From assembly GCA_963662655.2 (NCBI GenBank), contig CAXXTU010000002.1, forward strand, positions 2,112,001 to 2,176,000: a stretch of 64,000 nt of DNA, given 5' to 3'. The DNA comes from Candidatus Cloacimonadales bacterium. GTDB lineage: Bacteria; Cloacimonadota; Cloacimonadia; Cloacimonadales; JAIOQZ01. The stretch's first letter is position 1. The number at the start of each line of letters is the position of its first letter. Position numbers and translations under genes: made by a program. The notes under the pieces are model-generated. The model saw nothing but the letters and a program-made list of their open reading frames with translations. It did no database searches and was not told where the DNA came from. Positions 1-64,000 of this stretch are shown here, in pieces.

Positions 1-1184
1 GGATCCGAGAATGTCTCGAAACCGGGGTAGTTCTCGTCCGGATACTCGATAAGCGAGAATACGAACAGGTAGTCTCCCATCATTTCGGGATCGATCGGAA
101 CATTGATACGATTATCTTCATCCTGGATAGCCCACGCACCGTTTTCATCCTGAGTCATATCAACATAGCAGGTTTTCACGGATGTGTAGGGGTAGGCCGT
201 CGGACGTGTAAAAATGCGCTGGGCAGGATTCTCCACCGGATTCTCGATCTCGGGGATCACTGCGCTTGTATCGATCTTGCTCGCCAGAAGGTTCTTTTCC
301 TGCTGTTTCAACTGAGCGACATACTGCTGGAATACCGGCAGGTCGTCCTTGTGCATCATGTACACGTTGTGGGAACGGATATCGTCGTTGTTCAGCGGAA
401 GCGACCACTCGAACTGCAAGCGGTGGATGTCGTTCACGTATACCGAGTAAAATTCCTTCGTTTTCTCCGGTGCGTTGTTTCGCGGCGTCCCGGCCTGCGG
501 TTCGCAATACGGGAGGAACTTACCGGTTTGGTCCACTGCAAGGACCGTGTACAGGTACTCGTGATCGGGGATCAGTTTCTTGTACATGGTAAGCTGGCGA
601 ATTGCCAGCCCTGCGTAGGTCTCGATTTCAGGCCCTTCGTCTTCTTCTTCGCCCTCACCTTCTTCCAGATCGCCTTCAGCCTCTTCTTCAGCGGGAGCTT
701 CGCGCTCGATCTTGGTGGTGTGGTAGTAGAATTCCTTCTTGGGGATAACGCCCAGTATTCGATAGTGCTTCAGCATGGGACCGGTTATCGAAAGGTCCTT
801 GGGCAGTTCCTGGTAAAGCGGACTATCTGGCGCTTGCTGTTTTTCCTTTTTCAGCTTGCCGGACGCCCGGACATCCAGGAAATAATTGTAGCTTTTGTCG
901 TAGAAATACATACGATCAGAAGCCACGCCTGTCTTGGGGTTGACAGGAATGCGTCCGATATAGAACAGCGAATCGCTGCTTATACCTCGATACACCCTGT
1001 ACTCAATGATTCGCGCTTCTTTGGGAAGCGGCTCCCAACTGATCTGCAACCCCGTGCCGTCATCGTCGGCAACATCCTCCACCACAAGATTCTGAACTTT
1101 CATGTCTTGTGCTGCAAGTGGGATCCAGAGCAGTACCAGGAGTGTTGATAGAAACAAGCCGGATAAGAACCGTCGTACAATCAT
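1..1184 (-). CDS. Secreted/membrane FN3-like domain protein, partial (runs off the left edge; not in the ORF track)
   Basis: AAGGAG RBS, then ATG at 1184. Open frame MIVRRFLSGLFLSTLLVLLWIPLAAQDMKVQNLVVEDVADDDGTGLQISWEPLP...EYRVYRG, with signal peptide, FN3-like strands and an acidic linker (EEEAEGDLEEGEGEEEDE). No stop before position 1. Confidence 0.8.
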   Translation of the reverse strand, partial: MIVRRFLSGLFLSTLLVLLWIPLAAQDMKVQNLVVEDVADDDGTGLQISWEPLPKEARIIEYRVYRGISSDSLFYIGRIPVNPKTGVASDRMYFYDKSYNYFLDVRASGKLKKEKQQAPDSPLYQELPKDLSITGPMLKHYRILGVIPKKEFYYHTTKIEREAPAEEEAEGDLEEGEGEEEDEGPEIETYAGLAIRQLTMYKKLIPDHEYLYTVLAVDQTGKFLPYCEPQAGTPRNNAPEKTKEFYSVYVNDIHRLQFEWSLPLNNDDIRSHNVYMMHKDDLPVFQQYVAQLKQQEKNLLASKIDTSAVIPEIENPVENPAQRIFTRPTAYPYTSVKTCYVDMTQDENGAWAIQDEDNRINVPIDPEMMGDYLFVFSLIEYPDENYPGFETFSD

Positions 1185-1402
1185 CACTCATTCTCCTTGT
1201 CTGTTATCTATGCTATGTGTTATAAAAAACATTCTAATTGCAGGACTTATCAAATGGTATACCTCCGTTACCCAGATACTTTTTTTTCAGTATATTAAGA
1301 CTTCACTTTTTCAGGCAAACAGCAACCTTGTCAAATGATTTTCAAGATTTGCATCAATATGCAGTTAAAAATATGCCGAACTCCGAAGCCCCATTTCACT
1401 AA

Positions 1403-1419
1403 TGCAATGCACGTGCCAA
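1403..1419 (-). promoter_or_regulatory. Putative sigma-54 (-24/-12) promoter facing the 1..1184 gene
   Basis: Minus strand TTGGCAC-GTGCA-TTGCA matches TGGCAC-N5-TTGC(A/T) exactly. Confidence 0.55.
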
Positions 1420-1562
1420 TCTGAATCCACGCGCACATATATATATAAGAATGTAGAACGCGCCACACTCATCGCAGGAATGGCATCTCTTTGATTGACA
1501 CTTTGGTGGGCCTTCGAACTCTTGACCGCAAATAAAAATATTCATGAAAAGGTGGTTTTACA

Positions 1563-3143
1563 ATGATCTACATAGACGGACGCTCTCTCACACTGGATCA
1601 GATTCGAAGCGTAGCGCGCGACCGCGAGCAGGTAGCGCTGACCGATGAAGCGAAGAAGCGCGTACAGCGCTGTCGCGATGAGGTCGATCGCATTATCCGC
1701 GACAAGAAAGTTGTTTACGGAATCAATACCGGCTTCGGCGCACTCAAGGATAAGCGGATTCCGGCCGACAAGCTGCGCCAGTTACAGCGCAATCTGATTA
1801 TCAGCCACTCAACCGGCGTAGGCAAGTACCTCCCCGTCGATGTGGTTAGAGCCATGATGCTTCTCCGCGCCAATTCACTTTCCAGCGGATTTTCGGGCAT
1901 CCGGCTCACCACGCTGCAAACGCTGATCGACATGCTGAACAAAGGCGTTCATCCGGCGGTTCCCGAACAGGGTTCTGTGGGCGCGAGCGGGGACCTCGCT
2001 CCACTGTCGCATATCGCGCTCGTGATGACGCGCGACGAGAGCGAAGACTGCGTGGAATGCAGTGGGCGTGTGATCATTGAGGAAAACCGGCATCGCGACG
2101 ACTTCCGGGTCAAGACCGTCACCGGCTACGAAGCCATGCACAACGCGGGTATTGATCGCGTTGTCCTGGATGCGAAAGAGGGACTCGCCCTCAACAACGG
2201 AACCAACATGATGACCGCCGTTGCCGTTTTGGCCGTCTGCGATGCAAAGGTATTGCTCAATAACGCGGTGAAGATTTTCACTGCCTCGCTGGAGGCCCTG
2301 CGCGGCGTTTCGGACGCGTATCATCCGCGTATCCACGAGCTCCGCCGCCAGAAGGGACAGCAGCTTATCGCCCAGCAGGTGCGCGAAAACTATTCCGGCA
2401 GCAAATTGATCGATTCCAGACAGGGTGAAGTGCAAGACAGCTATTCTCTCCGGTGCTTCCCGCAGGTCGTGGGGCCCATCAAGGCGACGATCGATCTCGT
2501 GATGCCCATAATCGAACGGGAAGCGAACGCCGTAACCGACAATCCGCTCATCATTCCCGATGCGGAAGACGGCAAGACATTCCTCTCGGGCGGTAACTTC
2601 CACGGCGAACCCATCGCGCTCGCAAGCGATTACATGAAAATCGCCATGGCGGAACTGGGCAACATCTCCGAGAGACGCATCTTCAAGCTGACCTCGCAGT
2701 ACATCAGCCACGGGCTCCCCAGCATGCTCACCAGCGACCCCGGTCTGCAAAGCGGCGTGATGATTCTCCAGTACACGGCGGCAGCGCTCGCGTCGGAGAA
2801 CAAGGTGCTCGCCCATCCGGCTTGCGTGGATTCAATCCCCACCAGCGAAGACATGGAAGACCACGTATCCATGGGGCCGATCGCGGCACGACAGTTTCGG
2901 GAAATCCTCGAGAACGTGAAACGCATTATCGCGATCGAATACATCACGGCCTGCCAGGCTCTCGATATGCGTTTGCGCATCGACAAAGAGTTCCACGACC
3001 TGACGGCAGAGGAACTTTTCGGGAAAGAGACGCTCGTCATATACAAAAAACTGCGTGAGAAAGGCGTGGAGTTCTGGGAGACGGACAAAGTCGCTTACAT
3101 CGATATCGAGAAAGCGATCGAGCTTCTGGAGGATGAGCTGTAG
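1563..3143 (+). CDS. hutH: Histidine ammonia-lyase
   Basis: VYGINTGFG; NLIISHSTG (HAL-type SH); MIO motif GSVGASGDLAPLSH; KEGLAL; QDSYSLRC; GGNFHG; EDHVSMG. Confidence 0.95.
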   Translation: MIYIDGRSLTLDQIRSVARDREQVALTDEAKKRVQRCRDEVDRIIRDKKVVYGINTGFGALKDKRIPADKLRQLQRNLIISHSTGVGKYLPVDVVRAMMLLRANSLSSGFSGIRLTTLQTLIDMLNKGVHPAVPEQGSVGASGDLAPLSHIALVMTRDESEDCVECSGRVIIEENRHRDDFRVKTVTGYEAMHNAGIDRVVLDAKEGLALNNGTNMMTAVAVLAVCDAKVLLNNAVKIFTASLEALRGVSDAYHPRIHELRRQKGQQLIAQQVRENYSGSKLIDSRQGEVQDSYSLRCFPQVVGPIKATIDLVMPIIEREANAVTDNPLIIPDAEDGKTFLSGGNFHGEPIALASDYMKIAMAELGNISERRIFKLTSQYISHGLPSMLTSDPGLQSGVMILQYTAAALASENKVLAHPACVDSIPTSEDMEDHVSMGPIAARQFREILENVKRIIAIEYITACQALDMRLRIDKEFHDLTAEELFGKETLVIYKKLREKGVEFWETDKVAYIDIEKAIELLEDEL

Positions 3144-3152
3144 GCGTTACGT

Positions 3153-3371
3153 CTATTTTCCGTTTATCAACCGATTCGCATCTTCGGTCATGTTCGGGAA
3201 AAGGTCCATCGGCACTTTTTCCCGACCAAGGCTTTTGAATACCATATAGCGCGCGCAATCCTCGTTACTGCCGAGACAATAGCGCTTCTTCATCATGTCC
3301 GCGATGGACGGCATGTTTTGCATGTTATCGTTGAAAAAAGGACACTTGGGAAGGCACTCACAGTTTGGCAT
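3153..3371 (-). CDS. Small Cys-rich hypothetical protein, likely metal-binding
   Basis: GAGAGGA RBS; 72 aa with C-x-C-x3-CPFF...YC-x6-CARY...P.DLFPN pattern. Confidence 0.75.
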   Translation of the reverse strand: MPNCECLPKCPFFNDNMQNMPSIADMMKKRYCLGSNEDCARYMVFKSLGREKVPMDLFPNMTEDANRLINGK

Positions 3372-3506
3372 AGCGTATCTCCTCTCAAAGATTAGTATGC
3401 AAAAATATACAACAATCCTGCATGAAACGTCAAAGAATTTTTACATATTAACTATCTTTCACCCAAGAAGCTGTCGCACGATCGAGCCTATACACAGTTA
3501 TCCTCC

Positions 3507-3536
3507 AAAAAAGAAGCCCCGCCAAAAGGCGGGGCT
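3507..3536 (-). terminator. Rho-independent terminator
   Basis: AGCCCCGCC-TTTT-GGCGGGGCT followed by TCTTTTTT on the minus strand. Confidence 0.85.
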
Positions 3537-3672
3537 CAGGAGGTTACTTACAGCTACCTTTTCTCACACTACTACGTTTCTACATCTGTCAGGTTCAAAT
3601 TCACAGATGATCATTGTGGCATTTTGCTTGCATATTCTTCGGAGGATTCAAGCATAACTAAGCCAAATGACA

Positions 3673-5399
3673 CTACTTCAGGAGAATCATTTTATTCACA
3701 TGCGTATAACCGTCCGATTTCATTTTGCAGAAGTAAACGCCACTCGATACCGATTTTCCCCGTTCATCCATACCGTTCCAGACGATCGAATGCGGACCGG
3801 CTTCAAGAACATCGCTTACAAGCGTTTTCACTTTCTGACCCTTCAGGTTATACACTTCCAATTCGACTTTAGACTTATTCGCAAGACTGAATTTGATATT
3901 CGTTTCGGGGTTGAAGGGATTGGGGTAGTTACCGTAGAGGCTTGTTACCGCAGACACGGCTTCGTCGTTCGCACCCATTCCGTGATAAGTGAACTGGTAT
4001 GTATCGATCGGAGACTTACCGACTACATATACGGCCTCGATGCCAACCTCATACGTCTCACCGGGCGTCAAACCCAGCAGTTCATAATCGAACTCCGTAT
4101 CGGGATACAAGTCCAAATCAACAACAGTAATAGCCTCTTCACTCACCGTAATCATCTCGTAACAGACGGTTTCAACCAGTATTTCATCGACGAAGATATT
4201 GTAATACATCGGGAAGTACTTGGGGGCCTGACTGAAGTCGTCGCTACCATTGGTCTGATACCACCAGGTTGCATTAAACTGCTGCATGACTTCCCAAGGT
4301 GTTTCTATGAGCGCATAGTTATCGAGGTGCTGGAACACACCATAATGATCGGTCGACGTATTATGGTAAACGGCGAAATCGCCAAATCCGTCCGGGCTTG
4401 TGTCCTTGTCCCACAGTGCGATATGTTCACTTCCATAACTCAACGTTGAAGCATCGGTGAGTTGATTGATATTCGTAGCCGGGGATGCCGCGTGTAATGT
4501 TGATCCGCAGCATACCGAGTTATACATCCATATCCTCTCGTGGTCGATGGGACCTTCGTGAATCCAGGAGGCCGCGCCCCACAGGAGCTGCACGGAATCT
4601 TCATCATCCCCGAACGATGCCGGTATAGGATCACCTTCATAGGGCCAGAGAAAACCCCACATAATCGGCGCTCCCATGTGCATAATGGTACCGCCGATGA
4701 TATCGCCCTGCCCGGGATTGCGCCAGCTCATTGTCCCTTCCGTTTGGTTGAAACTAACATCGGCAGCCGATTCCAGTTCATGAAAGTACATCTCGTAGCG
4801 CGCTGCCGGCCGCATCATGGCTGAGACACTTCCGTCGCTGTAGTTAACGGATATCCCAACATAGTAGTTCTCTCCGTATTCCAAGTCCGTGAGCAACCAC
4901 GTGAGATCGGTCGTATTCGCCAGAAATACACCATTCAGTGAGATGTCGTAGGAGATGGGTTGCGGCGCGTCTTCGCTGACAGTCTCAGGCGCTTCCCACA
5001 CCATTTGCGAGGACAATCCGTCATAGTTGTTGGTAAACACGACTTCGTCCGGATTCGGGTAAAACGGATTGCTCAGATAGATGTCAATTGTGGTTATCTC
5101 CGATTCCCACTATTGTATACTGCTTGCACACCAATCGTGTGAACCATGTTTTGTGTGAAATCTGAATACGAGAATTTATGACCAGTGATGTAATATGCTT
5201 CTTCCATTTGGTCGTCCCAATACGCATTGACACTCAATACACTGTCGGCCGACTCAAACGTCCAGGTGGCGATCACATTACCGCACCCTCCGTCGGGATA
5301 GAAGTATGCTCGAACGGATTGAATCTCGGGCGCTTCATACTGCGCAAAAAGACCGACTACCAGGATTAAAAAGACCAGAGACAAGTAGATTCTTCTCAT
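3673..5399 (-). pseudogene. Secreted FN3 + FlgD/T9SS-like CTD protein split by a 1-nt frameshift (ORFs 5094..5399 and 3673..5040)
   Basis: The upstream part carries the signal peptide; the downstream part ends NYPNPFNPET...KMILLK. Adding one G to the GGG run at 5106-5108 joins them as AVYNSG-ESEITTIDIY. Confidence 0.8.
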
Positions 5400-6256
5400 T
5401 TTTCACCTTCCTTTGCATTAGTAGATTCTAAGCTCATTTTGTACTCGTCGTATGTCATCGAGCTTTCCCAGTACATTTCGAAAATTAAACTGATGGTTTT
5501 AGCCAAATTACTATCGTCCATGAAAGTGAACGTACTATCATTATTTTTCCCGGGATTCTTTCCCAACGTGAATATAATCCTCTGATGATCAAAGATGACA
5601 AATTTCATGGGCAGATACTTAGCGACTCTGACATCCTCGCCACTTTGTAAACCGAAGCGTAACAGCTTGAGGAAATTCTCATTCTCATGATCGATTTCAT
5701 ACACTGTTCTGTGGCGAACCCCACGCTCGGTACTCTTGTTCTGGCTTTGACATGATACTTCTAAGTTTTCGACATCCATGAGGTATGGAGGTTTGCTGAA
5801 TGCCAGAACTTCCGTGTTTGCCTCAGCTTCGTATTTCGATAGCGTATCAAGAATATGAGCCCTCGAATGCAGCACTTTGATCATCTCGTTCTTTGCATTA
5901 CTTGATCGCGCCTCGAAGATAGGGGTCAATGTGCTTTCTAGTTTTTTGATAAAGTCAATCTTCAGACTCAATTCATCCATTGTAGCTTCGAATGCCAGCG
6001 ACGGCTCTATAGCCCGATACTTCCTTACCGTATCACTGATCTCGATGCAGAAGCCTCGTGAAACGAGCTTCTTCAACATCCCATATACATACGATCGATT
6101 GATTCTCAATGCCTCCGCCAAAGTAGATGCGGAGAGGTCTTGCTCTAGAAGAAGATAATATGCAGTGGCTTCTGGCTCGGTCAAGCTCAGGTGCTCTTGC
6201 ATTTTTGCGATTATTTTTTCTTTGTTCATTTTACTCATGGGCCAATAATCATTCAT
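5396..6256 (-). CDS. TrmB-family transcriptional regulator (start may be 6238 or 6229)
   Basis: N-terminal wHTH (LTEPEATAY...SASTLAEAL.INRSYVYGMLKKLVSRG...YRAIEP) and PLD-like effector domain (MKFVIFD); stop overlaps the next start (ATGA). Confidence 0.85.
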   Translation of the reverse strand: MNDYWPMSKMNKEKIIAKMQEHLSLTEPEATAYYLLLEQDLSASTLAEALRINRSYVYGMLKKLVSRGFCIEISDTVRKYRAIEPSLAFEATMDELSLKIDFIKKLESTLTPIFEARSSNAKNEMIKVLHSRAHILDTLSKYEAEANTEVLAFSKPPYLMDVENLEVSCQSQNKSTERGVRHRTVYEIDHENENFLKLLRFGLQSGEDVRVAKYLPMKFVIFDHQRIIFTLGKNPGKNNDSTFTFMDDSNLAKTISLIFEMYWESSMTYDEYKMSLESTNAKEGEK

Positions 6257-6446
6257 AAAATCTCCTTGTCAATATTTTTGTTTCATCAGGAGACAAAATT
6301 TTTTATCCACGATCAGTTATATCCTGCTCGTGACGGCACTACACATATTTAAAAAAATGATTGACTCTCATCGCTTAATGATCCATGATTGTGTAAATAC
6401 AAGAAATAAAAATAGGATATTGTTAGATTCCCAATGGAGGCTCAAG

Positions 6447-9400
6447 ATGGAAAAGGGATTTAGTGTGACATTTTTGCTGTTTGTTTTTTTGGCTTTACCT
6501 GTTACTGCCATGTATGCGGTCAATCATTCAGGTACGATCGGAACCGAAACGTGGGTCGCCCCATACTCCCACTTCATCTTAAGTAACGTTACCATTCCCG
6601 ACGGCGAAACGCTGACGATCGAAGCAGGAGCGAGCGTGAGGTTTTCCGCAGGGACGAGCCTGATCGTCGAAGGTCGACTCATCGCCGATGGAACCTCACT
6701 GGACGAGATTGTGTTCACCGCCGACGCCACCACTCCGACGGTCGGATTCTGGGATCGCGTCGTCTTCAACGCTGCCGATGAAGGCTGTGTGATAGATCAC
6801 TGCATTTTTCAGTATGGCGGAAACGGGAACGAGATGGTGCAAATCCACAACAGCCTCGATCACATCTCCATCACGAACTCGACATTCGCAAATGCGGATG
6901 GAGACGGATTGTTTCTGTGGGATTCAGGCACCTCCCCTTCCACCCCGCACATCGCGAACTGCAGTTTCTCCGGTAACGACAAATACGGCCTGAACTGCGG
7001 GGCGAGTTACTCCGCGCCCATCATCGCCAATTGCAGCTTCTCCAATAACGAACTCTATGGCATTTGTGCGTTCGCCGCGGGGTTATCGAGCATCACCGGA
7101 ACGATTGCGATGTCCGGTAACGGCACGAATGCGATTCTCGCTCAGGGCGGCAACGTCTCGACGGGAACTTGGGCGGATTACTCTGTCCCGATACACTTGA
7201 GCGGATACACGACCGTCGTTGATGGCGACACGCTTACAATCAACGCCGGATCCGACATCCGCTTTTCCGGCAATCATTACTTGAAAGTCGATGGGGCATT
7301 AATCGCGAACGGTACGTCCGGCAATCACATCAAGTTCTCTTCTGCAAGCGCAGAGCCCAGTCCAGGCGCCTGGCAATATCTGCAATTATACAGGCCCGAG
7401 CCGGGTACGATTATCAACTATTGTGATTTCTCCTATGGCGGATCGACGGGACCCATGCTCTACCTCAACGAGGATAACACGGACGTGACGATTTCCAACT
7501 GCACCTTTTCACACAGCCATGATCGTGGCATCTATATTTATGATACGGGGTCACCCGCATCAAACCCGACCATTTCGAACTGCTCCGTACAGTATTGCGG
7601 AACGACAGGAATCGAAGCGAGTGGAAGCTTTGCTCTTCCCTGGATTTCCGATTGCTCCGTCTCATATTGCGGTTCATACCCAATTCGTGTCAACGCTACG
7701 GGGTTGAGCCGTCTGACGGGGAATATCTACGGCAATTCAAACGGAAATGACGGTATCCTAGTAGATGGAGGGAGCGTTACCACCGGAACCTGGAACAAAA
7801 TGGGATTCCCGTATTACATGAACGGCAGCGTGACGGTTGTTAACGGAAACACGCTTACAATCGAAGCCGGAACGCAGCTTCTGTACGTTTCCGATTCCTA
7901 TTTCAATGTGGAGGGAGCTCTTGTAGCCAACGGTACGGAATCACAGCGCATCGTGTTCTCGTCCGGGCATTCGAGTCCGAATCCCGGAGACTGGAAATAC
8001 CTCGGTTTCAGCAATGCAGACGCGGGGACTTCCCTTTCCTGGTGCGAGATCAAGTACGCTGGATCGAGCAACGCCAACCTGTTCTTCAACAACGGGCCCA
8101 ACGATTTCACTGTGTCGAATTGTTATATTTCAAACAGCCAAAGCAGCGGAGTTATGCTGAACGACTACTACGCGACTCCGTCGTGTCCGACCTTTTCCAA
8201 TTGCACCATTACCGACAACGCAGGATTCGGGATCGATTGCGCTCAAGGTCTGTCGATTCCGTACATTCAGGATTGCACCATAACCAATAACGGTTTGTAC
8301 TCGATCTACGCCTGGGCCTCCGGCGTCGCACGGATTACCGGCAATAATGTTTTAACGGGCAATAATCCCGACGGAATTTTCCTGAACGGAGGATCGACGG
8401 AGACAACGACCTGGTACAATTTCGGCGCACCGTACTATCTCAACAGCAATATAACGATCGAAAATGGAGACACCCTTACGGTCGAGCCCGGAACAGAATT
8501 CAAGTTCGTCAGCCAAAGCTATATCGAAGTGCAGGGAACCTTGATCGCGGACGGCACCCCCGAATCTCACATCGTGTTCACCTCCGCATCCGCATCCCCG
8601 AGTCCTGGCGACTGGAAATTCATCTATTTCAACAATGCAGAACCCAATTCCAGGTTGGATTATTGCGATATCTCTTACGGTGGCAACAGCCAGGGTAACC
8701 TGTATTTCCACAACGGTCCCAACGAGGTGACAGTATCCAACAGCACAATTTCGCATAGTCATTCGGCTGGCGTCAGGCTGAACGATCACTATACCACCGC
8801 CTCCTGCCCAACGTTTTCCAACTGTGATATCAGCGACAACGCGAGCTATGGCATCGATTGCAGTTCGAGCTCATCGTATCCGTACATCGAAAACTGCTCC
8901 TTCGACAACAACGGTTCCTACACGATGCGAGTCTACGCGAACGGTGTGAATCGAATCTCGGGAAGCATCACCTCTTCGGGCTGCAACCCCGATGGAATCA
9001 TGGTCGATTCGGCATCCATTGGCACGATGACCTGGCCGAAATACGATTTCCCCTATTACATCGCGGGAAGCCTCCTGGTAGGTGACGGCTCGACACTCAC
9101 GATACTTCCGGGAACGCAATTTCTCTTCCTCGGCAACTACGAATTGCGTGTCGACGGCGCCCTGATCGCCGATGGAACCCCGGAAGAACACATCGTCTTC
9201 ACCTCCGCGCAAGCGAGTCCCGAACCGGGCAACTGGCGTTATCTCTATTTCTATCAGGCAGATGCGGGGACCGTTCTTGACTACTGCGATTTATCCTACG
9301 GAGGATCGAGCAACGGAGCATTATATATCCATAATGGACCCAATGAGTTCCCGATAACCAACTGCAGCATCGTCAACAGCGCTACAAACGGAATACGAAT

Positions 9401-11321
9401 AAGCGATTACTATACTGCCTGGTCGAACCCGACAATCGACAATTGCCGGATATCGAACAACAGTCAGTACGGAATCGATTGCGGATCAGGGGGGTCCAAT
9501 CCGATTATCTCGAATTGTACGGTAAGCGATAACGGCGGCGCACCGTTGAACATCTGGGCGTACAACATCAATCGTGTTGCCGGAAACTGTGTTTTCACGG
9601 GAAACGGTGATCAGCGAATTGAAGTTCTGGGCTCCAATTTCTGGGATGCCACGATCCGCAATCATGGGATACCTTACCGATTTACCGGTACAGGCAACCT
9701 GAGCAGCGAATACACGCTCAACATCGAACCCGGGACCGTTATTCAGTTCGACGACGGCGTGGGCCTCAACATCAACGGTACGCTCATCGCCGAAGGAAAC
9801 GCAAGCGAGCAAATCACGTTCACGACCAGCCTGGCGACTCCTGCTCCGGGAGGATGGCGTGGTATCTACATGGATCACACCGGCGCAGGAACTTCTCTCG
9901 ACTACTGCAACATTCTGTACGGCGGCGATTGCGGCGCGAACGTATACATTACAAACGCGGCGAACGTGCAGATCGACAACTCAAAAATCTCGTGGGGCTC
10001 ACAGGACGGCGTTTACTGCTCCGACTACTATACGAATCCATCGAGCTTCATCCTGACGAACTCGACGATCAGCAACAACGCCCACTATGGCCTGGACCTC
10101 ACGGGCGGAGCGTCCAACACTTCCATCTCTGATTGTACGATCCAGAACAACGCGCAACAACCAATCAAGCTCTACCCATATCAGGTTGTAGGCTTGGGCG
10201 GTACGTTGACCTTTGGAGGAAACGCGATCGAAAGAATCCTGGTGACTAACGGCAACACCAACTCGGGAACCTGGCACAACTACGGCATTCCGTACCAGAT
10301 TTCAGGTGACGTCGATGTTCAGGATAATCAAGCGATTACCCTCGAACCGGGCACAGCGCTTCATTTCGACAACAACGTACGGCTTCGGGTTTTCGGTGGT
10401 TTGACGGCAAACGGCACCGAAAGCCAGCACATACAATTCGATTCAGCGCAGGAGAGCCCGTCTGCAGGTAACTGGAAGAATGTCTATCTGGAAGACTGCA
10501 CATCCACGAGCAGCTTCCAATACTGCGATTTCACCCATGGCGGTTCTTCCGACGGCATGCTTTATCTGACTGGGGCCGGAACGATTGACATCCTGAACTG
10601 TACATTCAACCACAGCGCAACGAACGGAATCTACATCAACGACCAGTACCATTCCGGGTCATCCGCGACGATAGACAACTGCGATTTCCAGAATGCGGCT
10701 TCCTGCGGTATTCGCCTCACCAATACAGGCTCCCACAGCATATCGAACAGCACGCTGCACGGATGCCAGACAGGACTCTACATCAGCAGCGGATCGGCGC
10801 AAGTAACGGGTGGAAATGCAATCACCGGCAATACCGATTACGGCGTCCAGCTCGTGGGAAACGCATCGCTCCTGTTCGGCAGCGACACGGATCACTGGAA
10901 TGACATCTACGGCAACGGTTTGTACGATTTTTGCAACGGAAATTACAACATTAACGCGTCTTACGTGTATTGGGGCACGACGGATCAATCGGCAATCGAA
11001 GACGCGATCTACGATTATAACGACAATGCTTCGATGGGCGTCGTCAATTACTGGCCGTTCCTCGACCAGTCTCACGAGACACAGTACAACCAGTCGCTCG
11101 ACGCACCCGTTATATCCTCTGTAACCGTCGACGGCGGGAATGTGATCATTCAATGGAATTCGGTGGCCGGAGCAACCGGTTACCGGGTTTATTCGAGCGG
11201 GAATCCCGAGGTTGATTTCGATACATGGACACTTGTCCAGGACAATATCACGACATTATCCTGGAGTGGCGCGATTTCGCAGGGGAAGATGTTCTATCGG
11301 ATTGTTGCATGTAGTAACTAA
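6447..11321 (+). CDS. Large secreted right-handed parallel beta-helix repeat protein
   Basis: GGAGG RBS, ATG 6447, signal peptide. Seven ~210-aa modules (TLTIE[AP]G...LIA[DN]GT...IVFT...P.PG.W...DYC..SYGG) with PbH1-like I.NC.I..N turns; FN3-like C-terminal tail. Confidence 0.85.
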   Translation: MEKGFSVTFLLFVFLALPVTAMYAVNHSGTIGTETWVAPYSHFILSNVTIPDGETLTIEAGASVRFSAGTSLIVEGRLIADGTSLDEIVFTADATTPTVGFWDRVVFNAADEGCVIDHCIFQYGGNGNEMVQIHNSLDHISITNSTFANADGDGLFLWDSGTSPSTPHIANCSFSGNDKYGLNCGASYSAPIIANCSFSNNELYGICAFAAGLSSITGTIAMSGNGTNAILAQGGNVSTGTWADYSVPIHLSGYTTVVDGDTLTINAGSDIRFSGNHYLKVDGALIANGTSGNHIKFSSASAEPSPGAWQYLQLYRPEPGTIINYCDFSYGGSTGPMLYLNEDNTDVTISNCTFSHSHDRGIYIYDTGSPASNPTISNCSVQYCGTTGIEASGSFALPWISDCSVSYCGSYPIRVNATGLSRLTGNIYGNSNGNDGILVDGGSVTTGTWNKMGFPYYMNGSVTVVNGNTLTIEAGTQLLYVSDSYFNVEGALVANGTESQRIVFSSGHSSPNPGDWKYLGFSNADAGTSLSWCEIKYAGSSNANLFFNNGPNDFTVSNCYISNSQSSGVMLNDYYATPSCPTFSNCTITDNAGFGIDCAQGLSIPYIQDCTITNNGLYSIYAWASGVARITGNNVLTGNNPDGIFLNGGSTETTTWYNFGAPYYLNSNITIENGDTLTVEPGTEFKFVSQSYIEVQGTLIADGTPESHIVFTSASASPSPGDWKFIYFNNAEPNSRLDYCDISYGGNSQGNLYFHNGPNEVTVSNSTISHSHSAGVRLNDHYTTASCPTFSNCDISDNASYGIDCSSSSSYPYIENCSFDNNGSYTMRVYANGVNRISGSITSSGCNPDGIMVDSASIGTMTWPKYDFPYYIAGSLLVGDGSTLTILPGTQFLFLGNYELRVDGALIADGTPEEHIVFTSAQASPEPGNWRYLYFYQADAGTVLDYCDLSYGGSSNGALYIHNGPNEFPITNCSIVNSATNGIRISDYYTAWSNPTIDNCRISNNSQYGIDCGSGGSNPIISNCTVSDNGGAPLNIWAYNINRVAGNCVFTGNGDQRIEVLGSNFWDATIRNHGIPYRFTGTGNLSSEYTLNIEPGTVIQFDDGVGLNINGTLIAEGNASEQITFTTSLATPAPGGWRGIYMDHTGAGTSLDYCNILYGGDCGANVYITNAANVQIDNSKISWGSQDGVYCSDYYTNPSSFILTNSTISNNAHYGLDLTGGASNTSISDCTIQNNAQQPIKLYPYQVVGLGGTLTFGGNAIERILVTNGNTNSGTWHNYGIPYQISGDVDVQDNQAITLEPGTALHFDNNVRLRVFGGLTANGTESQHIQFDSAQESPSAGNWKNVYLEDCTSTSSFQYCDFTHGGSSDGMLYLTGAGTIDILNCTFNHSATNGIYINDQYHSGSSATIDNCDFQNAASCGIRLTNTGSHSISNSTLHGCQTGLYISSGSAQVTGGNAITGNTDYGVQLVGNASLLFGSDTDHWNDIYGNGLYDFCNGNYNINASYVYWGTTDQSAIEDAIYDYNDNASMGVVNYWPFLDQSHETQYNQSLDAPVISSVTVDGGNVIIQWNSVAGATGYRVYSSGNPEVDFDTWTLVQDNITTLSWSGAISQGKMFYRIVACSN

Positions 11322-11416
11322 ATCTTTTTTTCGGGCGCGGGTCTGTCGATGTGGAACCGCGCCCTATTCCACAAGCCATTCAGGATGAGCAATTTCGAAT
11401 ACAAAGGTGATAGCAT

Positions 11417-13273
11417 GTGACAAAGCCAATCGTATGGAAGCTTCTCACGAACCGAGCCAGCACGTTTCATTTGGACGTATCGATCGACGACAGCAACCTC
11501 ATGTCCCCTCGTGGTTACACCGCGAAGAGAGCGCAGTATCGTCTGCTTAAAACTACGAGCATCAAGAATGTGTCGAACCGTCCCATGCGATGCGTTCGCC
11601 TCCGCGTGAACGGCAAACCGCTCGATACGCTCTCCTCTCTGCTCCCTGACATTGGTCAAATGCCCAAGCGAAAAATCGCGCTGCAACTATTCCGATACTG
11701 GCAGAACAACATCATACACTTCCCGGTGGGGCTCAAGGCAGCGCAACACCCCTTCCTGCTCATCAATTACTGGGGCTACAACATCTGCGGTTTTGCGGCA
11801 GCCTTCCTCAGCACAATGATGCAAAACGCCGGCATTCGCGCCCAGAAATTACCGGTGCAGGGGCATGTGGTTCACCAGTACGAAATCAATGGCAGATGGA
11901 TCATTCTCGATGCCGATCTGAATTGCGCGTACCGCATGCTGGACAATAACCGTCTTGCTGGCTACGAGGATATCCTGAAGGATCCGTATCTCGTTCATCG
12001 AACCAACTCATACGGCAGGTACCGGCCTTTCGATCTGGAACGAAATCGATTTTCAGCATCACTATACGATCGCACTTCCCCGCTTCCCGGAAAACCGCCA
12101 GCGTACGACAGCAACGTTTTCGAGCAGTTGGCTGCGTCCGTTTCCCTCTACCCGGGAGAATCGATCCGGTATCGCTACAACGAGACCGTCGAGAACCCCC
12201 TGCGAGAATCCTCCGCCCCGCACCCGAAGGAGCTTGGCGAGATTTCCCTGATGAAGGTTCAATACGAATTCATCCCGGCAGAAAGGCCAGTGAACGAGCG
12301 CGGCGAAAGAGTACTTTTCACAAGGTATCCGATACGAAGCATAAGGTTCTCGAAATCCGGTCGCGAGATCGAACTTCCGAATGACCGGATCGTAACGAAC
12401 ATCAGCATTCCCTCGAATGTTGAGGAGAATGTTCTTTGCAATTGCCAGTGCAGCCGGATCGCTGCCCCGCGAGTAAAACGCGGTTTGAATACGATACGAC
12501 TGGACTGTCTCGATCGCGAGATCGAAGCGGAATTTTCGTTCGAAGTGGATGAGGAGGTTGCCGGGATGTCGCCGCCGGGACAACCGGCTTTGATCGTGAA
12601 AAGCGAATACGTGGATGAGCCGGTGCGTTTCCGCTGGAATCCGGAGAATGCCCAATCGATATGGATTCAGGTGCTGGGCGATGACGATCAACCGCTGCTG
12701 GACTACATTCGTAATGCCGAAGAGACGATTGAGTTCCATCCCATCGAGCAGACCTTCTTCAGCAACGGAGGAAAGTATCGCGTGAGGGCCAGGCAGCAAA
12801 TCGACGACATCTATAGCGAATGGACGGATGACATCGAATTTTCCGTACGGAAGCCCGAGGTGCCAAAAAACATCTGGATTTACGCCGACGAAAAAGGGGG
12901 AATTACCGCCAACTGGGAAGGGGAAAGCGATTGCGAATTTCTCCTTTTCGGCAGCAATCGTATTGATTTTGTCCCGGATGTTTTCTCGAGTAACGAACCT
13001 GTGAAGGGTCTGGACGGAAAATTGGAGCTGAAGTCCGTGAAGAATCTGATCGCGAGAACGGAGGCCACAACCTGCCGGATTCCCGAGCCTTGCGCTTTCT
13101 ACAGGATCATCGCGTTTCGCGGGGGCATGTACTCGAATCCATCGGTCATGGTGGATTTCTCACGCAATGTCGAATGGCTTCATCGATTCAAGCTCATCCC
13201 GGAAGTATTACAAACGTATCACCGGAAAATCGATGGAGAAAACCGGTACGACACCGTTCTCGAGAAGTTGTAA
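11417..13273 (+). CDS. Transglutaminase-like (Cys-His-Asp) domain protein with C-terminal FN3/Ig-like region
   Basis: YNICGFAAA, GHVVHQY, WIILDADLN; AAGGTGA RBS with GTG start. Confidence 0.65.
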   Translation: MTKPIVWKLLTNRASTFHLDVSIDDSNLMSPRGYTAKRAQYRLLKTTSIKNVSNRPMRCVRLRVNGKPLDTLSSLLPDIGQMPKRKIALQLFRYWQNNIIHFPVGLKAAQHPFLLINYWGYNICGFAAAFLSTMMQNAGIRAQKLPVQGHVVHQYEINGRWIILDADLNCAYRMLDNNRLAGYEDILKDPYLVHRTNSYGRYRPFDLERNRFSASLYDRTSPLPGKPPAYDSNVFEQLAASVSLYPGESIRYRYNETVENPLRESSAPHPKELGEISLMKVQYEFIPAERPVNERGERVLFTRYPIRSIRFSKSGREIELPNDRIVTNISIPSNVEENVLCNCQCSRIAAPRVKRGLNTIRLDCLDREIEAEFSFEVDEEVAGMSPPGQPALIVKSEYVDEPVRFRWNPENAQSIWIQVLGDDDQPLLDYIRNAEETIEFHPIEQTFFSNGGKYRVRARQQIDDIYSEWTDDIEFSVRKPEVPKNIWIYADEKGGITANWEGESDCEFLLFGSNRIDFVPDVFSSNEPVKGLDGKLELKSVKNLIARTEATTCRIPEPCAFYRIIAFRGGMYSNPSVMVDFSRNVEWLHRFKLIPEVLQTYHRKIDGENRYDTVLEKL

Positions 13274-13377
13274 GCGTTGCACAAGCGTGACACGCATCAG
13301 TCATAGTTTCTTGCAAAAACTCATCTTGGAAATTCCTTGACATAATCTTCAGCCTCAGCGGTTTCGTTATCGGATTA

Positions 13378-13443
13378 GCGGATAAGCTTTGTACGGGGAG
13401 TCAGGTAACTGCCTCCCTGTTTATGTCTGCAAAAAGCATCCGC
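13378..13443 (+). promoter_or_regulatory. Candidate structured 5' leader of glnA
   Basis: GCGGAT/ATCCGC and GCTTT/AAAGC enclose ACGGGGAG..CAG-GTAA-CTG..CTCCCTGT; TTGACA lies upstream near 13337. Confidence 0.4.
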
Positions 13444-13477
13444 CATCAAGACGAAAGCAATGTACCGGAGGTTATAC

Positions 13478-14908
13478 ATGACACCCGTAATGGAACGTGT
13501 AAATGAACTGATCCTTGAGCACGACATCAAGGCTATTGACCTGAAATACTCTGATTTGATGGGAAACTGGTATCACATCACATTCCCGGCATACCACCTC
13601 AAAAGCGTAATGGAACATGGAATCTCGTTTGACGGGTCTTCAATCCCTGGCATGCGGGCGGTAGAGTCTGGCGACATGGTCTTGATTCCCGATCTCAGCA
13701 CAGCCATTATCGATCCTTTCACCAAATATCCCACGCTCAGGATGTTATGTTACATCTGCGACGCGGACACGCGAATCGGTTTCATCAAGGACCCACGCAG
13801 CCTGGCAAAGCGCGCCCAGGAATATATGGCAGGTACCGGCATCGCCGATCAGTCTCTCTGGATTCCGGAATTCGAGTTCTACCTTTTCAACGAAGCTGAA
13901 ATCACGAACGGGAAATACAATGCCGGATTCGCTTTCACTTCCGCCGAGAACAAGGAAGACCTTCCTTTCGGATATCGTGACAAGAACGGAACCGCCGTAG
14001 CAAACCGCAAGGGCTATCATATCGATGTCCCATTCGACAAATACGCCGATATCCGCCAGGAAATGGTGAACGCCATCGAGAACATCGGTTGCAGCGTTCG
14101 CTACCATCATCACGAAGTGGGGCTCTCCTCGCAGCAGGAAATCGAGACGACGCTCCTGCCTTTCGAGCAGATCACCGACCAGATGATGTACATCAAGGAC
14201 ATTATCCACAACACGGCTCTCAAGCACGATCTTTCCGCCACATTCATGCCGAAACCGCTGTACGATGAGCCGGGCAACGGTATGCACTTCCACATTCAGT
14301 TGCGCAAAAACGGTAAGAACGTCTTTTACAAGCAAGGTAACTACGCCGACCTCTCCAACGAAGCGCTCTGGTTCATTGGCGGCATCCTGCATCACGGCAG
14401 ATCGCTTACTGCCTTCACGAATCCGAGTACGAACTCGTTCAAGCGCCTGCTCCCGGGTTTCGAAGCTCCGGTTAAACTGTTCTTCGGACTCGCGAACCGC
14501 AGCGCCGCGATTCGTATTCCCAAGTACGCCACCAGCGAGGAAGACAAGCGAATCGAGTTCCGTACCGGAGACGGCACTTGCAACTACTACTTCGCGATGA
14601 GCGCGCTCCTGATGGCCGGTTTGGACGGCATAAAGAACAAGATCATGCCCACAAAGGAAAACGGGTACGGTCCTTACGACGACAACGTGTTCAGTTGGAA
14701 CGAAGAAGACAAGCAGAAGCTTGTGTCAATCCCGACCTCACTCGAAGAAGCGCTCGAAGCGCTGAAGGAAGACCACGATTACCTGCTCGAAGGCGGCGTA
14801 TTCAACGAAGACCTGATTCAGAGCTGGATCACCGAGAAGATGAAGGAAGTCGTCGCGGTGCGCAACCGTCCGCATCCTTTCGAAATGAACCTGTACTACA
14901 GCCTGTAG
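13478..14908 (+). CDS. glnA: Glutamine synthetase type I
   Basis: FDGSSI; PEFEFYLF; HHHEV; ATFMPKP; GNGMHFH; NRSAAIRIP; RIEFR; GGAGG RBS before ATG 13478. Confidence 0.97.
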   Translation: MTPVMERVNELILEHDIKAIDLKYSDLMGNWYHITFPAYHLKSVMEHGISFDGSSIPGMRAVESGDMVLIPDLSTAIIDPFTKYPTLRMLCYICDADTRIGFIKDPRSLAKRAQEYMAGTGIADQSLWIPEFEFYLFNEAEITNGKYNAGFAFTSAENKEDLPFGYRDKNGTAVANRKGYHIDVPFDKYADIRQEMVNAIENIGCSVRYHHHEVGLSSQQEIETTLLPFEQITDQMMYIKDIIHNTALKHDLSATFMPKPLYDEPGNGMHFHIQLRKNGKNVFYKQGNYADLSNEALWFIGGILHHGRSLTAFTNPSTNSFKRLLPGFEAPVKLFFGLANRSAAIRIPKYATSEEDKRIEFRTGDGTCNYYFAMSALLMAGLDGIKNKIMPTKENGYGPYDDNVFSWNEEDKQKLVSIPTSLEEALEALKEDHDYLLEGGVFNEDLIQSWITEKMKEVVAVRNRPHPFEMNLYYSL

Positions 14909-14922
14909 TTTACGATATTCCC

Positions 14923-14957
14923 AAAATCCCCTATCGACGATCTCGATAGGGGATTTT
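14923..14957 (+). terminator. glnA terminator
   Basis: Perfect 15-bp inverted repeat AAAATCCCCTATCGA/TCGATAGGGGATTTT followed by a T-rich tract. Confidence 0.9.
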
Positions 14958-15002
14958 TCTTTCTGGGAGCCCCGCTCAACCGCAGTCGGAAAGCACGCTC
15001 CC

Positions 15003-15114
15003 GCGGCGGGGCGGCGTTGGAAGCGAACGCTTCCAGACCCCGTTTCCACGAGTTTCCGGCCGGAAAACTCGTGGAAACGGGGTCGTGTGCCTTGCACACA
15101 CGCCGCCCCGCCGC
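15003..15114 (+). repeat. Four-way-junction (cloverleaf) element, copy 1
   Basis: 15-bp closing stem GCGGCGGGGCGGCGT/ACGCCGCCCCGCCGC encloses three contiguous hairpins of 8, 20 and 6 bp; related copy at 47049-47230. Confidence 0.85.
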
Positions 15115-15230
15115 TGAGTCGGGTGGAATTAGCAGATTGCATTCTTCCTGGTGGGTGCAAATCGCGGGTACATATTATAAGGAACATTTTTTGCATGTAC
15201 ATGGGCTAATTCAAATTCATGGAGATTATT

Positions 15231-18200
15231 ATGAAGAGACTTACCGGGGGGAGAAGTATCAGAGCATACTTCATATTCTCAATCCTACTGATTTTCAGTA
15301 TGTTATCGGCCTACGAACTTGAACTTGGAAATCCTGAGAACGTACCATTGTTTTCTTGCAGTGAATCGAACGACGCTTTTACGGAATTCACTTTCACCCT
15401 TGATGGTATCGAGGTGACCGAGGAAGTCGTAAACGGAATGATTTTCCAGCACTTAGAACACAGTAAAGCAGCCTACACACTCGATGCGGGAATGCCTGAA
15501 TTCCCAGTTTTCGGTACAATGATTGCAATTCCCGACCTCGGAAACGTGTCGTTCGAAATTGTAAACCAGATTTACCGTAGATTCAATGACTTTTATATAT
15601 ATCCGTCGCAAGGCGTGACCCTCGAAGGTAATCCCCACGAATTCCATTACAATGAAAGTTACTATGGCGGAAAAGGCACCTATGACCTTCAGCCGGTGCT
15701 GGTTGGAGAACCTGCCATCATGCGCGACTGGCGTACCGTTCCGGTCAACATTCAACCCGTGAAATGGGATGTCAAGACAGGAGAACTTCAAGTCATCACA
15801 AAATTGACGGTTCGTCTGAACTACTCCAGCGAACCGAGCATCAATGAACTCGATCGCAGCCAGAGAAAGCTCTCCAGAAGCTTCGAAGCGCTTTACGAAG
15901 GATCCATCCTCAACTACAGCCTGATTCGCGACGAAGACCCCGAGTATCAAACTCGTAGCATCCTCGTGATCCACCCAAACGTAACCGAAGTTACGGAGCA
16001 GGTAACCAGCTTCGCGAATTGGAAACGCCAGAAAGGATTTAAAATCACCACGGCTAGCACATCCCAAACCGGAACCAGCAACAGCTCGGTCAAAAGCTAC
16101 ATCCAGAGCATGTACGACGATGAAGAAGATCGTCCTGAATACGTTGTTATCGTTGGCGACGTCAGCGGTTCCATCGGCATTCCGACCTGGATTGAGAACT
16201 ACAGCTACTACAACGGCGAGGGCGACCACCCCTACACGCTGCTCGATGGTAACGACTACCTCAGCGACGTGTTTATCGGCCGCATTTCCGTTTCCACAGT
16301 AACGGAATTGATGACCTTCCTCTCCAAGATGAATATCTACGAACGCAATGTCAACATCGCCGCGCCCGAGCGGTTCCATCGCAGTCTCCTTGTCGGCGAT
16401 ACGAGTCCTTCAGGCTTCTCATGCATTGTTACCAACAAATACGTGAAAGATCAAATCCTTTCGAAGGATCCGGAACACACGTTTACCGAGCTCTATGCCG
16501 CTGACCCAAGCCCGAATGATATGGATACCGCGATCAATGCTGGCGTCCTCTTCTTCAACTACCGCGGCTGGATCGGTATGAGCGGCTGGACCACAAGTAA
16601 TATATCAGGGCTCTCGAATATTAGCAAAATCTGTAATGCAACGATCATCACCTGCGATACGGGTTCTTTCAGCGGCACTGCTCGAACAGAAGCCTTTATC
16701 CGCGCCGGATCGCCATCCGCACCCAAAGGCGCAGTTTCTGCTATAGGTATGGCTACATCCGGTACGCACACCCAGTTCAACAACATGCTCGACGGCGGTA
16801 TCTACCACGGACTTCAATCCCTGGGCATGCGCACGATGGGTGAAGCGGTCAACAACGCAAAGGTCGAGTTCTATGTGGCGTACTACAATATTGCCCAGAA
16901 CTACGTGAACATGTTCACACACTGGTTCAACCAGATGGGTGATCCCACGATGGATGTTTGGGTTAATATGCCGCTTGAAATGAATGTTTCATACGACGAC
17001 AACCTGCCCTTCGGACAGGATTACATCGAAGTCAACGTTACCGACGACGATAGCTACCCTATCGAAAACGCCTGGGTAACGGCACGCAAAGGAAATGACG
17101 AAATATTCGCGTCAGGCTACACCGACAATATCGGTAACATCGTTCTACAATTCGATGGCGAAAACGCAGGCGATGTCGATCTCACCGTTACAAAACCCGA
17201 CTACATTCCTCACCTCGGCGAGTTTACAATCAGCTCCACAGGCGGAATCGCATATTACTCCATGAACATTGACGATGACAACGGCGGAAACTCGAGCGGA
17301 AACGGAAATGGAAATGTAGAACCGGGCGAAACGATCGAATTGATCGTCAATCTGAAAAACTATGATTCAAGCAGCTATTCGAACGTCAGCGCAGAGCTGA
17401 TCGCGAACGATCCATACGTGGAAATCACAACCGCTGACGGCGACTATGGAACGATGTCCGCCGGTGGAACGGCTGAAGTAAGCCAGGCTTACGTCTTCAC
17501 CGTTAGCCCCGACGCTCCGGACAACCATCAGTTCCAGTTCCTTCTGGACATCGAAGACGGAAGCACGAACGACTGGACCGGACGCCTTTGGATCACAATT
17601 GCCGGTAACGATATCGATATCCAGTCGCTGAGCGTCATAGACGGCAATAACACCATGGACCCGGGTGACACGGTTCAGCTCCGCTTCACCATCGTCAACA
17701 ACGGCCAGACCGATCTCGACGATGTTTGGGGCGAACTCCGCTCCCTCAACGGTCTTGTGGGCGTTAACGACTCCATCGGATACTTCGGTAGCATCAGTGC
17801 GGGACAAACAGCAACCTGCACCACAGATAACTACGAAGTCTACTCCATGGCACAGATACTTCCCGGCATGCAGATCCCGCTCGAACTGGTTCTCTACAAC
17901 ACGGATGGATACGAAGAGGAAGAAATCGCAAAACTTCCCATCGGTAATGTAACGGTTACCGACCCGCTTGGACCGGATGCTTACGGATACGTTTGCTACG
18001 ACTCCAACGATTCCGATTACGCGGATGCCCCCGAGTACGACTGGATCGAGATCAATCCTTCCAACGGCGGTCAGGGAACGAGCGCCGGCGTTGGCGATTC
18101 CAGCATCGAAAGCGGAACCATCAATTTCTTCGATCTGCCGTTTACCTTCACCTTCTACGGAGAAGAATACGATAACATCGGTATCTGCTCGAACGGATAT

Positions 18201-20744
18201 GTAACATTCGGATATCCCGAATCGGAAAACGTTTCCTTCCGTAACTGGCAGATCCCCGGCGCAATGGGACCAAGCCCCATGATCGCCGGACTCTGGGAAG
18301 ACCTCACTTCGAACAGCGGAGGCGTCTACTACTGGTTCGATGAAGAATCGGCTCAACCCGCATTTATCATTGAATATGACAACTGCCAGCTCGCCTCGGG
18401 CGGAAACGTCACATTCGAAATCATTCTCTACAATCCCGAGCACAACGCCACACCGCAAGGTGACGGTCTGATCAAGATTCAATATCAGGAATTCGAAAAT
18501 ACGGATTCTTACAACGAAGCCAGCGGCCCTCAAGGCAACTATTGTACGATCGGTATCGAAGATCATACAGGAACCGTCGGGCTTCAATACACATACGAAA
18601 ACGATTACCCTGCCGGAGCGATGCCACTTGCCGACAACACGGCAATCCTCTTCTCAGGCATTCCGATCATCTACCCGGATTCATTCCTCATGCTCGGTGA
18701 CATCATCGTTCACGATGAAAACGGAAGCGGCATTATCGACGCCGGCGAATCCGTTGATCTCGGCGTATTCATGCAGAACGTCGGCCTGACGGAAACCAGC
18801 GGCGCTTTCGCAACGCTCAGCTGTTACGATCCCTACGTTACCGTTACGGCAGACACCTCCTCCTACCAGTCGATTGGAAGCGGACAATCCGCTACAAACA
18901 CGCATTTCTTCTCGTTCTCGACCCTTCCGCAAACGCCGGACAACCACGTTATCACATTCGAAATGAACATCGAGAACAGCGATGGCGATTGGGATTACAT
19001 GTTCACAGCAGTAGTGCGCAGATCTTCGGTACACGTGATCTCTTCCATGATCAACGACATCGACGAGAACAACAACGGCGTGATGGACCCGGGCGAGACG
19101 GCGAAGCTGATTATCAACCTGGGTAACGACTCCGATTCACCGGCTTATGACGTTAGTGCGGCTCTGAGTACGGACAGCGAGTACGTGACGATCGGGACTT
19201 CCGAAGTCGTGTACGGCGACATTATGCCAGGCCATAACATGCAGAAGGTATTCATGATCACGGTTAGCGAAGACGCGGTAACTCCGGGCTCGGCTGACTT
19301 CGATCTGGAAATCGAGCACATGTATACCGAGCCTTCGATCTACTCCTTCCCAATGGGTATCGGCGACTGGGGATTCCAGGAAAGCTTCGAGACGGACAAC
19401 GGCGGATTCTATTCCTATGCCGGCTGGCAATACGGTATTCCTTCCGTCGGGGCGCATTCCGGCGACAAGTGCTGGGCGACTCACATCGCGGCGAACTATG
19501 GTAACAACGTTAGCTGGTACCTCAACACGCAGCGCTTCTTTATCGGAGACAACACCCAACTCACCTTCTGGCAGTATTTCGACACGGAAGCCGGATACGA
19601 CGGCGGTAACGTGAAGATATCCAACTCCAACGGCATCGCTTGGGATTTAATCTACCCGGTTGGCGGTTACAACACGAACAACATTTATAACGGAACCTCT
19701 GGCGTGGGCGGCGAGCCGGGATTTACCGGCGAGTCCGGCGGCTGGCAGCAGGTTACCTTCGATCTCTCGGAATACACCGGCAATGAAATCATTCTGCGCT
19801 GGCACTTCGGCACGAACAGCTCCACCGTCGACTACGGTTGGGCCATCGACGACGTGGTGGTATCCGGAGGTCAGGAACGCTCCGGAATCATCAACGGAAC
19901 GGTCTCGCTCAGCGATCCCTACGGTGACCTGGTACTTACGGAGATCACCGTTGGCGATTACACGACATTCCCGAACAACGAGGGTAATTACGAACTCTAC
20001 GTCCCGGGCGGTCTGTACGATCTCACCGCCACCCTTCCAGGATTCGAAATCGGTCTTTACGAAGACGTGACCATCGAGGCCGGACAGGAGTTCGAGGACT
20101 ACGATTTCGAACTCACCTATCTGTGCCCCCCAGCGGAATTGGACAAGAATCTCAACACATCCACCGGCGCTCTCGAGCTCTTCTGGGCCTACAACCCGCC
20201 GACAGTGGCTCGCGACAGCGGTCGCAAGCAGACTACGCTGGATCGTGACGAATTCATTCAGTTCAACATCTACAAGCAGACCGAGAGCGGATACTACGTG
20301 ATGGTGGACAGCACCGAATCGCAGGAATGGAACGACACCGTCGACATGCATCGCATTTATCGCTACTACGTGACCGCGCTGTACGACACCGGCGAAAGCC
20401 TTCCGTCCAACATCCTCGGCGTCAACATCAACACGAACGCAACCGGCGAAGAGGGCGTTATCGAGTTCACCAACAACCTGGAGAACAACTACCCGAATCC
20501 GTTCAACCCGGAAACGACCTTCGCGTTCTCCATTGCGGAACCCGGCAAGGTTAGCCTGCGGGTGTACAACGTGAGAGGCCAGTTGGTAAAAACCCTGACA
20601 AACGACCGACTGGATGCCGGACGCCACACCATTACGTGGAACGGTACGGCCAACACGGGCAAGCCGGTTTCTTCCGGTATTTACTTCTACCGCCTCGAAA
20701 CCGACAACTATACGAAAACACGCAAAGCGCTGCTCCTCAAGTAG
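15231..20744 (+). CDS. Gingipain-like C25 family protein: propeptide, C25 domain, Ig/adhesin-like domains, FN3 and FlgD/T9SS-like CTD
   Basis: Signal peptide; WKRQKG; YVVIVGD; DHPYTLLDGND..SDVFIGRIS; ITCDTG; NQMGDP; C-terminal NYPNPFNPET...KALLLK. Confidence 0.9.
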   Translation: MKRLTGGRSIRAYFIFSILLIFSMLSAYELELGNPENVPLFSCSESNDAFTEFTFTLDGIEVTEEVVNGMIFQHLEHSKAAYTLDAGMPEFPVFGTMIAIPDLGNVSFEIVNQIYRRFNDFYIYPSQGVTLEGNPHEFHYNESYYGGKGTYDLQPVLVGEPAIMRDWRTVPVNIQPVKWDVKTGELQVITKLTVRLNYSSEPSINELDRSQRKLSRSFEALYEGSILNYSLIRDEDPEYQTRSILVIHPNVTEVTEQVTSFANWKRQKGFKITTASTSQTGTSNSSVKSYIQSMYDDEEDRPEYVVIVGDVSGSIGIPTWIENYSYYNGEGDHPYTLLDGNDYLSDVFIGRISVSTVTELMTFLSKMNIYERNVNIAAPERFHRSLLVGDTSPSGFSCIVTNKYVKDQILSKDPEHTFTELYAADPSPNDMDTAINAGVLFFNYRGWIGMSGWTTSNISGLSNISKICNATIITCDTGSFSGTARTEAFIRAGSPSAPKGAVSAIGMATSGTHTQFNNMLDGGIYHGLQSLGMRTMGEAVNNAKVEFYVAYYNIAQNYVNMFTHWFNQMGDPTMDVWVNMPLEMNVSYDDNLPFGQDYIEVNVTDDDSYPIENAWVTARKGNDEIFASGYTDNIGNIVLQFDGENAGDVDLTVTKPDYIPHLGEFTISSTGGIAYYSMNIDDDNGGNSSGNGNGNVEPGETIELIVNLKNYDSSSYSNVSAELIANDPYVEITTADGDYGTMSAGGTAEVSQAYVFTVSPDAPDNHQFQFLLDIEDGSTNDWTGRLWITIAGNDIDIQSLSVIDGNNTMDPGDTVQLRFTIVNNGQTDLDDVWGELRSLNGLVGVNDSIGYFGSISAGQTATCTTDNYEVYSMAQILPGMQIPLELVLYNTDGYEEEEIAKLPIGNVTVTDPLGPDAYGYVCYDSNDSDYADAPEYDWIEINPSNGGQGTSAGVGDSSIESGTINFFDLPFTFTFYGEEYDNIGICSNGYVTFGYPESENVSFRNWQIPGAMGPSPMIAGLWEDLTSNSGGVYYWFDEESAQPAFIIEYDNCQLASGGNVTFEIILYNPEHNATPQGDGLIKIQYQEFENTDSYNEASGPQGNYCTIGIEDHTGTVGLQYTYENDYPAGAMPLADNTAILFSGIPIIYPDSFLMLGDIIVHDENGSGIIDAGESVDLGVFMQNVGLTETSGAFATLSCYDPYVTVTADTSSYQSIGSGQSATNTHFFSFSTLPQTPDNHVITFEMNIENSDGDWDYMFTAVVRRSSVHVISSMINDIDENNNGVMDPGETAKLIINLGNDSDSPAYDVSAALSTDSEYVTIGTSEVVYGDIMPGHNMQKVFMITVSEDAVTPGSADFDLEIEHMYTEPSIYSFPMGIGDWGFQESFETDNGGFYSYAGWQYGIPSVGAHSGDKCWATHIAANYGNNVSWYLNTQRFFIGDNTQLTFWQYFDTEAGYDGGNVKISNSNGIAWDLIYPVGGYNTNNIYNGTSGVGGEPGFTGESGGWQQVTFDLSEYTGNEIILRWHFGTNSSTVDYGWAIDDVVVSGGQERSGIINGTVSLSDPYGDLVLTEITVGDYTTFPNNEGNYELYVPGGLYDLTATLPGFEIGLYEDVTIEAGQEFEDYDFELTYLCPPAELDKNLNTSTGALELFWAYNPPTVARDSGRKQTTLDRDEFIQFNIYKQTESGYYVMVDSTESQEWNDTVDMHRIYRYYVTALYDTGESLPSNILGVNINTNATGEEGVIEFTNNLENNYPNPFNPETTFAFSIAEPGKVSLRVYNVRGQLVKTLTNDRLDAGRHTITWNGTANTGKPVSSGIYFYRLETDNYTKTRKALLLK

Positions 20745-20763
20745 CCGCTACGCAATATATCGC

Positions 20764-20797
20764 AACGCCGCCCCCAGAAATGGAGGCGGCGTTTTTT
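20764..20797 (+). terminator. Terminator of the C25 gene
   Basis: AACGCCGCC...GGCGGCGTT followed by TTTT. Confidence 0.85.
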
Positions 20798-20804
20798 CTG
20801 CATT

Positions 20805-20867
20805 TATGTCACCCTGAGCTGTGTGTTTTACGAGGAAAAACACGAATCCTCATAGAATCGAAGGGGC
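20805..20867 (+). repeat. TGTC/CGTC-type REP-like palindrome with expanded loop
   Basis: TATGTCACCCTGAGCT-[~37 nt]-TCGAAGGGGC; inverted partner at 22033-22059; second expanded copy at 23299-23359. Confidence 0.75.
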
Positions 20868-20974
20868 CTTTCCATGATATGCAGATACCCAATGTCTCTA
20901 TTTGATCTTCTTTCTTGACATTTCTTATGAATAGCAAGCACTTTTGCTTTGTATATTAATTGATGGAGGTAAAT

Positions 20975-22021
20975 ATGGCAACCAGCGAGGCGAAATGCCC
21001 TGTTTGTGGGCAAGAAGCAGAAATCCTGAACCCCGGTAATAATAATTATAGAAATGCAACAAAATATCACTGCGAGTTGTGTGGGTATTTCATGATTACT
21101 GATGATAATGGATTGCTTACGGAGATTGAGAACAACATAGGAAAAAATCATGAACTGATTTTTGCACTCAGAAAACACAGTTCAAAAGATAATATTGTCC
21201 AAATTAGTTCGAGTGAAGATTTTGATAGGCTAATTAGTGAAACTCAATTCCCTCAAACTTGGAAGGAAAAGGAGAAACTATTAGCGTTTTACGTATATGA
21301 TCGCATGGGAAAGAAAAATGGGGATGTTTTTATAGATAAAGCAACTTGTGCAGTGATGGGGGTTTCTGATCAACTTGAGTTCCGAAAGTATAGACAAAAC
21401 ATAATTAACAGCCCTTTATTTAACAAGCAGAAAACCCTGTTAGCAAACGCGACTATTGGACTTACCCTTTCAACTTATGGAATTAATTATATTGAATCTA
21501 TACTGTATCCTGAAGAACCTCAAGAGGAAAAAACAATGTCTATCACGCAAAAAAAACAATGGAAAAAAGCCTGCTTCCTTGTACATGGACGGGATGATGC
21601 TTTTAAAAATAAAGTAGCACGATATATAGAGAAAAACTATAATCTAGATGTTATTATTCTCCATGAACGACCTAATGCCGGACGCACTATTTTGGAGAAG
21701 TTTGAAGCACATTCCTCGGATGATGTCATCGACTTTGCGTTATGTCTCTACACGCCCGATGATATTGGATGCCTGGCTGGAGATGCTTCCGATCCTGCAA
21801 GCATGAGTAAAAGAGCGAGACAGAACGTAATCTTTGAAGCAGGTTATTTCTTCGGAAAGCTTGGACGGAAAAGAACAATAATATTGAAAGCGCCAACTGT
21901 AGAAAACCCCTCCGACATTCATGGCTTGGGCTACATCGGCACTGAAGGACAGTGGACCACTGATCTTGATAAAGAAATCTCCGCCATCTACGGCGACGAT
22001 ATCAAAGACATCAGGAAGTAG
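20975..22021 (+). CDS. Zn-ribbon + TIR-like nucleotide-binding domain protein (CAP12/Pycsar-type TIR), putative defence effector
   Basis: CPVC..CELC N-terminus; C-terminal FLVHGRD, LHERPNAGRTILEKFE, YTPDD, RARQNVIFEAGYFFGKLGR, PSDIHG; visibly AT-rich; GGAGG RBS and its own TTGACA at 20915. Confidence 0.85.
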   Translation: MATSEAKCPVCGQEAEILNPGNNNYRNATKYHCELCGYFMITDDNGLLTEIENNIGKNHELIFALRKHSSKDNIVQISSSEDFDRLISETQFPQTWKEKEKLLAFYVYDRMGKKNGDVFIDKATCAVMGVSDQLEFRKYRQNIINSPLFNKQKTLLANATIGLTLSTYGINYIESILYPEEPQEEKTMSITQKKQWKKACFLVHGRDDAFKNKVARYIEKNYNLDVIILHERPNAGRTILEKFEAHSSDDVIDFALCLYTPDDIGCLAGDASDPASMSKRARQNVIFEAGYFFGKLGRKRTIILKAPTVENPSDIHGLGYIGTEGQWTTDLDKEISAIYGDDIKDIRK

Positions 22022-22032
22022 TGCCGCATTTA

Positions 22033-22059
22033 CCCTTCGACTTCGCTCAGGGTGACATA
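22033..22059 (-). repeat. TGTC/CGTC-type REP-like palindrome
   Basis: Minus strand TATGTCACCCTGAGCGAAGTCGAAGGG. Confidence 0.8.
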
Positions 22060-22115
22060 CAAAAATCCCCTCCTTGCTCTCACAAAGAGGGGCAAATAAA
22101 GATGAATTTATATCC

Positions 22116-23210
22116 CTACTCCCTCAGCAGATTCAGCAATTCCCTCACCGCCTGGGTAACGGGCAAATCCCCGCCCACAATCCGCTGCTCGATGTCGGGC
22201 AGAACGGCCTTGATATTGGGATCGTTGTAAAACTTGTTCAGAAGCGCTTCCTTGATCATGGCGTGCATCCAGTCCTTGGACTGCTGCCTTCTGCGCGCGT
22301 CGAAGATGCCGCTTTGGGTGGTTGTGTCGCGGAATTTGGCGATGAGTTCCCACATCTCGGTAATACCGGAACCGTCGAGCGCTGAGCATGTCACGGAAGG
22401 CGTTTGCCAGCCCTTGGTGGCGGGATTGATGTAGTGGAGAACTTGTTCGATCTCGGCACGTGCGCGATTGGCTCGTTGCAGGTTGTCACCGTCCGCTTTG
22501 TTGATGACGATCGCGTCCGCCAGTTCCATCACGCCTTTCTTGATCCCCTGAAGCTCGTCGCCGGCCCCCGCGATCTTCATCAGCAGGAAGAAATCGACCA
22601 TGGAGCGCACGGTAATCTCGTTCTGCCCCACTCCGACCGTCTCGATGAGGATCACGTCGAATCCCGCCGCTTCGCAGACGAGGGTTGTTTCGCGCGTCTT
22701 GCGGGTGACGCCGCCCAGCTCTCCGCCGGATGGTGAAGGCCGTATAAAGCTGCTTCTCTCACGAGAGAGGAGTTCCATGCGGGTTTTATCGCCCAGGACG
22801 CTACCGCGCGAGATGCTGCTGGATGGATCGACCGCCAGAACGGCGACCTTGTGGCTCTGCTGGATCAGGTAGAGCCCAAACGCTTCGATGAAGGTACTCT
22901 TGCCGGCTCCCGGAACGCCAGTGATGCCGATGCGGATGGAGTTTCCGGAGGGCAGGCGACGCAGAAGTTCCTGCGCCTGATCGATGTGGCGGTTGCTCTC
23001 GATGAGGGTGATGGCGCGCGCGAGGGTGGTGCGGTCATCGGCCAGAACGCCTTCGACGTATTCGTCGATGGAGAGGTCGCGGCGCTTTCCTACGGGCTTG
23101 ATGCGGCGGCTTCTGTGATGGGGGTTATCGACGCCCTTCATCACCGATGTGGTGAATTCGCTTCCGGCGTCTTCCGGCACCCATTCGGGTCGTTTCTTGT
23201 CTTGAGGCAT
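22116..23210 (-). CDS. meaB: Methylmalonyl-CoA mutase-associated GTPase
   Basis: GITGVPGAGKST; AVDPSS; LGDKTRM; IETVGVGQ; NKAD; downstream of the mutase genes. Confidence 0.95.
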   Translation of the reverse strand: MPQDKKRPEWVPEDAGSEFTTSVMKGVDNPHHRSRRIKPVGKRRDLSIDEYVEGVLADDRTTLARAITLIESNRHIDQAQELLRRLPSGNSIRIGITGVPGAGKSTFIEAFGLYLIQQSHKVAVLAVDPSSSISRGSVLGDKTRMELLSRERSSFIRPSPSGGELGGVTRKTRETTLVCEAAGFDVILIETVGVGQNEITVRSMVDFFLLMKIAGAGDELQGIKKGVMELADAIVINKADGDNLQRANRARAEIEQVLHYINPATKGWQTPSVTCSALDGSGITEMWELIAKFRDTTTQSGIFDARRRQQSKDWMHAMIKEALLNKFYNDPNIKAVLPDIEQRIVGGDLPVTQAVRELLNLLRE

Positions 23211-23229
23211 GCGTATTCCTTAAAGGGAA

Positions 23230-23255
23230 AGGGCAGGCACGGTGACCTGCCCTAC
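23230..23255 (-). repeat. GTAG-type REP palindrome
   Basis: Minus strand GTAGGGCAGGTCACCGTGCCTGCCCT: GTAG tag followed by an imperfect palindrome. Confidence 0.65.
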
Positions 23256-23298
23256 AATATTCTATTGAACTTCGATTGGGTTTAGCGAACATTCATGT

Positions 23299-23359
23299 GC
23301 CCCTTTGACTCTATGAGGATTCGCGTTTTTCTTCGCAAAACCCACAGCTCAGAGTGGCA
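23299..23359 (-). repeat. Second expanded TGTC-type REP-like element
   Basis: Minus strand TGCCACTCTGAGCTGTGGGTTTTGCGAAGAAAAACGCGAATCCTCATAGAGTCAAAGGGGC is collinear with 20807-20867. Confidence 0.8.
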
Positions 23360-23379
23360 CAGATCGATGAAGTTCGTTG

Positions 23380-25548
23380 TTAGCCCAATCTCTTCTCGAG
23401 TTCTTCGAGCATCTTCTTCGCCGCGTCCGGAAGGACGGTTCCGGGTCCGAAGATAGCAGCCGCGCCGTGCTCGTAGAGGTAGTCGTAATCCTGTGCCGGG
23501 ATAACGCCGCCGCAGACGATCATGATGTCGCCGCGCCCGAGTTTTTCCAGCTCTTCCACGAGCTGCGGAAGCAAAGTCTTGTGTCCACCGGCGAGCGAGC
23601 TCATGCCGATGACGTGGACGTCGTTCTCGACTGCCTGACGCGCGGTTTCTTCCGGGGTCTGGAAGAGTGGTCCGACGTCGACATCGAATCCCATATCGGC
23701 GTATGCGGTGGATACCACCTTCATGCCGCGGTCGTGTCCGTCCTGGCCCATCTTCGCCATGAGGATGCGCGGACGGCGGCCTTCGTTCTCGGCGAATTCG
23801 TCGGTCATCCTGCGGACTTCTTCCACCGCCGCTTCTTCCGCGAACTCGCTGCTATAGACGCCGGATACGATCTTGGTCACAGCTTTATGTCTCCCATATA
23901 CTTTTTCCAGTGCGTCGGAAATCTCGCCCAGCGATGCGCGCAGTCTTGCTGCTTCGACGGAGAGCGCAAGCAGATTGCCTTCGCCGCTGTCGGCAGCGTT
24001 GGTCAGGGCTGCGAGTACCGCTTCAACCTTCTTGTTGTCGCGGTTCGCCTTGAGCTGTTCGAGGCGCTTGAGCTGCGCCTGACGCACGGAAGTGTTGTCA
24101 ACTTCGAGAATCTCGATCGGTTCTTCCTTGTCGAGACGATACTTGTTTACGCCGACGATGGTCTCCCGCTTCGAATCGATATGCGCCTGGCGACGTGCAG
24201 CGGCTTCCTCGATGCGGAGTTTCGGGATACCTTCGTTGATGGCCTTTGTCATGCCGCCCAGCGATTCGACCTCTTTGAGGTGTTCCCATCCACGCTTGAT
24301 CAGTTCGCCCGTGAGCGCTTCCACGTAGTAGGAGCCGCCCCAGGGATCGACCACGTCGCAGATACCCGTTTCATGCTGGAGGTAGAGCTGGGTGTTTCTC
24401 GCGATGCGAGCCGAGAAGTCGGTGGGCAGCGCGATGGCTTCGTCCAGCGAGTTGGTGTGCAGCGACTGGGTGTGACCGAGCGCTGCGGCCATTGCTTCTA
24501 CGCAGGTGCGGACAACGTTGTTGAACGGGTCCTGCTCTGTAAGCGACCAGCCGGATGTCTGGCTGTGGGTTCTGAGCGCCATGGATTTGGGATCTTTCGG
24601 GTTGAACTGCTTGATCAGGTTTGCCCAGATCACGCGCGCCGCGCGCATCTTGGCGATCTCCATGAAGTAGTTCATGCCGATGCCCCAGAAGAACGACAGC
24701 CGTGGCGCGAACGCGTCCACGTCGATACCGGCCTTGAGACCGGTGCGCACGTATTCGAGACCGTCCGCGAGGGTGTATGCCATCTCCAGATCGGCAGTCG
24801 CGCCGGCTTCCTGCATGTGGTAGCCGCTGATGCTGATGCTGTTGAACTTGGGCATGTTTTCCGAGGTGAAGCGGAAGATGTCCGCGATGATGCGCATGGA
24901 AGGTTCCGGCGGGTAGATGTAGGTGTTGCGCACCATGTATTCTTTCAGGATATCGTTCTGGATGGTACCGGTGAGTTTGTCGAGCGATACGCCCTGCTCC
25001 TCGGCGGCGACGATGTAGAACGCCATCACCGGCAGAACTGCGCCGTTCATGGTCATGGAGACAGACATCTTGTCCAGCGGAATGCCGTCGAAGAGGATCT
25101 TCATGTCTAGAATCGAATCGACCGCCACGCCTGCCTTACCGACGTCGCCCACCACGCGGGGATGATCGGAATCGTAACCGCGATGGGTCGCAAGGTCGAA
25201 CGCGATGGAAAGACCGCGCTGTCCCTGCGCCAGGTTACGTTTGTAGAAGGCATTGGATTCTTCCGCGGTGGAGAATCCGGCGTACTGCCGCACCGTCCAC
25301 GGACGCATGGCGTACATGGTTGCATAAGGTCCCCTGAGGAACGGCGGAATCCCGGCGGTGAAGCCAAGATGGTTGTATTCTTTGAGGTCCTCAGCCGTGT
25401 AGAGCGGCTTGACCGGAATTTGTTCGTTGGTTTGCCAGAGCGCTTCGCCCGGCGTCTTGCCCGTGGCTTTCTTGAAGGCCGCTTCCCACTCGCGGAAGCT
25501 GCCCGATGGCTTCATTTCGAGGTTGTGTTTGTTAAAAACTGGTCTCAT
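23380..25548 (-). CDS. scpA: Methylmalonyl-CoA mutase, large (B12-binding) subunit
   Basis: [31 protein letters not shown]12 motif [15 protein letters not shown]. Confidence 0.97.
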
Positions 25549-27554
25549 TGTACCACTCCTGTTCGCGTTGCGATCGTGCTAAGAATCTGCATGGCGTTCG
25601 CGCGGACGTGTATGAATTCATCGATACCGGATGCTTTATGTTGTTCGATCTGGTCTTTGGGATAACCGGCCAGAACCGTTACAATATCGGGGTTATTCTT
25701 CTTCAGACCTTCCATGATCGGCGGAACCAGCTCGGGGTAGGTGTCGTCGGTAGAGCAGATCACCACGACGGGAGCTCCGTTCTCGCCGGCGGCCTTCACC
25801 GCGTCTTCGACCGTCGCGAAACCCTTGTTGTCGATCACGTCGAATCCCGCCACCTGGAAGAATCCTCGGGAGAAATCGGCACGCGCCTTGTGCTGCTTGA
25901 CGCCGCCCATGTTCATCAGGAATACGCGCTTGTCGCCCTCGTACTCCATGACGCGGGTACGCAGGTCTTCGAATCCCTTTGCGAGTCGATAGCTCTCGAG
26001 CGGTTCGACAGTCATCATGTCGCCGTTATCCGTAAGTTCCAGCGCTTCCTCGAGTGTCAGACCGTCCTTGAACGCTTTGGAAAGCGTAGCGATGTCCGTC
26101 GATCCGGGCTTGATTCCGGATTTCTTCGAGCGGCACCCCTGGCATTTCCAGTCGGGACTGTCCCAGGGGGCAGTCACCGGATTCTCGTCCGGGTTGGTAT
26201 ACATGTTGATGCCAACCAGCACGTCTTTGCGGATGTTGAGGTTTTTGTCGCGATCGCTGCGGATTCCGGCGATACGGTTTTGAAGTGTGCCGGTCTGAAG
26301 CGCGTTGATCACGCCGCCGTCCGCTTCCATTTCGCGGAATAGGTTCCAGGCCTCGCCGGTGAGGTAGTTGGTAAGCGTTTCGATCAGGTAGGAACCGCCG
26401 GCGGGGTCGATCACCTCGTCCAGGTGCGATTCTTCACTGAGAATAATCTGTGTGTTACGTGCGATGCGCCGCGCGAAACCGTTCGGGAAATCGTAGGTGG
26501 AATTGAACGGTTCCACGGTCACCGAATCCGCCATTCCAAGAACGCCCGAAAGCGCTTCGGTGGTGGTACGCAGCATGTTCACGTACGGATCGTAGATGGT
26601 CTTGTTCATGAACGCGGTGCCGACGTGGATGTGCAGGTTCGGAGCACATTCCAGCTTGCCGTAGGCGTCGCAGAGGTTCTTCCACAGGATGCGTGCCGCG
26701 CGCAGCTTGGCAATCTCCATGAAGAACTTTCCGCCCAGCGCGAAGGAGACTTCCATCTTGTTCAGGGCAGTATCGAGCGCGATTCCTGCCTTGGTGAGTC
26801 TGTCGATGTATTCCACGGCGCTGGAGAGAAAGAAAGCAAGCTCTTCCACCGCGCTTCCACCTGCCTCGTGGCAGACTTCCGTGTGGATGGTGATCGGGTT
26901 CATGCCTGGGTGGTTTTCGTAAATCCAGTCTGCGGTGTGGACTGCGTCTAAAATCGAGTCAAATGTAACCTTGCCGCAGGCTGCCAGTTCACCGATCGGG
27001 TCCATACCCAGCGAGCCGTTGAGCGGTTTTTTCATCGCGTCCAGCATGGCTGCGAGCGCTTTGCCGGATGCGTAGCTGTTGAACCGCAGCGGCACGTTCG
27101 CCAGATCGATTCCGTCGAACGCCTTTTCGAGGTCTCCGAGCGTCTGCAAGCAGAGGCATGTGCGGAACAGCTTTTCCTTGATATGATTCGGGGCTACCGG
27201 GTTGATGCTGACGGCGGTCATGCCGCGCGAGAGATCGCTCTTGAGCGCTTTGTTGTAATCTTCGATCGCGTGCTCTTCAATCTCCTGGGCAATCAGCCAG
27301 CGTTTTTTACGGAAGCCCTCGGATTTCAACCCGCGTACATAAGCCGGCGTTCCTGGCATCGAACCGATATGATCCAGACAGTCAGTATCTTGACGATCAT
27401 AGATCGGTTCAAGCAAAAAGCCCTCCGGCGTCTTCGTTTTCAGCACCTTGTCGAAAGGCGCTCCCTTCAGCAGCTTGTCGGCCGCTTCTCGCCATGCTTC
27501 CCGCGTTGCTTCGGGAAACATCTCTTTCCATTCTTCTGGATGGTTTTGCTCCAT
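25545..27554 (-). CDS. mutA: Methylmalonyl-CoA mutase, small subunit
   Basis: [40 protein letters not shown]; lacks DxHxxG; GGAG RBS before ATG 27554; stop overlaps the scpA start. Confidence 0.92.
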
Positions 27555-27596
27555 GGTGTTTCTCCATCGAATCTTAATGTGAAGTTTCACTTCGGC

Positions 27597-27743
27597 GCAG
27601 TAATTATACGATTTACCGATTGATGAACCACCAAATGAAAAAAGGTCCATCGGGAAATCGTTCCCAGAGAACCATTTCCGCATCCTTCATCTCTCTGATT
27701 CATGAATCGTCAAAGCGGAAATGGTATCAACTGCAATTACTGC
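27597..27743 (-). promoter_or_regulatory. Candidate attenuator/structured leader of the mut operon
   Basis: GCAGTAATT/AATTACTGC encloses ACCATTTCCGC/GCGGAAATGGT and a hairpin followed by U6 (27638-27673). Confidence 0.45.
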
Positions 27744-27960
27744 AAATTCACTTGGGTGACGTATTCGCCGAATTCAGCAACATGTCAATGAAAATCGAAG
27801 CCGGACATCCCTTTATCAGGACGAAGCCGGATGTATTAAAACGGACTTGATTCCGAAATGAACTTGACAAGCGGAAGCGTGAAACTAAATTATTAATATA
27901 GCTTATCAATTTGATTTATGATTCTTGTTGCGGCATTACATAACCTTGAGGAGGGTTATT

Positions 27961-30054
27961 ATGAGAGGGTCGATATTAATACTGCTTGCTATCATGCTAG
28001 TACTTCCTGTCATCGCAACGGACAACGGCTACCTTTCAAGCACCGGTCACAAGATTGGCTTCCCGGAGCGAAACGGTTCCAATCTGGCATGGCAGATTCA
28101 CACACCGCCAACGCCGCTTCTTGAGACTTTCGACGACCAGGCAATCAGTGCCAATAACGGCAACATGATCTTCCTTCACGAATCCAGTTATGGCGACAGC
28201 GATCTGAAGGTGCTTTCCGTCCAGGCTCGTGATGATTACGGCGCTGAACCGCGCGCTCACGAATTGTATTTCTATCATCCGGAGAATGACAATATTGGCA
28301 GTTACTATACCAGTGCGGAAAGTAACCAAACGAACGTCGTTTCAGCGATGGATTTCGAAACACACGATCTCATATTTGTTTGGGAGCAGTGGAACGATGA
28401 ATCGGATATCTGCGAGATATGTATTTCCTGCGATGTTTGGCATCTGGTGAATTGCCCGGGATTGATTTCATCGTCCCATGTTGTCTTCAGTAACAACAGC
28501 AACGAGCAGGAGTTTCCATGCGGTCTCGACAACTCCTTCCGCAATCCGCAGGTTCACATCGGGAAAGCCCCAAGCTACGCGGAAGATGGAAAACGAAGGC
28601 TATATATCTTTCTCTCGAGGCCCTACATGGCCTCCCGTTTCCAGGATGTTAAAGGGCAGTTCAAGATTCTCTGGTGCGATTTCGATACGCAGGATATCGA
28701 AGACGGTTCGATGCTGGAACCGGACTGGAATATTGTCGAATTCGACGTTCCAACGCCTCCGCATCCAGCCACCAGCGATCCTGTCAGTACCTATCTCTCC
28801 TGCGACTGCCGTGATGACGGACTCTTCGGCATCTACTGCTGGATCGACGGATCGTACGAATCGATGCCTCTTGGGGAGGAAAACATCTTTGTGCTGATCA
28901 ACGAGAACTACTGCGAAGGAGAATGGCAAACCTACTCCCGCTTCCTGGGATACGAAGTCGAATCGCCCCTGAACCACAACCGGATGCCCTGGCTTCAAGG
29001 CATAGACGAACTCTATATCGCGCCGGTTCACGCGGGGAATTTCAACGCGCTCTGGGACGACTTCGGACACTTCCACATACAGATGCCATTCTGTCTCCAA
29101 GGCGTGCAATTCCGGGTTCCGACACGCTGGCCGCTGATGTCTCAGGTCCGCAACGTTACCTACAACCACAATTCCCATCAAATCTTCTCAGTGGATGTCT
29201 ATCCGGTCAGTGAAAATCCCATTGAAGGCGATCCCGTTCTGCCGTGGGACATCGATGAAGATGGCATTGTGGATGTCATGGATTATGAAACGGGAGAAGT
29301 TGTTCCCGCGTGCTGCTATCCATGGCCGCACTGGAATGAGGAGTATGCGGACACCCACAACGGCATCAGGCTCGTGTGCAATCAGGATGAAGGCTGGATG
29401 GCCTGCTTCTGGAGCGACGCCCTCAAATCATGGATGTACAACAATGGCTACGATCTCCCAGAAGAAGCAAACCGACCGGAGATATTTTTCACGACATCCG
29501 GCTACTGGGTCGTCGAGTGGCGACAGGCGCAGGTTTTAAGCGGAAATCCCGAGGACGATGACTTCGTCCCCGAGATGGAAGGGAAGATCCCCCGAGACCT
29601 CATCCTTGCAAACACAATTCCCGAATTCACCAACTGGAGCGACGGTCTGCTGAGTATCGCCTACTACAACGACAACGAATACGGTTTCGACGATGACTCG
29701 GGCGGAACCATCGAATACATGTCCATACAGGCTGATTGCGAGAGACCCATCGAAACGAGAAACGCTGACGTAACACCGCCACAAGCCTCAATCTCCTGCT
29801 TCCCAAATCCGTTCAATCCAGCTACGACCATTCGCTACAATCTTCCCGAAGATTCGCCCGTTAACATCAGCATCTTCAATGTGAAAGGGCAGATCGTGCG
29901 CAGGCTCGTCGACGAACACCAAACTGCCGGGAACCGCTCGATGGAATGGAACGGAAAAGACGATTATCAAAAAAACGTTTCCAGCGGTGTTTACATGATC
30001 CGTATGAGAACAAATGGAATCGAGAAAACGCAGAAGGTGATGCTTTTAAAGTAG
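27961..30054 (+). CDS. Secreted acidic protein with FlgD/T9SS-like CTD
   Basis: GAGGAGG RBS; signal peptide; C-terminal FPNPFNPATT...KVMLLK. Confidence 0.85.
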   Translation: MRGSILILLAIMLVLPVIATDNGYLSSTGHKIGFPERNGSNLAWQIHTPPTPLLETFDDQAISANNGNMIFLHESSYGDSDLKVLSVQARDDYGAEPRAHELYFYHPENDNIGSYYTSAESNQTNVVSAMDFETHDLIFVWEQWNDESDICEICISCDVWHLVNCPGLISSSHVVFSNNSNEQEFPCGLDNSFRNPQVHIGKAPSYAEDGKRRLYIFLSRPYMASRFQDVKGQFKILWCDFDTQDIEDGSMLEPDWNIVEFDVPTPPHPATSDPVSTYLSCDCRDDGLFGIYCWIDGSYESMPLGEENIFVLINENYCEGEWQTYSRFLGYEVESPLNHNRMPWLQGIDELYIAPVHAGNFNALWDDFGHFHIQMPFCLQGVQFRVPTRWPLMSQVRNVTYNHNSHQIFSVDVYPVSENPIEGDPVLPWDIDEDGIVDVMDYETGEVVPACCYPWPHWNEEYADTHNGIRLVCNQDEGWMACFWSDALKSWMYNNGYDLPEEANRPEIFFTTSGYWVVEWRQAQVLSGNPEDDDFVPEMEGKIPRDLILANTIPEFTNWSDGLLSIAYYNDNEYGFDDDSGGTIEYMSIQADCERPIETRNADVTPPQASISCFPNPFNPATTIRYNLPEDSPVNISIFNVKGQIVRRLVDEHQTAGNRSMEWNGKDDYQKNVSSGVYMIRMRTNGIEKTQKVMLLK

Positions 30055-30081
30055 CTGGAATATATGATCGTGAATTGCGAG

Positions 30082-30177
30082 GCGTGAGCAGATTCGTTCG
30101 ATCTGCTTGCGCAGGCGTGGTGTTACACGTCTTTTTATTAGAGTTCGATAGTTTTCAAGACGTGTTATATCCACGCC
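30082..30177 (+). repeat. Double-hairpin intergenic element; its 20-nt core recurs at 56336-56355
   Basis: GCGTGAGCAGAT/ATCTGCTTGCGC; GGCGTGG..ACACGTCTT/AAGACGTGT..CCACGCC. Confidence 0.45.
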
Positions 30178-30228
30178 GGAGCGCAGATCGTGCGAAGATG
30201 CCATGCCGGTAGACCAATGATAAAAAAA

Positions 30229-30828
30229 CTACCTCTTCTTCAAGACGTCGCTATACATCTTCTCCACGCATTCCGGACACAGACCATGCGAAAACTCGAT
30301 CCCGAAATTCTGCGTGAAATAGACCTCGAGATGCTTCCAATTCTTCTGCTCCGTCGCCTGCGCTTCAACGTTGCGAACCTTCCTGCAATGTGAGCAGATT
30401 GCCACGGTCGATTCCGTTTCGCCCAGCTTGTGCAGTTCGTCCGCCAGCGCAACGTTCAGCTTGTACTGCTCGATTGCCTTTTCGATGATAGGCAGCATCT
30501 CTTCGTATTCAATCGGTTTGGTTAGAAAACGGAAGATGGAACACTCGTTCACGGCGCGAATGGCCATATTGAGATCCGCCTGCCCGGTTATCAGTATCGG
30601 CACAGAAAGCGTATCGAACGCCATCTTCATCTTGATAAGCTCGATACCGTCGTGATCAGGCATGGAGTAGTCCGTAACAATCACAGACACTGGCGGGGAT
30701 TTCTTCAGGGATTCCAACGCTTCTAATGCGCTTGCGGCAATATCCACCTGAAACTGGTGGCGATATTGCCTGCGGTATGATTTGAGAAGATTTACATCGT
30801 CATCGACAAAAAGTACTCTGTGCAGCAT
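30229..30828 (-). CDS. Response regulator (REC + C-terminal Cys/His motif)
   Basis: VDDD; VTDYSMP; FLTKP; ICSHCRKVR...SHGLCPEC. Confidence 0.88.
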   Translation of the reverse strand: MLHRVLFVDDDVNLLKSYRRQYRHQFQVDIAASALEALESLKKSPPVSVIVTDYSMPDHDGIELIKMKMAFDTLSVPILITGQADLNMAIRAVNECSIFRFLTKPIEYEEMLPIIEKAIEQYKLNVALADELHKLGETESTVAICSHCRKVRNVEAQATEQKNWKHLEVYFTQNFGIEFSHGLCPECVEKMYSDVLKKR

Positions 30829-30830
30829 AT

Positions 30831-32051
30831 TTATTGCCCTTCAGCCTCGAGCCATTCTTTGTATTTCTTTTCAAGACCGGCGGTTTTCAGAAACAGCATA
30901 TCCGGTTGGGATTCCAGATTGGTTATGCTGCCACCTCTCTTTATATCGACAATGGTATTGGCCATGTGAACGGCGGCCAAAGGAGAAAACCCTGTGTGGT
31001 AGCCCATCATCGGTGTATGATGGAAAGCGATGGGCTCGATGATTTCATCGGGTAAACCCCAAATCCCCATCATGTAACCCGCAATCTCCTGATGACCGAC
31101 CCGAAACCTTTTCAACTCCGCGTCCAGCAGATCGACATGATTCTTCTCAACGTCCTCAAGCGCTTCACGATATAGCTCTGGAAACTCGGTTGCCAGTATC
31201 AGCTTGCCGATATCATGGAGCATCCCCCCAACAAAAGCCTGGTCTTCAGTCTCTTTGCAGCATTCCGAGCCAACGGTGATCTTCTTGGCCAACTCAGCGA
31301 CACACATCGAGTGCGACCACAGAGAACCATAATGGAATACCTGGGACTGGTTCTCGTATGACTTGAACAGGTGTATCGAAAGCGCAAGATTACGTACCGT
31401 GTTCAATCCCAACAAGCTTGCAGCCTGCATCGGGCTGGATACCGTGCGATACGTGCTGAAGAACGGCGAATTCACCAGATGAAGAATCTGCGCGCTCATC
31501 CCGAGATCCTTACTGATGATCTCACCAACACGCTTGATCGAGCTGTTCTCCCTGTCCAGTTCTTCGATTAGCTCCTTGTAAATCTGCGGAAGACTGGGAA
31601 TCGTCCGCATCCCGGATACCAGGCTCGTCAGCGCTTCGTTTTTCATGAGCTTGCGGAGGTTCAATATCCGTGTGATGATCCCGATCAGATGATCTGTCTC
31701 GCATGGCTTGGTTAGGTACTGATGAGCAATTTTCACCGCCTCCATGGCAAGATCCTGCTCGGCATAGCCGGTCAGAATGATCCTGACCGTCTCGGGGTGC
31801 CTCTTCGATACCTCGCGGAGCAACTCCACCCCATTCATGTTCGGCATCTTGACATCCGATATAAGAATATCGAAATGCTGCTTACCCATCAGTTTCAACG
31901 CCTCCTCTCCCGAGGTGACAAATTGTAAATCCCAATCCTTACGCTTTGATCTCAAGCTCCTCCGCAGGCCATCAAGGACGTGCGGTTCGTCATCAACAAA
32001 TAGCAATCGATTATTCATCGAACTTCCTTGGTTTCTATTCACTGGACTCAA
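30831..32051 (-). CDS. Response regulator with HDOD domain
   Basis: REC (VDDE, SDVKMP, LTKP) plus IPSLP..ISKDLGMSAQIL..VNS, LLG, LHDIGKL, WGLP, FHH. Confidence 0.9.
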   Translation of the reverse strand: MSPVNRNQGSSMNNRLLFVDDEPHVLDGLRRSLRSKRKDWDLQFVTSGEEALKLMGKQHFDILISDVKMPNMNGVELLREVSKRHPETVRIILTGYAEQDLAMEAVKIAHQYLTKPCETDHLIGIITRILNLRKLMKNEALTSLVSGMRTIPSLPQIYKELIEELDRENSSIKRVGEIISKDLGMSAQILHLVNSPFFSTYRTVSSPMQAASLLGLNTVRNLALSIHLFKSYENQSQVFHYGSLWSHSMCVAELAKKITVGSECCKETEDQAFVGGMLHDIGKLILATEFPELYREALEDVEKNHVDLLDAELKRFRVGHQEIAGYMMGIWGLPDEIIEPIAFHHTPMMGYHTGFSPLAAVHMANTIVDIKRGGSITNLESQPDMLFLKTAGLEKKYKEWLEAEGQ

Positions 32052-33222
32052 TCAACGGTAAACTGATTTCGAATTGAGTACCCACCATGTCTTCCGAAGT
32101 CACCTTGATCTGACCTCTATGCCTGCTGATAATCTGTTGCACAAGGGATAGACCCTGGCCGGTTCCTTCGCCGGGCTTCTTGGTCGTAAAAAACGGCTCG
32201 AAAATCCTGCCGATCAGACCTTGAGGAATTCCCGTTCCCGAGTCTCTTATATGTATGATTATCTCGCTGTTGTCGTGCTGGGTGCGAATCGATATCTCGC
32301 CCTTCTCACCGATCGATTCCTTTTTCTTCTGAATTGCTTGCGCTGCATTGACAAGCAGATTGAGAAACACCTGGCTGATTTCATCCCGCAATACGGATAT
32401 CTCGGGTAACGTGGGGTCAAGATCGAGTCTGAGGTTCGCATAGTTCTTCCACTCGCCGTGCGTGATGGTGAGAGCGCTTTTTATCAGATCATTGACATTC
32501 ACCCATTCCTTGTGATCGTAACCAGGATGAGAAAAACGCTTCATGGCATCCAGAATGTACCTGATTTGCCTCACTCCCTCCTGAGACTCCGTCAGGGCGG
32601 GTTGAATGTCCTCCATCAAATCCTCGAAATCGTGTTTGTTCAGGATGACATACAATTTCTCGCACAGATCCGACGAATCCCCCTTATTCACGAGACCCGA
32701 TAACTCATTGTATACCTGTATCATCAACCTGGTTGATTCCATCACGAAACGGACGTTATCGCCGATGTATTGTATAGGTGAGCGAATCTCATGCATCACA
32801 CCGGCCGCCAGTCTCCCGATCGTCAGGAATTTATGGCCTGCAACGAGCCGCTCGATCATTTCCTCCGATTTGTCTTCGTGATAGAAGGTGATCAGGGTAA
32901 CACCCGAAGGCTCATCCTCTGCAACGGGAACGCATACAGCTCTATACTCTCGCTTCTGATCCCTCACATTTACACCAATCAGCGTTTCGGTTCTTTTTTG
33001 TTGATTGAAACAGGTCATCAAGGAATCACTGAGTTTCGCTGAATCTGTGATTTGTGGAATCCCGCCAATATTTTTGCCGATCAGGAACCCGATATCCTGG
33101 GCCTCGGAATTCGCGGCAATAATGGCTGCATGAATATCAACCACAATCGCAGGCAAGAGAACCAGATCAGCGATTTGTTTTGCAGATAACGCTACCTTCC
33201 ACATTTCCCTGGTTTGCTCCAT
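32035..33222 (-). CDS. Cytoplasmic sensor histidine kinase
   Basis: H-box HEIRSP; N-box NLLVNAAQA; DSGTGI; FEPFFTTK; GTGQGL. Confidence 0.9.
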   Translation of the reverse strand: MEQTREMWKVALSAKQIADLVLLPAIVVDIHAAIIAANSEAQDIGFLIGKNIGGIPQITDSAKLSDSLMTCFNQQKRTETLIGVNVRDQKREYRAVCVPVAEDEPSGVTLITFYHEDKSEEMIERLVAGHKFLTIGRLAAGVMHEIRSPIQYIGDNVRFVMESTRLMIQVYNELSGLVNKGDSSDLCEKLYVILNKHDFEDLMEDIQPALTESQEGVRQIRYILDAMKRFSHPGYDHKEWVNVNDLIKSALTITHGEWKNYANLRLDLDPTLPEISVLRDEISQVFLNLLVNAAQAIQKKKESIGEKGEISIRTQHDNSEIIIHIRDSGTGIPQGLIGRIFEPFFTTKKPGEGTGQGLSLVQQIISRHRGQIKVTSEDMVGTQFEISLPLIESSE

Positions 33223-33397
33223 TCGCTGTCTCCTGAATCCAAGCCACGATTCAGTAAATAAGTACGTTCAGTTAACATGTCTCATGCGTTTACGTTATAT
33301 CAAATAACAAATTAATGTTTTTTTCATTCGGGGCAAAAATTAAAAAAAGCGCTGAAAGGCCCCCAAGCCATCCAGCGCATAAAAAACAAGTCGATTG

Positions 33398-34582
33398 TTA
33401 CGAAATCATCTCCAGCGCTTGATCGAGATCATCGATGATGTCTTCAACATCCTCGATCCCAACCGAGAAACGAACAAGTTCATCCGTAATGCCGGCTTTG
33501 AGTTTGTTCTCTTTCGAAACTTTGGAATGCGTCATCGAGGCAGGGTGCTGAATCAAGGACTCAACACCGCCGAGTGAAACGGCCAGTGCAGCGAGATGAA
33601 CGTTGTCCATCATGGTCTTACCGGCTTGAAGACCGCCAACAAGCCCGAAGGATATCATCGCCCCGAACCCCTTCATCTGGCGCTTGGCCAGTTCATGCTG
33701 CGGATGGGACTCGAGTCCGGGATAACGAACCCATGCCACCTTCGGATGTGAATCGAGATAGCGAGCCACTTTCATGGCGTTATCCTGCGCCCGGTCCATG
33801 CGGATGGAGAGGGTTTTCAAACCGCGATAAGCGAGAAACGCCTGATGCGGATCCATGTTCGGCCCCAAATTGGCCATGGTCGCGTAAAGTTCCTTGTAAT
33901 CCTTTTCCGTTTTCGCAACGACCAGTCCACCCACGATGTCCGCGTGTCCGTTGATGAACTTGGTGAGCGAGTGCAGCACCACGTCGGCTCCCAAATCGAG
34001 GGGGCGCTGAAGGTACGGACTGCAGAATGTGTTATCGACAACCAGCGGGAAACCGTTTTCGTGCGCAAGATCGGCGCATGCGGCGATATCGGATATAACG
34101 ATGGTTGGATTCGCCGGCGTTTCGATGTACAAGAGCTTCGTATTTGGTTTGATTACCGCTTTGATCGCTTCGATATCCGATGTATCGACGAAATCCGCGT
34201 CAACGCCGAGACGTTTGTAATATTTTTCGAGCACTCCGCGAGAGGGGCCATAAACCGCCCCGGAGCAAATAATGTGATCACCTTGAGCGAGGTAGTTCAT
34301 GTAAACCGTATTCACTGCGCCCATACCGGAGGTTGTCGCGATACCGCCGAAACCGCCCTCGAGTTCTGCAACGGCGTCTTCCAGAGCCCTGATGGTGGGA
34401 TTGCCAAGTCGGGTATAGATGTATCCGTCGCTCTCACCGGCAAAACAGGCAGCGCCGTGATCGGCGTTCTTGAACGCGAAGGTCGATGTTTGGTAAATCG
34501 GAACAGAAACACTCAGGAACTGATCGGAAATCTGTCCCGAGTGGATCAATTTTGTATTGAAACCAGCTTTTTTTGTATCCAT
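33398..34582 (-). CDS. mgl: Methionine gamma-lyase / trans-sulfuration PLP enzyme
   Basis: PIYQTSTF; YIYTRLGNPT; ETPANP; VDNTF; HSLTKFINGH; AVSLGGVESLIQHPASMTHS. Confidence 0.8.
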   Translation of the reverse strand: MDTKKAGFNTKLIHSGQISDQFLSVSVPIYQTSTFAFKNADHGAACFAGESDGYIYTRLGNPTIRALEDAVAELEGGFGGIATTSGMGAVNTVYMNYLAQGDHIICSGAVYGPSRGVLEKYYKRLGVDADFVDTSDIEAIKAVIKPNTKLLYIETPANPTIVISDIAACADLAHENGFPLVVDNTFCSPYLQRPLDLGADVVLHSLTKFINGHADIVGGLVVAKTEKDYKELYATMANLGPNMDPHQAFLAYRGLKTLSIRMDRAQDNAMKVARYLDSHPKVAWVRYPGLESHPQHELAKRQMKGFGAMISFGLVGGLQAGKTMMDNVHLAALAVSLGGVESLIQHPASMTHSKVSKENKLKAGITDELVRFSVGIEDVEDIIDDLDQALEMIS

Positions 34583-34859
34583 TCTATCTCCTTTTTTCTG
34601 GTGCCAGATAAATTATCCATTTGATCCTGTCTAAGGATTTCCCTATTCGCCATCCTTCGCAGGCAGACGCTACGAAAGTATAAGAGGATTTTCCGCTTTC
34701 GGCACATTGAATATTCCAACTCACTATCGTTAATCATTGTAATACGATGCAGGCCTGTCACGCACAAAAGGACGTTAACCGGAAATATCGTGACTTTCCT
34801 CTTGACGGGTTGGAGCATTTCAAATAACTTATTTTTGAATTATTACTTGTCCAGGCGGT

Positions 34860-36278
34860 ATGATGGATAACGATCTAAAAAATCAACTTACGACAGATGA
34901 CCACGGAAGGAAAATCGAGGAAATCTTAAGCAATGCCTCATTAGAAATAACCAGAGGGCACCTCGATAAGGCCAGAGAGATTCTGAACGAGGCCGATTCT
35001 TTTGCAGAAACCGATGCCGAACGCGCTCGCTGCAAGAGCGCTCGAGCTCATTTCCTGATGTCTCTGGATCAGAACCGTGAAGCATTACCCATCTTACTGG
35101 AGCTGATCGAGAATCTCGAGAATGGACTTTCGGGAATCAGTGTCGCGCAGTTGTACAATCAGATCGGAATTTGCTATCGCGACATGGGAGATTTCGATAA
35201 ATGCTTGAGCTACTATCGCAAAGCCTACGAAGCATTCTGCGAAAATGAAGACCTCCACGGGATGGCAGGAACCATCATCAACATCAGCAATGTCTACAGA
35301 AGCCACGGAAAGTACGATGTAGCGCTCGAGCACTACCGTCAAGCCGAGGAAATTATCGGAGACAGAGATGGTTTTGACGAACACAGAGCGCTTTTGTTGA
35401 AAGGCATGGGGGCGGTTTATAGAAAACGCAAAGATATTGATAAAGCAATGATCTGCTTGCAGGAAGCTATCGAGATATGCTATAAGCGAGAAGACACGCG
35501 AGGTGTTTGCAATGCCCTGAACTCCATGGCGCTTCTGCGCAAGGATCAAAATCGTTACGACGACGCCCTCGAACTGTACAACTCCAGTCTGGAACTTGCA
35601 AGAGCCAAGGGTTACGACGCACTGATCGCTACGTTGCTTTCAAACATCGGGCAGCTTTACATGCTCAAGGATCAATACGAGGAAGCGAAAGAACCGCTTG
35701 CTCAGGGATTGGAGATAGCCCAACGGATCCATGCGCGGCAAATCGTGATGCAGAACTATTTCATGCACGCCCGTCTGGCTGCAGGACTTGGGGATATTCA
35801 AAAGATTGTCGATTATTTCTTGCTGTACGACGAGGAAAAAGGCGCGCTTCTCAACGACAGAGCCGTCGAGCGCATGAGCAATCTCGAGATGAAGTTCGAT
35901 CTTGAGCGAAAAGAGCACGAAGCCGAGGTTTATCGCCTACGCAACGAGGAGCTTGTTGAGAAGAACCGCCAGCTCAAGGAAGCGCAGGATGAAATACTTC
36001 AGCTCGAACGCCGGAACTCGATTTATGCGATGGCGGTTACGGCCAACCATGAGCTAAACCAACCGCTGATGGTTATTCAAGGCAACCTGGACATGCTCGA
36101 AACCTATATACAAGATGGTGGCGATAAAGCGAAGCAGCGCCTCGAAAAGATCCGCTCAGCGCTCTGCCGCATCAACGACCTTCTCAAGAAATTCCGCCAG
36201 CTTGAAGACGCCCACCTGGGGGAATACAGTTCAGATACCCCTATGGTAGTGTTCGATTCCGACTTCTGTGAATCGTAA
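34860..36278 (+). CDS. TPR-repeat protein with HisKA-like H-box but no HATPase domain
   Basis: Multiple TPRs, a coiled coil, then ANHELNQPL; the protein ends about 65 aa later without N/G boxes. Confidence 0.8.
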   Translation: MMDNDLKNQLTTDDHGRKIEEILSNASLEITRGHLDKAREILNEADSFAETDAERARCKSARAHFLMSLDQNREALPILLELIENLENGLSGISVAQLYNQIGICYRDMGDFDKCLSYYRKAYEAFCENEDLHGMAGTIINISNVYRSHGKYDVALEHYRQAEEIIGDRDGFDEHRALLLKGMGAVYRKRKDIDKAMICLQEAIEICYKREDTRGVCNALNSMALLRKDQNRYDDALELYNSSLELARAKGYDALIATLLSNIGQLYMLKDQYEEAKEPLAQGLEIAQRIHARQIVMQNYFMHARLAAGLGDIQKIVDYFLLYDEEKGALLNDRAVERMSNLEMKFDLERKEHEAEVYRLRNEELVEKNRQLKEAQDEILQLERRNSIYAMAVTANHELNQPLMVIQGNLDMLETYIQDGGDKAKQRLEKIRSALCRINDLLKKFRQLEDAHLGEYSSDTPMVVFDSDFCES

Positions 36279-36592
36279 ACAGAACGCTACCTTTCAATAA
36301 TTATTCGCATTCACTTGCCCTTCATGGAGAGTTTATACCTACCTTGCATTCCTTCGTATACTATTGTTGACGAGATAATTGTCTGGAACGGTGGATTGTC
36401 CTCCTGCTTTTTTCGCAATCCACCTTCATGGCGTTACATTTAGCATAGACCTCCTCCACTCTCCACCTGTCCTCACCAGAGGACAGGTATGTTTCAACGG
36501 CAGTCTCCAACCTGATCTGAACCTCCTCCCACGCGGGGTGGCGTTGTCTGACAGTAAAAGGATTCCCAGATAGAACTGGCGTTGAATACTTA

Positions 36593-36608
36593 CGGAAATG
36601 TAGGGATT
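36593..36608 (-). repeat. Degenerate duplicate of the tRNA-Ser 3' end (att-like scar)
   Basis: CGGAAATGTAGGGATT versus tRNA CGGAGATGTAGGGATT (15/16), same orientation. Confidence 0.65.
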
Positions 36609-36692
36609 GGAGCTAAGGCGACGGTTCTCATTCCGTGCCTGTGGCTAAGCCATGATAGTGGGTATAAAACTCGATTTGCGTGGGCACAAAAA

Positions 36693-36783
36693 TGGCGGAG
36701 ATGTAGGGATTCGAACCCTAGACCCGGTTTCCCGAGCACACGATTTCCAATCGTGCTCCTTAAGCCAACTCGGACACATCTCC
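36693..36783 (-). tRNA. tRNA-Ser(GGA)
   Basis: GGAGATG acceptor stem; anticodon arm CACGA-TTGGAAA-TCGTG; long variable arm; GGTTCGAATCC; encoded CCA. Confidence 0.97.
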
Positions 36784-36857
36784 GCTTAGGTGCTTTTCAA
36801 TATTGAAAAGGTGATGCAACAAAAAACAGACGGTTTTTTTTGTAAACGATTTTTTTA

Positions 36858-38402
36858 TCAATGTCGAAAATGGCGCGTTCCGGTCATGATCATCGTGATG
36901 CCATACTCGTCGCAGGCATCGATAACTTCCTGGTCCCCGCGCGATCCTCCAGGCTGGATCACGGCCCGAATTCCCAGCTTGTGAATGCTGTCGATGCTGT
37001 CCCGGAACGGGAAAAATCCGTCGGATCCGCAAGCGCAGTCTTCCAGCGACAAACCGAACTTATCCGCTTTGTGGATGGCGATCTCGGTGGAATCGATGCG
37101 ACTCGTCTGCCCGATCCCCAATCCGATCGATCGATCGTCCCGCGTGAAACACACCGCGTTGGATTTAAGCAGCGCCACGGTCTTCCAGGCAAAACGCAAC
37201 GCCTTCATCTCGGTCTCGTCCGGCTTGCGCTTCGTGACAATCCGCCATCCCGATTCATCGTCCGGTGCGATGTCTTTCCCCTGAAGCAGAACACCGTTCA
37301 TGCAACTGACCGCCTGGTTGGATTCGGCATAAAGTTTGCCGATGTCATAGCGGATCAAGCGCCGATCCTTCTTCTTCATCAATCGCTGAATAGCCTCGTC
37401 GGTGAACGCCGGAGCAAGGATGATCTCCGTGAACACCTCGTTGATCTTGAGCGCGGCATCCATGTCGATCACGTCGTTGGTGATGACAATCCCGCCAAAC
37501 GGCGATAGCGTATCGGTCGCGAAAGCCTTCTCGTAGGCCTCCACCAGGTTCGAGCCCGAACCGATTCCGCATGGATTCGTGTGCTTGAAGATTCCCACCG
37601 TCTTCGAGTCTTCACCTTCAAGCGGGAACTTCCTGATCATGCGCAATGCTGCGTCGATATCCAGATAATTGTTATAGGAAAGCTGTTTGCCGTGCAGTTG
37701 CTCGATCGCGCTCAGGTCGGGATCTTCGTAATACGCCGCAAGCTGATGCGGATTCTCGCCGTAGCGAAGAATCTCCTTGAGATGCGCGGTTGTCTGAAGC
37801 GTCTCCGGTTGACAGATTTCGTTGACGCGATTGAAGTAAGCGCTGATCAGCGTATCGTAGCGTGCCGTATGCGCAAAAGCCTTGCCGGCGAGCCGCTGCC
37901 TGATCGAAATGATCTCATCCTCAGATGCCGAAAGCGCTTCCAGAGCGTTTGCGTAATCTTCCGGATCGACAACCACCGTGATGAACCGGTAGTTCTTCGC
38001 AGCCGCGCGAATCATGGTCGGGCCGCCGATGTCGATATTCTCGATCATTTCAGCATGACTAACGCCCGATCGCTTGAGGGTCTCTTCGAAAGGATAGAGG
38101 TTCACCACCACCATGTCAATCCAGTGGATTCCCAAGTTCTCGGCGGTTTTCACGTGTTCCTTGTTGTCTCGCAGACCGAGGATTCCGCCGTGAATCAACG
38201 GGTGAAGCGTTTTGACCCTTCCATCCATGATTTCCGGAAATCCCGTCACGTCCGAGACCTTTGTCACCGGAACGCCGGCGTCAAGAAGGAGTTTCGCGGT
38301 TCCGCCCGTGGAGAGAATCTCATAATCGCGTTGTATCAATTTCTGTGCGAAGGGAATGATACCTGTTTTGTCCGAAACACTAATCAGCGCTCGTTTTTTC
38401 AT
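36858..38402 (-). CDS. purH: Bifunctional AICAR transformylase/IMP cyclohydrolase
   Basis: ALISVSDK; GRVKTLHP; IDIGGP; LRYGENPHQ; KHTNPCG; SDGFFPF; RHFRH. Confidence 0.97.
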   Translation of the reverse strand: MKKRALISVSDKTGIIPFAQKLIQRDYEILSTGGTAKLLLDAGVPVTKVSDVTGFPEIMDGRVKTLHPLIHGGILGLRDNKEHVKTAENLGIHWIDMVVVNLYPFEETLKRSGVSHAEMIENIDIGGPTMIRAAAKNYRFITVVVDPEDYANALEALSASEDEIISIRQRLAGKAFAHTARYDTLISAYFNRVNEICQPETLQTTAHLKEILRYGENPHQLAAYYEDPDLSAIEQLHGKQLSYNNYLDIDAALRMIRKFPLEGEDSKTVGIFKHTNPCGIGSGSNLVEAYEKAFATDTLSPFGGIVITNDVIDMDAALKINEVFTEIILAPAFTDEAIQRLMKKKDRRLIRYDIGKLYAESNQAVSCMNGVLLQGKDIAPDDESGWRIVTKRKPDETEMKALRFAWKTVALLKSNAVCFTRDDRSIGLGIGQTSRIDSTEIAIHKADKFGLSLEDCACGSDGFFPFRDSIDSIHKLGIRAVIQPGGSRGDQEVIDACDEYGITMIMTGTRHFRH

Positions 38403-39517
38403 AACATCTCCGTTTTACGAATGACCTCGAATCCGGTCAATTTCTCCTGATCGATCGTCTTGTATATCCTGTGCAAGGCGTTGGCCACTTCAGGATCGAA
38501 CTGCACCCCCGCATATTTCATGATCTCGCCAATCGCGGTTTCATCCGAAAGAGCCGCCCGATAGGGGCGATCCGAAGTAATGGCGTCGTAGGTGTCAGCC
38601 ACGGCAACGATTCTGGCGAGGAACGAAATCTCGTCACCCTTGAGATGGTTGGGGTACCCGTTTCCATCGATGCGCTCGTGATGCTGCCCAACAATGTTGA
38701 AAACCTCATCCTCCAGATCGATCGGCCTGATAATCTTCACCCCGATATTGGGGTGTTCCTTCATCTCTTCATATTCGTCCGGCGCAAGTTTTCGAGGAGC
38801 GCGAAGAATACCGTGAGGAATCCCCAACTTCCCGATATCGTGAAGCACCGAGCCCAACCGAAGAACCTTCATGGTCTCTTTCTCCAGCCCCATCTCCTTG
38901 CCGATCATCATGCTGATGGCGGTTACACGCTCCGAATGACCGCGGGTGTACTTGTCGCTCGCTTCCAGACCGTTGATCATCGCCAGGATTGTCCCCAGGA
39001 GATTCTCTTCCAGCTTCTGGTTGGCAACAACAAGTTCCTTGGTCTTCTCGATAACCTTTTCTTCCAGCAGATCGTAGTAGCGCTCGATCTGAAGCTGGAG
39101 ATCGCGCTTTTCCACAGCCTTGGTAACCGTGATGAGCAGCTCGTTCATGCTGAACGGCTTCTTCAGGTAGTCGTACGCCCCCAGGCGAAACGACTTCATC
39201 AGGTTGTTCAAATCAGCGTGACCGGTAATCATGATGACCGGAAGCTTCTTGTCGTAGCGCTTCACAAGCTGTAAAAAGGTAATGCCATCCATTTTCGGCA
39301 TTTGAATATCGGTCACAACCGTGTCGATATCCAGCTTTTCGATGAGCTCGGGAAGAATTTGGGGATCGGAAACCGCGGTTACCTTGAAATCGTTATCCAC
39401 AAGGGTCTCTTCCATGATCTCCAGGATAGTTTCTTCGTCGTCCACGAGAAGAATATGCTTCTGCTTCATGCTGATCTCGGATATCCCTTCGAGCGATGGA
39501 TCGATGTGATTATTCAT
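38399..39517 (-). CDS. REC + HD-GYP cyclic di-GMP phosphodiesterase
   Basis: REC domain; YTRGHSERV; HDIGK; HHERIDGNGYP; ADTYDA; RPYR. Confidence 0.92.
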   Translation of the reverse strand: MNNHIDPSLEGISEISMKQKHILLVDDEETILEIMEETLVDNDFKVTAVSDPQILPELIEKLDIDTVVTDIQMPKMDGITFLQLVKRYDKKLPVIMITGHADLNNLMKSFRLGAYDYLKKPFSMNELLITVTKAVEKRDLQLQIERYYDLLEEKVIEKTKELVVANQKLEENLLGTILAMINGLEASDKYTRGHSERVTAISMMIGKEMGLEKETMKVLRLGSVLHDIGKLGIPHGILRAPRKLAPDEYEEMKEHPNIGVKIIRPIDLEDEVFNIVGQHHERIDGNGYPNHLKGDEISFLARIVAVADTYDAITSDRPYRAALSDETAIGEIMKYAGVQFDPEVANALHRIYKTIDQEKLTGFEVIRKTEML

Positions 39518-40742
39518 ATCGTAAAGCCTTCACAGGATTTAAATTACTCGCATGAATCGCGGGGGCGATTCCGAAAATCAAGCCAACCCCGGCAGAAATA
39601 ACTACCGCCAGGACAATCATGTGCGCGTCGACAACCACATCCATGTTTATGAATGAGCCCACTTTATCCAGAATCGAGAGCCCCAGGAGGATACCCAGAA
39701 TGCCGCCAATCAATGTCGTGAGGACGGTCTGGACGAGGAACTGTATGAAAATATCGATTCTGCGCGCACCCGTCGCCATGCGGATGCCGATCTCTCTCGT
39801 GCGCTCCTGGATGGTTGCCAGCATAATATTGGTGATCACGATCCCACCAACGAACAGCGAGATGCTGCTGATCATGATGAAGATGATCTTGAAAACCATC
39901 GTGTCCTGGGAGTTCTGATCGATCTGGTCTTTGGCCGATTCGACCATGAAAACCGGATGCCCGTGGCGAAGATTCAGAAGAATGTTCTCGAGCTTCTCTT
40001 TCAGGGGTGTAACCCCGGAAACCGTCTTCGCTTTCACCGTGAAAGCCCGGATATAGACTTCGTTCGACACCTTGTGCATGACGGTGCTCAGCGGCACGAA
40101 ACAACGCTGATTGAGGTACTCGAGCGCGTTCTCGTCACCCATCTGATTGCGTGATTTCATGTAGCGGTGTTTCATGACGCCGATAACCTGGAACTTGCGG
40201 TCCATCACGTATATGTATTTGCCGATCGGATTCTCGTTTCCGAACAGTTCTTTCTTCACAGTCGTTCCGATGACAATGACGTCGTTGTAGGCATCCAGAT
40301 CGAAATTATTAATAAACCGCCCCTGCTGAACCGTCCACTCCTCGATCTTCTCGAAATCGGGGAATATCCCCTGTACAGGCGTCCAAAATTCGTTACCATT
40401 GTAATAGGATCGATAGTGGCGCCACTCGTTCGAGGTCGGATTGAAATACAGCGCTTCGGGTATCAGGGATTGGATCAGGCGCAGTTCCTTGTAATCGAAA
40501 TACCAGCGTTCGCGGTTGGTGACATTGTATTCCCAGTTGCGATACACGGAAATCTTGGTGGCCCCGCCCCGTTCCTGAAGCCATTGCTCGGTCATGTTGT
40601 TCACGCCCTTGACCAGCGAGAGCACTACGATGATCGACATCGTTCCCAGCACGATCCCCATGACGGTCACGACGGTGCGCACCTTGCGGATCCAGAGGTC
40701 TGAAAGGCCTACAACCACACTTTCTCTAAGCGATATCGCCAT
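39510..40742 (-). CDS. MacB/FtsX-family ABC permease
   Basis: TM1, periplasmic domain, VGGIVITNIML..ERTREIGIR, PV.ALRYE; likely start 40742. Confidence 0.9.
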   Translation of the reverse strand: MAISLRESVVVGLSDLWIRKVRTVVTVMGIVLGTMSIIVVLSLVKGVNNMTEQWLQERGGATKISVYRNWEYNVTNRERWYFDYKELRLIQSLIPEALYFNPTSNEWRHYRSYYNGNEFWTPVQGIFPDFEKIEEWTVQQGRFINNFDLDAYNDVIVIGTTVKKELFGNENPIGKYIYVMDRKFQVIGVMKHRYMKSRNQMGDENALEYLNQRCFVPLSTVMHKVSNEVYIRAFTVKAKTVSGVTPLKEKLENILLNLRHGHPVFMVESAKDQIDQNSQDTMVFKIIFIMISSISLFVGGIVITNIMLATIQERTREIGIRMATGARRIDIFIQFLVQTVLTTLIGGILGILLGLSILDKVGSFINMDVVVDAHMIVLAVVISAGVGLIFGIAPAIHASNLNPVKALRYE

Positions 40743-41412
40743 TGGTAATCTTTCCGTCGATAATATGTATGATTCGGTTGGCTTTCCCCGCGACGCGCGG
40801 ATCGTGCGTAACCATGATGATTGTATTTCCCTGATCGTGCAGCTCGGAGAATATCCCCAGGATATCGCTGCCCGAGTTTGTATCGAGGTTTCCCGTAGGC
40901 TCGTCCGCGAGGATGATCGCCGGGTTGTTGACAATCGCACGGGCTATCGCCACACGCTGACGCTGGCCACCCGAAAGCTCCGATGGCTTATGCCGGAGCC
41001 GATCGCCCAGTCCCACTTGTTCGAGAATCTCAATCGCGCGATTTTTCCGCTTGGCGGGAGAGACGCCGCTGTACATCTGCGGAAGCTCCACATTCTTCAA
41101 GATGTTCAGATGGGGCAGGAGGTTGAAGGTCTGGAAAACGAAGCCGATCCTCTGATTGCGAACGGCGGCAAGCTGTCTCTTCTTGAGCTTGCTTACCTCC
41201 TGCGCCTCCAGGATGTAGTTACCGCCAGTGGGGGTGTCCAGGCATCCTAAAATATGCATCAGGGTCGATTTGCCGGAACCGGAAGGCCCCATGATCGCGA
41301 GGAACTCTCCCTTGTAGATTTCTACATCGACGCCATCAAGGGCAGTGACCTTATGCTTGCCCATGTCGTAAACTTTTTGCAGATTCTCTGTTCGAATTAC
41401 GATATCTTGCAT
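40726..41412 (-). CDS. LolD/MacB-type ABC ATP-binding protein
   Basis: GPSGSGKST; LSGGQRQR; LADEPTGNLD; VTHD. Confidence 0.95.
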   Translation of the reverse strand: MQDIVIRTENLQKVYDMGKHKVTALDGVDVEIYKGEFLAIMGPSGSGKSTLMHILGCLDTPTGGNYILEAQEVSKLKKRQLAAVRNQRIGFVFQTFNLLPHLNILKNVELPQMYSGVSPAKRKNRAIEILEQVGLGDRLRHKPSELSGGQRQRVAIARAIVNNPAIILADEPTGNLDTNSGSDILGIFSELHDQGNTIIMVTHDPRVAGKANRIIHIIDGKITNGDIA

Positions 41413-41460
41413 TGCACAACCTGTTTCTGTTGATTTCGTGGCAAGAATTCATGATTCTTG

Positions 41461-42546
41461 CTATTTGGCAATCTTTTCTTTCCGGTTCCAGTCCATTTCG
41501 GGGAACCGCAATGTAAAATTCATGCTTGCGGGGATAATCTCCCGAAAATACTTCGCGCTCATCTCTTTCGGGATACGCTTGCCCATGATCGTTATACGCA
41601 CCACTGCGTCAAGCGCTAGTTTTCCCAAATCGTGAACCAGTCTGCCCCGTATCGCCTGCTCCGATTCGTGATCCGCATTGTAGTTAAGCACGCACATTTT
41701 CCGCGTGGGAAGCTCTACGAATTCATGTTCCAGCTTACCATCCGAAAAACGAAAATCGAAGTACCCCTTTTCCTCAAAACGCTCGATGAACGACGTTCGT
41801 TCCAGTGATCCCGAATAAAAGACCGGCGACGGCAGCGCTTCTCCCCTGCTATTTCTCGTAAGTATCTGCCACTTGTGAATATGCCCCGCGAGAACCGCAT
41901 CGAAGGCGGACGGGATGTCCTCGGGATTCAGCACGTCCTCCCGCCCGTAGAACGTGTAGTTCTCGATTCGCGAGCCATCCACCGCCTGGTGCATGCACAG
42001 GAGACGCAGATCGGCGTCATGTTCCTGCCAGCCGGATTGCGCGAGAAGTCGGGGAAACGTCTGGCGTATGTGGTCGCGGTCGTTGGGGAATCCGACGATC
42101 ATCGCGTTGATGCCGCGGATGTTCAAAAGCTGCGTACCCGGAGCATCGAAGATGTGAATCCTGTCGTGCATCGCAAGAAGTGAGTGCGGAATGTTGGATC
42201 GCTCATGGTTTCCCGGCACGATGAATACGGGGATGCCTGCGTCGGCAACGCGGAAAAGACGCTGGAAAACAATCCACACGAGCTTTTCGGGTATTTTACT
42301 CCGGTAAAAAAGGTCGCCGCCGTGAATGAGGAAATCGATTTTCTCACCGATCGCCCGATCCAGAACCAGATCGAAGTTCCGGAAGAAATCCTCGCCTCTG
42401 CGACGCCTTTCGACGCGAGCCTTGAACGGGTAATCGAAACCCAGGTGGGAATCGGAGAAAAAGAAGAAGCGCAACGGTCTCATGTCTCCATTGCTCTCGA
42501 GAGATTCCACGCTGTCAATCGAATTTGCGCAGCCATTTCCATGCAT
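41461..42546 (-). CDS. SbcD/Mre11-like metallophosphoesterase (start may be 42483)
   Basis: SDSHLG; GGDLF; PGNHE; MHQ; AGHIH; YSGSLERTSF.E. Confidence 0.85.
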   Translation of the reverse strand: MHGNGCANSIDSVESLESNGDMRPLRFFFFSDSHLGFDYPFKARVERRRRGEDFFRNFDLVLDRAIGEKIDFLIHGGDLFYRSKIPEKLVWIVFQRLFRVADAGIPVFIVPGNHERSNIPHSLLAMHDRIHIFDAPGTQLLNIRGINAMIVGFPNDRDHIRQTFPRLLAQSGWQEHDADLRLLCMHQAVDGSRIENYTFYGREDVLNPEDIPSAFDAVLAGHIHKWQILTRNSRGEALPSPVFYSGSLERTSFIERFEEKGYFDFRFSDGKLEHEFVELPTRKMCVLNYNADHESEQAIRGRLVHDLGKLALDAVVRITIMGKRIPKEMSAKYFREIIPASMNFTLRFPEMDWNRKEKIAK

Positions 42547-42554
42547 CGTGAGGA

Positions 42555-43253
42555 TTACAAGATATCATCCTTCGCGTCTTCCACGCTACCGAAAATTGTC
42601 TGGTTGATTACCCTGAAATAGCGCGCAAAGCTTCCACTCAGATTGTAATGCTCGATTTCCATCTCCGATTCGATCGCCATCTTGTATTCGTTCCACAGAA
42701 TAGGGTCTTTCGAGCTCAGCGCGACGTCGTAATGAACAGGTTCTTCTGTCTTGAAATCGCCACCCCAACGTATATCGGGATCCTCGCGAACTTCGTTGAG
42801 GAATCCGGAAACAGCGTCGGGAAGATGTCGCATACGCGATTTCCTCAAATGCGGGAAGCGGAATCGTTCGTCTTTATATACGATGTCCGCGTCGAAGGCA
42901 AAACCGGCGTAGTGATTCGAGTATCTTGCCGGAGGAACGTGGAAGTCATTCACGTAGTTCCCGGGCTTGAAATAGGAGTTGAGCACCAAGAGCGTCACAT
43001 CGTGCTTCTCGGCGATTCGATCCAGCTTGCGCATGTAGGTGAGAAATTCACGGTGGACAAGGATATCTTGCTCCTCATCGCCGACGATTCGCTCACCCAG
43101 GAAGGTCTTCAATTCGCGGACACTGTCGATTTTTGCCCGACGAGCGTGGTAGAAAGTCGCGTAATCGTTACTTACAAAGATGAAATAGCCGAAAGTCACG
43201 ATCAAAACGATCGGGATTAAAACATACTTCAAGGTCTTTTTGATTTTGTTCAT
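42555..43253 (-). CDS. Membrane-anchored M15-family Zn peptidase (D,D-/L,D-peptidase-like)
   Basis: N-terminal TM; SNHYAGFAFD; RWGGDF...PVHYD. Confidence 0.7.
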   Translation of the reverse strand: MNKIKKTLKYVLIPIVLIVTFGYFIFVSNDYATFYHARRAKIDSVRELKTFLGERIVGDEEQDILVHREFLTYMRKLDRIAEKHDVTLLVLNSYFKPGNYVNDFHVPPARYSNHYAGFAFDADIVYKDERFRFPHLRKSRMRHLPDAVSGFLNEVREDPDIRWGGDFKTEEPVHYDVALSSKDPILWNEYKMAIESEMEIEHYNLSGSFARYFRVINQTIFGSVEDAKDDIL

Positions 43254-43356
43254 ATTCAATTCCTGTTTTCATTGCTTATCAATATTCCGCCATACACGTG
43301 TCGTTCCAAAACGTTGTTCAGTTGTAAAAAACGGTAATTTTACTGGAGATGTCAAT

Positions 43357-44754
43357 TCATTTATCTCCGATACCAGTCATCCCGTATTTCTTGAGACGAC
43401 GATCCAGGGAATACCAGGTAATATTCAGAAGACGGGCCGCATGCGTTTTGTTGTTTCCCGAGATATCCAGCGCTCGAAGAATCGCCTTCTTTTCGAGAAC
43501 TTCGAGATCGAGAATATTATCCACTGGGCTTGCGGTATCAGGATTATCGATAGCTTTATCGGGCTGATTCGATAAGGATAGGTGCTGCGGTGTGATCTGC
43601 TTCCCTTCGCACAAGATAATCGCACGCTCCAGAATGTTACGGAGCTCACGGACATTACCCGGATAGTAGTAATGCAGTAGCAGGTTCTTCGCTTCGAGCG
43701 AAATGGAAAGACATGATCTTCTCAGCTTGCCCGAGAAATATTCGAGATAGTACTCGATGAGCGCTTCGATATCCTCTCTCCGCTCCCGAAGCGGCTCCAG
43801 ATGAACCTCGAAGCGATTCAGGCGGTAGAAGAGATCGAGCCGGAAGGAATCGTTCTCCACCAGCCTCGAGAGGTCCCGGTTGGTCATTGCGATGAAGCGA
43901 ACATCGACGGGAATCCCTTTGCGAGCCCCGACCGGTATAACGGTACCCGTTTCCAGCACGCGCAGCAGTTTGACCTGCAAACTTAGGGGAATATCGGCGA
44001 TTTCATCCAGCACGAGCGTTCCCTTGTCGGCGGTCTGTATCCAGCCTGTTTTATCAGAGTCGGCTCCCGTGAATGCCCCCTTCACATGTCCGAACAACTC
44101 GCTCTCGAACAGATGCTCGGGAATCGCGGAACAATTGATGGGATAGAAACGCTGTTCGTGGCGGTCGCTCAAGAGATGAATACTGCGGGCGACAAGCTCC
44201 TTTCCGGTACCGCTTTCCCCCGTAACGAGAACCGATGTCGCGGGAGAGGAGGCCACTTTTCCGATGAGCTGTTTCACATGCTTGATGTGCCCGCCCTCTC
44301 CAACGATGGGATGACCGTAGATTCGCTTCAACTGCCGGTGGAGATTGTCGTTGTCCTGCTGAATCCTGCCACAACGTTTTTGAAGGGCAATGTACCGGCC
44401 TGTCCTTTGGATTGCAGCCTCCAGATCGATCAACCGGAACGGCTTGTGGAAGAAGTCGAACGCGCCGGCCCGGAGCGCCGAGAGGATGGTTTCTTCGTTG
44501 CCGAACGCGGTTACCATAATCACCTGAACGTCCGGCCAGCGTTGGGATATCTCTTGCAGAAGTTCCAGACCGCAATCGGCACCCAGACGGATATCCAGTA
44601 TCGCGATATCGACAGGATTTTCCTCCAGAAGCTCAATCGCCGTCTTTCTTGATTCGGCGGCATACACCAGGCATTCGCTCTGCTCCAGATAGTAAGTCAA
44701 CTCCTGACGAATTCCATCTTCGTCATCGACCACCAGAATGCGCAAATCCTCCAT
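43357..44754 (-). CDS. NtrC-family sigma-54-dependent response regulator
   Basis: REC; GESGTGKE; ESELFGH.KGAFTGA; FYRL; PGNVREL; Fis-type HTH. Confidence 0.95.
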   Translation of the reverse strand: MEDLRILVVDDEDGIRQELTYYLEQSECLVYAAESRKTAIELLEENPVDIAILDIRLGADCGLELLQEISQRWPDVQVIMVTAFGNEETILSALRAGAFDFFHKPFRLIDLEAAIQRTGRYIALQKRCGRIQQDNDNLHRQLKRIYGHPIVGEGGHIKHVKQLIGKVASSPATSVLVTGESGTGKELVARSIHLLSDRHEQRFYPINCSAIPEHLFESELFGHVKGAFTGADSDKTGWIQTADKGTLVLDEIADIPLSLQVKLLRVLETGTVIPVGARKGIPVDVRFIAMTNRDLSRLVENDSFRLDLFYRLNRFEVHLEPLRERREDIEALIEYYLEYFSGKLRRSCLSISLEAKNLLLHYYYPGNVRELRNILERAIILCEGKQITPQHLSLSNQPDKAIDNPDTASPVDNILDLEVLEKKAILRALDISGNNKTHAARLLNITWYSLDRRLKKYGMTGIGDK

Positions 44755-44767
44755 CGTACTAGTCCTG

Positions 44768-46906
44768 TTATGCTTGTGTTTGAGGCAAAGCGATCTTCAT
44801 GATCGTTCCTTCGCCGGGCGTGCTGTTTACCGTTATTTCGCCCTCAAATTCCTTGATGATGCCGTAACAAACCGGCAGTCCCAAGCCTGTTCCTTTTCCG
44901 TCCTTCTTCTTCGTGAAGAAGGGATCGAAAATCATGTCGATGTACTCCGGCTCAATCCCGCTACCGTTGTCCTCCACCTTCAGCACGATCGACTTCGCTT
45001 CCATCGCCGTGGAGATGGTTATCCTCTTCTTGTAATCGAGAACACCGGTATCACGCTCTTTCTCTTCCGTTGCATCGCGCGCGTTGGCGATCAGGTTGAG
45101 CAGCACCTGTTCCAGCTTCAAGGGATGCCCAATAACGGGCGGAAGCGGTTCGAGAAGGTCCAGCACGACGTCTAATCCATGTTTTCGGTATTGCTCGTTG
45201 AATAATAGCAGTGTGTTTTTTACCACGTGGTTCAGGTCGACTTTTTCGTAGGTGGTCAACTGTTGGTCTCTGCTAAACGTCTTGATATGGTCGATGATGA
45301 GCTTGATGCGCTCGGTTTCTTTAAGGAACTGACGCGTCTTGAGAACGGTAAATTCGTTGTTCAGCTTGCCCAATCGATCCGTGAAAAGCAGGTTATCGAG
45401 TCCCATCGTGATTCGGGTCAGCGGCTGGTTCACTTCGTGAGCGATACCGGCAGCAAGCTGTCCCAGCGATTCGAGCTTGGATTTCTGGATAATGATGCGC
45501 TGCTGCTCCTGACGCCTTTCCAATTCCTGCTGAACCCGCATCTCCAGCTCCTCGGTCTTGATTCTGTAAATTTCCGCATCCTTTCTCGCGAGATCGGTCT
45601 CCTGCCGCGCCAGCTTCGCGTCCTGCTCCTTCTGCTCGATTTCGTGATGGATGCGCATCACGGCGATCGCTCTTGTCTTCTCAGTATCGAATTGCTTTTT
45701 ACTTAGCGTGCTCCACTCCTTCATGGTCTCAAAAGCATTCCGGTATTCTCCGCATGCCTCCCAGCATTCGGAGAAATCGAGCAAGATTTCCATCTGCCTT
45801 AACGTATTATCCTGCTCCTTCGCAAGAGCAAGCGCATCTTCAAAATACCTCTGTGCCTCCGTCAGGTTACCAGAACACATCAATGTTTCCCCAAGATATT
45901 GCAGAATGGCTGGACGTTCGTTCACTAGATTATACTCGTAACTCAAATGCAGAGATTTATTGAGAAGCTCAAGAGCTTTCCCGTAGTCCGCATAAAATTC
46001 CTTGTGAACCAGCGCCATGTTCTGATAGAGCGTCGGCATTCCGAAGCGCTCATCGATCGCCAGTTTCTTTTCGAGCGATTTCTCGAAGTAACGCATCGCT
46101 CTCTTGGGTCGTTTATTGTTCTTGTAGATCAGACCAATATTCAGAAATGAAATCGCCATTCTTTTTTCGTCGTTACATTTCCGCAAGAGTTTCCAAGCTT
46201 TTCTATGATACTGCAAGCTTTGATACGGTTCGCCCAGTGAAAGCATAACCAGCCCGACATTCACACAAGCACTGATTATCATCAGCGGATTCTCTAATTC
46301 CCGGCATAGTTGATATGCCTCAAGACCACGTTCCAGAGCATGATCCAGTTCGCCAAGATTGTAATAAAATCCGGAGAGATTGCTCAGGGTAGTGGCAATT
46401 TGATATTTCAGTCTTTTTGTCTGCTTGAATTCACTCGTTATATTCAGATATCTTATTGCGTACTCCATTGCCTTGATGAAATTACCCTGATATGATGATG
46501 TGACGGCTATGAGGTTTATTGTAGCGGCCCGTAAAGATTCGTTGTCAGTCTCGTTCAGCACTTCAAGGGCTTGGGCGGCAGTTTTTTCCGCAGCGATTAT
46601 TTCACCCTTTGTGCCCTGGATCGATCCTTTGACGTACAAGCACAGCGCAATTCCGCGTTTATATTCTAATTTTTGGGAAAGCTCCATTCCATCCTCGACA
46701 AATCGAAACGCTCGTTCAAGCTCGCGAAGATGCATGCAACAGGTGGCGCTCAGTGTGTAGAAACTGATCAACGTGGTTTCTTCCTGATACTTGTCAGCTT
46801 CTTGAATAATTCCATCAAGAATTCCCAGAGCTGCGCTATATTCACCGTCGTCCCTCTTCTGGTTGGCTTTCTCCAAAATTGTTTTCAAGTGCTCACTTCG
46901 TTCCAT
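44768..46906 (-). CDS. TPR-sensor histidine kinase
   Basis: GAGGAAATCA-ATG at 46906; TPR array; AHEVNQPL; NLIANARDA; DNGSGI; FDPFFTKK; GTGLGL. The ORF-track extension to 47308 reads through non-coding DNA and the IS end. Confidence 0.9.
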   Translation of the reverse strand: MERSEHLKTILEKANQKRDDGEYSAALGILDGIIQEADKYQEETTLISFYTLSATCCMHLRELERAFRFVEDGMELSQKLEYKRGIALCLYVKGSIQGTKGEIIAAEKTAAQALEVLNETDNESLRAATINLIAVTSSYQGNFIKAMEYAIRYLNITSEFKQTKRLKYQIATTLSNLSGFYYNLGELDHALERGLEAYQLCRELENPLMIISACVNVGLVMLSLGEPYQSLQYHRKAWKLLRKCNDEKRMAISFLNIGLIYKNNKRPKRAMRYFEKSLEKKLAIDERFGMPTLYQNMALVHKEFYADYGKALELLNKSLHLSYEYNLVNERPAILQYLGETLMCSGNLTEAQRYFEDALALAKEQDNTLRQMEILLDFSECWEACGEYRNAFETMKEWSTLSKKQFDTEKTRAIAVMRIHHEIEQKEQDAKLARQETDLARKDAEIYRIKTEELEMRVQQELERRQEQQRIIIQKSKLESLGQLAAGIAHEVNQPLTRITMGLDNLLFTDRLGKLNNEFTVLKTRQFLKETERIKLIIDHIKTFSRDQQLTTYEKVDLNHVVKNTLLLFNEQYRKHGLDVVLDLLEPLPPVIGHPLKLEQVLLNLIANARDATEEKERDTGVLDYKKRITISTAMEAKSIVLKVEDNGSGIEPEYIDMIFDPFFTKKKDGKGTGLGLPVCYGIIKEFEGEITVNSTPGEGTIMKIALPQTQA

Positions 46907-47048
46907 TGATTTCCTCAATATGGGTGATATCTCAATCAGGAGATTCTTTCCGCGACTTGTCCAGAAAAATTTAACCGCCATAATCTCCATATCTTCATGT
47001 TCTCCCCGGCTGTACTGAATGTCCGACTCGAGAATGCGCACCAGCTCA

Positions 47049-47230
47049 GCGCGGCGGGGCGGCGGATGTGCTTCGCACACGGTATATTTCCCCATGTAAG
47101 CGTATTGTTTACATGGGGAAATATACCAAGAAGCCCTACGGAATATCCAGCACATGGTTGTTCCGATTTGATCCGACCTGTGCAAGCATGATGCTGGATT
47201 CGTAGGGCTTCTTCCGCCGCCCCGCCGCGC
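47049..47230 (-). repeat. Four-way-junction (cloverleaf) element, copy 2
   Basis: 17-bp closing stem GCGCGGCGGGGCGGCGG/CCGCCGCCCCGCCGCGC encloses three contiguous arms (13 bp plus extension, 21 bp, 6 bp). Confidence 0.85.
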
Positions 47231-47255
47231 GGTCGGTAACTCGCATTTATTTTTT

Positions 47256-48602
47256 GGCACTGTTGCAAACTTAGTGGGTAAGTCGAAAAAAAGATTGAGA
47301 GGAATCACCCGATCTCGTACAATCTCCTAATCACCACAACAAGGAGATAGAGATGAATGATCCTCTCAGAAAACAAGTCTGTAAAACGTTGTTGGCTTTG
47401 CAAGGTTATTCTGCCGACCAGATAATCGAAGGTACGTATCAAACTTATCCATGCATTGAAGTCCATGTTCGAAAGGAAGATGAGCCACGTTGTCCTACAT
47501 GCGGTATTGTGGGAACAGTTTATGATCATCGAGTCCGCAAAATTCTTCATGCATCCATATCCTGTCGTCCCGTAGTACTTGTGCTGACGCTTCGCCGGAT
47601 CAACTGCGCTCAGTGTGGAGTGAAAACTGAACAACAGGATATTGCCGAGGGTCTCAATCGACACTCTAAAGACTTCGGCAATAAGGTTCTCCAGTTCACG
47701 CTTCGTTCAGACAATGCTTCTGTAGCACGGATATTCGGTGTGGATCGGAGTACGATTTATCGAATCGACAAAATTGAGTTATCCAAGTTGGAAAAGGGTT
47801 ATAGAGGACGAGTTCCGAATGTCGATCAGATTGCAATTGACGAGATTGGTTATAAGCGAAGGCATAAGTATGCAACGGTTATCACAAACCATGAGGACGG
47901 GCGTGTGATCGACCTGACAATGGGCAAATCGAAAGAAAGTGCGAAGGAGTTGTTTCGAAAATACGAACGACGACTCCGCTGGATTGATACCGTAACAATG
48001 GATTTCAGTGGTTCATATATCGGCGCTGTTTCCGAGTGTTGGAGTGCCGATATGATCGTATTTGATCGTTTCCATTTCAGCCGCCTGGTCAACAGAAAAG
48101 TGGAAGAAGTACGACGAGAACTTCAGAGAGATTTTGAATCTGACAAGTTGCGTCAGAGCAAGAAACACGACCGGTGGTTGGTTTTGACCAGAAAACACAA
48201 TCACAAAGAAAACCATCAAGCCCGACTCAAGAAACTGGAGACGCTAAATCATCCCCTTTACGAAGCCTATTTGCTCAAAGAAGATTTACTATCGATTTTC
48301 GAAGACGATATTACGCAAGAAGAAGCGAAGCCGATGATTGAAGAGTGGTGCAGAGTTATTCAGAAAACCGTCTTCGAGCCACTGAAGGCACTTGCAAGAA
48401 CGATTATGAAGAGATTGCATATTGTGTTGAACTGGTTCAAGCATAGAATCACGAATGCCAAGGCAGAAGCGGTTAACAACGTCATTCGAACCATTATAAA
48501 GAGAGCGTATGGATACAAGGACTTCTCATACTTCAGATTGAAGGTTCTGCAATGTTGCGGATATCTGAATACCCATTCACCCACTTAATATGCAACAGTG
48601 CC
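47256..48602 (+). mobile_element. ISL3-family insertion sequence, 1347 bp
   Basis: Left end GGCACTGTTGCAAACTTAGTGGGT versus reverse complement of right end GGCACTGTTGCATATTAAGTGGGT; single transposase; AT-rich flanks; no clear target duplication. Confidence 0.92.
47353..48588 (+). CDS. ISL3 transposase
   Basis: Zn finger CPTC..CAQC; IAIDE; VTMDF; VFDRFH; TNAKAEAVNN..IKRAYGY. Confidence 0.95.
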   Translation: MNDPLRKQVCKTLLALQGYSADQIIEGTYQTYPCIEVHVRKEDEPRCPTCGIVGTVYDHRVRKILHASISCRPVVLVLTLRRINCAQCGVKTEQQDIAEGLNRHSKDFGNKVLQFTLRSDNASVARIFGVDRSTIYRIDKIELSKLEKGYRGRVPNVDQIAIDEIGYKRRHKYATVITNHEDGRVIDLTMGKSKESAKELFRKYERRLRWIDTVTMDFSGSYIGAVSECWSADMIVFDRFHFSRLVNRKVEEVRRELQRDFESDKLRQSKKHDRWLVLTRKHNHKENHQARLKKLETLNHPLYEAYLLKEDLLSIFEDDITQEEAKPMIEEWCRVIQKTVFEPLKALARTIMKRLHIVLNWFKHRITNAKAEAVNNVIRTIIKRAYGYKDFSYFRLKVLQCCGYLNTHSPT

Positions 48603-48669
48603 TTAATTAATAGCATTTTATCGATGTCGTCAACAAAAAAACAATAATCCTGAATATATATCAGGTTTT

Positions 48670-50667
48670 CTACTGAGCAAGCCTGTACAGCCGTCCCTCT
48701 CCGGGAGGAATCTCGATGGAAGCATTTCCTTTGCTGTCTATGTTGATTTGCGCTTGGTCAAAAACTTCTTCCAAATGCCAGTGGCGGCTGTATGTATTAT
48801 CGAAGGAAAGGGTGATGATCTGCGATGGAGCCGGCTCGAAGGCATCATCGACGTCCAGCCCTGTACCGCCGACGTTCAGCATCGTTCCTCCGCGAGAACA
48901 GTTACCGTCCCGGAGGAAATTCGTGCGACGATTGACCAGCATCAAGTAAAACTCATCCCCCTGGAAGATGCCTACTTCGACGTACCCTTCGTACTCCGCG
49001 GTCTTCTCGCTGGATTCCACCTCGACTTGCCGGATTACCGGAGTAATCGCGGTGATTTTCTCCGGATCGCGATCCGCCCCGAGCCACGTAAGACCTGCAA
49101 GCGCTTTTCCGTACACGGCTATACGCTCGTTCGATCTTGCGATTGCCTCGTACTGCGGGGTCATCTCGCCGTTCTCGTCAATGGGCGATCGATGGTAGAA
49201 ATACTTCCACTTGCCGTCTCCGTTCTTCCTCCACGACGGCACAAACTTCCAGTCGAACATGCCGTCCGCGCCATAGCAGAGCGGAAGATAGCGCAGGCAG
49301 GCGACCATTTGCGAGGGCGGAAGGATTTGGCCTTTCCACTCGCCCTCCGAAAGGCTGTTCCCATACCAGAATCCCGTCGTCTGGTTGATCGTGAAGAATT
49401 TAGCGCTCCTGGCTAGCGTCGCTTGCTTGTGCCGGCGAAACAGATCGGTGAGAAAATCCAGCTTCTTCTGTACATGCGCTTTGTCTGACGGACTGTACTT
49501 GTTCCACCTCGTACCGGAAGAGATCGGGTAGATATCCAGGCAAAGGTAGCCGGTTCCGGACTGGTCGAGATAGTCTTCCCAGCTCTTGTAGCTGTTGCCC
49601 GAATCCAGATACATTCCCAGCCAGTTGGCAGTCATGACGGGGATATCGGTCGTGCGAGGCTTGTTGACGATGTCGTTGAGAATGCCGATGCTTTTGAATT
49701 GGGGTGCACAGGGTTCGTCCTTCGCGTAGATACCGTGCAGGTTGTCGAAGCGAGACAGGGATTCGAGGCGGTTGCTGATGAGCTCTGTGTAGCGGCCGCT
49801 CTCCAGGTCGCGATATACGTCGTCGAAGATATCCAGATAATCGATATTCAACACCCCGTCTCCGTGCCAGTAGAGCTCGAAATCGAGCGTCGAGACCTTG
49901 GTGGCCCTGTCGAAACTCTTGGTGCACAATCCGGGAATTGCGGACGTCGGGCAGTAAAAAGTGAAATCCTGATATCGCTCTTCAAGATCGCGTTTGTAAA
50001 GGGTAGTGGAGTACTTACCTGCCGATCGCAACGGAATGGAGATCGGCCTCTCCTTCAGATCGTTCTGTCGACACGAGAGTGAAAAGCTTACAACCGGCTT
50101 GTCTTCGGGAACATCTTTTACGGATGTCTTCCAGGAGAGACACACCCGAAAGAAAAGCGTGTCGGCGATGGCGTACTGGAAAATGTACCGGGCAGGTTCA
50201 CCATTTATCCTGTACTGCACATCCTTCAGGGCGTATCCCACACGATCCTTACTATCGTCGCACACCCACGAATCATTGCCGAGGCTTCCCGTTTGCTGAC
50301 CGAGGGAATACCAGCTTTCCTGTGGGGAGTTGGGTGTTGCGTCGGGACTGGATTCGGCTTCGAAGCGCTGGAAATTAGCTCGGGTAAACTCGTAGAAGCC
50401 GGGCGAATTACCGCCGCTTCGATCGATAAGCAGCACGTCCAGACCAAATCTAGCGGATCGTGCGAGAAGGGTATCGGCCTGATTCGCTTCATCGCCCAGG
50501 GTCTCGACCAGGTGAAAGGTATAGCCTGCCCGAGCGATCTCCTCGTAGTACTTAAGACCGTCACGCGCTTTCAGGTAGGAATAGGTACCGATTGGGTACG
50601 CGTCGCCCATGGCCGATGCGGCCATTGCGAGGAATACGAGAACGATACATAAAATCCATCTCATCAT
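48670..50667 (-). CDS. Secreted hypothetical protein, possibly with a glycoside-hydrolase-like barrel
   Basis: Signal peptide after ATG 50667, coupled (ATGA) to the upstream C25 gene; YAKDEP, LDIYPI, YGADG motifs. Confidence 0.6.
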   Translation of the reverse strand: MMRWILCIVLVFLAMAASAMGDAYPIGTYSYLKARDGLKYYEEIARAGYTFHLVETLGDEANQADTLLARSARFGLDVLLIDRSGGNSPGFYEFTRANFQRFEAESSPDATPNSPQESWYSLGQQTGSLGNDSWVCDDSKDRVGYALKDVQYRINGEPARYIFQYAIADTLFFRVCLSWKTSVKDVPEDKPVVSFSLSCRQNDLKERPISIPLRSAGKYSTTLYKRDLEERYQDFTFYCPTSAIPGLCTKSFDRATKVSTLDFELYWHGDGVLNIDYLDIFDDVYRDLESGRYTELISNRLESLSRFDNLHGIYAKDEPCAPQFKSIGILNDIVNKPRTTDIPVMTANWLGMYLDSGNSYKSWEDYLDQSGTGYLCLDIYPISSGTRWNKYSPSDKAHVQKKLDFLTDLFRRHKQATLARSAKFFTINQTTGFWYGNSLSEGEWKGQILPPSQMVACLRYLPLCYGADGMFDWKFVPSWRKNGDGKWKYFYHRSPIDENGEMTPQYEAIARSNERIAVYGKALAGLTWLGADRDPEKITAITPVIRQVEVESSEKTAEYEGYVEVGIFQGDEFYLMLVNRRTNFLRDGNCSRGGTMLNVGGTGLDVDDAFEPAPSQIITLSFDNTYSRHWHLEEVFDQAQINIDSKGNASIEIPPGEGRLYRLAQ

Positions 50668-53600
50668 CGAACCAGAAGGAATTTCTGCGTTACCGTTTGC
50701 CTGCCTGTCTTGATCCGCGCAAAGTAAACGCCGCTGGCGGCATTCTTGCCGGAGGCGTCTTTCAGGTTCCATACGACGGCTCGCTGATCGGCAATACGGA
50801 AGCTCCGTACCTTCTGGCCTCTGATATTGAACAAATCGATTTCTGTATCCTTGCCCAAGGCGTTCGAGAACGCAATGGTCAGGAATTGGCTTCTCGTAAC
50901 CGGGTTCGGGAATATGTTCAGCATGAGGGGCTCTTCCGTGTCGTTGTCCACGTCATTGTCGTTAACCGGGATCAGGTAGGCGAATTGATCGATGAACACG
51001 CCGATATCATCCATGTTGCCGTACTCGTTGAAGCCTTCCAGTTCCTCGGCGTAAAGGAACTCGAAACGCAGCCGGAACAGGCTTCCAGGCACGGGTGGCG
51101 CAAGCAACATTTCATTCGGATTGAAGCGGTATTCCGACCAGTCTCCTTCTATATAGACTTCCGGCGCGGGACGTCCGCCTTCGAGCGCTCCGCCGGAGCC
51201 GAGGAACAGAAGCGTATCCATCATGGCCTCGGTCTCGAACACGACGAACACCCCGTCGTCACCGTACATGGGCATCTTGTACTTGTACTGGAAGCTGATA
51301 TCCGCGTCGGACATGAATGGTTGCCACGGTGTGGCGATCGAGTAGGTCCCGGGTGATTCCGGGCGGCATGAAAGGCTTTGCGATCCTTCGTACGAATAGG
51401 TGTCAACGATCTGCCAGGCGTCGTCGCCCTCCCAGGTATTTTCTCCTTCGAAATCCTCCGACATACTGATATCCCCGATAGGCACCTGAATGATCATCGC
51501 GCACGAGAATACTTCAGCTCTCTCGTATGTCTGGAATACGAACATGAACCGTCCGAGAAAATCGTCGGGAGCGCTTTCAGACACCGTCAATGGAATGCTG
51601 CATTCGATCGTCCCTCCAACCGGGAAGATGTCCATGAGCTCGAGAGGCATAACGGGGAAATTACCGTAACCGCCTAGAACGTTCGAGTAGATGGTCATGC
51701 CAGTCGTCGAAAGCGTTCCAGTGTTTTCGAGATTGAGGTGAATATTGTATAGATATTCGGATTCCCGCTCCACCTGTACGGAGGTAGTAACAAACGGTTT
51801 ATTCGGATAGGCGTAGGTCGAGTGCGTGAAGAGCTCTTCGCCGTCCTGAAGGATTTGGATGTCGATTCTCATCGTCTGATTCCAATCCGGTTCATCTTGC
51901 GTACTGACCATGCTTCCGGCCACGTTGAAAGGCGTAGACTCTGAGTTCGCCGGCAATACCAGGCTTCCTTCCGGGTTGACGAATGTCAGGAGACTGTCCT
52001 GGGGTGACGAAACGTTGTACTGGATGGTTAGCGGCTCGGAGCCGGGATTTGCCAGATGGACTTCAAGGCCGAAATCTTGTCCGGGAGTCAAAAGGTTGTC
52101 GCCGCCGTCCCAAAGCAAGTTGCTGATGTAGGGTCGCATACCGGTTTCGGCCGAGAAGTTCTCGACAATCACCGGCTTGAATCTCGGTGCGACCACGCTC
52201 AGGGTGCCGGTTGCGGGTTCATCGAAAGCGATTGTCGCTCTACCGCTGGCGTCGGTTTGCGCGCGAAGTGTGGGATTCAGCGCCACCCATGCTCCCTCCA
52301 CAGCGCCGTGATAGCTCCAGACATCGACGATGATCGAGTTTTGTGTGGTGACGACATTGTACTGTAGTTCGCAGGGATTTTCCGCGAAGAGCCGGAAGGC
52401 GGAATCGCCGATCATGTTGAGCTGATACGCGCACCACTTGTACACCGATGTCCCCGGATACATGGGGATGAAGGGTAGTTTTTGCATGACGTTCACTTCC
52501 GAAACCAGCTCGGTTTCTTCGAAAAGGATGCGGAAGAACTCTTTCTGGAAATACTCGGAGAAACCGAATCTGGGTGCCGATGGAGCCCCCCAGCCGTAGC
52601 GGGAATTTCCCACGTACGCGAGGAATCCTCCTGTGTCCGGCGTCACGAGCCTTTCACCGACCGAGTTGTAATCCATAGCCGCCGACCAGCAGCCGATCGA
52701 GTAGAAGAGGCCGGTGCTGTTCTCCATGTTGTTCACGTTTTCAACCCGGATACTACCCTCTTCGAGCGAAAGGACGGAGGTGGAGGCGTGCCCGGTATGC
52801 TGAAAGATATTCGGATTCTGACTGATCAAGTCCATTGCGTTGGCAAGGCTGTTCTCCTCGTCGTAAAGCAAGGATATGTCGTAGCTATCCGGGAAATAAC
52901 GCTCGTAAATATATTGCTGAGCGAGCTCGCTGTCACTCCCGGGCCATAGCTGCATGGAAACGCCGCCGGCGAACTCATAGTCTTCGATCTCGCCTTTCTC
53001 GTGCGCAATCAAACGGTCAACGTACGACTCGACCTGCGCCTGCGTGGAGGCCGAAATGCGTGAAAGAAAAACATCCGGCAAGTAGTCGGGATTGTCGTCG
53101 TCTTCGCCGTAAATACCATTCGCGTTCGCGTCCCAATCGCCATCCAGCGCGGCGTAATACATATCTGCGGGGATGATGTTCTCGTCTTCGTATATGCCAT
53201 ACGCGCAGTCGAAGGCGAAGAAGTAGCGAACCGGTATGATGTCATTGTCTCCTGCGAGCGTGACGAAGGCGACTTGATATTCGTTCACCATCTCGATGAT
53301 GTAATTACGAATCTTCTCCTGCGTGTCGCCGCCTTCCTCGTTGGCTTCGATCCACTGGACTGTTTGCGAGTAGGTGTCGTACCCGCATCGGTAACGCCAT
53401 GCAAGGAGAGGTTCGTATGCGGGAAGAAGGTTATCGCCGGTTATCAGCAGGTAGGCGGATGCTGTGCGCTCGCGGACAGCTTCGTTCAGCAGCGTTGCAG
53501 CTACCCGGGCAGATGCCGGCGTATTCGCGATGGAGGGCTGAATCGTATCTTCGGTAAATTGGATTTCGAGGTTCATGGATTCGGGGACTTCAAGCGTCTG

Positions 53601-54047
53601 ATTTTCGATATCGTATAGACACCTGTACACGGCAATCCATCCGATCGAACGGTTTCCGCTAATCCCGCTGCCGTAGCGATAGAGATAGCTCGCAGGATTC
53701 TTCTCGGGAGAGATCGATTCGATTCGCGATATATTGATATACTGACTGAGTGGCGCCGCTTGCTGCACGGGACTCAGGGGACTGGCTAGGTGTATGCTCT
53801 GAATACCGGTTGCCTGGATTTGAACATCGGAGATCGATTTGCCGTAGGGGAGTTCGAAAAAGTGGGTGACGACCGGAATGTCCGGCGCACCGGGTTCGGG
53901 TGTTTGAAAGGATGCCGATTCGGTTATCAACCGTGTGTTTCCGGCATCTCGTGTTTGTTCGAGATGGGGGAGATCAAGCGTGATCGTTTCCGAGAATATC
54001 ATGCAAGACCAGATAAGCAGTATCAGGGCAACAATGTTTTTTTTCAT
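50664..54047 (-). CDS. Gingipain-like C25 cysteine peptidase with CTD
   Basis: Signal peptide; LAGD; DMYYAALDGDWD; HTGHAS and SIGC dyad; GNSRYGW; NMIGD; C-terminal IFPNP...IFNIRGQ-like...QKFLLVR. Confidence 0.9.
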   Translation of the reverse strand: MKKNIVALILLIWSCMIFSETITLDLPHLEQTRDAGNTRLITESASFQTPEPGAPDIPVVTHFFELPYGKSISDVQIQATGIQSIHLASPLSPVQQAAPLSQYINISRIESISPEKNPASYLYRYGSGISGNRSIGWIAVYRCLYDIENQTLEVPESMNLEIQFTEDTIQPSIANTPASARVAATLLNEAVRERTASAYLLITGDNLLPAYEPLLAWRYRCGYDTYSQTVQWIEANEEGGDTQEKIRNYIIEMVNEYQVAFVTLAGDNDIIPVRYFFAFDCAYGIYEDENIIPADMYYAALDGDWDANANGIYGEDDDNPDYLPDVFLSRISASTQAQVESYVDRLIAHEKGEIEDYEFAGGVSMQLWPGSDSELAQQYIYERYFPDSYDISLLYDEENSLANAMDLISQNPNIFQHTGHASTSVLSLEEGSIRVENVNNMENSTGLFYSIGCWSAAMDYNSVGERLVTPDTGGFLAYVGNSRYGWGAPSAPRFGFSEYFQKEFFRILFEETELVSEVNVMQKLPFIPMYPGTSVYKWCAYQLNMIGDSAFRLFAENPCELQYNVVTTQNSIIVDVWSYHGAVEGAWVALNPTLRAQTDASGRATIAFDEPATGTLSVVAPRFKPVIVENFSAETGMRPYISNLLWDGGDNLLTPGQDFGLEVHLANPGSEPLTIQYNVSSPQDSLLTFVNPEGSLVLPANSESTPFNVAGSMVSTQDEPDWNQTMRIDIQILQDGEELFTHSTYAYPNKPFVTTSVQVERESEYLYNIHLNLENTGTLSTTGMTIYSNVLGGYGNFPVMPLELMDIFPVGGTIECSIPLTVSESAPDDFLGRFMFVFQTYERAEVFSCAMIIQVPIGDISMSEDFEGENTWEGDDAWQIVDTYSYEGSQSLSCRPESPGTYSIATPWQPFMSDADISFQYKYKMPMYGDDGVFVVFETEAMMDTLLFLGSGGALEGGRPAPEVYIEGDWSEYRFNPNEMLLAPPVPGSLFRLRFEFLYAEELEGFNEYGNMDDIGVFIDQFAYLIPVNDNDVDNDTEEPLMLNIFPNPVTRSQFLTIAFSNALGKDTEIDLFNIRGQKVRSFRIADQRAVVWNLKDASGKNAASGVYFARIKTGRQTVTQKFLLVR

Positions 54048-54250
54048 ACCTAGCTCTCCGTATTTATATATGTGGCATAACCTTTTCATTTAACATAACG
54101 ATTCAGAATTTTCGTCAAGCAATAGATTCAATTCGTGCAAAGAATATTCCAACGGGATGAAAGCCTAACAATGAGAAAATACCCTCTGGTTTGAGCATGC
54201 AAGACTTGACAGCAATGTTCGGCAATCTACAATCATGCGCGGAGGTTACA

Positions 54251-54946
54251 ATGCCCGATCATAAGCTTTTCGATGAGAAAACACGCTCGTTTTACCGAAG
54301 ACTCGAGCTGAACAACGATAAAGAATGGTTCGAAGCGCATCGCAAGGAGTATAATCAAACAGTGTTGGATCCTGCGAGAGAGTTTGTGGTTCGAATGGGG
54401 CAGAAGCTTGCAGATTTGCGCCCGGATTTGGTCTACGCTCCCAAGATCGATCAGTCCATCTTCCGCATCTTCCGGGATATTCGTTTCAGCAAGGATAAGA
54501 GTCCGTATAAAACCTTTCTGGGAATTTTATGGTGGGAAGGTGCGAACAAGAAGATGGAGTGCCCGAGCTTCTATTTCCAGTTGGACTGCTCAAGGATTTT
54601 TCTCGGGTGCGGATTGTACCAGTTCAGCAAAAAGCAATTGGAGAAGTACCGTCAGGTACTGACGGACGATTCGAGCGGTAAGGAGCTGATTCAGGCGATC
54701 AATCAAAGCGATGCGAACGGTGAGTTCGAAATCGGCGGCAAATACTACAAGAATGTCCCCCGCGGCTTCGATAAGGACCACCTTTACGCCGATTACCTGA
54801 AACACAACGGGTTGTACTTTTCATATACCTCCGAGTTTCCCAAAGAATTCGGGACGGAAGCCTTTGTCGAGTGGTGTCTACGGCAGTACAAAGAGATGCT
54901 TCCGCTCCATAACTGGCTTGTAAAAGTGTTTGGAGAAGAAGATTGA
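54251..54946 (+). CDS. DUF2461 (TIGR02453-like) protein
   Basis: NNDKEWFEAHR.EY; FRIFRDIRFSKDKSPYK; VPRGFDKDH; GGAGG RBS. Confidence 0.88.
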   Translation: MPDHKLFDEKTRSFYRRLELNNDKEWFEAHRKEYNQTVLDPAREFVVRMGQKLADLRPDLVYAPKIDQSIFRIFRDIRFSKDKSPYKTFLGILWWEGANKKMECPSFYFQLDCSRIFLGCGLYQFSKKQLEKYRQVLTDDSSGKELIQAINQSDANGEFEIGGKYYKNVPRGFDKDHLYADYLKHNGLYFSYTSEFPKEFGTEAFVEWCLRQYKEMLPLHNWLVKVFGEED

Positions 54947-55416
54947 ACCATAAAATGCGTAGAGTCGATAGAGAAATTACACAGGTGGAAGATCTGGAAA
55001 GCATTCTCCGGGAGGGGGAGTTTTGCACTCTTTCGGTCATTGATTCCGGCGTTCCATACATCATACCGATGAATTACGGATTCGAGAGCGGCGTCATGTG
55101 GTTTCACAGCGCGCCGGCCGGGCGAAAGCTCGATGCTTTCAGAAAGAATCCCGGGGTTTGCTTCAATGTAACGATCAGTTACAAGATGATTCGCAACGCT
55201 GAATTCTCACAATATACAAGTTATTATAAAAGCGTTACCGGTTGGGGGAAAATCGAGATTGTGGATACCCCCGCCGAGAAAATCCAGGGATTGAACACGT
55301 TGAAAGAGCATGTCCATTTCGATGGGGAAGCCAATTATCCGAAGTCGTTATTGGAGCGCGTGGCAGTTTTCAAGCTGGTTATCGATGAGATGACCGGCAA
55401 GAAGAACGGCTATTGA
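54943..55416 (+). CDS. Pyridoxamine 5'-phosphate oxidase-family (NimA-like) flavin-binding protein
   Basis: MRR.DRE; PYIIPMNYG; FHSA..GRK; Y.SV.G.G; TGK. Confidence 0.88.
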   Translation: MNHKMRRVDREITQVEDLESILREGEFCTLSVIDSGVPYIIPMNYGFESGVMWFHSAPAGRKLDAFRKNPGVCFNVTISYKMIRNAEFSQYTSYYKSVTGWGKIEIVDTPAEKIQGLNTLKEHVHFDGEANYPKSLLERVAVFKLVIDEMTGKKNGY

Positions 55417-56204
55417 TTCTCGATGATGCGATAGACTTTTTCTCTTTCCGAGCGCAGGATACTTACGTGGTCGCCGCCCGGCACTTCGAAAAAACCAACA
55501 CCGTCTGTCTTTGCGAGTTCTCTACTCATCGTCACGGGGATGGATTTGTCGTTGTCCCCGTGGAAAATGGTGATTGCAATCTCAGGATTCTGGCTGCGGA
55601 TTTCCGCTATACGCTCGATGTTGTTCATGCCGTTTGGGATAAGCCAGCCTAGAAGCCCGAGTCTTCGAACGAGGAGTTTACGCAATTTTGTGAACGGCGC
55701 CATCAGAACGATTGCTCGAGGCGTTTTGTATTTTACGAACTGAAGCGCTGCGCCGGTACCGAAAGAATGCCCGACAAATATCATTTTACCGCTGAAGTAG
55801 GTGGATGGGGCGGCTAACTTCTTTGTGAGAGCCTGGAGTGCGTATTCGGGCGTTTCCCATGCGTATTGGGGACGAAGGTTACCCTGGCTTTTTCCTCTAC
55901 CCGGGTAATCCATGAGGAGAAATCCAACATTATCCTGCGGGAAATTGACGGCAAAATCAAGCCAGTCGTAGGCGCGAGAGCGAATTCCCGGGAACACGAG
56001 AACCAGCTTTTCGGGTAAACCTTCGCCTGCGTAGTAATAGTACGAAGCTTGATATCCGGCACGGGTTTGGTAGGTGATCATATCGAGGTGGTTGCGATTT
56101 CGGATGCCTGCCGCTTCTTCGCGGTTATAGGACAACTGCGAGCCGCAGGCGGTTACAACGATCGTGATGATCGCGGATACGAAGGGGATTCTAGATTTTA
56201 CCAT
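55410..56204 (-). CDS. Alpha/beta hydrolase, putative lipoprotein
   Basis: VTAC lipobox; DYPGRG; GHSFG nucleophile; HGDND; GGDH. Confidence 0.85.
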   Translation of the reverse strand: MVKSRIPFVSAIITIVVTACGSQLSYNREEAAGIRNRNHLDMITYQTRAGYQASYYYYAGEGLPEKLVLVFPGIRSRAYDWLDFAVNFPQDNVGFLLMDYPGRGKSQGNLRPQYAWETPEYALQALTKKLAAPSTYFSGKMIFVGHSFGTGAALQFVKYKTPRAIVLMAPFTKLRKLLVRRLGLLGWLIPNGMNNIERIAEIRSQNPEIAITIFHGDNDKSIPVTMSRELAKTDGVGFFEVPGGDHVSILRSEREKVYRIIENQ

Positions 56205-56385
56205 GACTTGATATCGAAAGCGGATTCGAGTGTGTCAAGAAATCAATTGAGAGGGCGTGTGGTGCGGGAAGAAATGCATGAGCAATCTCACGTCTTCATG
56301 TATAATGTAATACGATGCCGACGCGTTGGAAAGAGAGATCGAACGAATCTACTCAATACTCCCGTTGGCTGCAATTCTCCAATGC

Positions 56386-56418
56386 AAAAAAACGCGGAGC
56401 TTTCGACTCCGCGTTTTT
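56386..56418 (-). terminator. Terminator of the pil operon (bidirectional type)
   Basis: AAAAACGCGGAG/CTCCGCGTTTTT. Confidence 0.85.
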
Positions 56419-56436
56419 CATATTTACAAGGTCCGT

Positions 56437-57690
56437 TTATTTCATACCATGACTGATAGCAAGACCGAGGTTGAAGATCGGTAGATAGATAACCACGATA
56501 ATCGAGCCTACAACAGCAGCCATAAGGATAATCAGAATGGGCTCAATCAGTGAGGTCAATCTGTCAATCACCGCGTCAACGAGTTTCTCATAGAACTCGG
56601 CAGCTTTCAGAAGCAGCCTGTCCATATCACCAGTTTCTTCACCGGTAGCTGTAAGCTGAATCAGCGTTGAAGGGAAGGAACCCGCTTTACGGAAAGCGTT
56701 TGCCACGCTGTATCCTTCTTTCACCATCACGCGAGACTTACGAACGGAATTCTCGACCACAGCGTTCTGGACCACGTTTTCAACGAGTTCCATCGTATCC
56801 ATGATCGGGACACCTGCCGCCATAAGAATACTGAATGTACGGGCAAATTTACTCATGATCGATTCCTTGATCAGCTTACCCAGAACAGGTATTTTCAGCT
56901 TTACAGAATCGATGATGAAACGTCCACGGTCCGTAAGGTACACCAGGAAGAACGCCAGTATGAACAGGAACAACAGAATCAACGTCATGATGATGTTGTC
57001 CCTGATATAATTACTGATCGAGATTGCAACCAGTGTAGGACCGGGGAGGTCTGCTTTGAAACGCGAATAAACTTCCGCGAACATAGGGATAATATAATAA
57101 AAGAGGCCCCAAACCACGCCGACGAGGAAGAAGATGATGAAGATCGGATAAGTCAGTGCGCTGTACACCTTCCTGCGCGTATCTTCGATCTTCTCCAGAT
57201 AGTCGGCCAGCTCGTCGAGAACCGTATGGAGCGTACCGGAAACCTCACCCGCTTTCATCAGTGCGACATAAAGCGGATTGAAGACACCCGGGTGCTGCTC
57301 TAACGCTTCCGAAAGGCTGAACCCTTTTTTGATATCATCAGTCAGTTTTCGAAGAACACGCTTGAATTTCTTGTTCTTCTCTTCTTTTTCCAGATCACTC
57401 AAGGCTTTTTCGATGGTCAAGCCGGCTGAAAACATAGTGGAAAGCTGTCGTGTGAAGAACACGAGTACCTTCAGCGAGACGCCTGTTTTCCATTTATAGA
57501 AAGTCAGCATGAGTTTATCGAAGAGCGAAAGCTTCCCTGAGAACGCGCCTTCCGACGCACTCTTCACAGAAATTATCGTTCCGCCTTCTTTACTCAGCTT
57601 TTCAATGGCTTCGTCCAGAGTAGCAGCTTTAACCCTGCCTTCCAGTCGGGCACCTTTCGCATCCTTGATGATGTACGAAAATGTTGCCAT
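56437..57690 (-). CDS. pilC: Type IV pilus / T2SS platform protein (GspF family)
   Basis: FTRQLSTM..AG; AGEVSG.L; YP; GEETG; IEP; YLPIF. Confidence 0.92.
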   Translation of the reverse strand: MATFSYIIKDAKGARLEGRVKAATLDEAIEKLSKEGGTIISVKSASEGAFSGKLSLFDKLMLTFYKWKTGVSLKVLVFFTRQLSTMFSAGLTIEKALSDLEKEEKNKKFKRVLRKLTDDIKKGFSLSEALEQHPGVFNPLYVALMKAGEVSGTLHTVLDELADYLEKIEDTRRKVYSALTYPIFIIFFLVGVVWGLFYYIIPMFAEVYSRFKADLPGPTLVAISISNYIRDNIIMTLILLFLFILAFFLVYLTDRGRFIIDSVKLKIPVLGKLIKESIMSKFARTFSILMAAGVPIMDTMELVENVVQNAVVENSVRKSRVMVKEGYSVANAFRKAGSFPSTLIQLTATGEETGDMDRLLLKAAEFYEKLVDAVIDRLTSLIEPILIILMAAVVGSIIVVIYLPIFNLGLAISHGMK

Positions 57691-57713
57691 AATCAATCCT
57701 TTTGATCTTGATT

Positions 57714-59426
57714 TTAGTCATCGGAGAAGGTCAGCTTGATCACCTCACGAATCGAAGTCAAGCCACGTTTCATTTTTGAAAGAGCGCTTCCATGGAGCGA
57801 CTGCATTCCGTTCGCCAGAGCCTGATTTCTGATAAGATCCTGATTGGATCCTTCGAAAATGAGCTGACGAATGTTCGGCTTCACTTCAAGCAGTTCAAAG
57901 ATACCGGTACGGCCTGCGTAACCTGTGTTATCGCAATGAACGCAGCCTGAACCGTGTTTGAACTGGATATTCGCAGCATCTTCTTTCGAGATACCTGCTT
58001 CGATAAGCTCGTCTTCCGTAGGGGTGTAGTCCGTCTTGCAGTTCGGGCATATCTTGCGCACGAGACGCTGGGCCATAACGAGGTTCAGCGACGAACCCAC
58101 GAGATACCCCGGCACACCGATATCGATGAGACGAGTGATGGTTGATGGCGCATCGTTCGCATGGAGGGTCGTGAACACGAGGTGACCGGTAAGCGAGAAC
58201 TTGATCGCGATATCCGCTGTCTCCTCGTCACGAATCTCACCAATGAGAACGATGTCCGGGTCCTGGCGCAGAACCGAGCGAAGCGCTGAAGCGAAGGTCA
58301 GGCCGATCTTCTCGTTCGCTTCGATCTGTGTGATACCGTCGAGGCGGTACTCAACAGGATCTTCAACGGTAACGATGTTGTTTTCGATGTCCTGGATTTC
58401 CTTCAATGCAGCATGCAGCGTTGTCGATTTACCGCTACCGGTAGGACCGGATACGATGATGATACCGTACGGGCGATGAATCCATTTTCTGAATACCTGA
58501 AAGTGTTCTTCCTCGAAACCGAGCGTGGTCAGCTTGAAGCCGAACTCGCCCTTGTCCAGAAGACGCATAACAACTTTTTCGCCTGTGACGGTTGGAGTGA
58601 TCGAAACACGAACATCAACGCTCTTGATGGAGGTTTTCAGAGAAATATGACCATCCTGAGGAAGGCGTCTTTCCGCGATGTCCAGCTTCGACATAACCTT
58701 GGTCAGCGAAATGAGCCCCGGGTGCATACCGATCGGAGGATTCATCACCTCGCGAAGCGCGCCGTCGATACGGAAGCGCACACGTGTATGCTTTGTGAGA
58801 GGCTCGATGTGAATATCGGTCGTGTCGGACTTGATCGCTTCCTGAATGATGAGATTCAGGAGCTTTACAACCGGAGCATCCTTGGCGCCTTCGTCGTTCT
58901 CGATGTTGATTTCATTCTCGTCATCATCGACGGCGGTGAAATCGAACGAGCCGACAGCATCTTCGACTTGCGATGTTGTTCGAATACTCTTGTAATAGCG
59001 TTCCAAAGTATCCGCCAACAGCGTGTCGGTGATCAGGATTGGCTTGATTGCTTTATGTAAGAGCTTTTTCAGACCGTCAATGATAATGATGTCTTCCGGG
59101 TCGGTCATCGCGACGACGACCCCGTCCGCATCATCACGTACTGCGAGTACGCGGTTTTCCATCGCGAATGGTTCGGGAATCATCTTTACCACTGCCTGGT
59201 CAAGCCCAAGAAGCTCCTGCTCGTTCGCAATTGGAATTTCCAGCTGCTTGTTCAGAGCGACAAGGAGGTCTTGCTCACCCAGGTGGCCAAGTTTGATAAG
59301 CGTTTCGCCAAGCTTCAAATTGAAATTGTTCTGCTTGATAAGCGCTTCTTTTACCTGATCCTCGGTTACGAATCCTTCCTTGACCAGAATGGCTCCAATT
59401 CGTTCGAATTGAGGATTATACGACAT
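57714..59426 (-). CDS. pilB: Type IV pilus assembly ATPase with MshEN domain
   Basis: DIHIEP; AERRLPQDG; GPTGSGKST; EDPVEY; LRQDPD; GEIRD; CPNC/CVHC. Confidence 0.93.
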   Translation of the reverse strand: MSYNPQFERIGAILVKEGFVTEDQVKEALIKQNNFNLKLGETLIKLGHLGEQDLLVALNKQLEIPIANEQELLGLDQAVVKMIPEPFAMENRVLAVRDDADGVVVAMTDPEDIIIIDGLKKLLHKAIKPILITDTLLADTLERYYKSIRTTSQVEDAVGSFDFTAVDDDENEINIENDEGAKDAPVVKLLNLIIQEAIKSDTTDIHIEPLTKHTRVRFRIDGALREVMNPPIGMHPGLISLTKVMSKLDIAERRLPQDGHISLKTSIKSVDVRVSITPTVTGEKVVMRLLDKGEFGFKLTTLGFEEEHFQVFRKWIHRPYGIIIVSGPTGSGKSTTLHAALKEIQDIENNIVTVEDPVEYRLDGITQIEANEKIGLTFASALRSVLRQDPDIVLIGEIRDEETADIAIKFSLTGHLVFTTLHANDAPSTITRLIDIGVPGYLVGSSLNLVMAQRLVRKICPNCKTDYTPTEDELIEAGISKEDAANIQFKHGSGCVHCDNTGYAGRTGIFELLEVKPNIRQLIFEGSNQDLIRNQALANGMQSLHGSALSKMKRGLTSIREVIKLTFSDD

Positions 59427-59496
59427 TTAATCTCCTTATAACTGAGTAAGAATAAGCGGAAGGGAGGCAAGCTCCCCTCCGTATGATTGAGCGGAA

Positions 59497-62169
59497 CTAG
59501 TTATAGTTCAGCAGAGTAATCGTTGTCTGGTCTGTCACTTCCGTGCCCACGATGGTACCTGTGATATCGACAGGAACCTCGTTTGGCGGAGGAATAACAG
59601 CGGGACATTCAAGCTGGCTGAAGCGAATCTTGGCATAAGCGATACCGTCGACAGTCTGTACAACCCAAGGTTCTTCGCCCTCTACGTTGTACGGATCATC
59701 CGCTTCAACGAATTCGCCACGTACCGAGTAAAGCGTAACTTTCGCTCCGCTAATCGGGTTACCCTGATCGTCGGTAACGGAGATCAGAACATTACCCGTC
59801 AAATACTGCGGATTGTTTGTCGGTGTCCAGTCAAGATGACCGGGAACCGGCAGCATTTCAAGTTGCGGGCCGTTGAGCGGAAGATCCACGTAATCGACGT
59901 CAACGAGGTTTCCACAGTTGATTTGAATCGGCAGGACATCGAATGTATGACTACCGTCGTAGGTCAGCGTAGAAAACGCAACGCCCTGAAGGGAGTCGCC
60001 TTCTTCGTTCGGGTTTCCAACATACGCTTCAGCAACGACAGTTGCCCAGTCGATGGTGTTGTCAGGGATCGAGAACCATACGGCCGTACCGTAGTCCACT
60101 GGGTTGCCCCATTCGTCGGTAATAATTGCGTTGATACCGACAGTCCATGTACCTGCGCCGGTGTTTTCTCCGGTATTGTATTCACCGATACCGACCGATG
60201 CATGATAGGGAGGTCCGGCATGGATAACGATATTGGAACGTGTTACGCTCACTTCCTGTCCACTTTCGTTGGTTGTGTAGGCCTTGACCGTCACAACGCC
60301 TGCCGCGCTACCGCTATTGATGGAAACGATTGCCGAGCCATTGACCGAGGTCACCGTTACAACCTCTCCAACTGCCCAGGCTTCTTCGTTGATGTTACAG
60401 CCAAGCGGCGGGGTATAGACGAATGTAAAGGATATGTCTTTGCTATCGAGAACCGGATTGCCGCTCATGTCCCAAAGGTTGACAATGAGCTCACGAGAAA
60501 CGACACCGCCTGTATTGATGATATCGATATCTACCTGGCCGTCGAAAGCGTATGTGAGTGAATGAACATCATCGGAGATAACGTTCACAACGCATGATCC
60601 GTTCGCGGAGTCAGCGACAGCCTTGATTTCAGCAAGGCCAGCGCTCAGACCCGACGAGAAGGACGCCTGTGCAATGCCTTCATCATTGGTGAAGTTCGGA
60701 GACGTGATCGATCCGATTGTGGTTTCGAACGTAACGGCTCTGCCTTCGGTAACGGCGTTGCCGTAACGGTCTTTCACCGCTGCGCGAACCCAGATTTCTT
60801 CACTGCTGTTCACCTGGATCGTATCTTGTTCCGTGGTCATCACCATGTAGCTGGGATTTCCCGGGAAGATCGGGAACGTGTAGATATCGCCAACTTCGCC
60901 GATGAAAGCGGTCAGGTTGTTCTCACCACTCTGATCGCCGGCGTTGAAGTAAGCGACGGCTGCGCCGTTAGACGTTGCCACCATAACTTGTGTTCCGTCT
61001 TCTGTTGCAGTGTCAGTTCCGCTCTGGAAGAAACCCTTTTCGGTTTCGAAGGTAATGATGGTACCGTCTTCAACTCTGTTGTTGTTTTCGTCCAACGCAA
61101 TTGCGCGGATTGTACGAACCTGGTCGATATTCATGTCGGTGAAAGACATGTCGAAGGTAACGGACTGTACAACCGGAACTGGATCAACCTGGACTGTAAC
61201 CTGAGCTGTCGTTGTTCCGACTTTCGCTTCGATGATTGCTGTACCAACTTCTTCGTTATCCCAGAAGAGAACGCTGGCTACACCTGAGCTATCGGTGCTT
61301 GCGCTGTACTCGAGGTTACCGATCGAGTTACCCTGGTTATCCGGAACAACGCGGAAACGCACTGTTTCACCCGGAACCGCGTAGTTTTCGTCATCTCTGA
61401 TAACCGCACGGACGGTCGAGTATGTCAGATTGTTGTCTGCATAGATGACTTCCGGTGTCGCGGTGAGAGATACGATACGGTAGCTCGGTGGAGCCTCAAT
61501 CGGCACAACGAGGGTTTTGGTCATTCCACCGATCGAGGCGGTGATGGTTGCATCGCCGAGGTCGCCGGCATCGTCGAATGTTGCAATCGCAACGCCATTG
61601 GCATTGCTTGTTGCTGACGAGGTGATCTCACCGAGATCGGTATTGAATGTAACGATTTCATCCGTAAGCAGGTTACCCTTGCTATCGCGAACCGTTGCCT
61701 TGATTTCGGTCGTGGTTCCGGTATCGTTATCGGAGTAGATCGATTCCTGGGTAGATACCAGTTTTGAGATGTAAACTGTTGGAGCTTCGTCGATGTACAG
61801 TGTGATTGTTTTCACAGAGTTTGCGATCTTTGCGGCGATGACGACAGGGCCGAGCATTCCAAGGTCGTGGAATTCGGATATCGCGGTACCGGAAGCATCC
61901 GTTGCAACTTCTTTTGTGATCTGGCCGATGTTACTTGTGAAGGTAACGACCTGGTCAGTGACGGGGACATTGTCTTTGTCTTTTACTGCAGCTGTAATCG
62001 TAGCATAAGTTTCCGTGTTGCCATCGGCGTAGATCGTGTCGATGTCGGTTCCAAGGTATGTCAGATAATAATCAGGAACTTTAACACTTCTGCTATCGCA
62101 GCCGGTGAAGAACAAGGCCACTCCTGCTACAGCCATCAGTAGAATAAACAGCAAGGATCTTTTCATCAT
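59497..62169 (-). CDS. Invasin/intimin-like Big_1 Ig-repeat lipoprotein
   Basis: Lipobox FTGC; repeated IYAD..T.ATI.A.V.D..N..V....VTF.T..G.I.....T...G.A modules. Confidence 0.85.
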   Translation of the reverse strand: MMKRSLLFILLMAVAGVALFFTGCDSRSVKVPDYYLTYLGTDIDTIYADGNTETYATITAAVKDKDNVPVTDQVVTFTSNIGQITKEVATDASGTAISEFHDLGMLGPVVIAAKIANSVKTITLYIDEAPTVYISKLVSTQESIYSDNDTGTTTEIKATVRDSKGNLLTDEIVTFNTDLGEITSSATSNANGVAIATFDDAGDLGDATITASIGGMTKTLVVPIEAPPSYRIVSLTATPEVIYADNNLTYSTVRAVIRDDENYAVPGETVRFRVVPDNQGNSIGNLEYSASTDSSGVASVLFWDNEEVGTAIIEAKVGTTTAQVTVQVDPVPVVQSVTFDMSFTDMNIDQVRTIRAIALDENNNRVEDGTIITFETEKGFFQSGTDTATEDGTQVMVATSNGAAVAYFNAGDQSGENNLTAFIGEVGDIYTFPIFPGNPSYMVMTTEQDTIQVNSSEEIWVRAAVKDRYGNAVTEGRAVTFETTIGSITSPNFTNDEGIAQASFSSGLSAGLAEIKAVADSANGSCVVNVISDDVHSLTYAFDGQVDIDIINTGGVVSRELIVNLWDMSGNPVLDSKDISFTFVYTPPLGCNINEEAWAVGEVVTVTSVNGSAIVSINSGSAAGVVTVKAYTTNESGQEVSVTRSNIVIHAGPPYHASVGIGEYNTGENTGAGTWTVGINAIITDEWGNPVDYGTAVWFSIPDNTIDWATVVAEAYVGNPNEEGDSLQGVAFSTLTYDGSHTFDVLPIQINCGNLVDVDYVDLPLNGPQLEMLPVPGHLDWTPTNNPQYLTGNVLISVTDDQGNPISGAKVTLYSVRGEFVEADDPYNVEGEEPWVVQTVDGIAYAKIRFSQLECPAVIPPPNEVPVDITGTIVGTEVTDQTTITLLNYN

Positions 62170-62174
62170 TCCCC

Positions 62175-63575
62175 CTACTCTTCTTCTGAATCAGTTTTGG
62201 TTTTAATCAGCCTCTGCGTGAGTCTTTCGTCAACTTCATAGTCATCTTGTTCGTTCTGAAGATTAACAATGCGAGGCGTAATTTCGATGATGAGGTCAGT
62301 GGTTTTCAATTCCTGAACTTTGTGCTGGAACAGTTTTCCTATGAACGGAATGTCGCCAAGGAAAGGAAGCTTGTTGACTGTTGTGGAGAGAGTAGATGAG
62401 AGGAGACCGCCAACGATGATTTTGCTTCCATCCGGAACGGTAACGGTAGAGTTTACCTGACGGGTTTTCTTGCGAGGAAGACGACCGTCTACGAGTTCGA
62501 TAATCGAGCTAACTTCAGGAGATATTGTCGTTGTGATCAGGCCGTCGCGGTTTACCTTAGGCAAGACCTCGAGCTTGATACCTACGCCTTCTTCTTCTGT
62601 CTGATATTCGCCTTCACGGTCAACCGAGACATACTTGAGGACTTCACCGATGAGGATGTCGGCCTTTTCGCCGTTGAGGGCGGTGACGCGCGTATCGGTG
62701 AGAAGCTTTGCCGCGTTGTTTTCAAGAAGGAAGTCGAGTGTGATATCGAAAGCTGTCAATTGACGGCTGAAGTGGAAATGGTCGTCCCAGTCGTCCATCT
62801 TCATGAAGTATTGCTGGTCAGGAAGAACTTCGAAGTCTGTCGCATCGCCATAAATGCTGGCGCCCGTCTCGTCACTGAAGTTGTACGGAAGGCCAACGCC
62901 ACTCGAGTTGACAGGGTTCTCAGCCATGATCAGTGTGAAATGGTTGAGGTTCGACCAATCGATACCATACTGTTTTGTATCGGTGAGAGAGACTTCAATG
63001 ATACGAGCACGGATTTCGATCTGCTTTTGTGGAACGTCCAGTTCAGCGATACGATTTGCAATTTCCGCGTAGGTTTCCGGGTTCGCACGAACCAGAAGCG
63101 CGTTCTGGCCTTCAACACCGGTAACTTCGCCCGGCATTACTTCCAGAGCCTTCGTCAGTTTGTCCACATCGATGTAATTTACGGGAATTACATAACTTCT
63201 TTCACCAACCTCCTCCTCGATCTGGTTTTTTTCGCCAACGAGGAAAGTGTTTTCTCCGATCAAGCGGTAGGAAAGTCCAACCGTTTTGACAACCAGCGCC
63301 AGAGCCTGCTCGATCGGCACATCGTTCAGGTGGATTGTGATCCTTCTATCTTCCTGATCATCTTTGCCGCCGAGAGCATCGAGCGAAAGGACGATGTTGC
63401 AGTCGCTCAAGCGTGCCATGGTTGAAAGCGTATGAGCGATCGAACCATCTTCCACGTTGAGAGAGATTTTTCTGTTCAGCAGGTCATCTTGCGTGATCGC
63501 AAAAGAGCTGACGATGCCAAACACCATCATTGCGACAAGCAAAACCCATTTTGCAGAATACTTTGACCTTTGCAT
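62175..63575 (-). CDS. pilQ: Secretin (PilQ/GspD family)
   Basis: Signal peptide; N domains; LDVPQKQIEIRARIIEV; GIKLEVLP; IVGGL; KLPFLGDIPFIGKLF; ITPRIV. Confidence 0.9.
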   Translation of the reverse strand: MQRSKYSAKWVLLVAMMVFGIVSSFAITQDDLLNRKISLNVEDGSIAHTLSTMARLSDCNIVLSLDALGGKDDQEDRRITIHLNDVPIEQALALVVKTVGLSYRLIGENTFLVGEKNQIEEEVGERSYVIPVNYIDVDKLTKALEVMPGEVTGVEGQNALLVRANPETYAEIANRIAELDVPQKQIEIRARIIEVSLTDTKQYGIDWSNLNHFTLIMAENPVNSSGVGLPYNFSDETGASIYGDATDFEVLPDQQYFMKMDDWDDHFHFSRQLTAFDITLDFLLENNAAKLLTDTRVTALNGEKADILIGEVLKYVSVDREGEYQTEEEGVGIKLEVLPKVNRDGLITTTISPEVSSIIELVDGRLPRKKTRQVNSTVTVPDGSKIIVGGLLSSTLSTTVNKLPFLGDIPFIGKLFQHKVQELKTTDLIIEITPRIVNLQNEQDDYEVDERLTQRLIKTKTDSEEE

Positions 63576-63608
63576 AGATACTCCTTTAATTCTATATTTC
63601 TTCATTTT

Positions 63609-64000
63609 TTACCATTCCTGTTCAGTTGAAATAACATCTTTCTGTAAAGCTTTTGGTTTCTCAGGCATAGGAGCCAGTTCCAGCGAACCTTGCTTGCCGC
63701 CACGTTCGTAAAGGATTTTACCTTTGAGAATATCGACAATCTTGCGTCCTTCAAACATATCGCCTACGTGATAATCGTTACGAACGCCTTGATACTCGAT
63801 CGTTGCAATCTTCTCACCGCTGACAAGGTATGTGCCGGTGAGACGGATTGTCCCTTCCACTTCTTTCTTCCACTGCTTCTCGATATCGACAATTGTTTTC
63901 ACAATCAGATTCTGCTCCAGCGGATCCTTCACAACGGTGAAAACAAAATCTTTACGATCCTGAATGGATTGCTCGATGTCTTGAATTTCCTTTTTCAATT
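63609..64000 (-). CDS. PilP-like protein, partial (start beyond the right edge)
   Basis: KDP..., IRLTGT..GEKIATIE....Y.VGD, directly upstream of the secretin. Confidence 0.55.
   Translation of the reverse strand, partial: LKKEIQDIEQSIQDRKDFVFTVVKDPLEQNLIVKTIVDIEKQWKKEVEGTIRLTGTYLVSGEKIATIEYQGVRNDYHVGDMFEGRKIVDILKGKILYERGGKQGSLELAPMPEKPKALQKDVISTEQEW

Follow-up and report, generated by a model that had tools for sequence, protein, structure and literature searches.

A dispersed intergenic element predicted to fold as a four-way junction, with 76 complete copies in a Candidatus Cloacimonadales genome

Two copies of the element and their surroundings

The window, by which we mean the whole stretch of 64,000 nucleotides that was analysed, covers positions 2112001–2176000 of contig C2 of the genome under study (G000). 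On its forward strand, glnA (13460–14908) is followed by an intrinsic-terminator-like hairpin (14923–14957) and then by a gene for a peptidase C25 / type IX-sorted protein (15219–20744). glnA has different next genes in five other genomes (G001, G002, G003, G004 and G007), and the peptidase gene lies elsewhere in congeners. Between the terminator-like hairpin and the peptidase gene lies copy 1 of the element (15003–15114, forward strand), with a core of 112 nt, a short arm A and a score of 88.7 bits under our covariance model R1.

An earlier note, made from the letters of the window, had described this segment as a perfect four-way junction, and the predicted fold agrees. The closing stem pairs 15003–15017 with 15100–15114 and encloses, all on the forward strand, arm A (15018–15035), arm B (15036–15084, an inverted repeat of about 20 bp) and arm C (15085–15099, 6 bp with the triloop CTT), with zero unpaired bases at the junction. 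Within the 5′ half of the stem, the inner GGCGGCG is almost invariant across the family; the base of arm A is usually GAAGCC..GGCTTC in the family, and arm B is hypervariable in sequence while keeping its length. The 2-nt AA loop that the note had drawn for arm A is an impossible closure, the predicted fold being 7 bp with a 4-nt loop. Its arm C stands as a stem with a triloop, but the CTT of copy 1 is atypical, since 55 of the 76 copies have a c-GNA-g loop. As the note had also stated, the glnA terminator is a hairpin of its own outside the element. Degenerate flanks of about 35–40 nt, with approximate limits, lie on both sides of the core: the 5′ flank (14963–15002, forward strand) ends in CC and the 3′ flank (15115–15150, forward strand) starts with TG and has a consensus like TGAGTCGG.

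Copy 1 folds with a z-score of −11.35 as RNA and −12.63 as DNA, and 0 of 200 shuffles equal it. A public-run contig is identical to the window over 11600–19382, which speaks against mis-assembly of the copy 1 region, although the contig probably comes from the source sample and is hence not independent.

Copy 2 (47049–47230, reverse strand) belongs to the class with a long arm A, carries a GAA triloop and scores 81.8 bits, with a folding z-score of about −13.0. Just outside it lies an ISL3 insertion sequence (47256–48602, forward strand), one of 13 genomic copies, whose ends are unlike the stem of the element. A duplicate of copy 2, together with 351 bp of its 3′ flank, lies 80 kb away at 98% identity (46698–47257 of the window and C2:2239155–2239708 of G000); each half of this duplication adjoins an ISL3 copy, and a third ISL3 lies 21 nt from another copy of the element. 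A histidine-kinase frame (44768–47308, reverse strand) is open through copy 2, its likely start being 3′ of the element near 46998. Elsewhere in the window, 20960–22021 (forward strand) encodes a CAP12/Pycsar-type TIR-domain protein, possibly a defence gene.

A second, unrelated hairpin repeat has one copy in the window (approximately 30081–30207, forward strand) and 79 in G000. Members of this family, also undescribed, form a long hairpin in which the internal loop is conserved, G-A pairs occur in tandem and the tip varies. Their orientation to replication is strongly biased (14/76 on the G-rich strand, p=2e-8), and they prefer convergent gaps (35/79). Each congener has 1–3 motif matches, G001 has empty collinear sites, and no viral match was obtained.

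The novelty of the four-way element holds against Rfam, one of the two comparisons on which the earlier note had made it depend: no family matches at or above its gathering threshold. In the window, Rfam 15 matched a tRNA alone, and over eight element loci searched at E values up to 1 it returned a single sub-threshold match to tfoR (32 of 70 bits). In full-text searches of open-access papers, no description of the family was found.

Anatomy, pairing and loop of the family

The earlier note had proposed an undescribed family with maintained structure. This stands, but with far more than the two members it listed: a search of the genome and its relatives, as the note had advised, yields 76 complete copies in G000 and one copy in each of three congeners. 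In G000, 67 complete copies came from a stem search and 9 more from a looser search, and two further copies are truncated. All 76 parse as three arms inside a closing stem in the predicted fold. Every one of the 67 stem-search copies is predicted to be four-way; the junction has at most 4 unpaired bases, and in 23 copies it has none. A detector that takes no account of sequence picked out 42 strict four-way junctions in contig C2, every one a family member; in 2.4 Mb of G001 it picked out 1, and in 1.5 Mb of shuffled DNA none.

The elements are 110–200 nt long, and all are intergenic, between ordinary genes, when reading frames that overlap an element are set aside. They occur in both orientations, dispersed singly and never arrayed, with neighbours at least 4 kb apart and ordinary genes between them. 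The closing stem measures 15–17 bp in 48 of the 76 copies and has the foot ..CC / TG... Its inner part is almost invariant; its outer part varies among copies yet pairs within each (outer 7 bp, 0.90 within a copy and 0.64 between copies), which fits pairing rather than ends read by a protein. Arm A is short (16–32 nt) in 33 copies and long (64–95 nt) in 43. Arm B measures 35–60 nt in 67 copies and 17–28 nt in the other 9; the short form occurs solely alongside a long arm A, and no copy has both arms short. Arm C consists of 6 bp and a triloop in most copies. We note that the core at C2:2402096–2402271 is inverted relative to the usual polarity of the flanks.

Pairing is kept while the sequence drifts. 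In the closing stem, 1036 of 1064 pairs over the 76 copies are Watson-Crick; in arm B, 992 of 1079 are (about 92%), at a mean pairwise identity of 30%. Among 8 close pairs of copies we counted 18 compensated double changes, against an expectation of 3.3 double changes, and also 27 single breaks; stem sites differ at 8% and loop sites at 25%. This bears out the earlier claim in so far as the structure is maintained. The youngest of the close pairs has uncompensated changes only. In a model-fitted alignment, which leans to the model and includes both strands, 95% of cells are paired, as against 39–51% in slid controls. One-sided G-U changes are rare relative to two-sided changes; these counts are inflated, since most copies entered the alignment on both strands. 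Owing to misalignment, arms A and B went undetected by RNAalifold on a MAFFT alignment.

The GNA loops of arm C comprise GAA (27), GGA (19), GCA (6) and GTA (3), and five more copies have the loop as its reverse complement. According to passages of PMC13037366, d(GCGNAGC) hairpins melt in the order A > G > C > T (76 > 73 > 71 > 70 °C), GNA triloops alone form the DNA mini-hairpin, and a related mini-hairpin is far weaker in its RNA form. The loop counts of the element track this order of DNA stability, which favors folded DNA over RNA. The asymmetry between G-T and A-C changed with the choice of the folded strand.

Distribution across genomes and the search for an enzyme

A pattern search of 232 genomes of the phylum gave 53 matches in G000, 1 each in G001, G002 and G003, and none in the other 228. 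Across 61 genomes, model R1 matched in G000, G001 and G002 only; it missed a true long copy in G003 and is thus weak on the long class. The exact pattern has 5 matches in 185,579 species genomes, of which 2 are in congeners and 3 lack the fold. Metagenomes gave 83 pattern matches, none with a partner stem; viral contigs gave 0 strict and 50 loose matches, none of the latter scoring with R1; plasmids and phages gave no match. None of the genomes and sequence sets searched outside this genus yielded a copy of the element.

Empty orthologous sites had been suggested as a check, and both filled and empty sites occur between species. One divergent spacer holds a copy in both G001 and G003, with unrelated arms, and is empty in G000, and G001 is without the element at the site collinear with C2:2900540 of G000. 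An intergenic segment beside one G000 copy, at about C2:2900690–2900830 (L341), resembles a structured RNA gene and shows about 90% conservation in G001. Between the G002 copy and the G000 copy at C1:115432 the identity is 91%, and the genes around the two are unrelated. Related cores align from stem to stem only, and the flanks of most such pairs are no closer than those of random pairs, the exception being one 557-bp duplication beside ISL3 copies.

Direct repeats that would indicate a target-site duplication occur in the flanks at chance level (4 bp, 52 against 50.1 expected; 5 bp, 22 against 21.5). No precise empty site could be aligned, no consensus of empty targets was found, and no excision intermediate was seen in the public-run contigs, whose depth is low. 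In those contigs the joints at elements, whose sides are shorter than 30 nt, are best explained by other copies of the element. In a separate G002 locus (L002, 4777–9453), three genes that read as LysM-like, FadL-like and pyrE-like have G001 matches of 65–85% and no tblastn match in the G000 assembly.

No Y1_Tnp/RAYT gene was found in G000 (completeness 98.95%), whereas such genes are present in 6 of 7 family relatives; the best tblastn match of the relatives' Y1 proteins to G000 has an E value of 0.55. The congeners have several RAYT genes (L307, L308, L310, L313, L314 and L350), each with palindromic repeats of its own. Where the flanks of congener RAYTs were read, other palindromes and not this element lie alongside, and 12 of 12 congener Y1 genes are without the element nearby, apart from one loose motif match. 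However, examination of all 12 genes shows that at 5 of the 8 distinct loci a congener RAYT adjoins a gene that borders the element in G000, an overlap with p of about 0.003–0.016 depending on the background chosen; in the same test, 0 of 3 GIY-YIG loci and 0 of 3 testable IS110 loci overlap. G001 gaps at those boundaries are not enriched in G001 repeats (4/30 against 31/154). The coincidence of RAYT loci with element sites may reflect a shared site preference or a lost partnership.

Other candidates in G000 are few. IS110 is absent from our search results, as is Y2, for which the control likewise gave no match. GIY-YIG domains are confined to a 613-aa frame (UvrC by inference) and a small stop-broken piece; the one reverse transcriptase is stop-broken; RuvC is single; all SbcD matches fall below the cut-off; and no dif-like site was found. 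There are six tyrosine recombinases, two conserved genus-wide and three in one mobile island. DDE elements comprise ISL3 (13 copies), IS3-like elements (8) and Mu-like prophages. Loci L316, L317 and L318 comprise three to four partial copies of Mu-like prophage regions and the island, in which a primase and an ArdC-like gene accompany the three tyrosine recombinases. These searches for known enzyme families, about 900 orphan proteins aside, revealed no cognate enzyme in G000, and no copy flanks a cognate nuclease, recombinase, HUH or reverse-transcriptase gene of the kind that the earlier note had suggested looking for. The mobiliser has likely been lost or gone unrecognised.

Readings of the element and comparison with known systems

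On balance, we favor the reading of the element as a non-autonomous, REPIN-like mobile DNA element whose folded form would be recognised by an enzyme other than those found here. Its basis is the observed copy number, geometry, covariation, GNA loop, unrelated flanks and filled and empty sites, together with the predicted fold. The burst in a single lineage, with 53 pattern matches in G000 and one in each congener, points the same way. From the earlier note's suggestion of a mobile element or recombination site, the non-autonomous element read as folded single-stranded DNA fits best; an element-to-element recombination site does not.

In a mechanism of this kind, the locus would become single-stranded briefly or be extruded by supercoiling, and the strand bearing the GNA loop would fold as an immobile junction. 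A structure-reading nuclease or transferase, by analogy most plausibly of HUH type, would bind the inner stem, arm C and the base of arm A, and would require one arm or more to be long, irrespective of sequence. The enzyme would then cut at the stem foot (..CC / stem / TG..), and the core would be moved or exchanged into another free intergenic site without target duplication. Repair of the folded form, or selection, would restore pairing, so that arms would drift while the junction stays. Copies would survive chiefly at transcription-unit boundaries, where gene order also breaks. We infer the cutting at the stem foot, the class of the enzyme and the repair of the arms. The near-perfect pairing of old, diverged copies weighs against mobility, as it may reflect host selection instead. 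Also against this reading count the missing Y1/RAYT gene, the lack of a conserved GT[AG]G foot, of a replichore bias and of an empty-target consensus, and the failure to align a precise empty site.

A bolder and less probable reading is that the element is a new kind of mobile DNA whose recognition signal mimics an immobile Holliday junction folded from one strand, and that an enzyme swaps cores and arms by geometry alone and thereby reshuffles the chromosome. The reader would then be either a novel junction enzyme or the host resolvase machinery, and would excise, invert and swap.

We consider it unlikely that the element serves as a fragile site or a site of one-ended recombination, at which junction cutting joins one flank to a distant locus and copies cause or mark rearrangements. 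The idea draws on gene order in G000 and G001, compared over 2.4 of the 3.9 Mb of G001. With both flanks orthologous, adjacency is kept at 0/15 element gaps against 126/193 gaps of at least 150 nt; with one flank orthologous, at 1/44 against 185/426; and among convergent gaps, at 0/14 against 112/238 (p=3e-4). Neither gap size nor gene orientation explains this breakage. Synteny-block ends carry the element in 43 cases and only 2 copies lie inside blocks, while breakage is one-sided in 33 of 38 cases. Several of the 4–6 kb segments between elements are single synteny blocks.

The association is nevertheless shared by other gaps. In a more tolerant test, collinear gaps amount to 3/34 for the element, 7/40 for the second family, 5/28 for element-free gaps with a terminator and 249/481 for the rest. 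Since element-free terminator gaps are equally broken (p=0.45 against element gaps), rearrangement by the element is unproven. Similarly, the repeats of G001 itself lie at 43 broken and 9 intact gaps, 425 of 500 broken sides are without the element, and block ends behave as independent (6 observed, 6.1 expected). A test of reciprocal closure gave 0/12, with a background of 3/76. Because G000 forms the sister group of the three congeners, the breaks are not assignable to its lineage, and outgroup matches are too patchy to place them; Mu-like prophages and IS elements are other possible causes.

Two specific mechanisms of breakage were rejected, as each predicts elements on both sides of a broken adjacency. 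The element lies on both sides of 1 of 38 broken G001 adjacencies, or 5 of 38 when the second family is counted; the one-sided pattern excludes element-to-element recombination, and the same both-sides test excludes replicative inversion. The pattern is most simply read as survival of the element at free transcription-unit boundaries, with a link to breakpoints that is real and non-specific.

There is a small chance that the host keeps the element as an RNA insulator, terminator or mRNA stabiliser at the ends of transcription units. It folds as stably as RNA, all copies are intergenic, a separate terminator is present in 21/76 element gaps against 47/915 others, and bcr1 of the B. cereus group is transcribed with its cruciform kept in RNA (passages of PMC3184786). 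Against this stand the GNA triloop, found with all four N in the order of DNA stability, the rarity of one-sided G-U changes (in inflated counts), the lack of a U-tail 3′ of the closing stem and the lack of an Rfam family. The sense orientation upstream of a gene that the earlier note had reported for both copies is not general: the downstream gene is sense at 30 and antisense at 46 of the 76 copies (p=0.085), with no preference for sense. No functional class is common to the flanking genes, as judged by Pfam for 45 flanking genes (chosen from 87 listed for a weak or absent G001 match) and 10 window proteins, and by eye for 35 more. A cis-regulatory or non-coding RNA scaffold upstream of genes, the note's other suggestion, is thus disfavored by the missing sense preference, the unrelated neighbours and the DNA-type loop.

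The chance is slimmer that gene conversion has spread the folded DNA as a host signal, either for single-strand priming or replication restart or for the binding of a nucleoid protein that recognises junctions. GNA mini-hairpins do occur at phage G4-type origins, ssiA and the N4 promoter (passages of PMC13037366), and the spacing of the elements on contig C2 is non-random, with 0 neighbour gaps below 4 kb (4.3 expected, p=0.01) and 9 of 4–6 kb (2.7 expected, p=0.0015). However, the congeners manage with one copy each, there is no strand bias to replication (37/73 copies on the G-rich strand), and the burst in a single lineage would be left unexplained. Least probable is a MITE whose stem halves are terminal inverted repeats for a DDE transposase of IS or Mu type, the arms being secondary: inverted ends of 15–17 bp and DDE elements are indeed present in G000, but target-site duplications are absent from the flanks, the ISL3 ends are unrelated, and the element's ends vary between copies while covarying within them.

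For the mobile DNA element that we favor, several known systems invite comparison. The attC sites of integrons combine variable sequence with a conserved fold and are read as single-stranded DNA; their hallmark is an array of same-orientation sites between gene cassettes. The element has no cassette arrays, common orientation, R-box or conserved extrahelical bases, and is four-way rather than a linear hairpin, so that membership was rejected for want of arrays. In the four-way junction of the hairpin ribozyme, two adjacent arms bear the internal loops A and B, which are conserved, whereas the arms of the element are continuous helices of variable sequence.

The closest likeness is to REP and REPIN sequences, which are short, GC-rich, extragenic, high-copy, lineage-specific palindromes without target duplication (passages of PMC3116915, PMC3333891 and PMC6006769); spacers of REPINs likewise keep length and pairing, not sequence, through compensatory change (PMC3116915, in part). 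A REPIN, however, is one long hairpin made from two REPs, while the element has three hairpins within one closing stem. The REP hallmark is a 5′ GT[AG]G tetranucleotide at the hairpin foot (PMC6006769, in part), which is lacking at the stem foot of the element; about 15 of 67 copies, judged by eye, have it within the paired base of arm A. Moreover, G000 has no RAYT, and the element is singly dispersed with an invariant 6-bp GNA arm. We consequently rejected membership of the REP/REPIN-RAYT system, whose tag, RAYT and single hairpin are missing, even though the element is an extragenic, high-copy, compensated palindrome.

The bcr1 repeat is about 155 bp long, group-specific and unconserved in position, with a compensated, cruciform-like fold, and the part of its description consulted in PMC3184786 names no mobiliser. 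It consists of two stem-loops flanked by direct repeats of 5 bp (same source), whereas the element has three arms of hypervariable sequence, a DNA-type GNA loop and no direct repeats. The compensated cruciform is shared; the direct repeats and the B. cereus group are not, and a bcr1-type assignment was rejected. The ends of IS200/IS605 elements and PATEs resemble the element as single-stranded DNA read by structure, without target duplication and with an asymmetric sequence at the hairpin foot, and movement of IS608 type prefers the lagging-strand template (both from passages of PMC3333891). In G000 there is no TnpA, the element has inverted ends, and there is no lagging-strand bias; this assignment was rejected on the missing TnpA and strand preference. 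The GNA mini-hairpins of the G4 origin, ssiA and the N4 virion RNA polymerase promoter have the same GCGNAGC capping a short stem (PMC13037366); in the element, this motif caps an arm of a four-way junction dispersed over the chromosome.

The 76 natural variants supply rules for the structure, namely an invariant inner stem, a 6-bp GNA arm and at least one long arm, and thereby a bait for the protein that would read it. G000, free of RAYTs and with two expanded families, offers a test of whether palindromic repeats can spread or persist without RAYTs, and of whether repeats cause or merely mark rearrangements. In sum, REP, attC and IS200/IS605 sites are hairpins, whereas this family keeps a near-perfect four-helix junction; that the junction is kept while the sequence of its long arm is near random points to recognition of DNA junction geometry by a protein.

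Follow-up and report, generated by a model that had tools for sequence, protein, structure and literature searches.

Four-armed palindromic DNA repeats, probably mobile, in a Candidatus Cloacimonadales genome

Introduction

How REP-like bacterial repeats that encode no enzyme spread is still an open question. Among the closest described systems, TnpA-REP cleaves folded single strands at C|T in vitro (PMC8266576), and the spacers of REPINs are conserved in length and pairing, not in sequence (PMC3116915). TIRYT repeats are tied to Y1 enzymes without the GTAG tag (PMC3733652). The motif GCGNAGC is described as a DNA mini-hairpin, of which the related RNA hairpin is much less stable (PMC13037366).

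Here, we characterize a repeat family that bears on this question. Its copies number more than 70, are diverged, and have sharp ends, a junction that is polar (C^TG), and a DNA-specific mini-hairpin, which makes the family an unusually clean natural data set. The family is apparently undescribed; our literature search, which fell short of most subscription papers and supplements, found no description of it or of four-way-junction repeats.

Results and discussion

The element at the kinase locus

Two copies of the element are present in the window (i.e., the whole 64,000-nt stretch of DNA that was analyzed), one upstream of a kinase-NtrC operon and the other (copy 1) near glnA:

47049..47230, minus strand: four-armed element, long class, 182 nt, arm order stem-A-B-C-stem
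47214..47230, minus strand: 5' half, GC-rich closing stem, 17/17 pairs with 47049-47065
47128..47213, minus strand: arm A, long class, about 86 nt, with a GAAGCC/GGCTTC-type base stem, an internal loop, a second stem, and a variable loop
47081..47127, minus strand: arm B, 47 nt, 19-bp perfect palindrome; length kept family-wide, sequence nearly free
47066..47080, minus strand: arm C, GCGNAGC-type DNA mini-hairpin with a GAA loop (compare PMC13037366)
47049..47065, minus strand: 3' half, closing stem, the final C abutting the flank TG
47025..47048, minus strand: 3' flank (TGAGCTGG...), fitting the loose family flank consensus; putative target DNA
47231..47247, minus strand: 5' flank, last bases CC; putative target DNA
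15003..15114, plus strand: copy 1, a 112-nt short-class member of the family that follows the glnA terminator; CTT loop in arm C, junction CC^TGAG

An earlier note on this DNA had described a four-way junction here, and most of its pairing was correct: all 17 closing-stem pairs are Watson-Crick, the base of arm A (47128-47140/47201-47213) is paired at 13/13 positions, and arm C folds on the minus strand with five pairs and a G-T closure around the GAA loop. Arm B pairs perfectly over 19/19 positions (47081-47099/47109-47127), and the 21-pair version given earlier contains one mismatch (20/21). The junction had been said to leave no base unpaired, which holds for the minus strand if the G-T (G-U) pair is counted but not for the plus strand, where the DNA fold leaves two bases open; across the family, it holds for only 22 of 73 copies. 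Both strands fold strongly, the plus strand as DNA with -81.7 kcal/mol (z, -13.4) and the minus strand as RNA with -125.1 (z, -13.0), and 0 of 200 shuffled sequences were as low in either case. A short-read contig (X1) covers 44500-47279, including the element, with zero differences.

The arms of the two window copies had been regarded as swapped. Both copies in fact have the order stem-A-B-C-stem, copy 1 on the plus strand and copy 2 on the minus strand; the kinase-locus copy is thus inverted relative to copy 1 and has a long arm A (about 86 nt, versus 18 nt in copy 1). As the note had stated, deleting either copy gives CC^TGAG with zero duplication.

The neighborhood of the kinase-locus copy comprises the following features:

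44768..46906, minus strand: TPR histidine kinase gene, 712 aa; likely start ATG 46906, a congener match beginning at the same Met
43357..44754, minus strand: NtrC-type sigma-54 response regulator
47256..48602, plus strand: ISL3 insertion sequence with 24-nt inverted repeats, transposase at 47353-48588, 25 nt from the element
46699..47255, minus strand: duplicated segment holding the element and a 5' portion of the kinase gene, second copy at G000:C2:2239155-2239709 beside an ISL3 fragment

The likely kinase start is preceded by a GAGG motif, and an 846-aa open reading frame (ORF) that crosses the element is a mechanical extension of the kinase gene. The second copy of the duplicated segment, which is 98.5% identical, is a rearrangement product and not an independent insertion, and it was left out of the counts based on 73 copies. 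The TTAATTAA flank of the window ISL3 also occurs at an ISL3 fragment 80 kb away, which suggests IS-mediated rearrangement; the flanks of the window ISL3 are nonmatching. Of 12 full ISL3 copies, 2 are in A/T tracts no more than about 25 nt away from an element (window 47256-48602 and G000:C2:2629396). Elsewhere in the window, 34860-36278 encodes a TPR protein with a terminal HisKA domain and without an ATPase domain.

A dispersed intergenic family

The genome (G000) contains at least 76 full copies of the element, 105 to 203 nt long and intergenic. Profile searches, in which copies were found through the closing stem and arm C and in which arms A and B played no part, gave 76 parsed 3' ends, 74 of them with a 5' partner; two further full copies missed by the parsing lie near C2:1370200 and 1802500 and have the arm C loops GAG and AAG, respectively. 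The layout common to the family is a GC-rich closing stem, arm A, arm B, and a 15-nt arm C. The closing stems form terminal inverted repeats of 11 to 19 pairs in most copies, with an outer tip that varies in length and sequence. Arm A occurs in two sizes (16 to 32 nt in 33 copies and 64 to 95 nt in 40 copies), and arm B mostly measures 39 to 52 nt. DNA folding predicted a four-way junction with at most four unpaired bases in 73/73 copies, versus 69/365 sequences in which arms A and B had been shuffled.

In most long arms A, the internal loop is of the short-by-long kind and T-rich on its 3' side, and 5 of the 40 share the loop word GAATT(T/C)CATCC, on a single strand only. A collapsed copy at G000:C2:100925-100960 consists of the closing stem alone, with flanks that fit the consensus. 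Two lone 3' halves were observed (G000:C2:1165375 and 3617709), and the genome-wide profile search found no 5' end on its own, the mark that a gene-carrying copy would leave.

The spacing of copies along the genome is near random (coefficient of variation, 0.94). According to simple ORF calls, the surrounding genes are co-directional at 13 copies, anti-directional at 26, convergent at 19, and divergent at 15, and at 28 of 73 copies the gene downstream runs in the same direction as the element (P = 0.06 for a test against one half). The copies show no bias with respect to replication, the leading strand carrying 37 of 70 (P = 0.72), and no copy lies inside a called ORF of at least 200 aa, barring the mechanical extension at the kinase locus. 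The 101 neighboring proteins have no common function and are a mixture of housekeeping and surface gene products. One copy follows xerC, an adjacency that we took as chance.

Probable selection on folded DNA

The arms retain pairing at near-random identity. Between copies, the first 20 bases of arm B have a mean identity of about 31%, and 52 of 57 copies keep at least 13 of 15 pairs there. Departures from the consensus were both-sided in 69 cases versus one-sided in 15 for the closing stem, and both-sided in 40 versus one-sided in 1 for arm C; an alignment of 22 sequences, in which related copies are nonindependent, contained no stem or arm C pair that varied on one side alone. Mismatches in the stem and arm B were G-T in 12 cases versus A-C in 14, giving no RNA wobble signature. 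Of the 76 parsed ends, 57 have a GNA loop in arm C, each of the four bases being found at its middle position, and 5 have the inverted loop TNC. Since G-T is not favored and the GNA loop of arm C is that of a DNA mini-hairpin, selection appears to act on folded DNA.

The earlier note had placed the element in the operon's leader. Between the likely kinase ATG and the nearer end of the element, which is co-oriented with the gene, there are 143 nt, and ISL3 lies 25 nt past the other end; this position, the strong RNA fold, and a sigma-70-like match inside the element would suit a cis-acting leader RNA or a stable noncoding RNA regulating the kinase-NtrC operon. We nevertheless consider such a role highly improbable. 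Beyond the mixed arrangements, orientations, and neighbors of the copies, which argue against a leader function, G-U pairs are not preferred, and neither the about 200 nt nor the about 350 nt upstream of the two closest kinase homologs contains the element. Rfam gave no match above the gathering score (one chance hit scored 24 bits versus 88) and no hits at 14 loci with family copies. The position upstream of the operon is incidental, the element being a passenger; any transcriptional effect would be incidental, as is the finding as far as the kinase operon is concerned.

Junctions and flanks

At the ends defined by pairing, 42 copies are flanked by C|T and 9 by A|G, its reversed form, i.e., 51 of 73 copies versus about 17% (2/12) expected (P of about 1e-23); CC|TG alone accounts for 35/73, and the remaining 22/73 copies have neither C|T nor A|G at the pairing-defined end. 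The junction is polar: CTG is found at one end in 47/73 copies and at both ends in 0/73. In six copies, CTG is on the strand opposite the GNA loop, and the element interior occurs in both orientations relative to the flanks. There is no sign of target duplication, the longest word shared by the two flanks averaging 4.9 versus 5.2 in permuted data, with no recurring offset.

Around the junction, a loose consensus reaches about 20 nt in both directions and constrains the 3' flank more strongly; it is palindromic across copies but not within single copies. Flank identity averages 35 to 38% and shows no relation to interior similarity (rho, 0.03 and -0.03), and near-identical interiors are found in unrelated flanks. 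Across the copies analyzed, the flanks are nonrandom, and the earlier proposal of a duplication-free mobile unit is supported, with a site-preferring junction: the family of at least 76 copies has a preferred C^T junction, no excess of direct repeats, and like interiors in unlike flanks, and those congener loci that were checked lack the copies.

Four candidate explanations for the targets or arms were rejected. Pairing of the flanks within copies, as for a hairpin-forming target, did not go beyond permuted controls; matching of the target by an internal guide scored 5.68 versus 5.63 in permuted data; an empty target family in the genome gave about 20 profile hits versus 13 in the control; and for arms captured from the genome, 13-mer sharing was 0.18 versus an intergenic mean of 0.25 (median, 0.19).

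The extended consensus raises an alternative in which the element is wider than its stems, the 20 to 25 nt of flank on either side belonging to it, CC^TG being an internal joint, and recombination at the GC-rich stems swapping and flipping the cores between older frames. There is a weak covariation of left with right flank types (rho, 0.18, from nonindependent pairs), some copies have 14/14 left-flank bases in common, the consensus of one flank is the inverted repeat of the other, and arms assort among copies, one pair being 90% alike in arm A and 51% alike in arm B. Such a wider unit is nonetheless unlikely, given the low flank identity and its independence of the interior, the lack of within-copy flank pairing above permuted controls, and a copy in a congener (G002) that sits, like its closest relative in G000, in a different but consensus-fitting flank.

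The core CCTGAG is shared with a local REP, to which the earlier note had tied the element. This tie is not supported: none of the 61 copies with a regular boundary lies inside a TGTCA(C/T)CCTGAG REP, despite 58 such genomic sites. The motif GTAGGGC in arm A, cited as a link to GTAG REPs, was found in 1 of 73 copies, namely, that at the kinase locus. The tetranucleotide before arm A was GTTG in 18 copies, GTAG in 8, GTGG in 7, and others in 35 (68 scored); a GTAG-like foot is thus not conserved, and no RAYT is detectable in the genome.

Other repeats were observed in these genomes. The CGTC-type REP family (TGTCATCCTGAGCGGAGTCGAAGGA) has 58 core matches, including those at window positions 144, 20808, 22056, 23804, 32649, and 52208; a CAP12/Pycsar-type TIR domain protein (window 20960-22021) is encoded between two REP copies. 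At G000:C2:885122-885292, a small broken GIY-YIG ORF is ringed by three CGTC-type REPs and is a candidate mobilizer of that family; the GIY-YIG search returned this ORF, amid CGTC-type REPs, and a 613-aa frame (UvrC sized). A second repeat family, with the ends GATCGAACGAATCTGC and GATCGGGCGAAGATGCC and a variable palindromic core, occurs genome-wide (window 30103-30186 and 56337) and has a strong replication bias (45 lagging versus 14 leading copies); one copy is also found in G002. This replication-oriented repeat appears to be distinct from the four-armed element.

REP cores are targets of IS110 elements in G002, where we found 17 IS110 matches (loci L137-L146 and L150-L156), 10 of them in the TGTCATCCTGAG REP of the CGTC type at TGTCATC-CT-GAG and the other 7 in a REP of the GTAG type. 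Segments of the 5' noncoding region of these IS110s match the target, as expected for a bridge RNA, and remnants of their 3' region are present in G000. That the four-armed element is a derivative moved by an IS110-family bridge recombinase, with a target like the CCTGAG REP core, has been largely refuted. CT is kept at both junctions by the 10 REP-core IS110 copies but at a single end by the element, 0/61 element copies are in any of the 58 perfect REP targets, the element has no similarity to IS110 ends, and G000 has no IS110 gene or IS110 domains.

Distribution across genomes and probable mobility

A covariance model (built from short copies under strict filters) detected the family in this genome and at one site each in G001 and G002 among 141 searched genomes of the order; it found no copy in the remaining 138. 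The G002 copy is 91% identical to one G000 copy, and genes of these species are about 70 to 84% identical; it sits between genes without a match in G000. In G000, the region syntenic with the G001 copy has no element (about 200 versus 425 nt) and is too diverged for the join to be placed. Copy 1 was not found around glnA in 3/3 congeners, in which only the glnA side is syntenic. A search for empty alleles, as the earlier note had proposed, yielded no exact empty allele, the congeners being too diverged; no joint skipping a whole copy was seen in the run contigs of one study.

Viral contigs gave 0 matches, and none was found in plasmids and phages. The GTDB search returned three hits, i.e., the two congener copies and one that was apparently due to chance, and the metagenome search returned two, one corresponding to the apparent GTDB chance hit and one in coding DNA.

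The single G001 copy (L093:10030-10240) is enclosed by a perfect 13-bp inverted repeat whose halves lie about 40 nt away from it to the left and right, and such outer repeats are not general in G000. At positions corresponding to the G000 element sites C2:1848598 and 2592717, congeners (L118, L119, and L136) carry a RAYT gene and unrelated GTAG REPs. The RAYT gene follows xerC in G001 and G003, and G003 has one at another of these sites as well. Only one side of the sites is syntenic, and the coincidence may reflect tolerant gaps that the genomes share.

Search for a mobilizing enzyme

No Y1/RAYT gene was detected in G000 (98.95% complete), either as a PF01797 match or as a tblastn remnant. 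Y1 genes are present in six of seven relatives in the same taxonomic family; none of the 20 Y1 loci in these six has the ends of this element, and the three of these loci that were inspected by eye have their own GTAG REPs. Loss of RAYT genes by deletion is known in E. coli (PMC3733652), and the absence from G000 is therefore compatible with past action. A search for Y2_Tnp (IS91) found no match in G000, with a control search that matched nowhere either. Pfam searches of 101 of the 107 neighboring ORFs (at most 520 aa) revealed no transposase or HUH domain; the 6 ORFs left out had already been identified (xerC, glnA, NtrC, and three ISL3 genes). Among the multicopy ISs obtained by genome self-comparison, none has matching ends, and the ISL3 beside the kinase-locus copy was rejected as its mobilizer. 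The single reverse transcriptase gene of G000 is not near any copy; at C2:981409-981954 (L065), it is broken by a stop and followed by a small HTH-like gene.

G000 encodes two Xer-sized tyrosine recombinases (XerC confirmed) and four others. The copies might be solitary attC-like sites whose folded strands are recombined by a tyrosine recombinase, a reading with which the conservation of structure over sequence and the copy after xerC would agree. It is very unlikely, as no integron integrase was found (the best TIGR02249 score was 80 bits versus a cutoff of 265 among non-Xer recombinases, with xerD outside the scan), the ends lack RYYYAAC/GTTRRRY cores in their order, and the copies form no arrays and have no fixed orientation to the upstream gene.

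With no mobilizer found in the genome, host replication enzymes may also be considered: the folded strand, with its mini-hairpin and a 5'-CTG-3' at its 3' foot, would act like a phage G4-type priming site, and copies would be placed by template switching or a junction-cutting nuclease. CTG, and not CT alone, marks one end in 47/73 copies; E. coli DnaG primes on d(CTG) (PMC2978363), and mini-hairpins are described at G4-type priming sites (PMC13037366). The flipped TNC loops and the stem-only collapsed copy fit template switching. This route is a weaker rival that ranks below the HUH reading set out below, and we regard it as improbable. Primase specificity is class specific (PMC2978363), and that of this phylum may differ; the six copies with CTG opposite the GNA-loop strand and the absence of strand bias do not fit, and priming offers no path to precise insertion.

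Proposed mechanism

The family is very probably a mobile, noncoding DNA repeat, and the chances of an HUH-type enzyme as the mechanism are about even. Taken as a whole, our main reading, to which we give a probability of roughly 50%, is that the family is nonautonomous palindromic mobile DNA, likely recognized as a folded strand and joined at C^TG by an enzyme acting in trans, most likely of the REP-type HUH (Y1) class.

According to this HUH reading, the substrate would be single-stranded folded DNA, as suggested by the GNA mini-hairpin of arm C on one strand and by G-T not being favored. A trans-acting HUH enzyme, since lost from the genome, would cut at C^T and join the 3'-OH ends, as TnpA-REP does in vitro. 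Rounds of copying would select shape and arm length and not letters, like REPIN spacers, and recombination or template switching within the palindromes would flip loops and interiors and mix arms among copies. The C|T cleavage by TnpA-REP and the likeness to REPIN spacers make an HUH enzyme in trans the mechanism that we favor. Counting against it are the lack of a conserved foot and of a strand bias, as well as a flank constraint of about 20 nt, which goes beyond a C|T rule.

The sharp ends, the polar junction, the DNA-specific mini-hairpin, and arms that are kept in length and pairing at near-random identity indicate what a mobilizing enzyme must recognize. A broader and doubtful extension is that the family is one lineage's version of a widespread, unrecognized type of mobile DNA, a single-stranded Holliday-junction mimic with ruler-like arm lengths whose shape and CTG foot would be read by an undescribed enzyme, or by host primase and junction-processing enzymes alone.

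Comparison with known systems

REPINs and BIMEs with their RAYTs are likewise dispersed, intergenic, noncoding, species-restricted, and patchily distributed palindromes (PMC3116915, PMC8266576, and PMC6006769). REPINs share with the element inverted ends and a spacer kept in length and pairing (PMC3116915), as well as the lack of duplication; the C|T cleavage site of TnpA-REP (PMC8266576) matches the element's junction dinucleotide in sequence. Unlike a REPIN, the element has three internal arms that form a predicted four-way junction, halves that are not a REP pair, no conserved GTAG/GTGG or CGTC foot, no cognate RAYT/REPtron, and a flank preference that is extended and degenerate. Whereas IS200/IS605 elements are biased to the lagging-strand template (PMC6006769), the element is unbiased (37/70 leading), and whereas their target is a tetranucleotide on the 5' side only, both flanks of the element are constrained.

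The bcr1 repeats (group A bcr repeats of the Bacillus cereus group) resemble the element in size (about 155 nt), in their nonconserved positions, in having no known enzyme, and in a cruciform-like fold kept by compensatory changes (PMC3184786). They differ in 5-bp direct repeats, two stem-loops, and a description at the RNA level (PMC3184786), compared with no duplication, three arms, and a DNA-type signature in the element. TIRtrons and TIR families with TIRYT also combine GC-rich terminal inverted repeats with stem-loops (PMC3733652), but the search of 8 genomes of the taxonomic family found no Y1 gene with element ends beside it. Terminal inverted repeats, a noncoding core, a size of 100 to 200 nt, and strong folding are shared with MITEs such as ERIC, Correia, and RUP (PMC3184786); in contrast to DDE-type MITEs, the element has no target duplication, a variable outer tip, and no IS with matching ends.

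The IS110s of G002, which served as a positive control, also insert near CT without a long duplication, but they have CT at both junctions and hit perfect REPs, and the element does neither. Integron attC sites carry R boxes (RYYYAAC...GTTRRRY), form cassette arrays, and are recombined by IntI; the element is without R boxes, arrays, or IntI. The element thus lacks defining features of REP/RAYT units, DDE MITEs, IS110 derivatives, attC sites, and bcr1 repeats, although in its working it resembles a nonautonomous repeat of the REPIN or bcr1 type.
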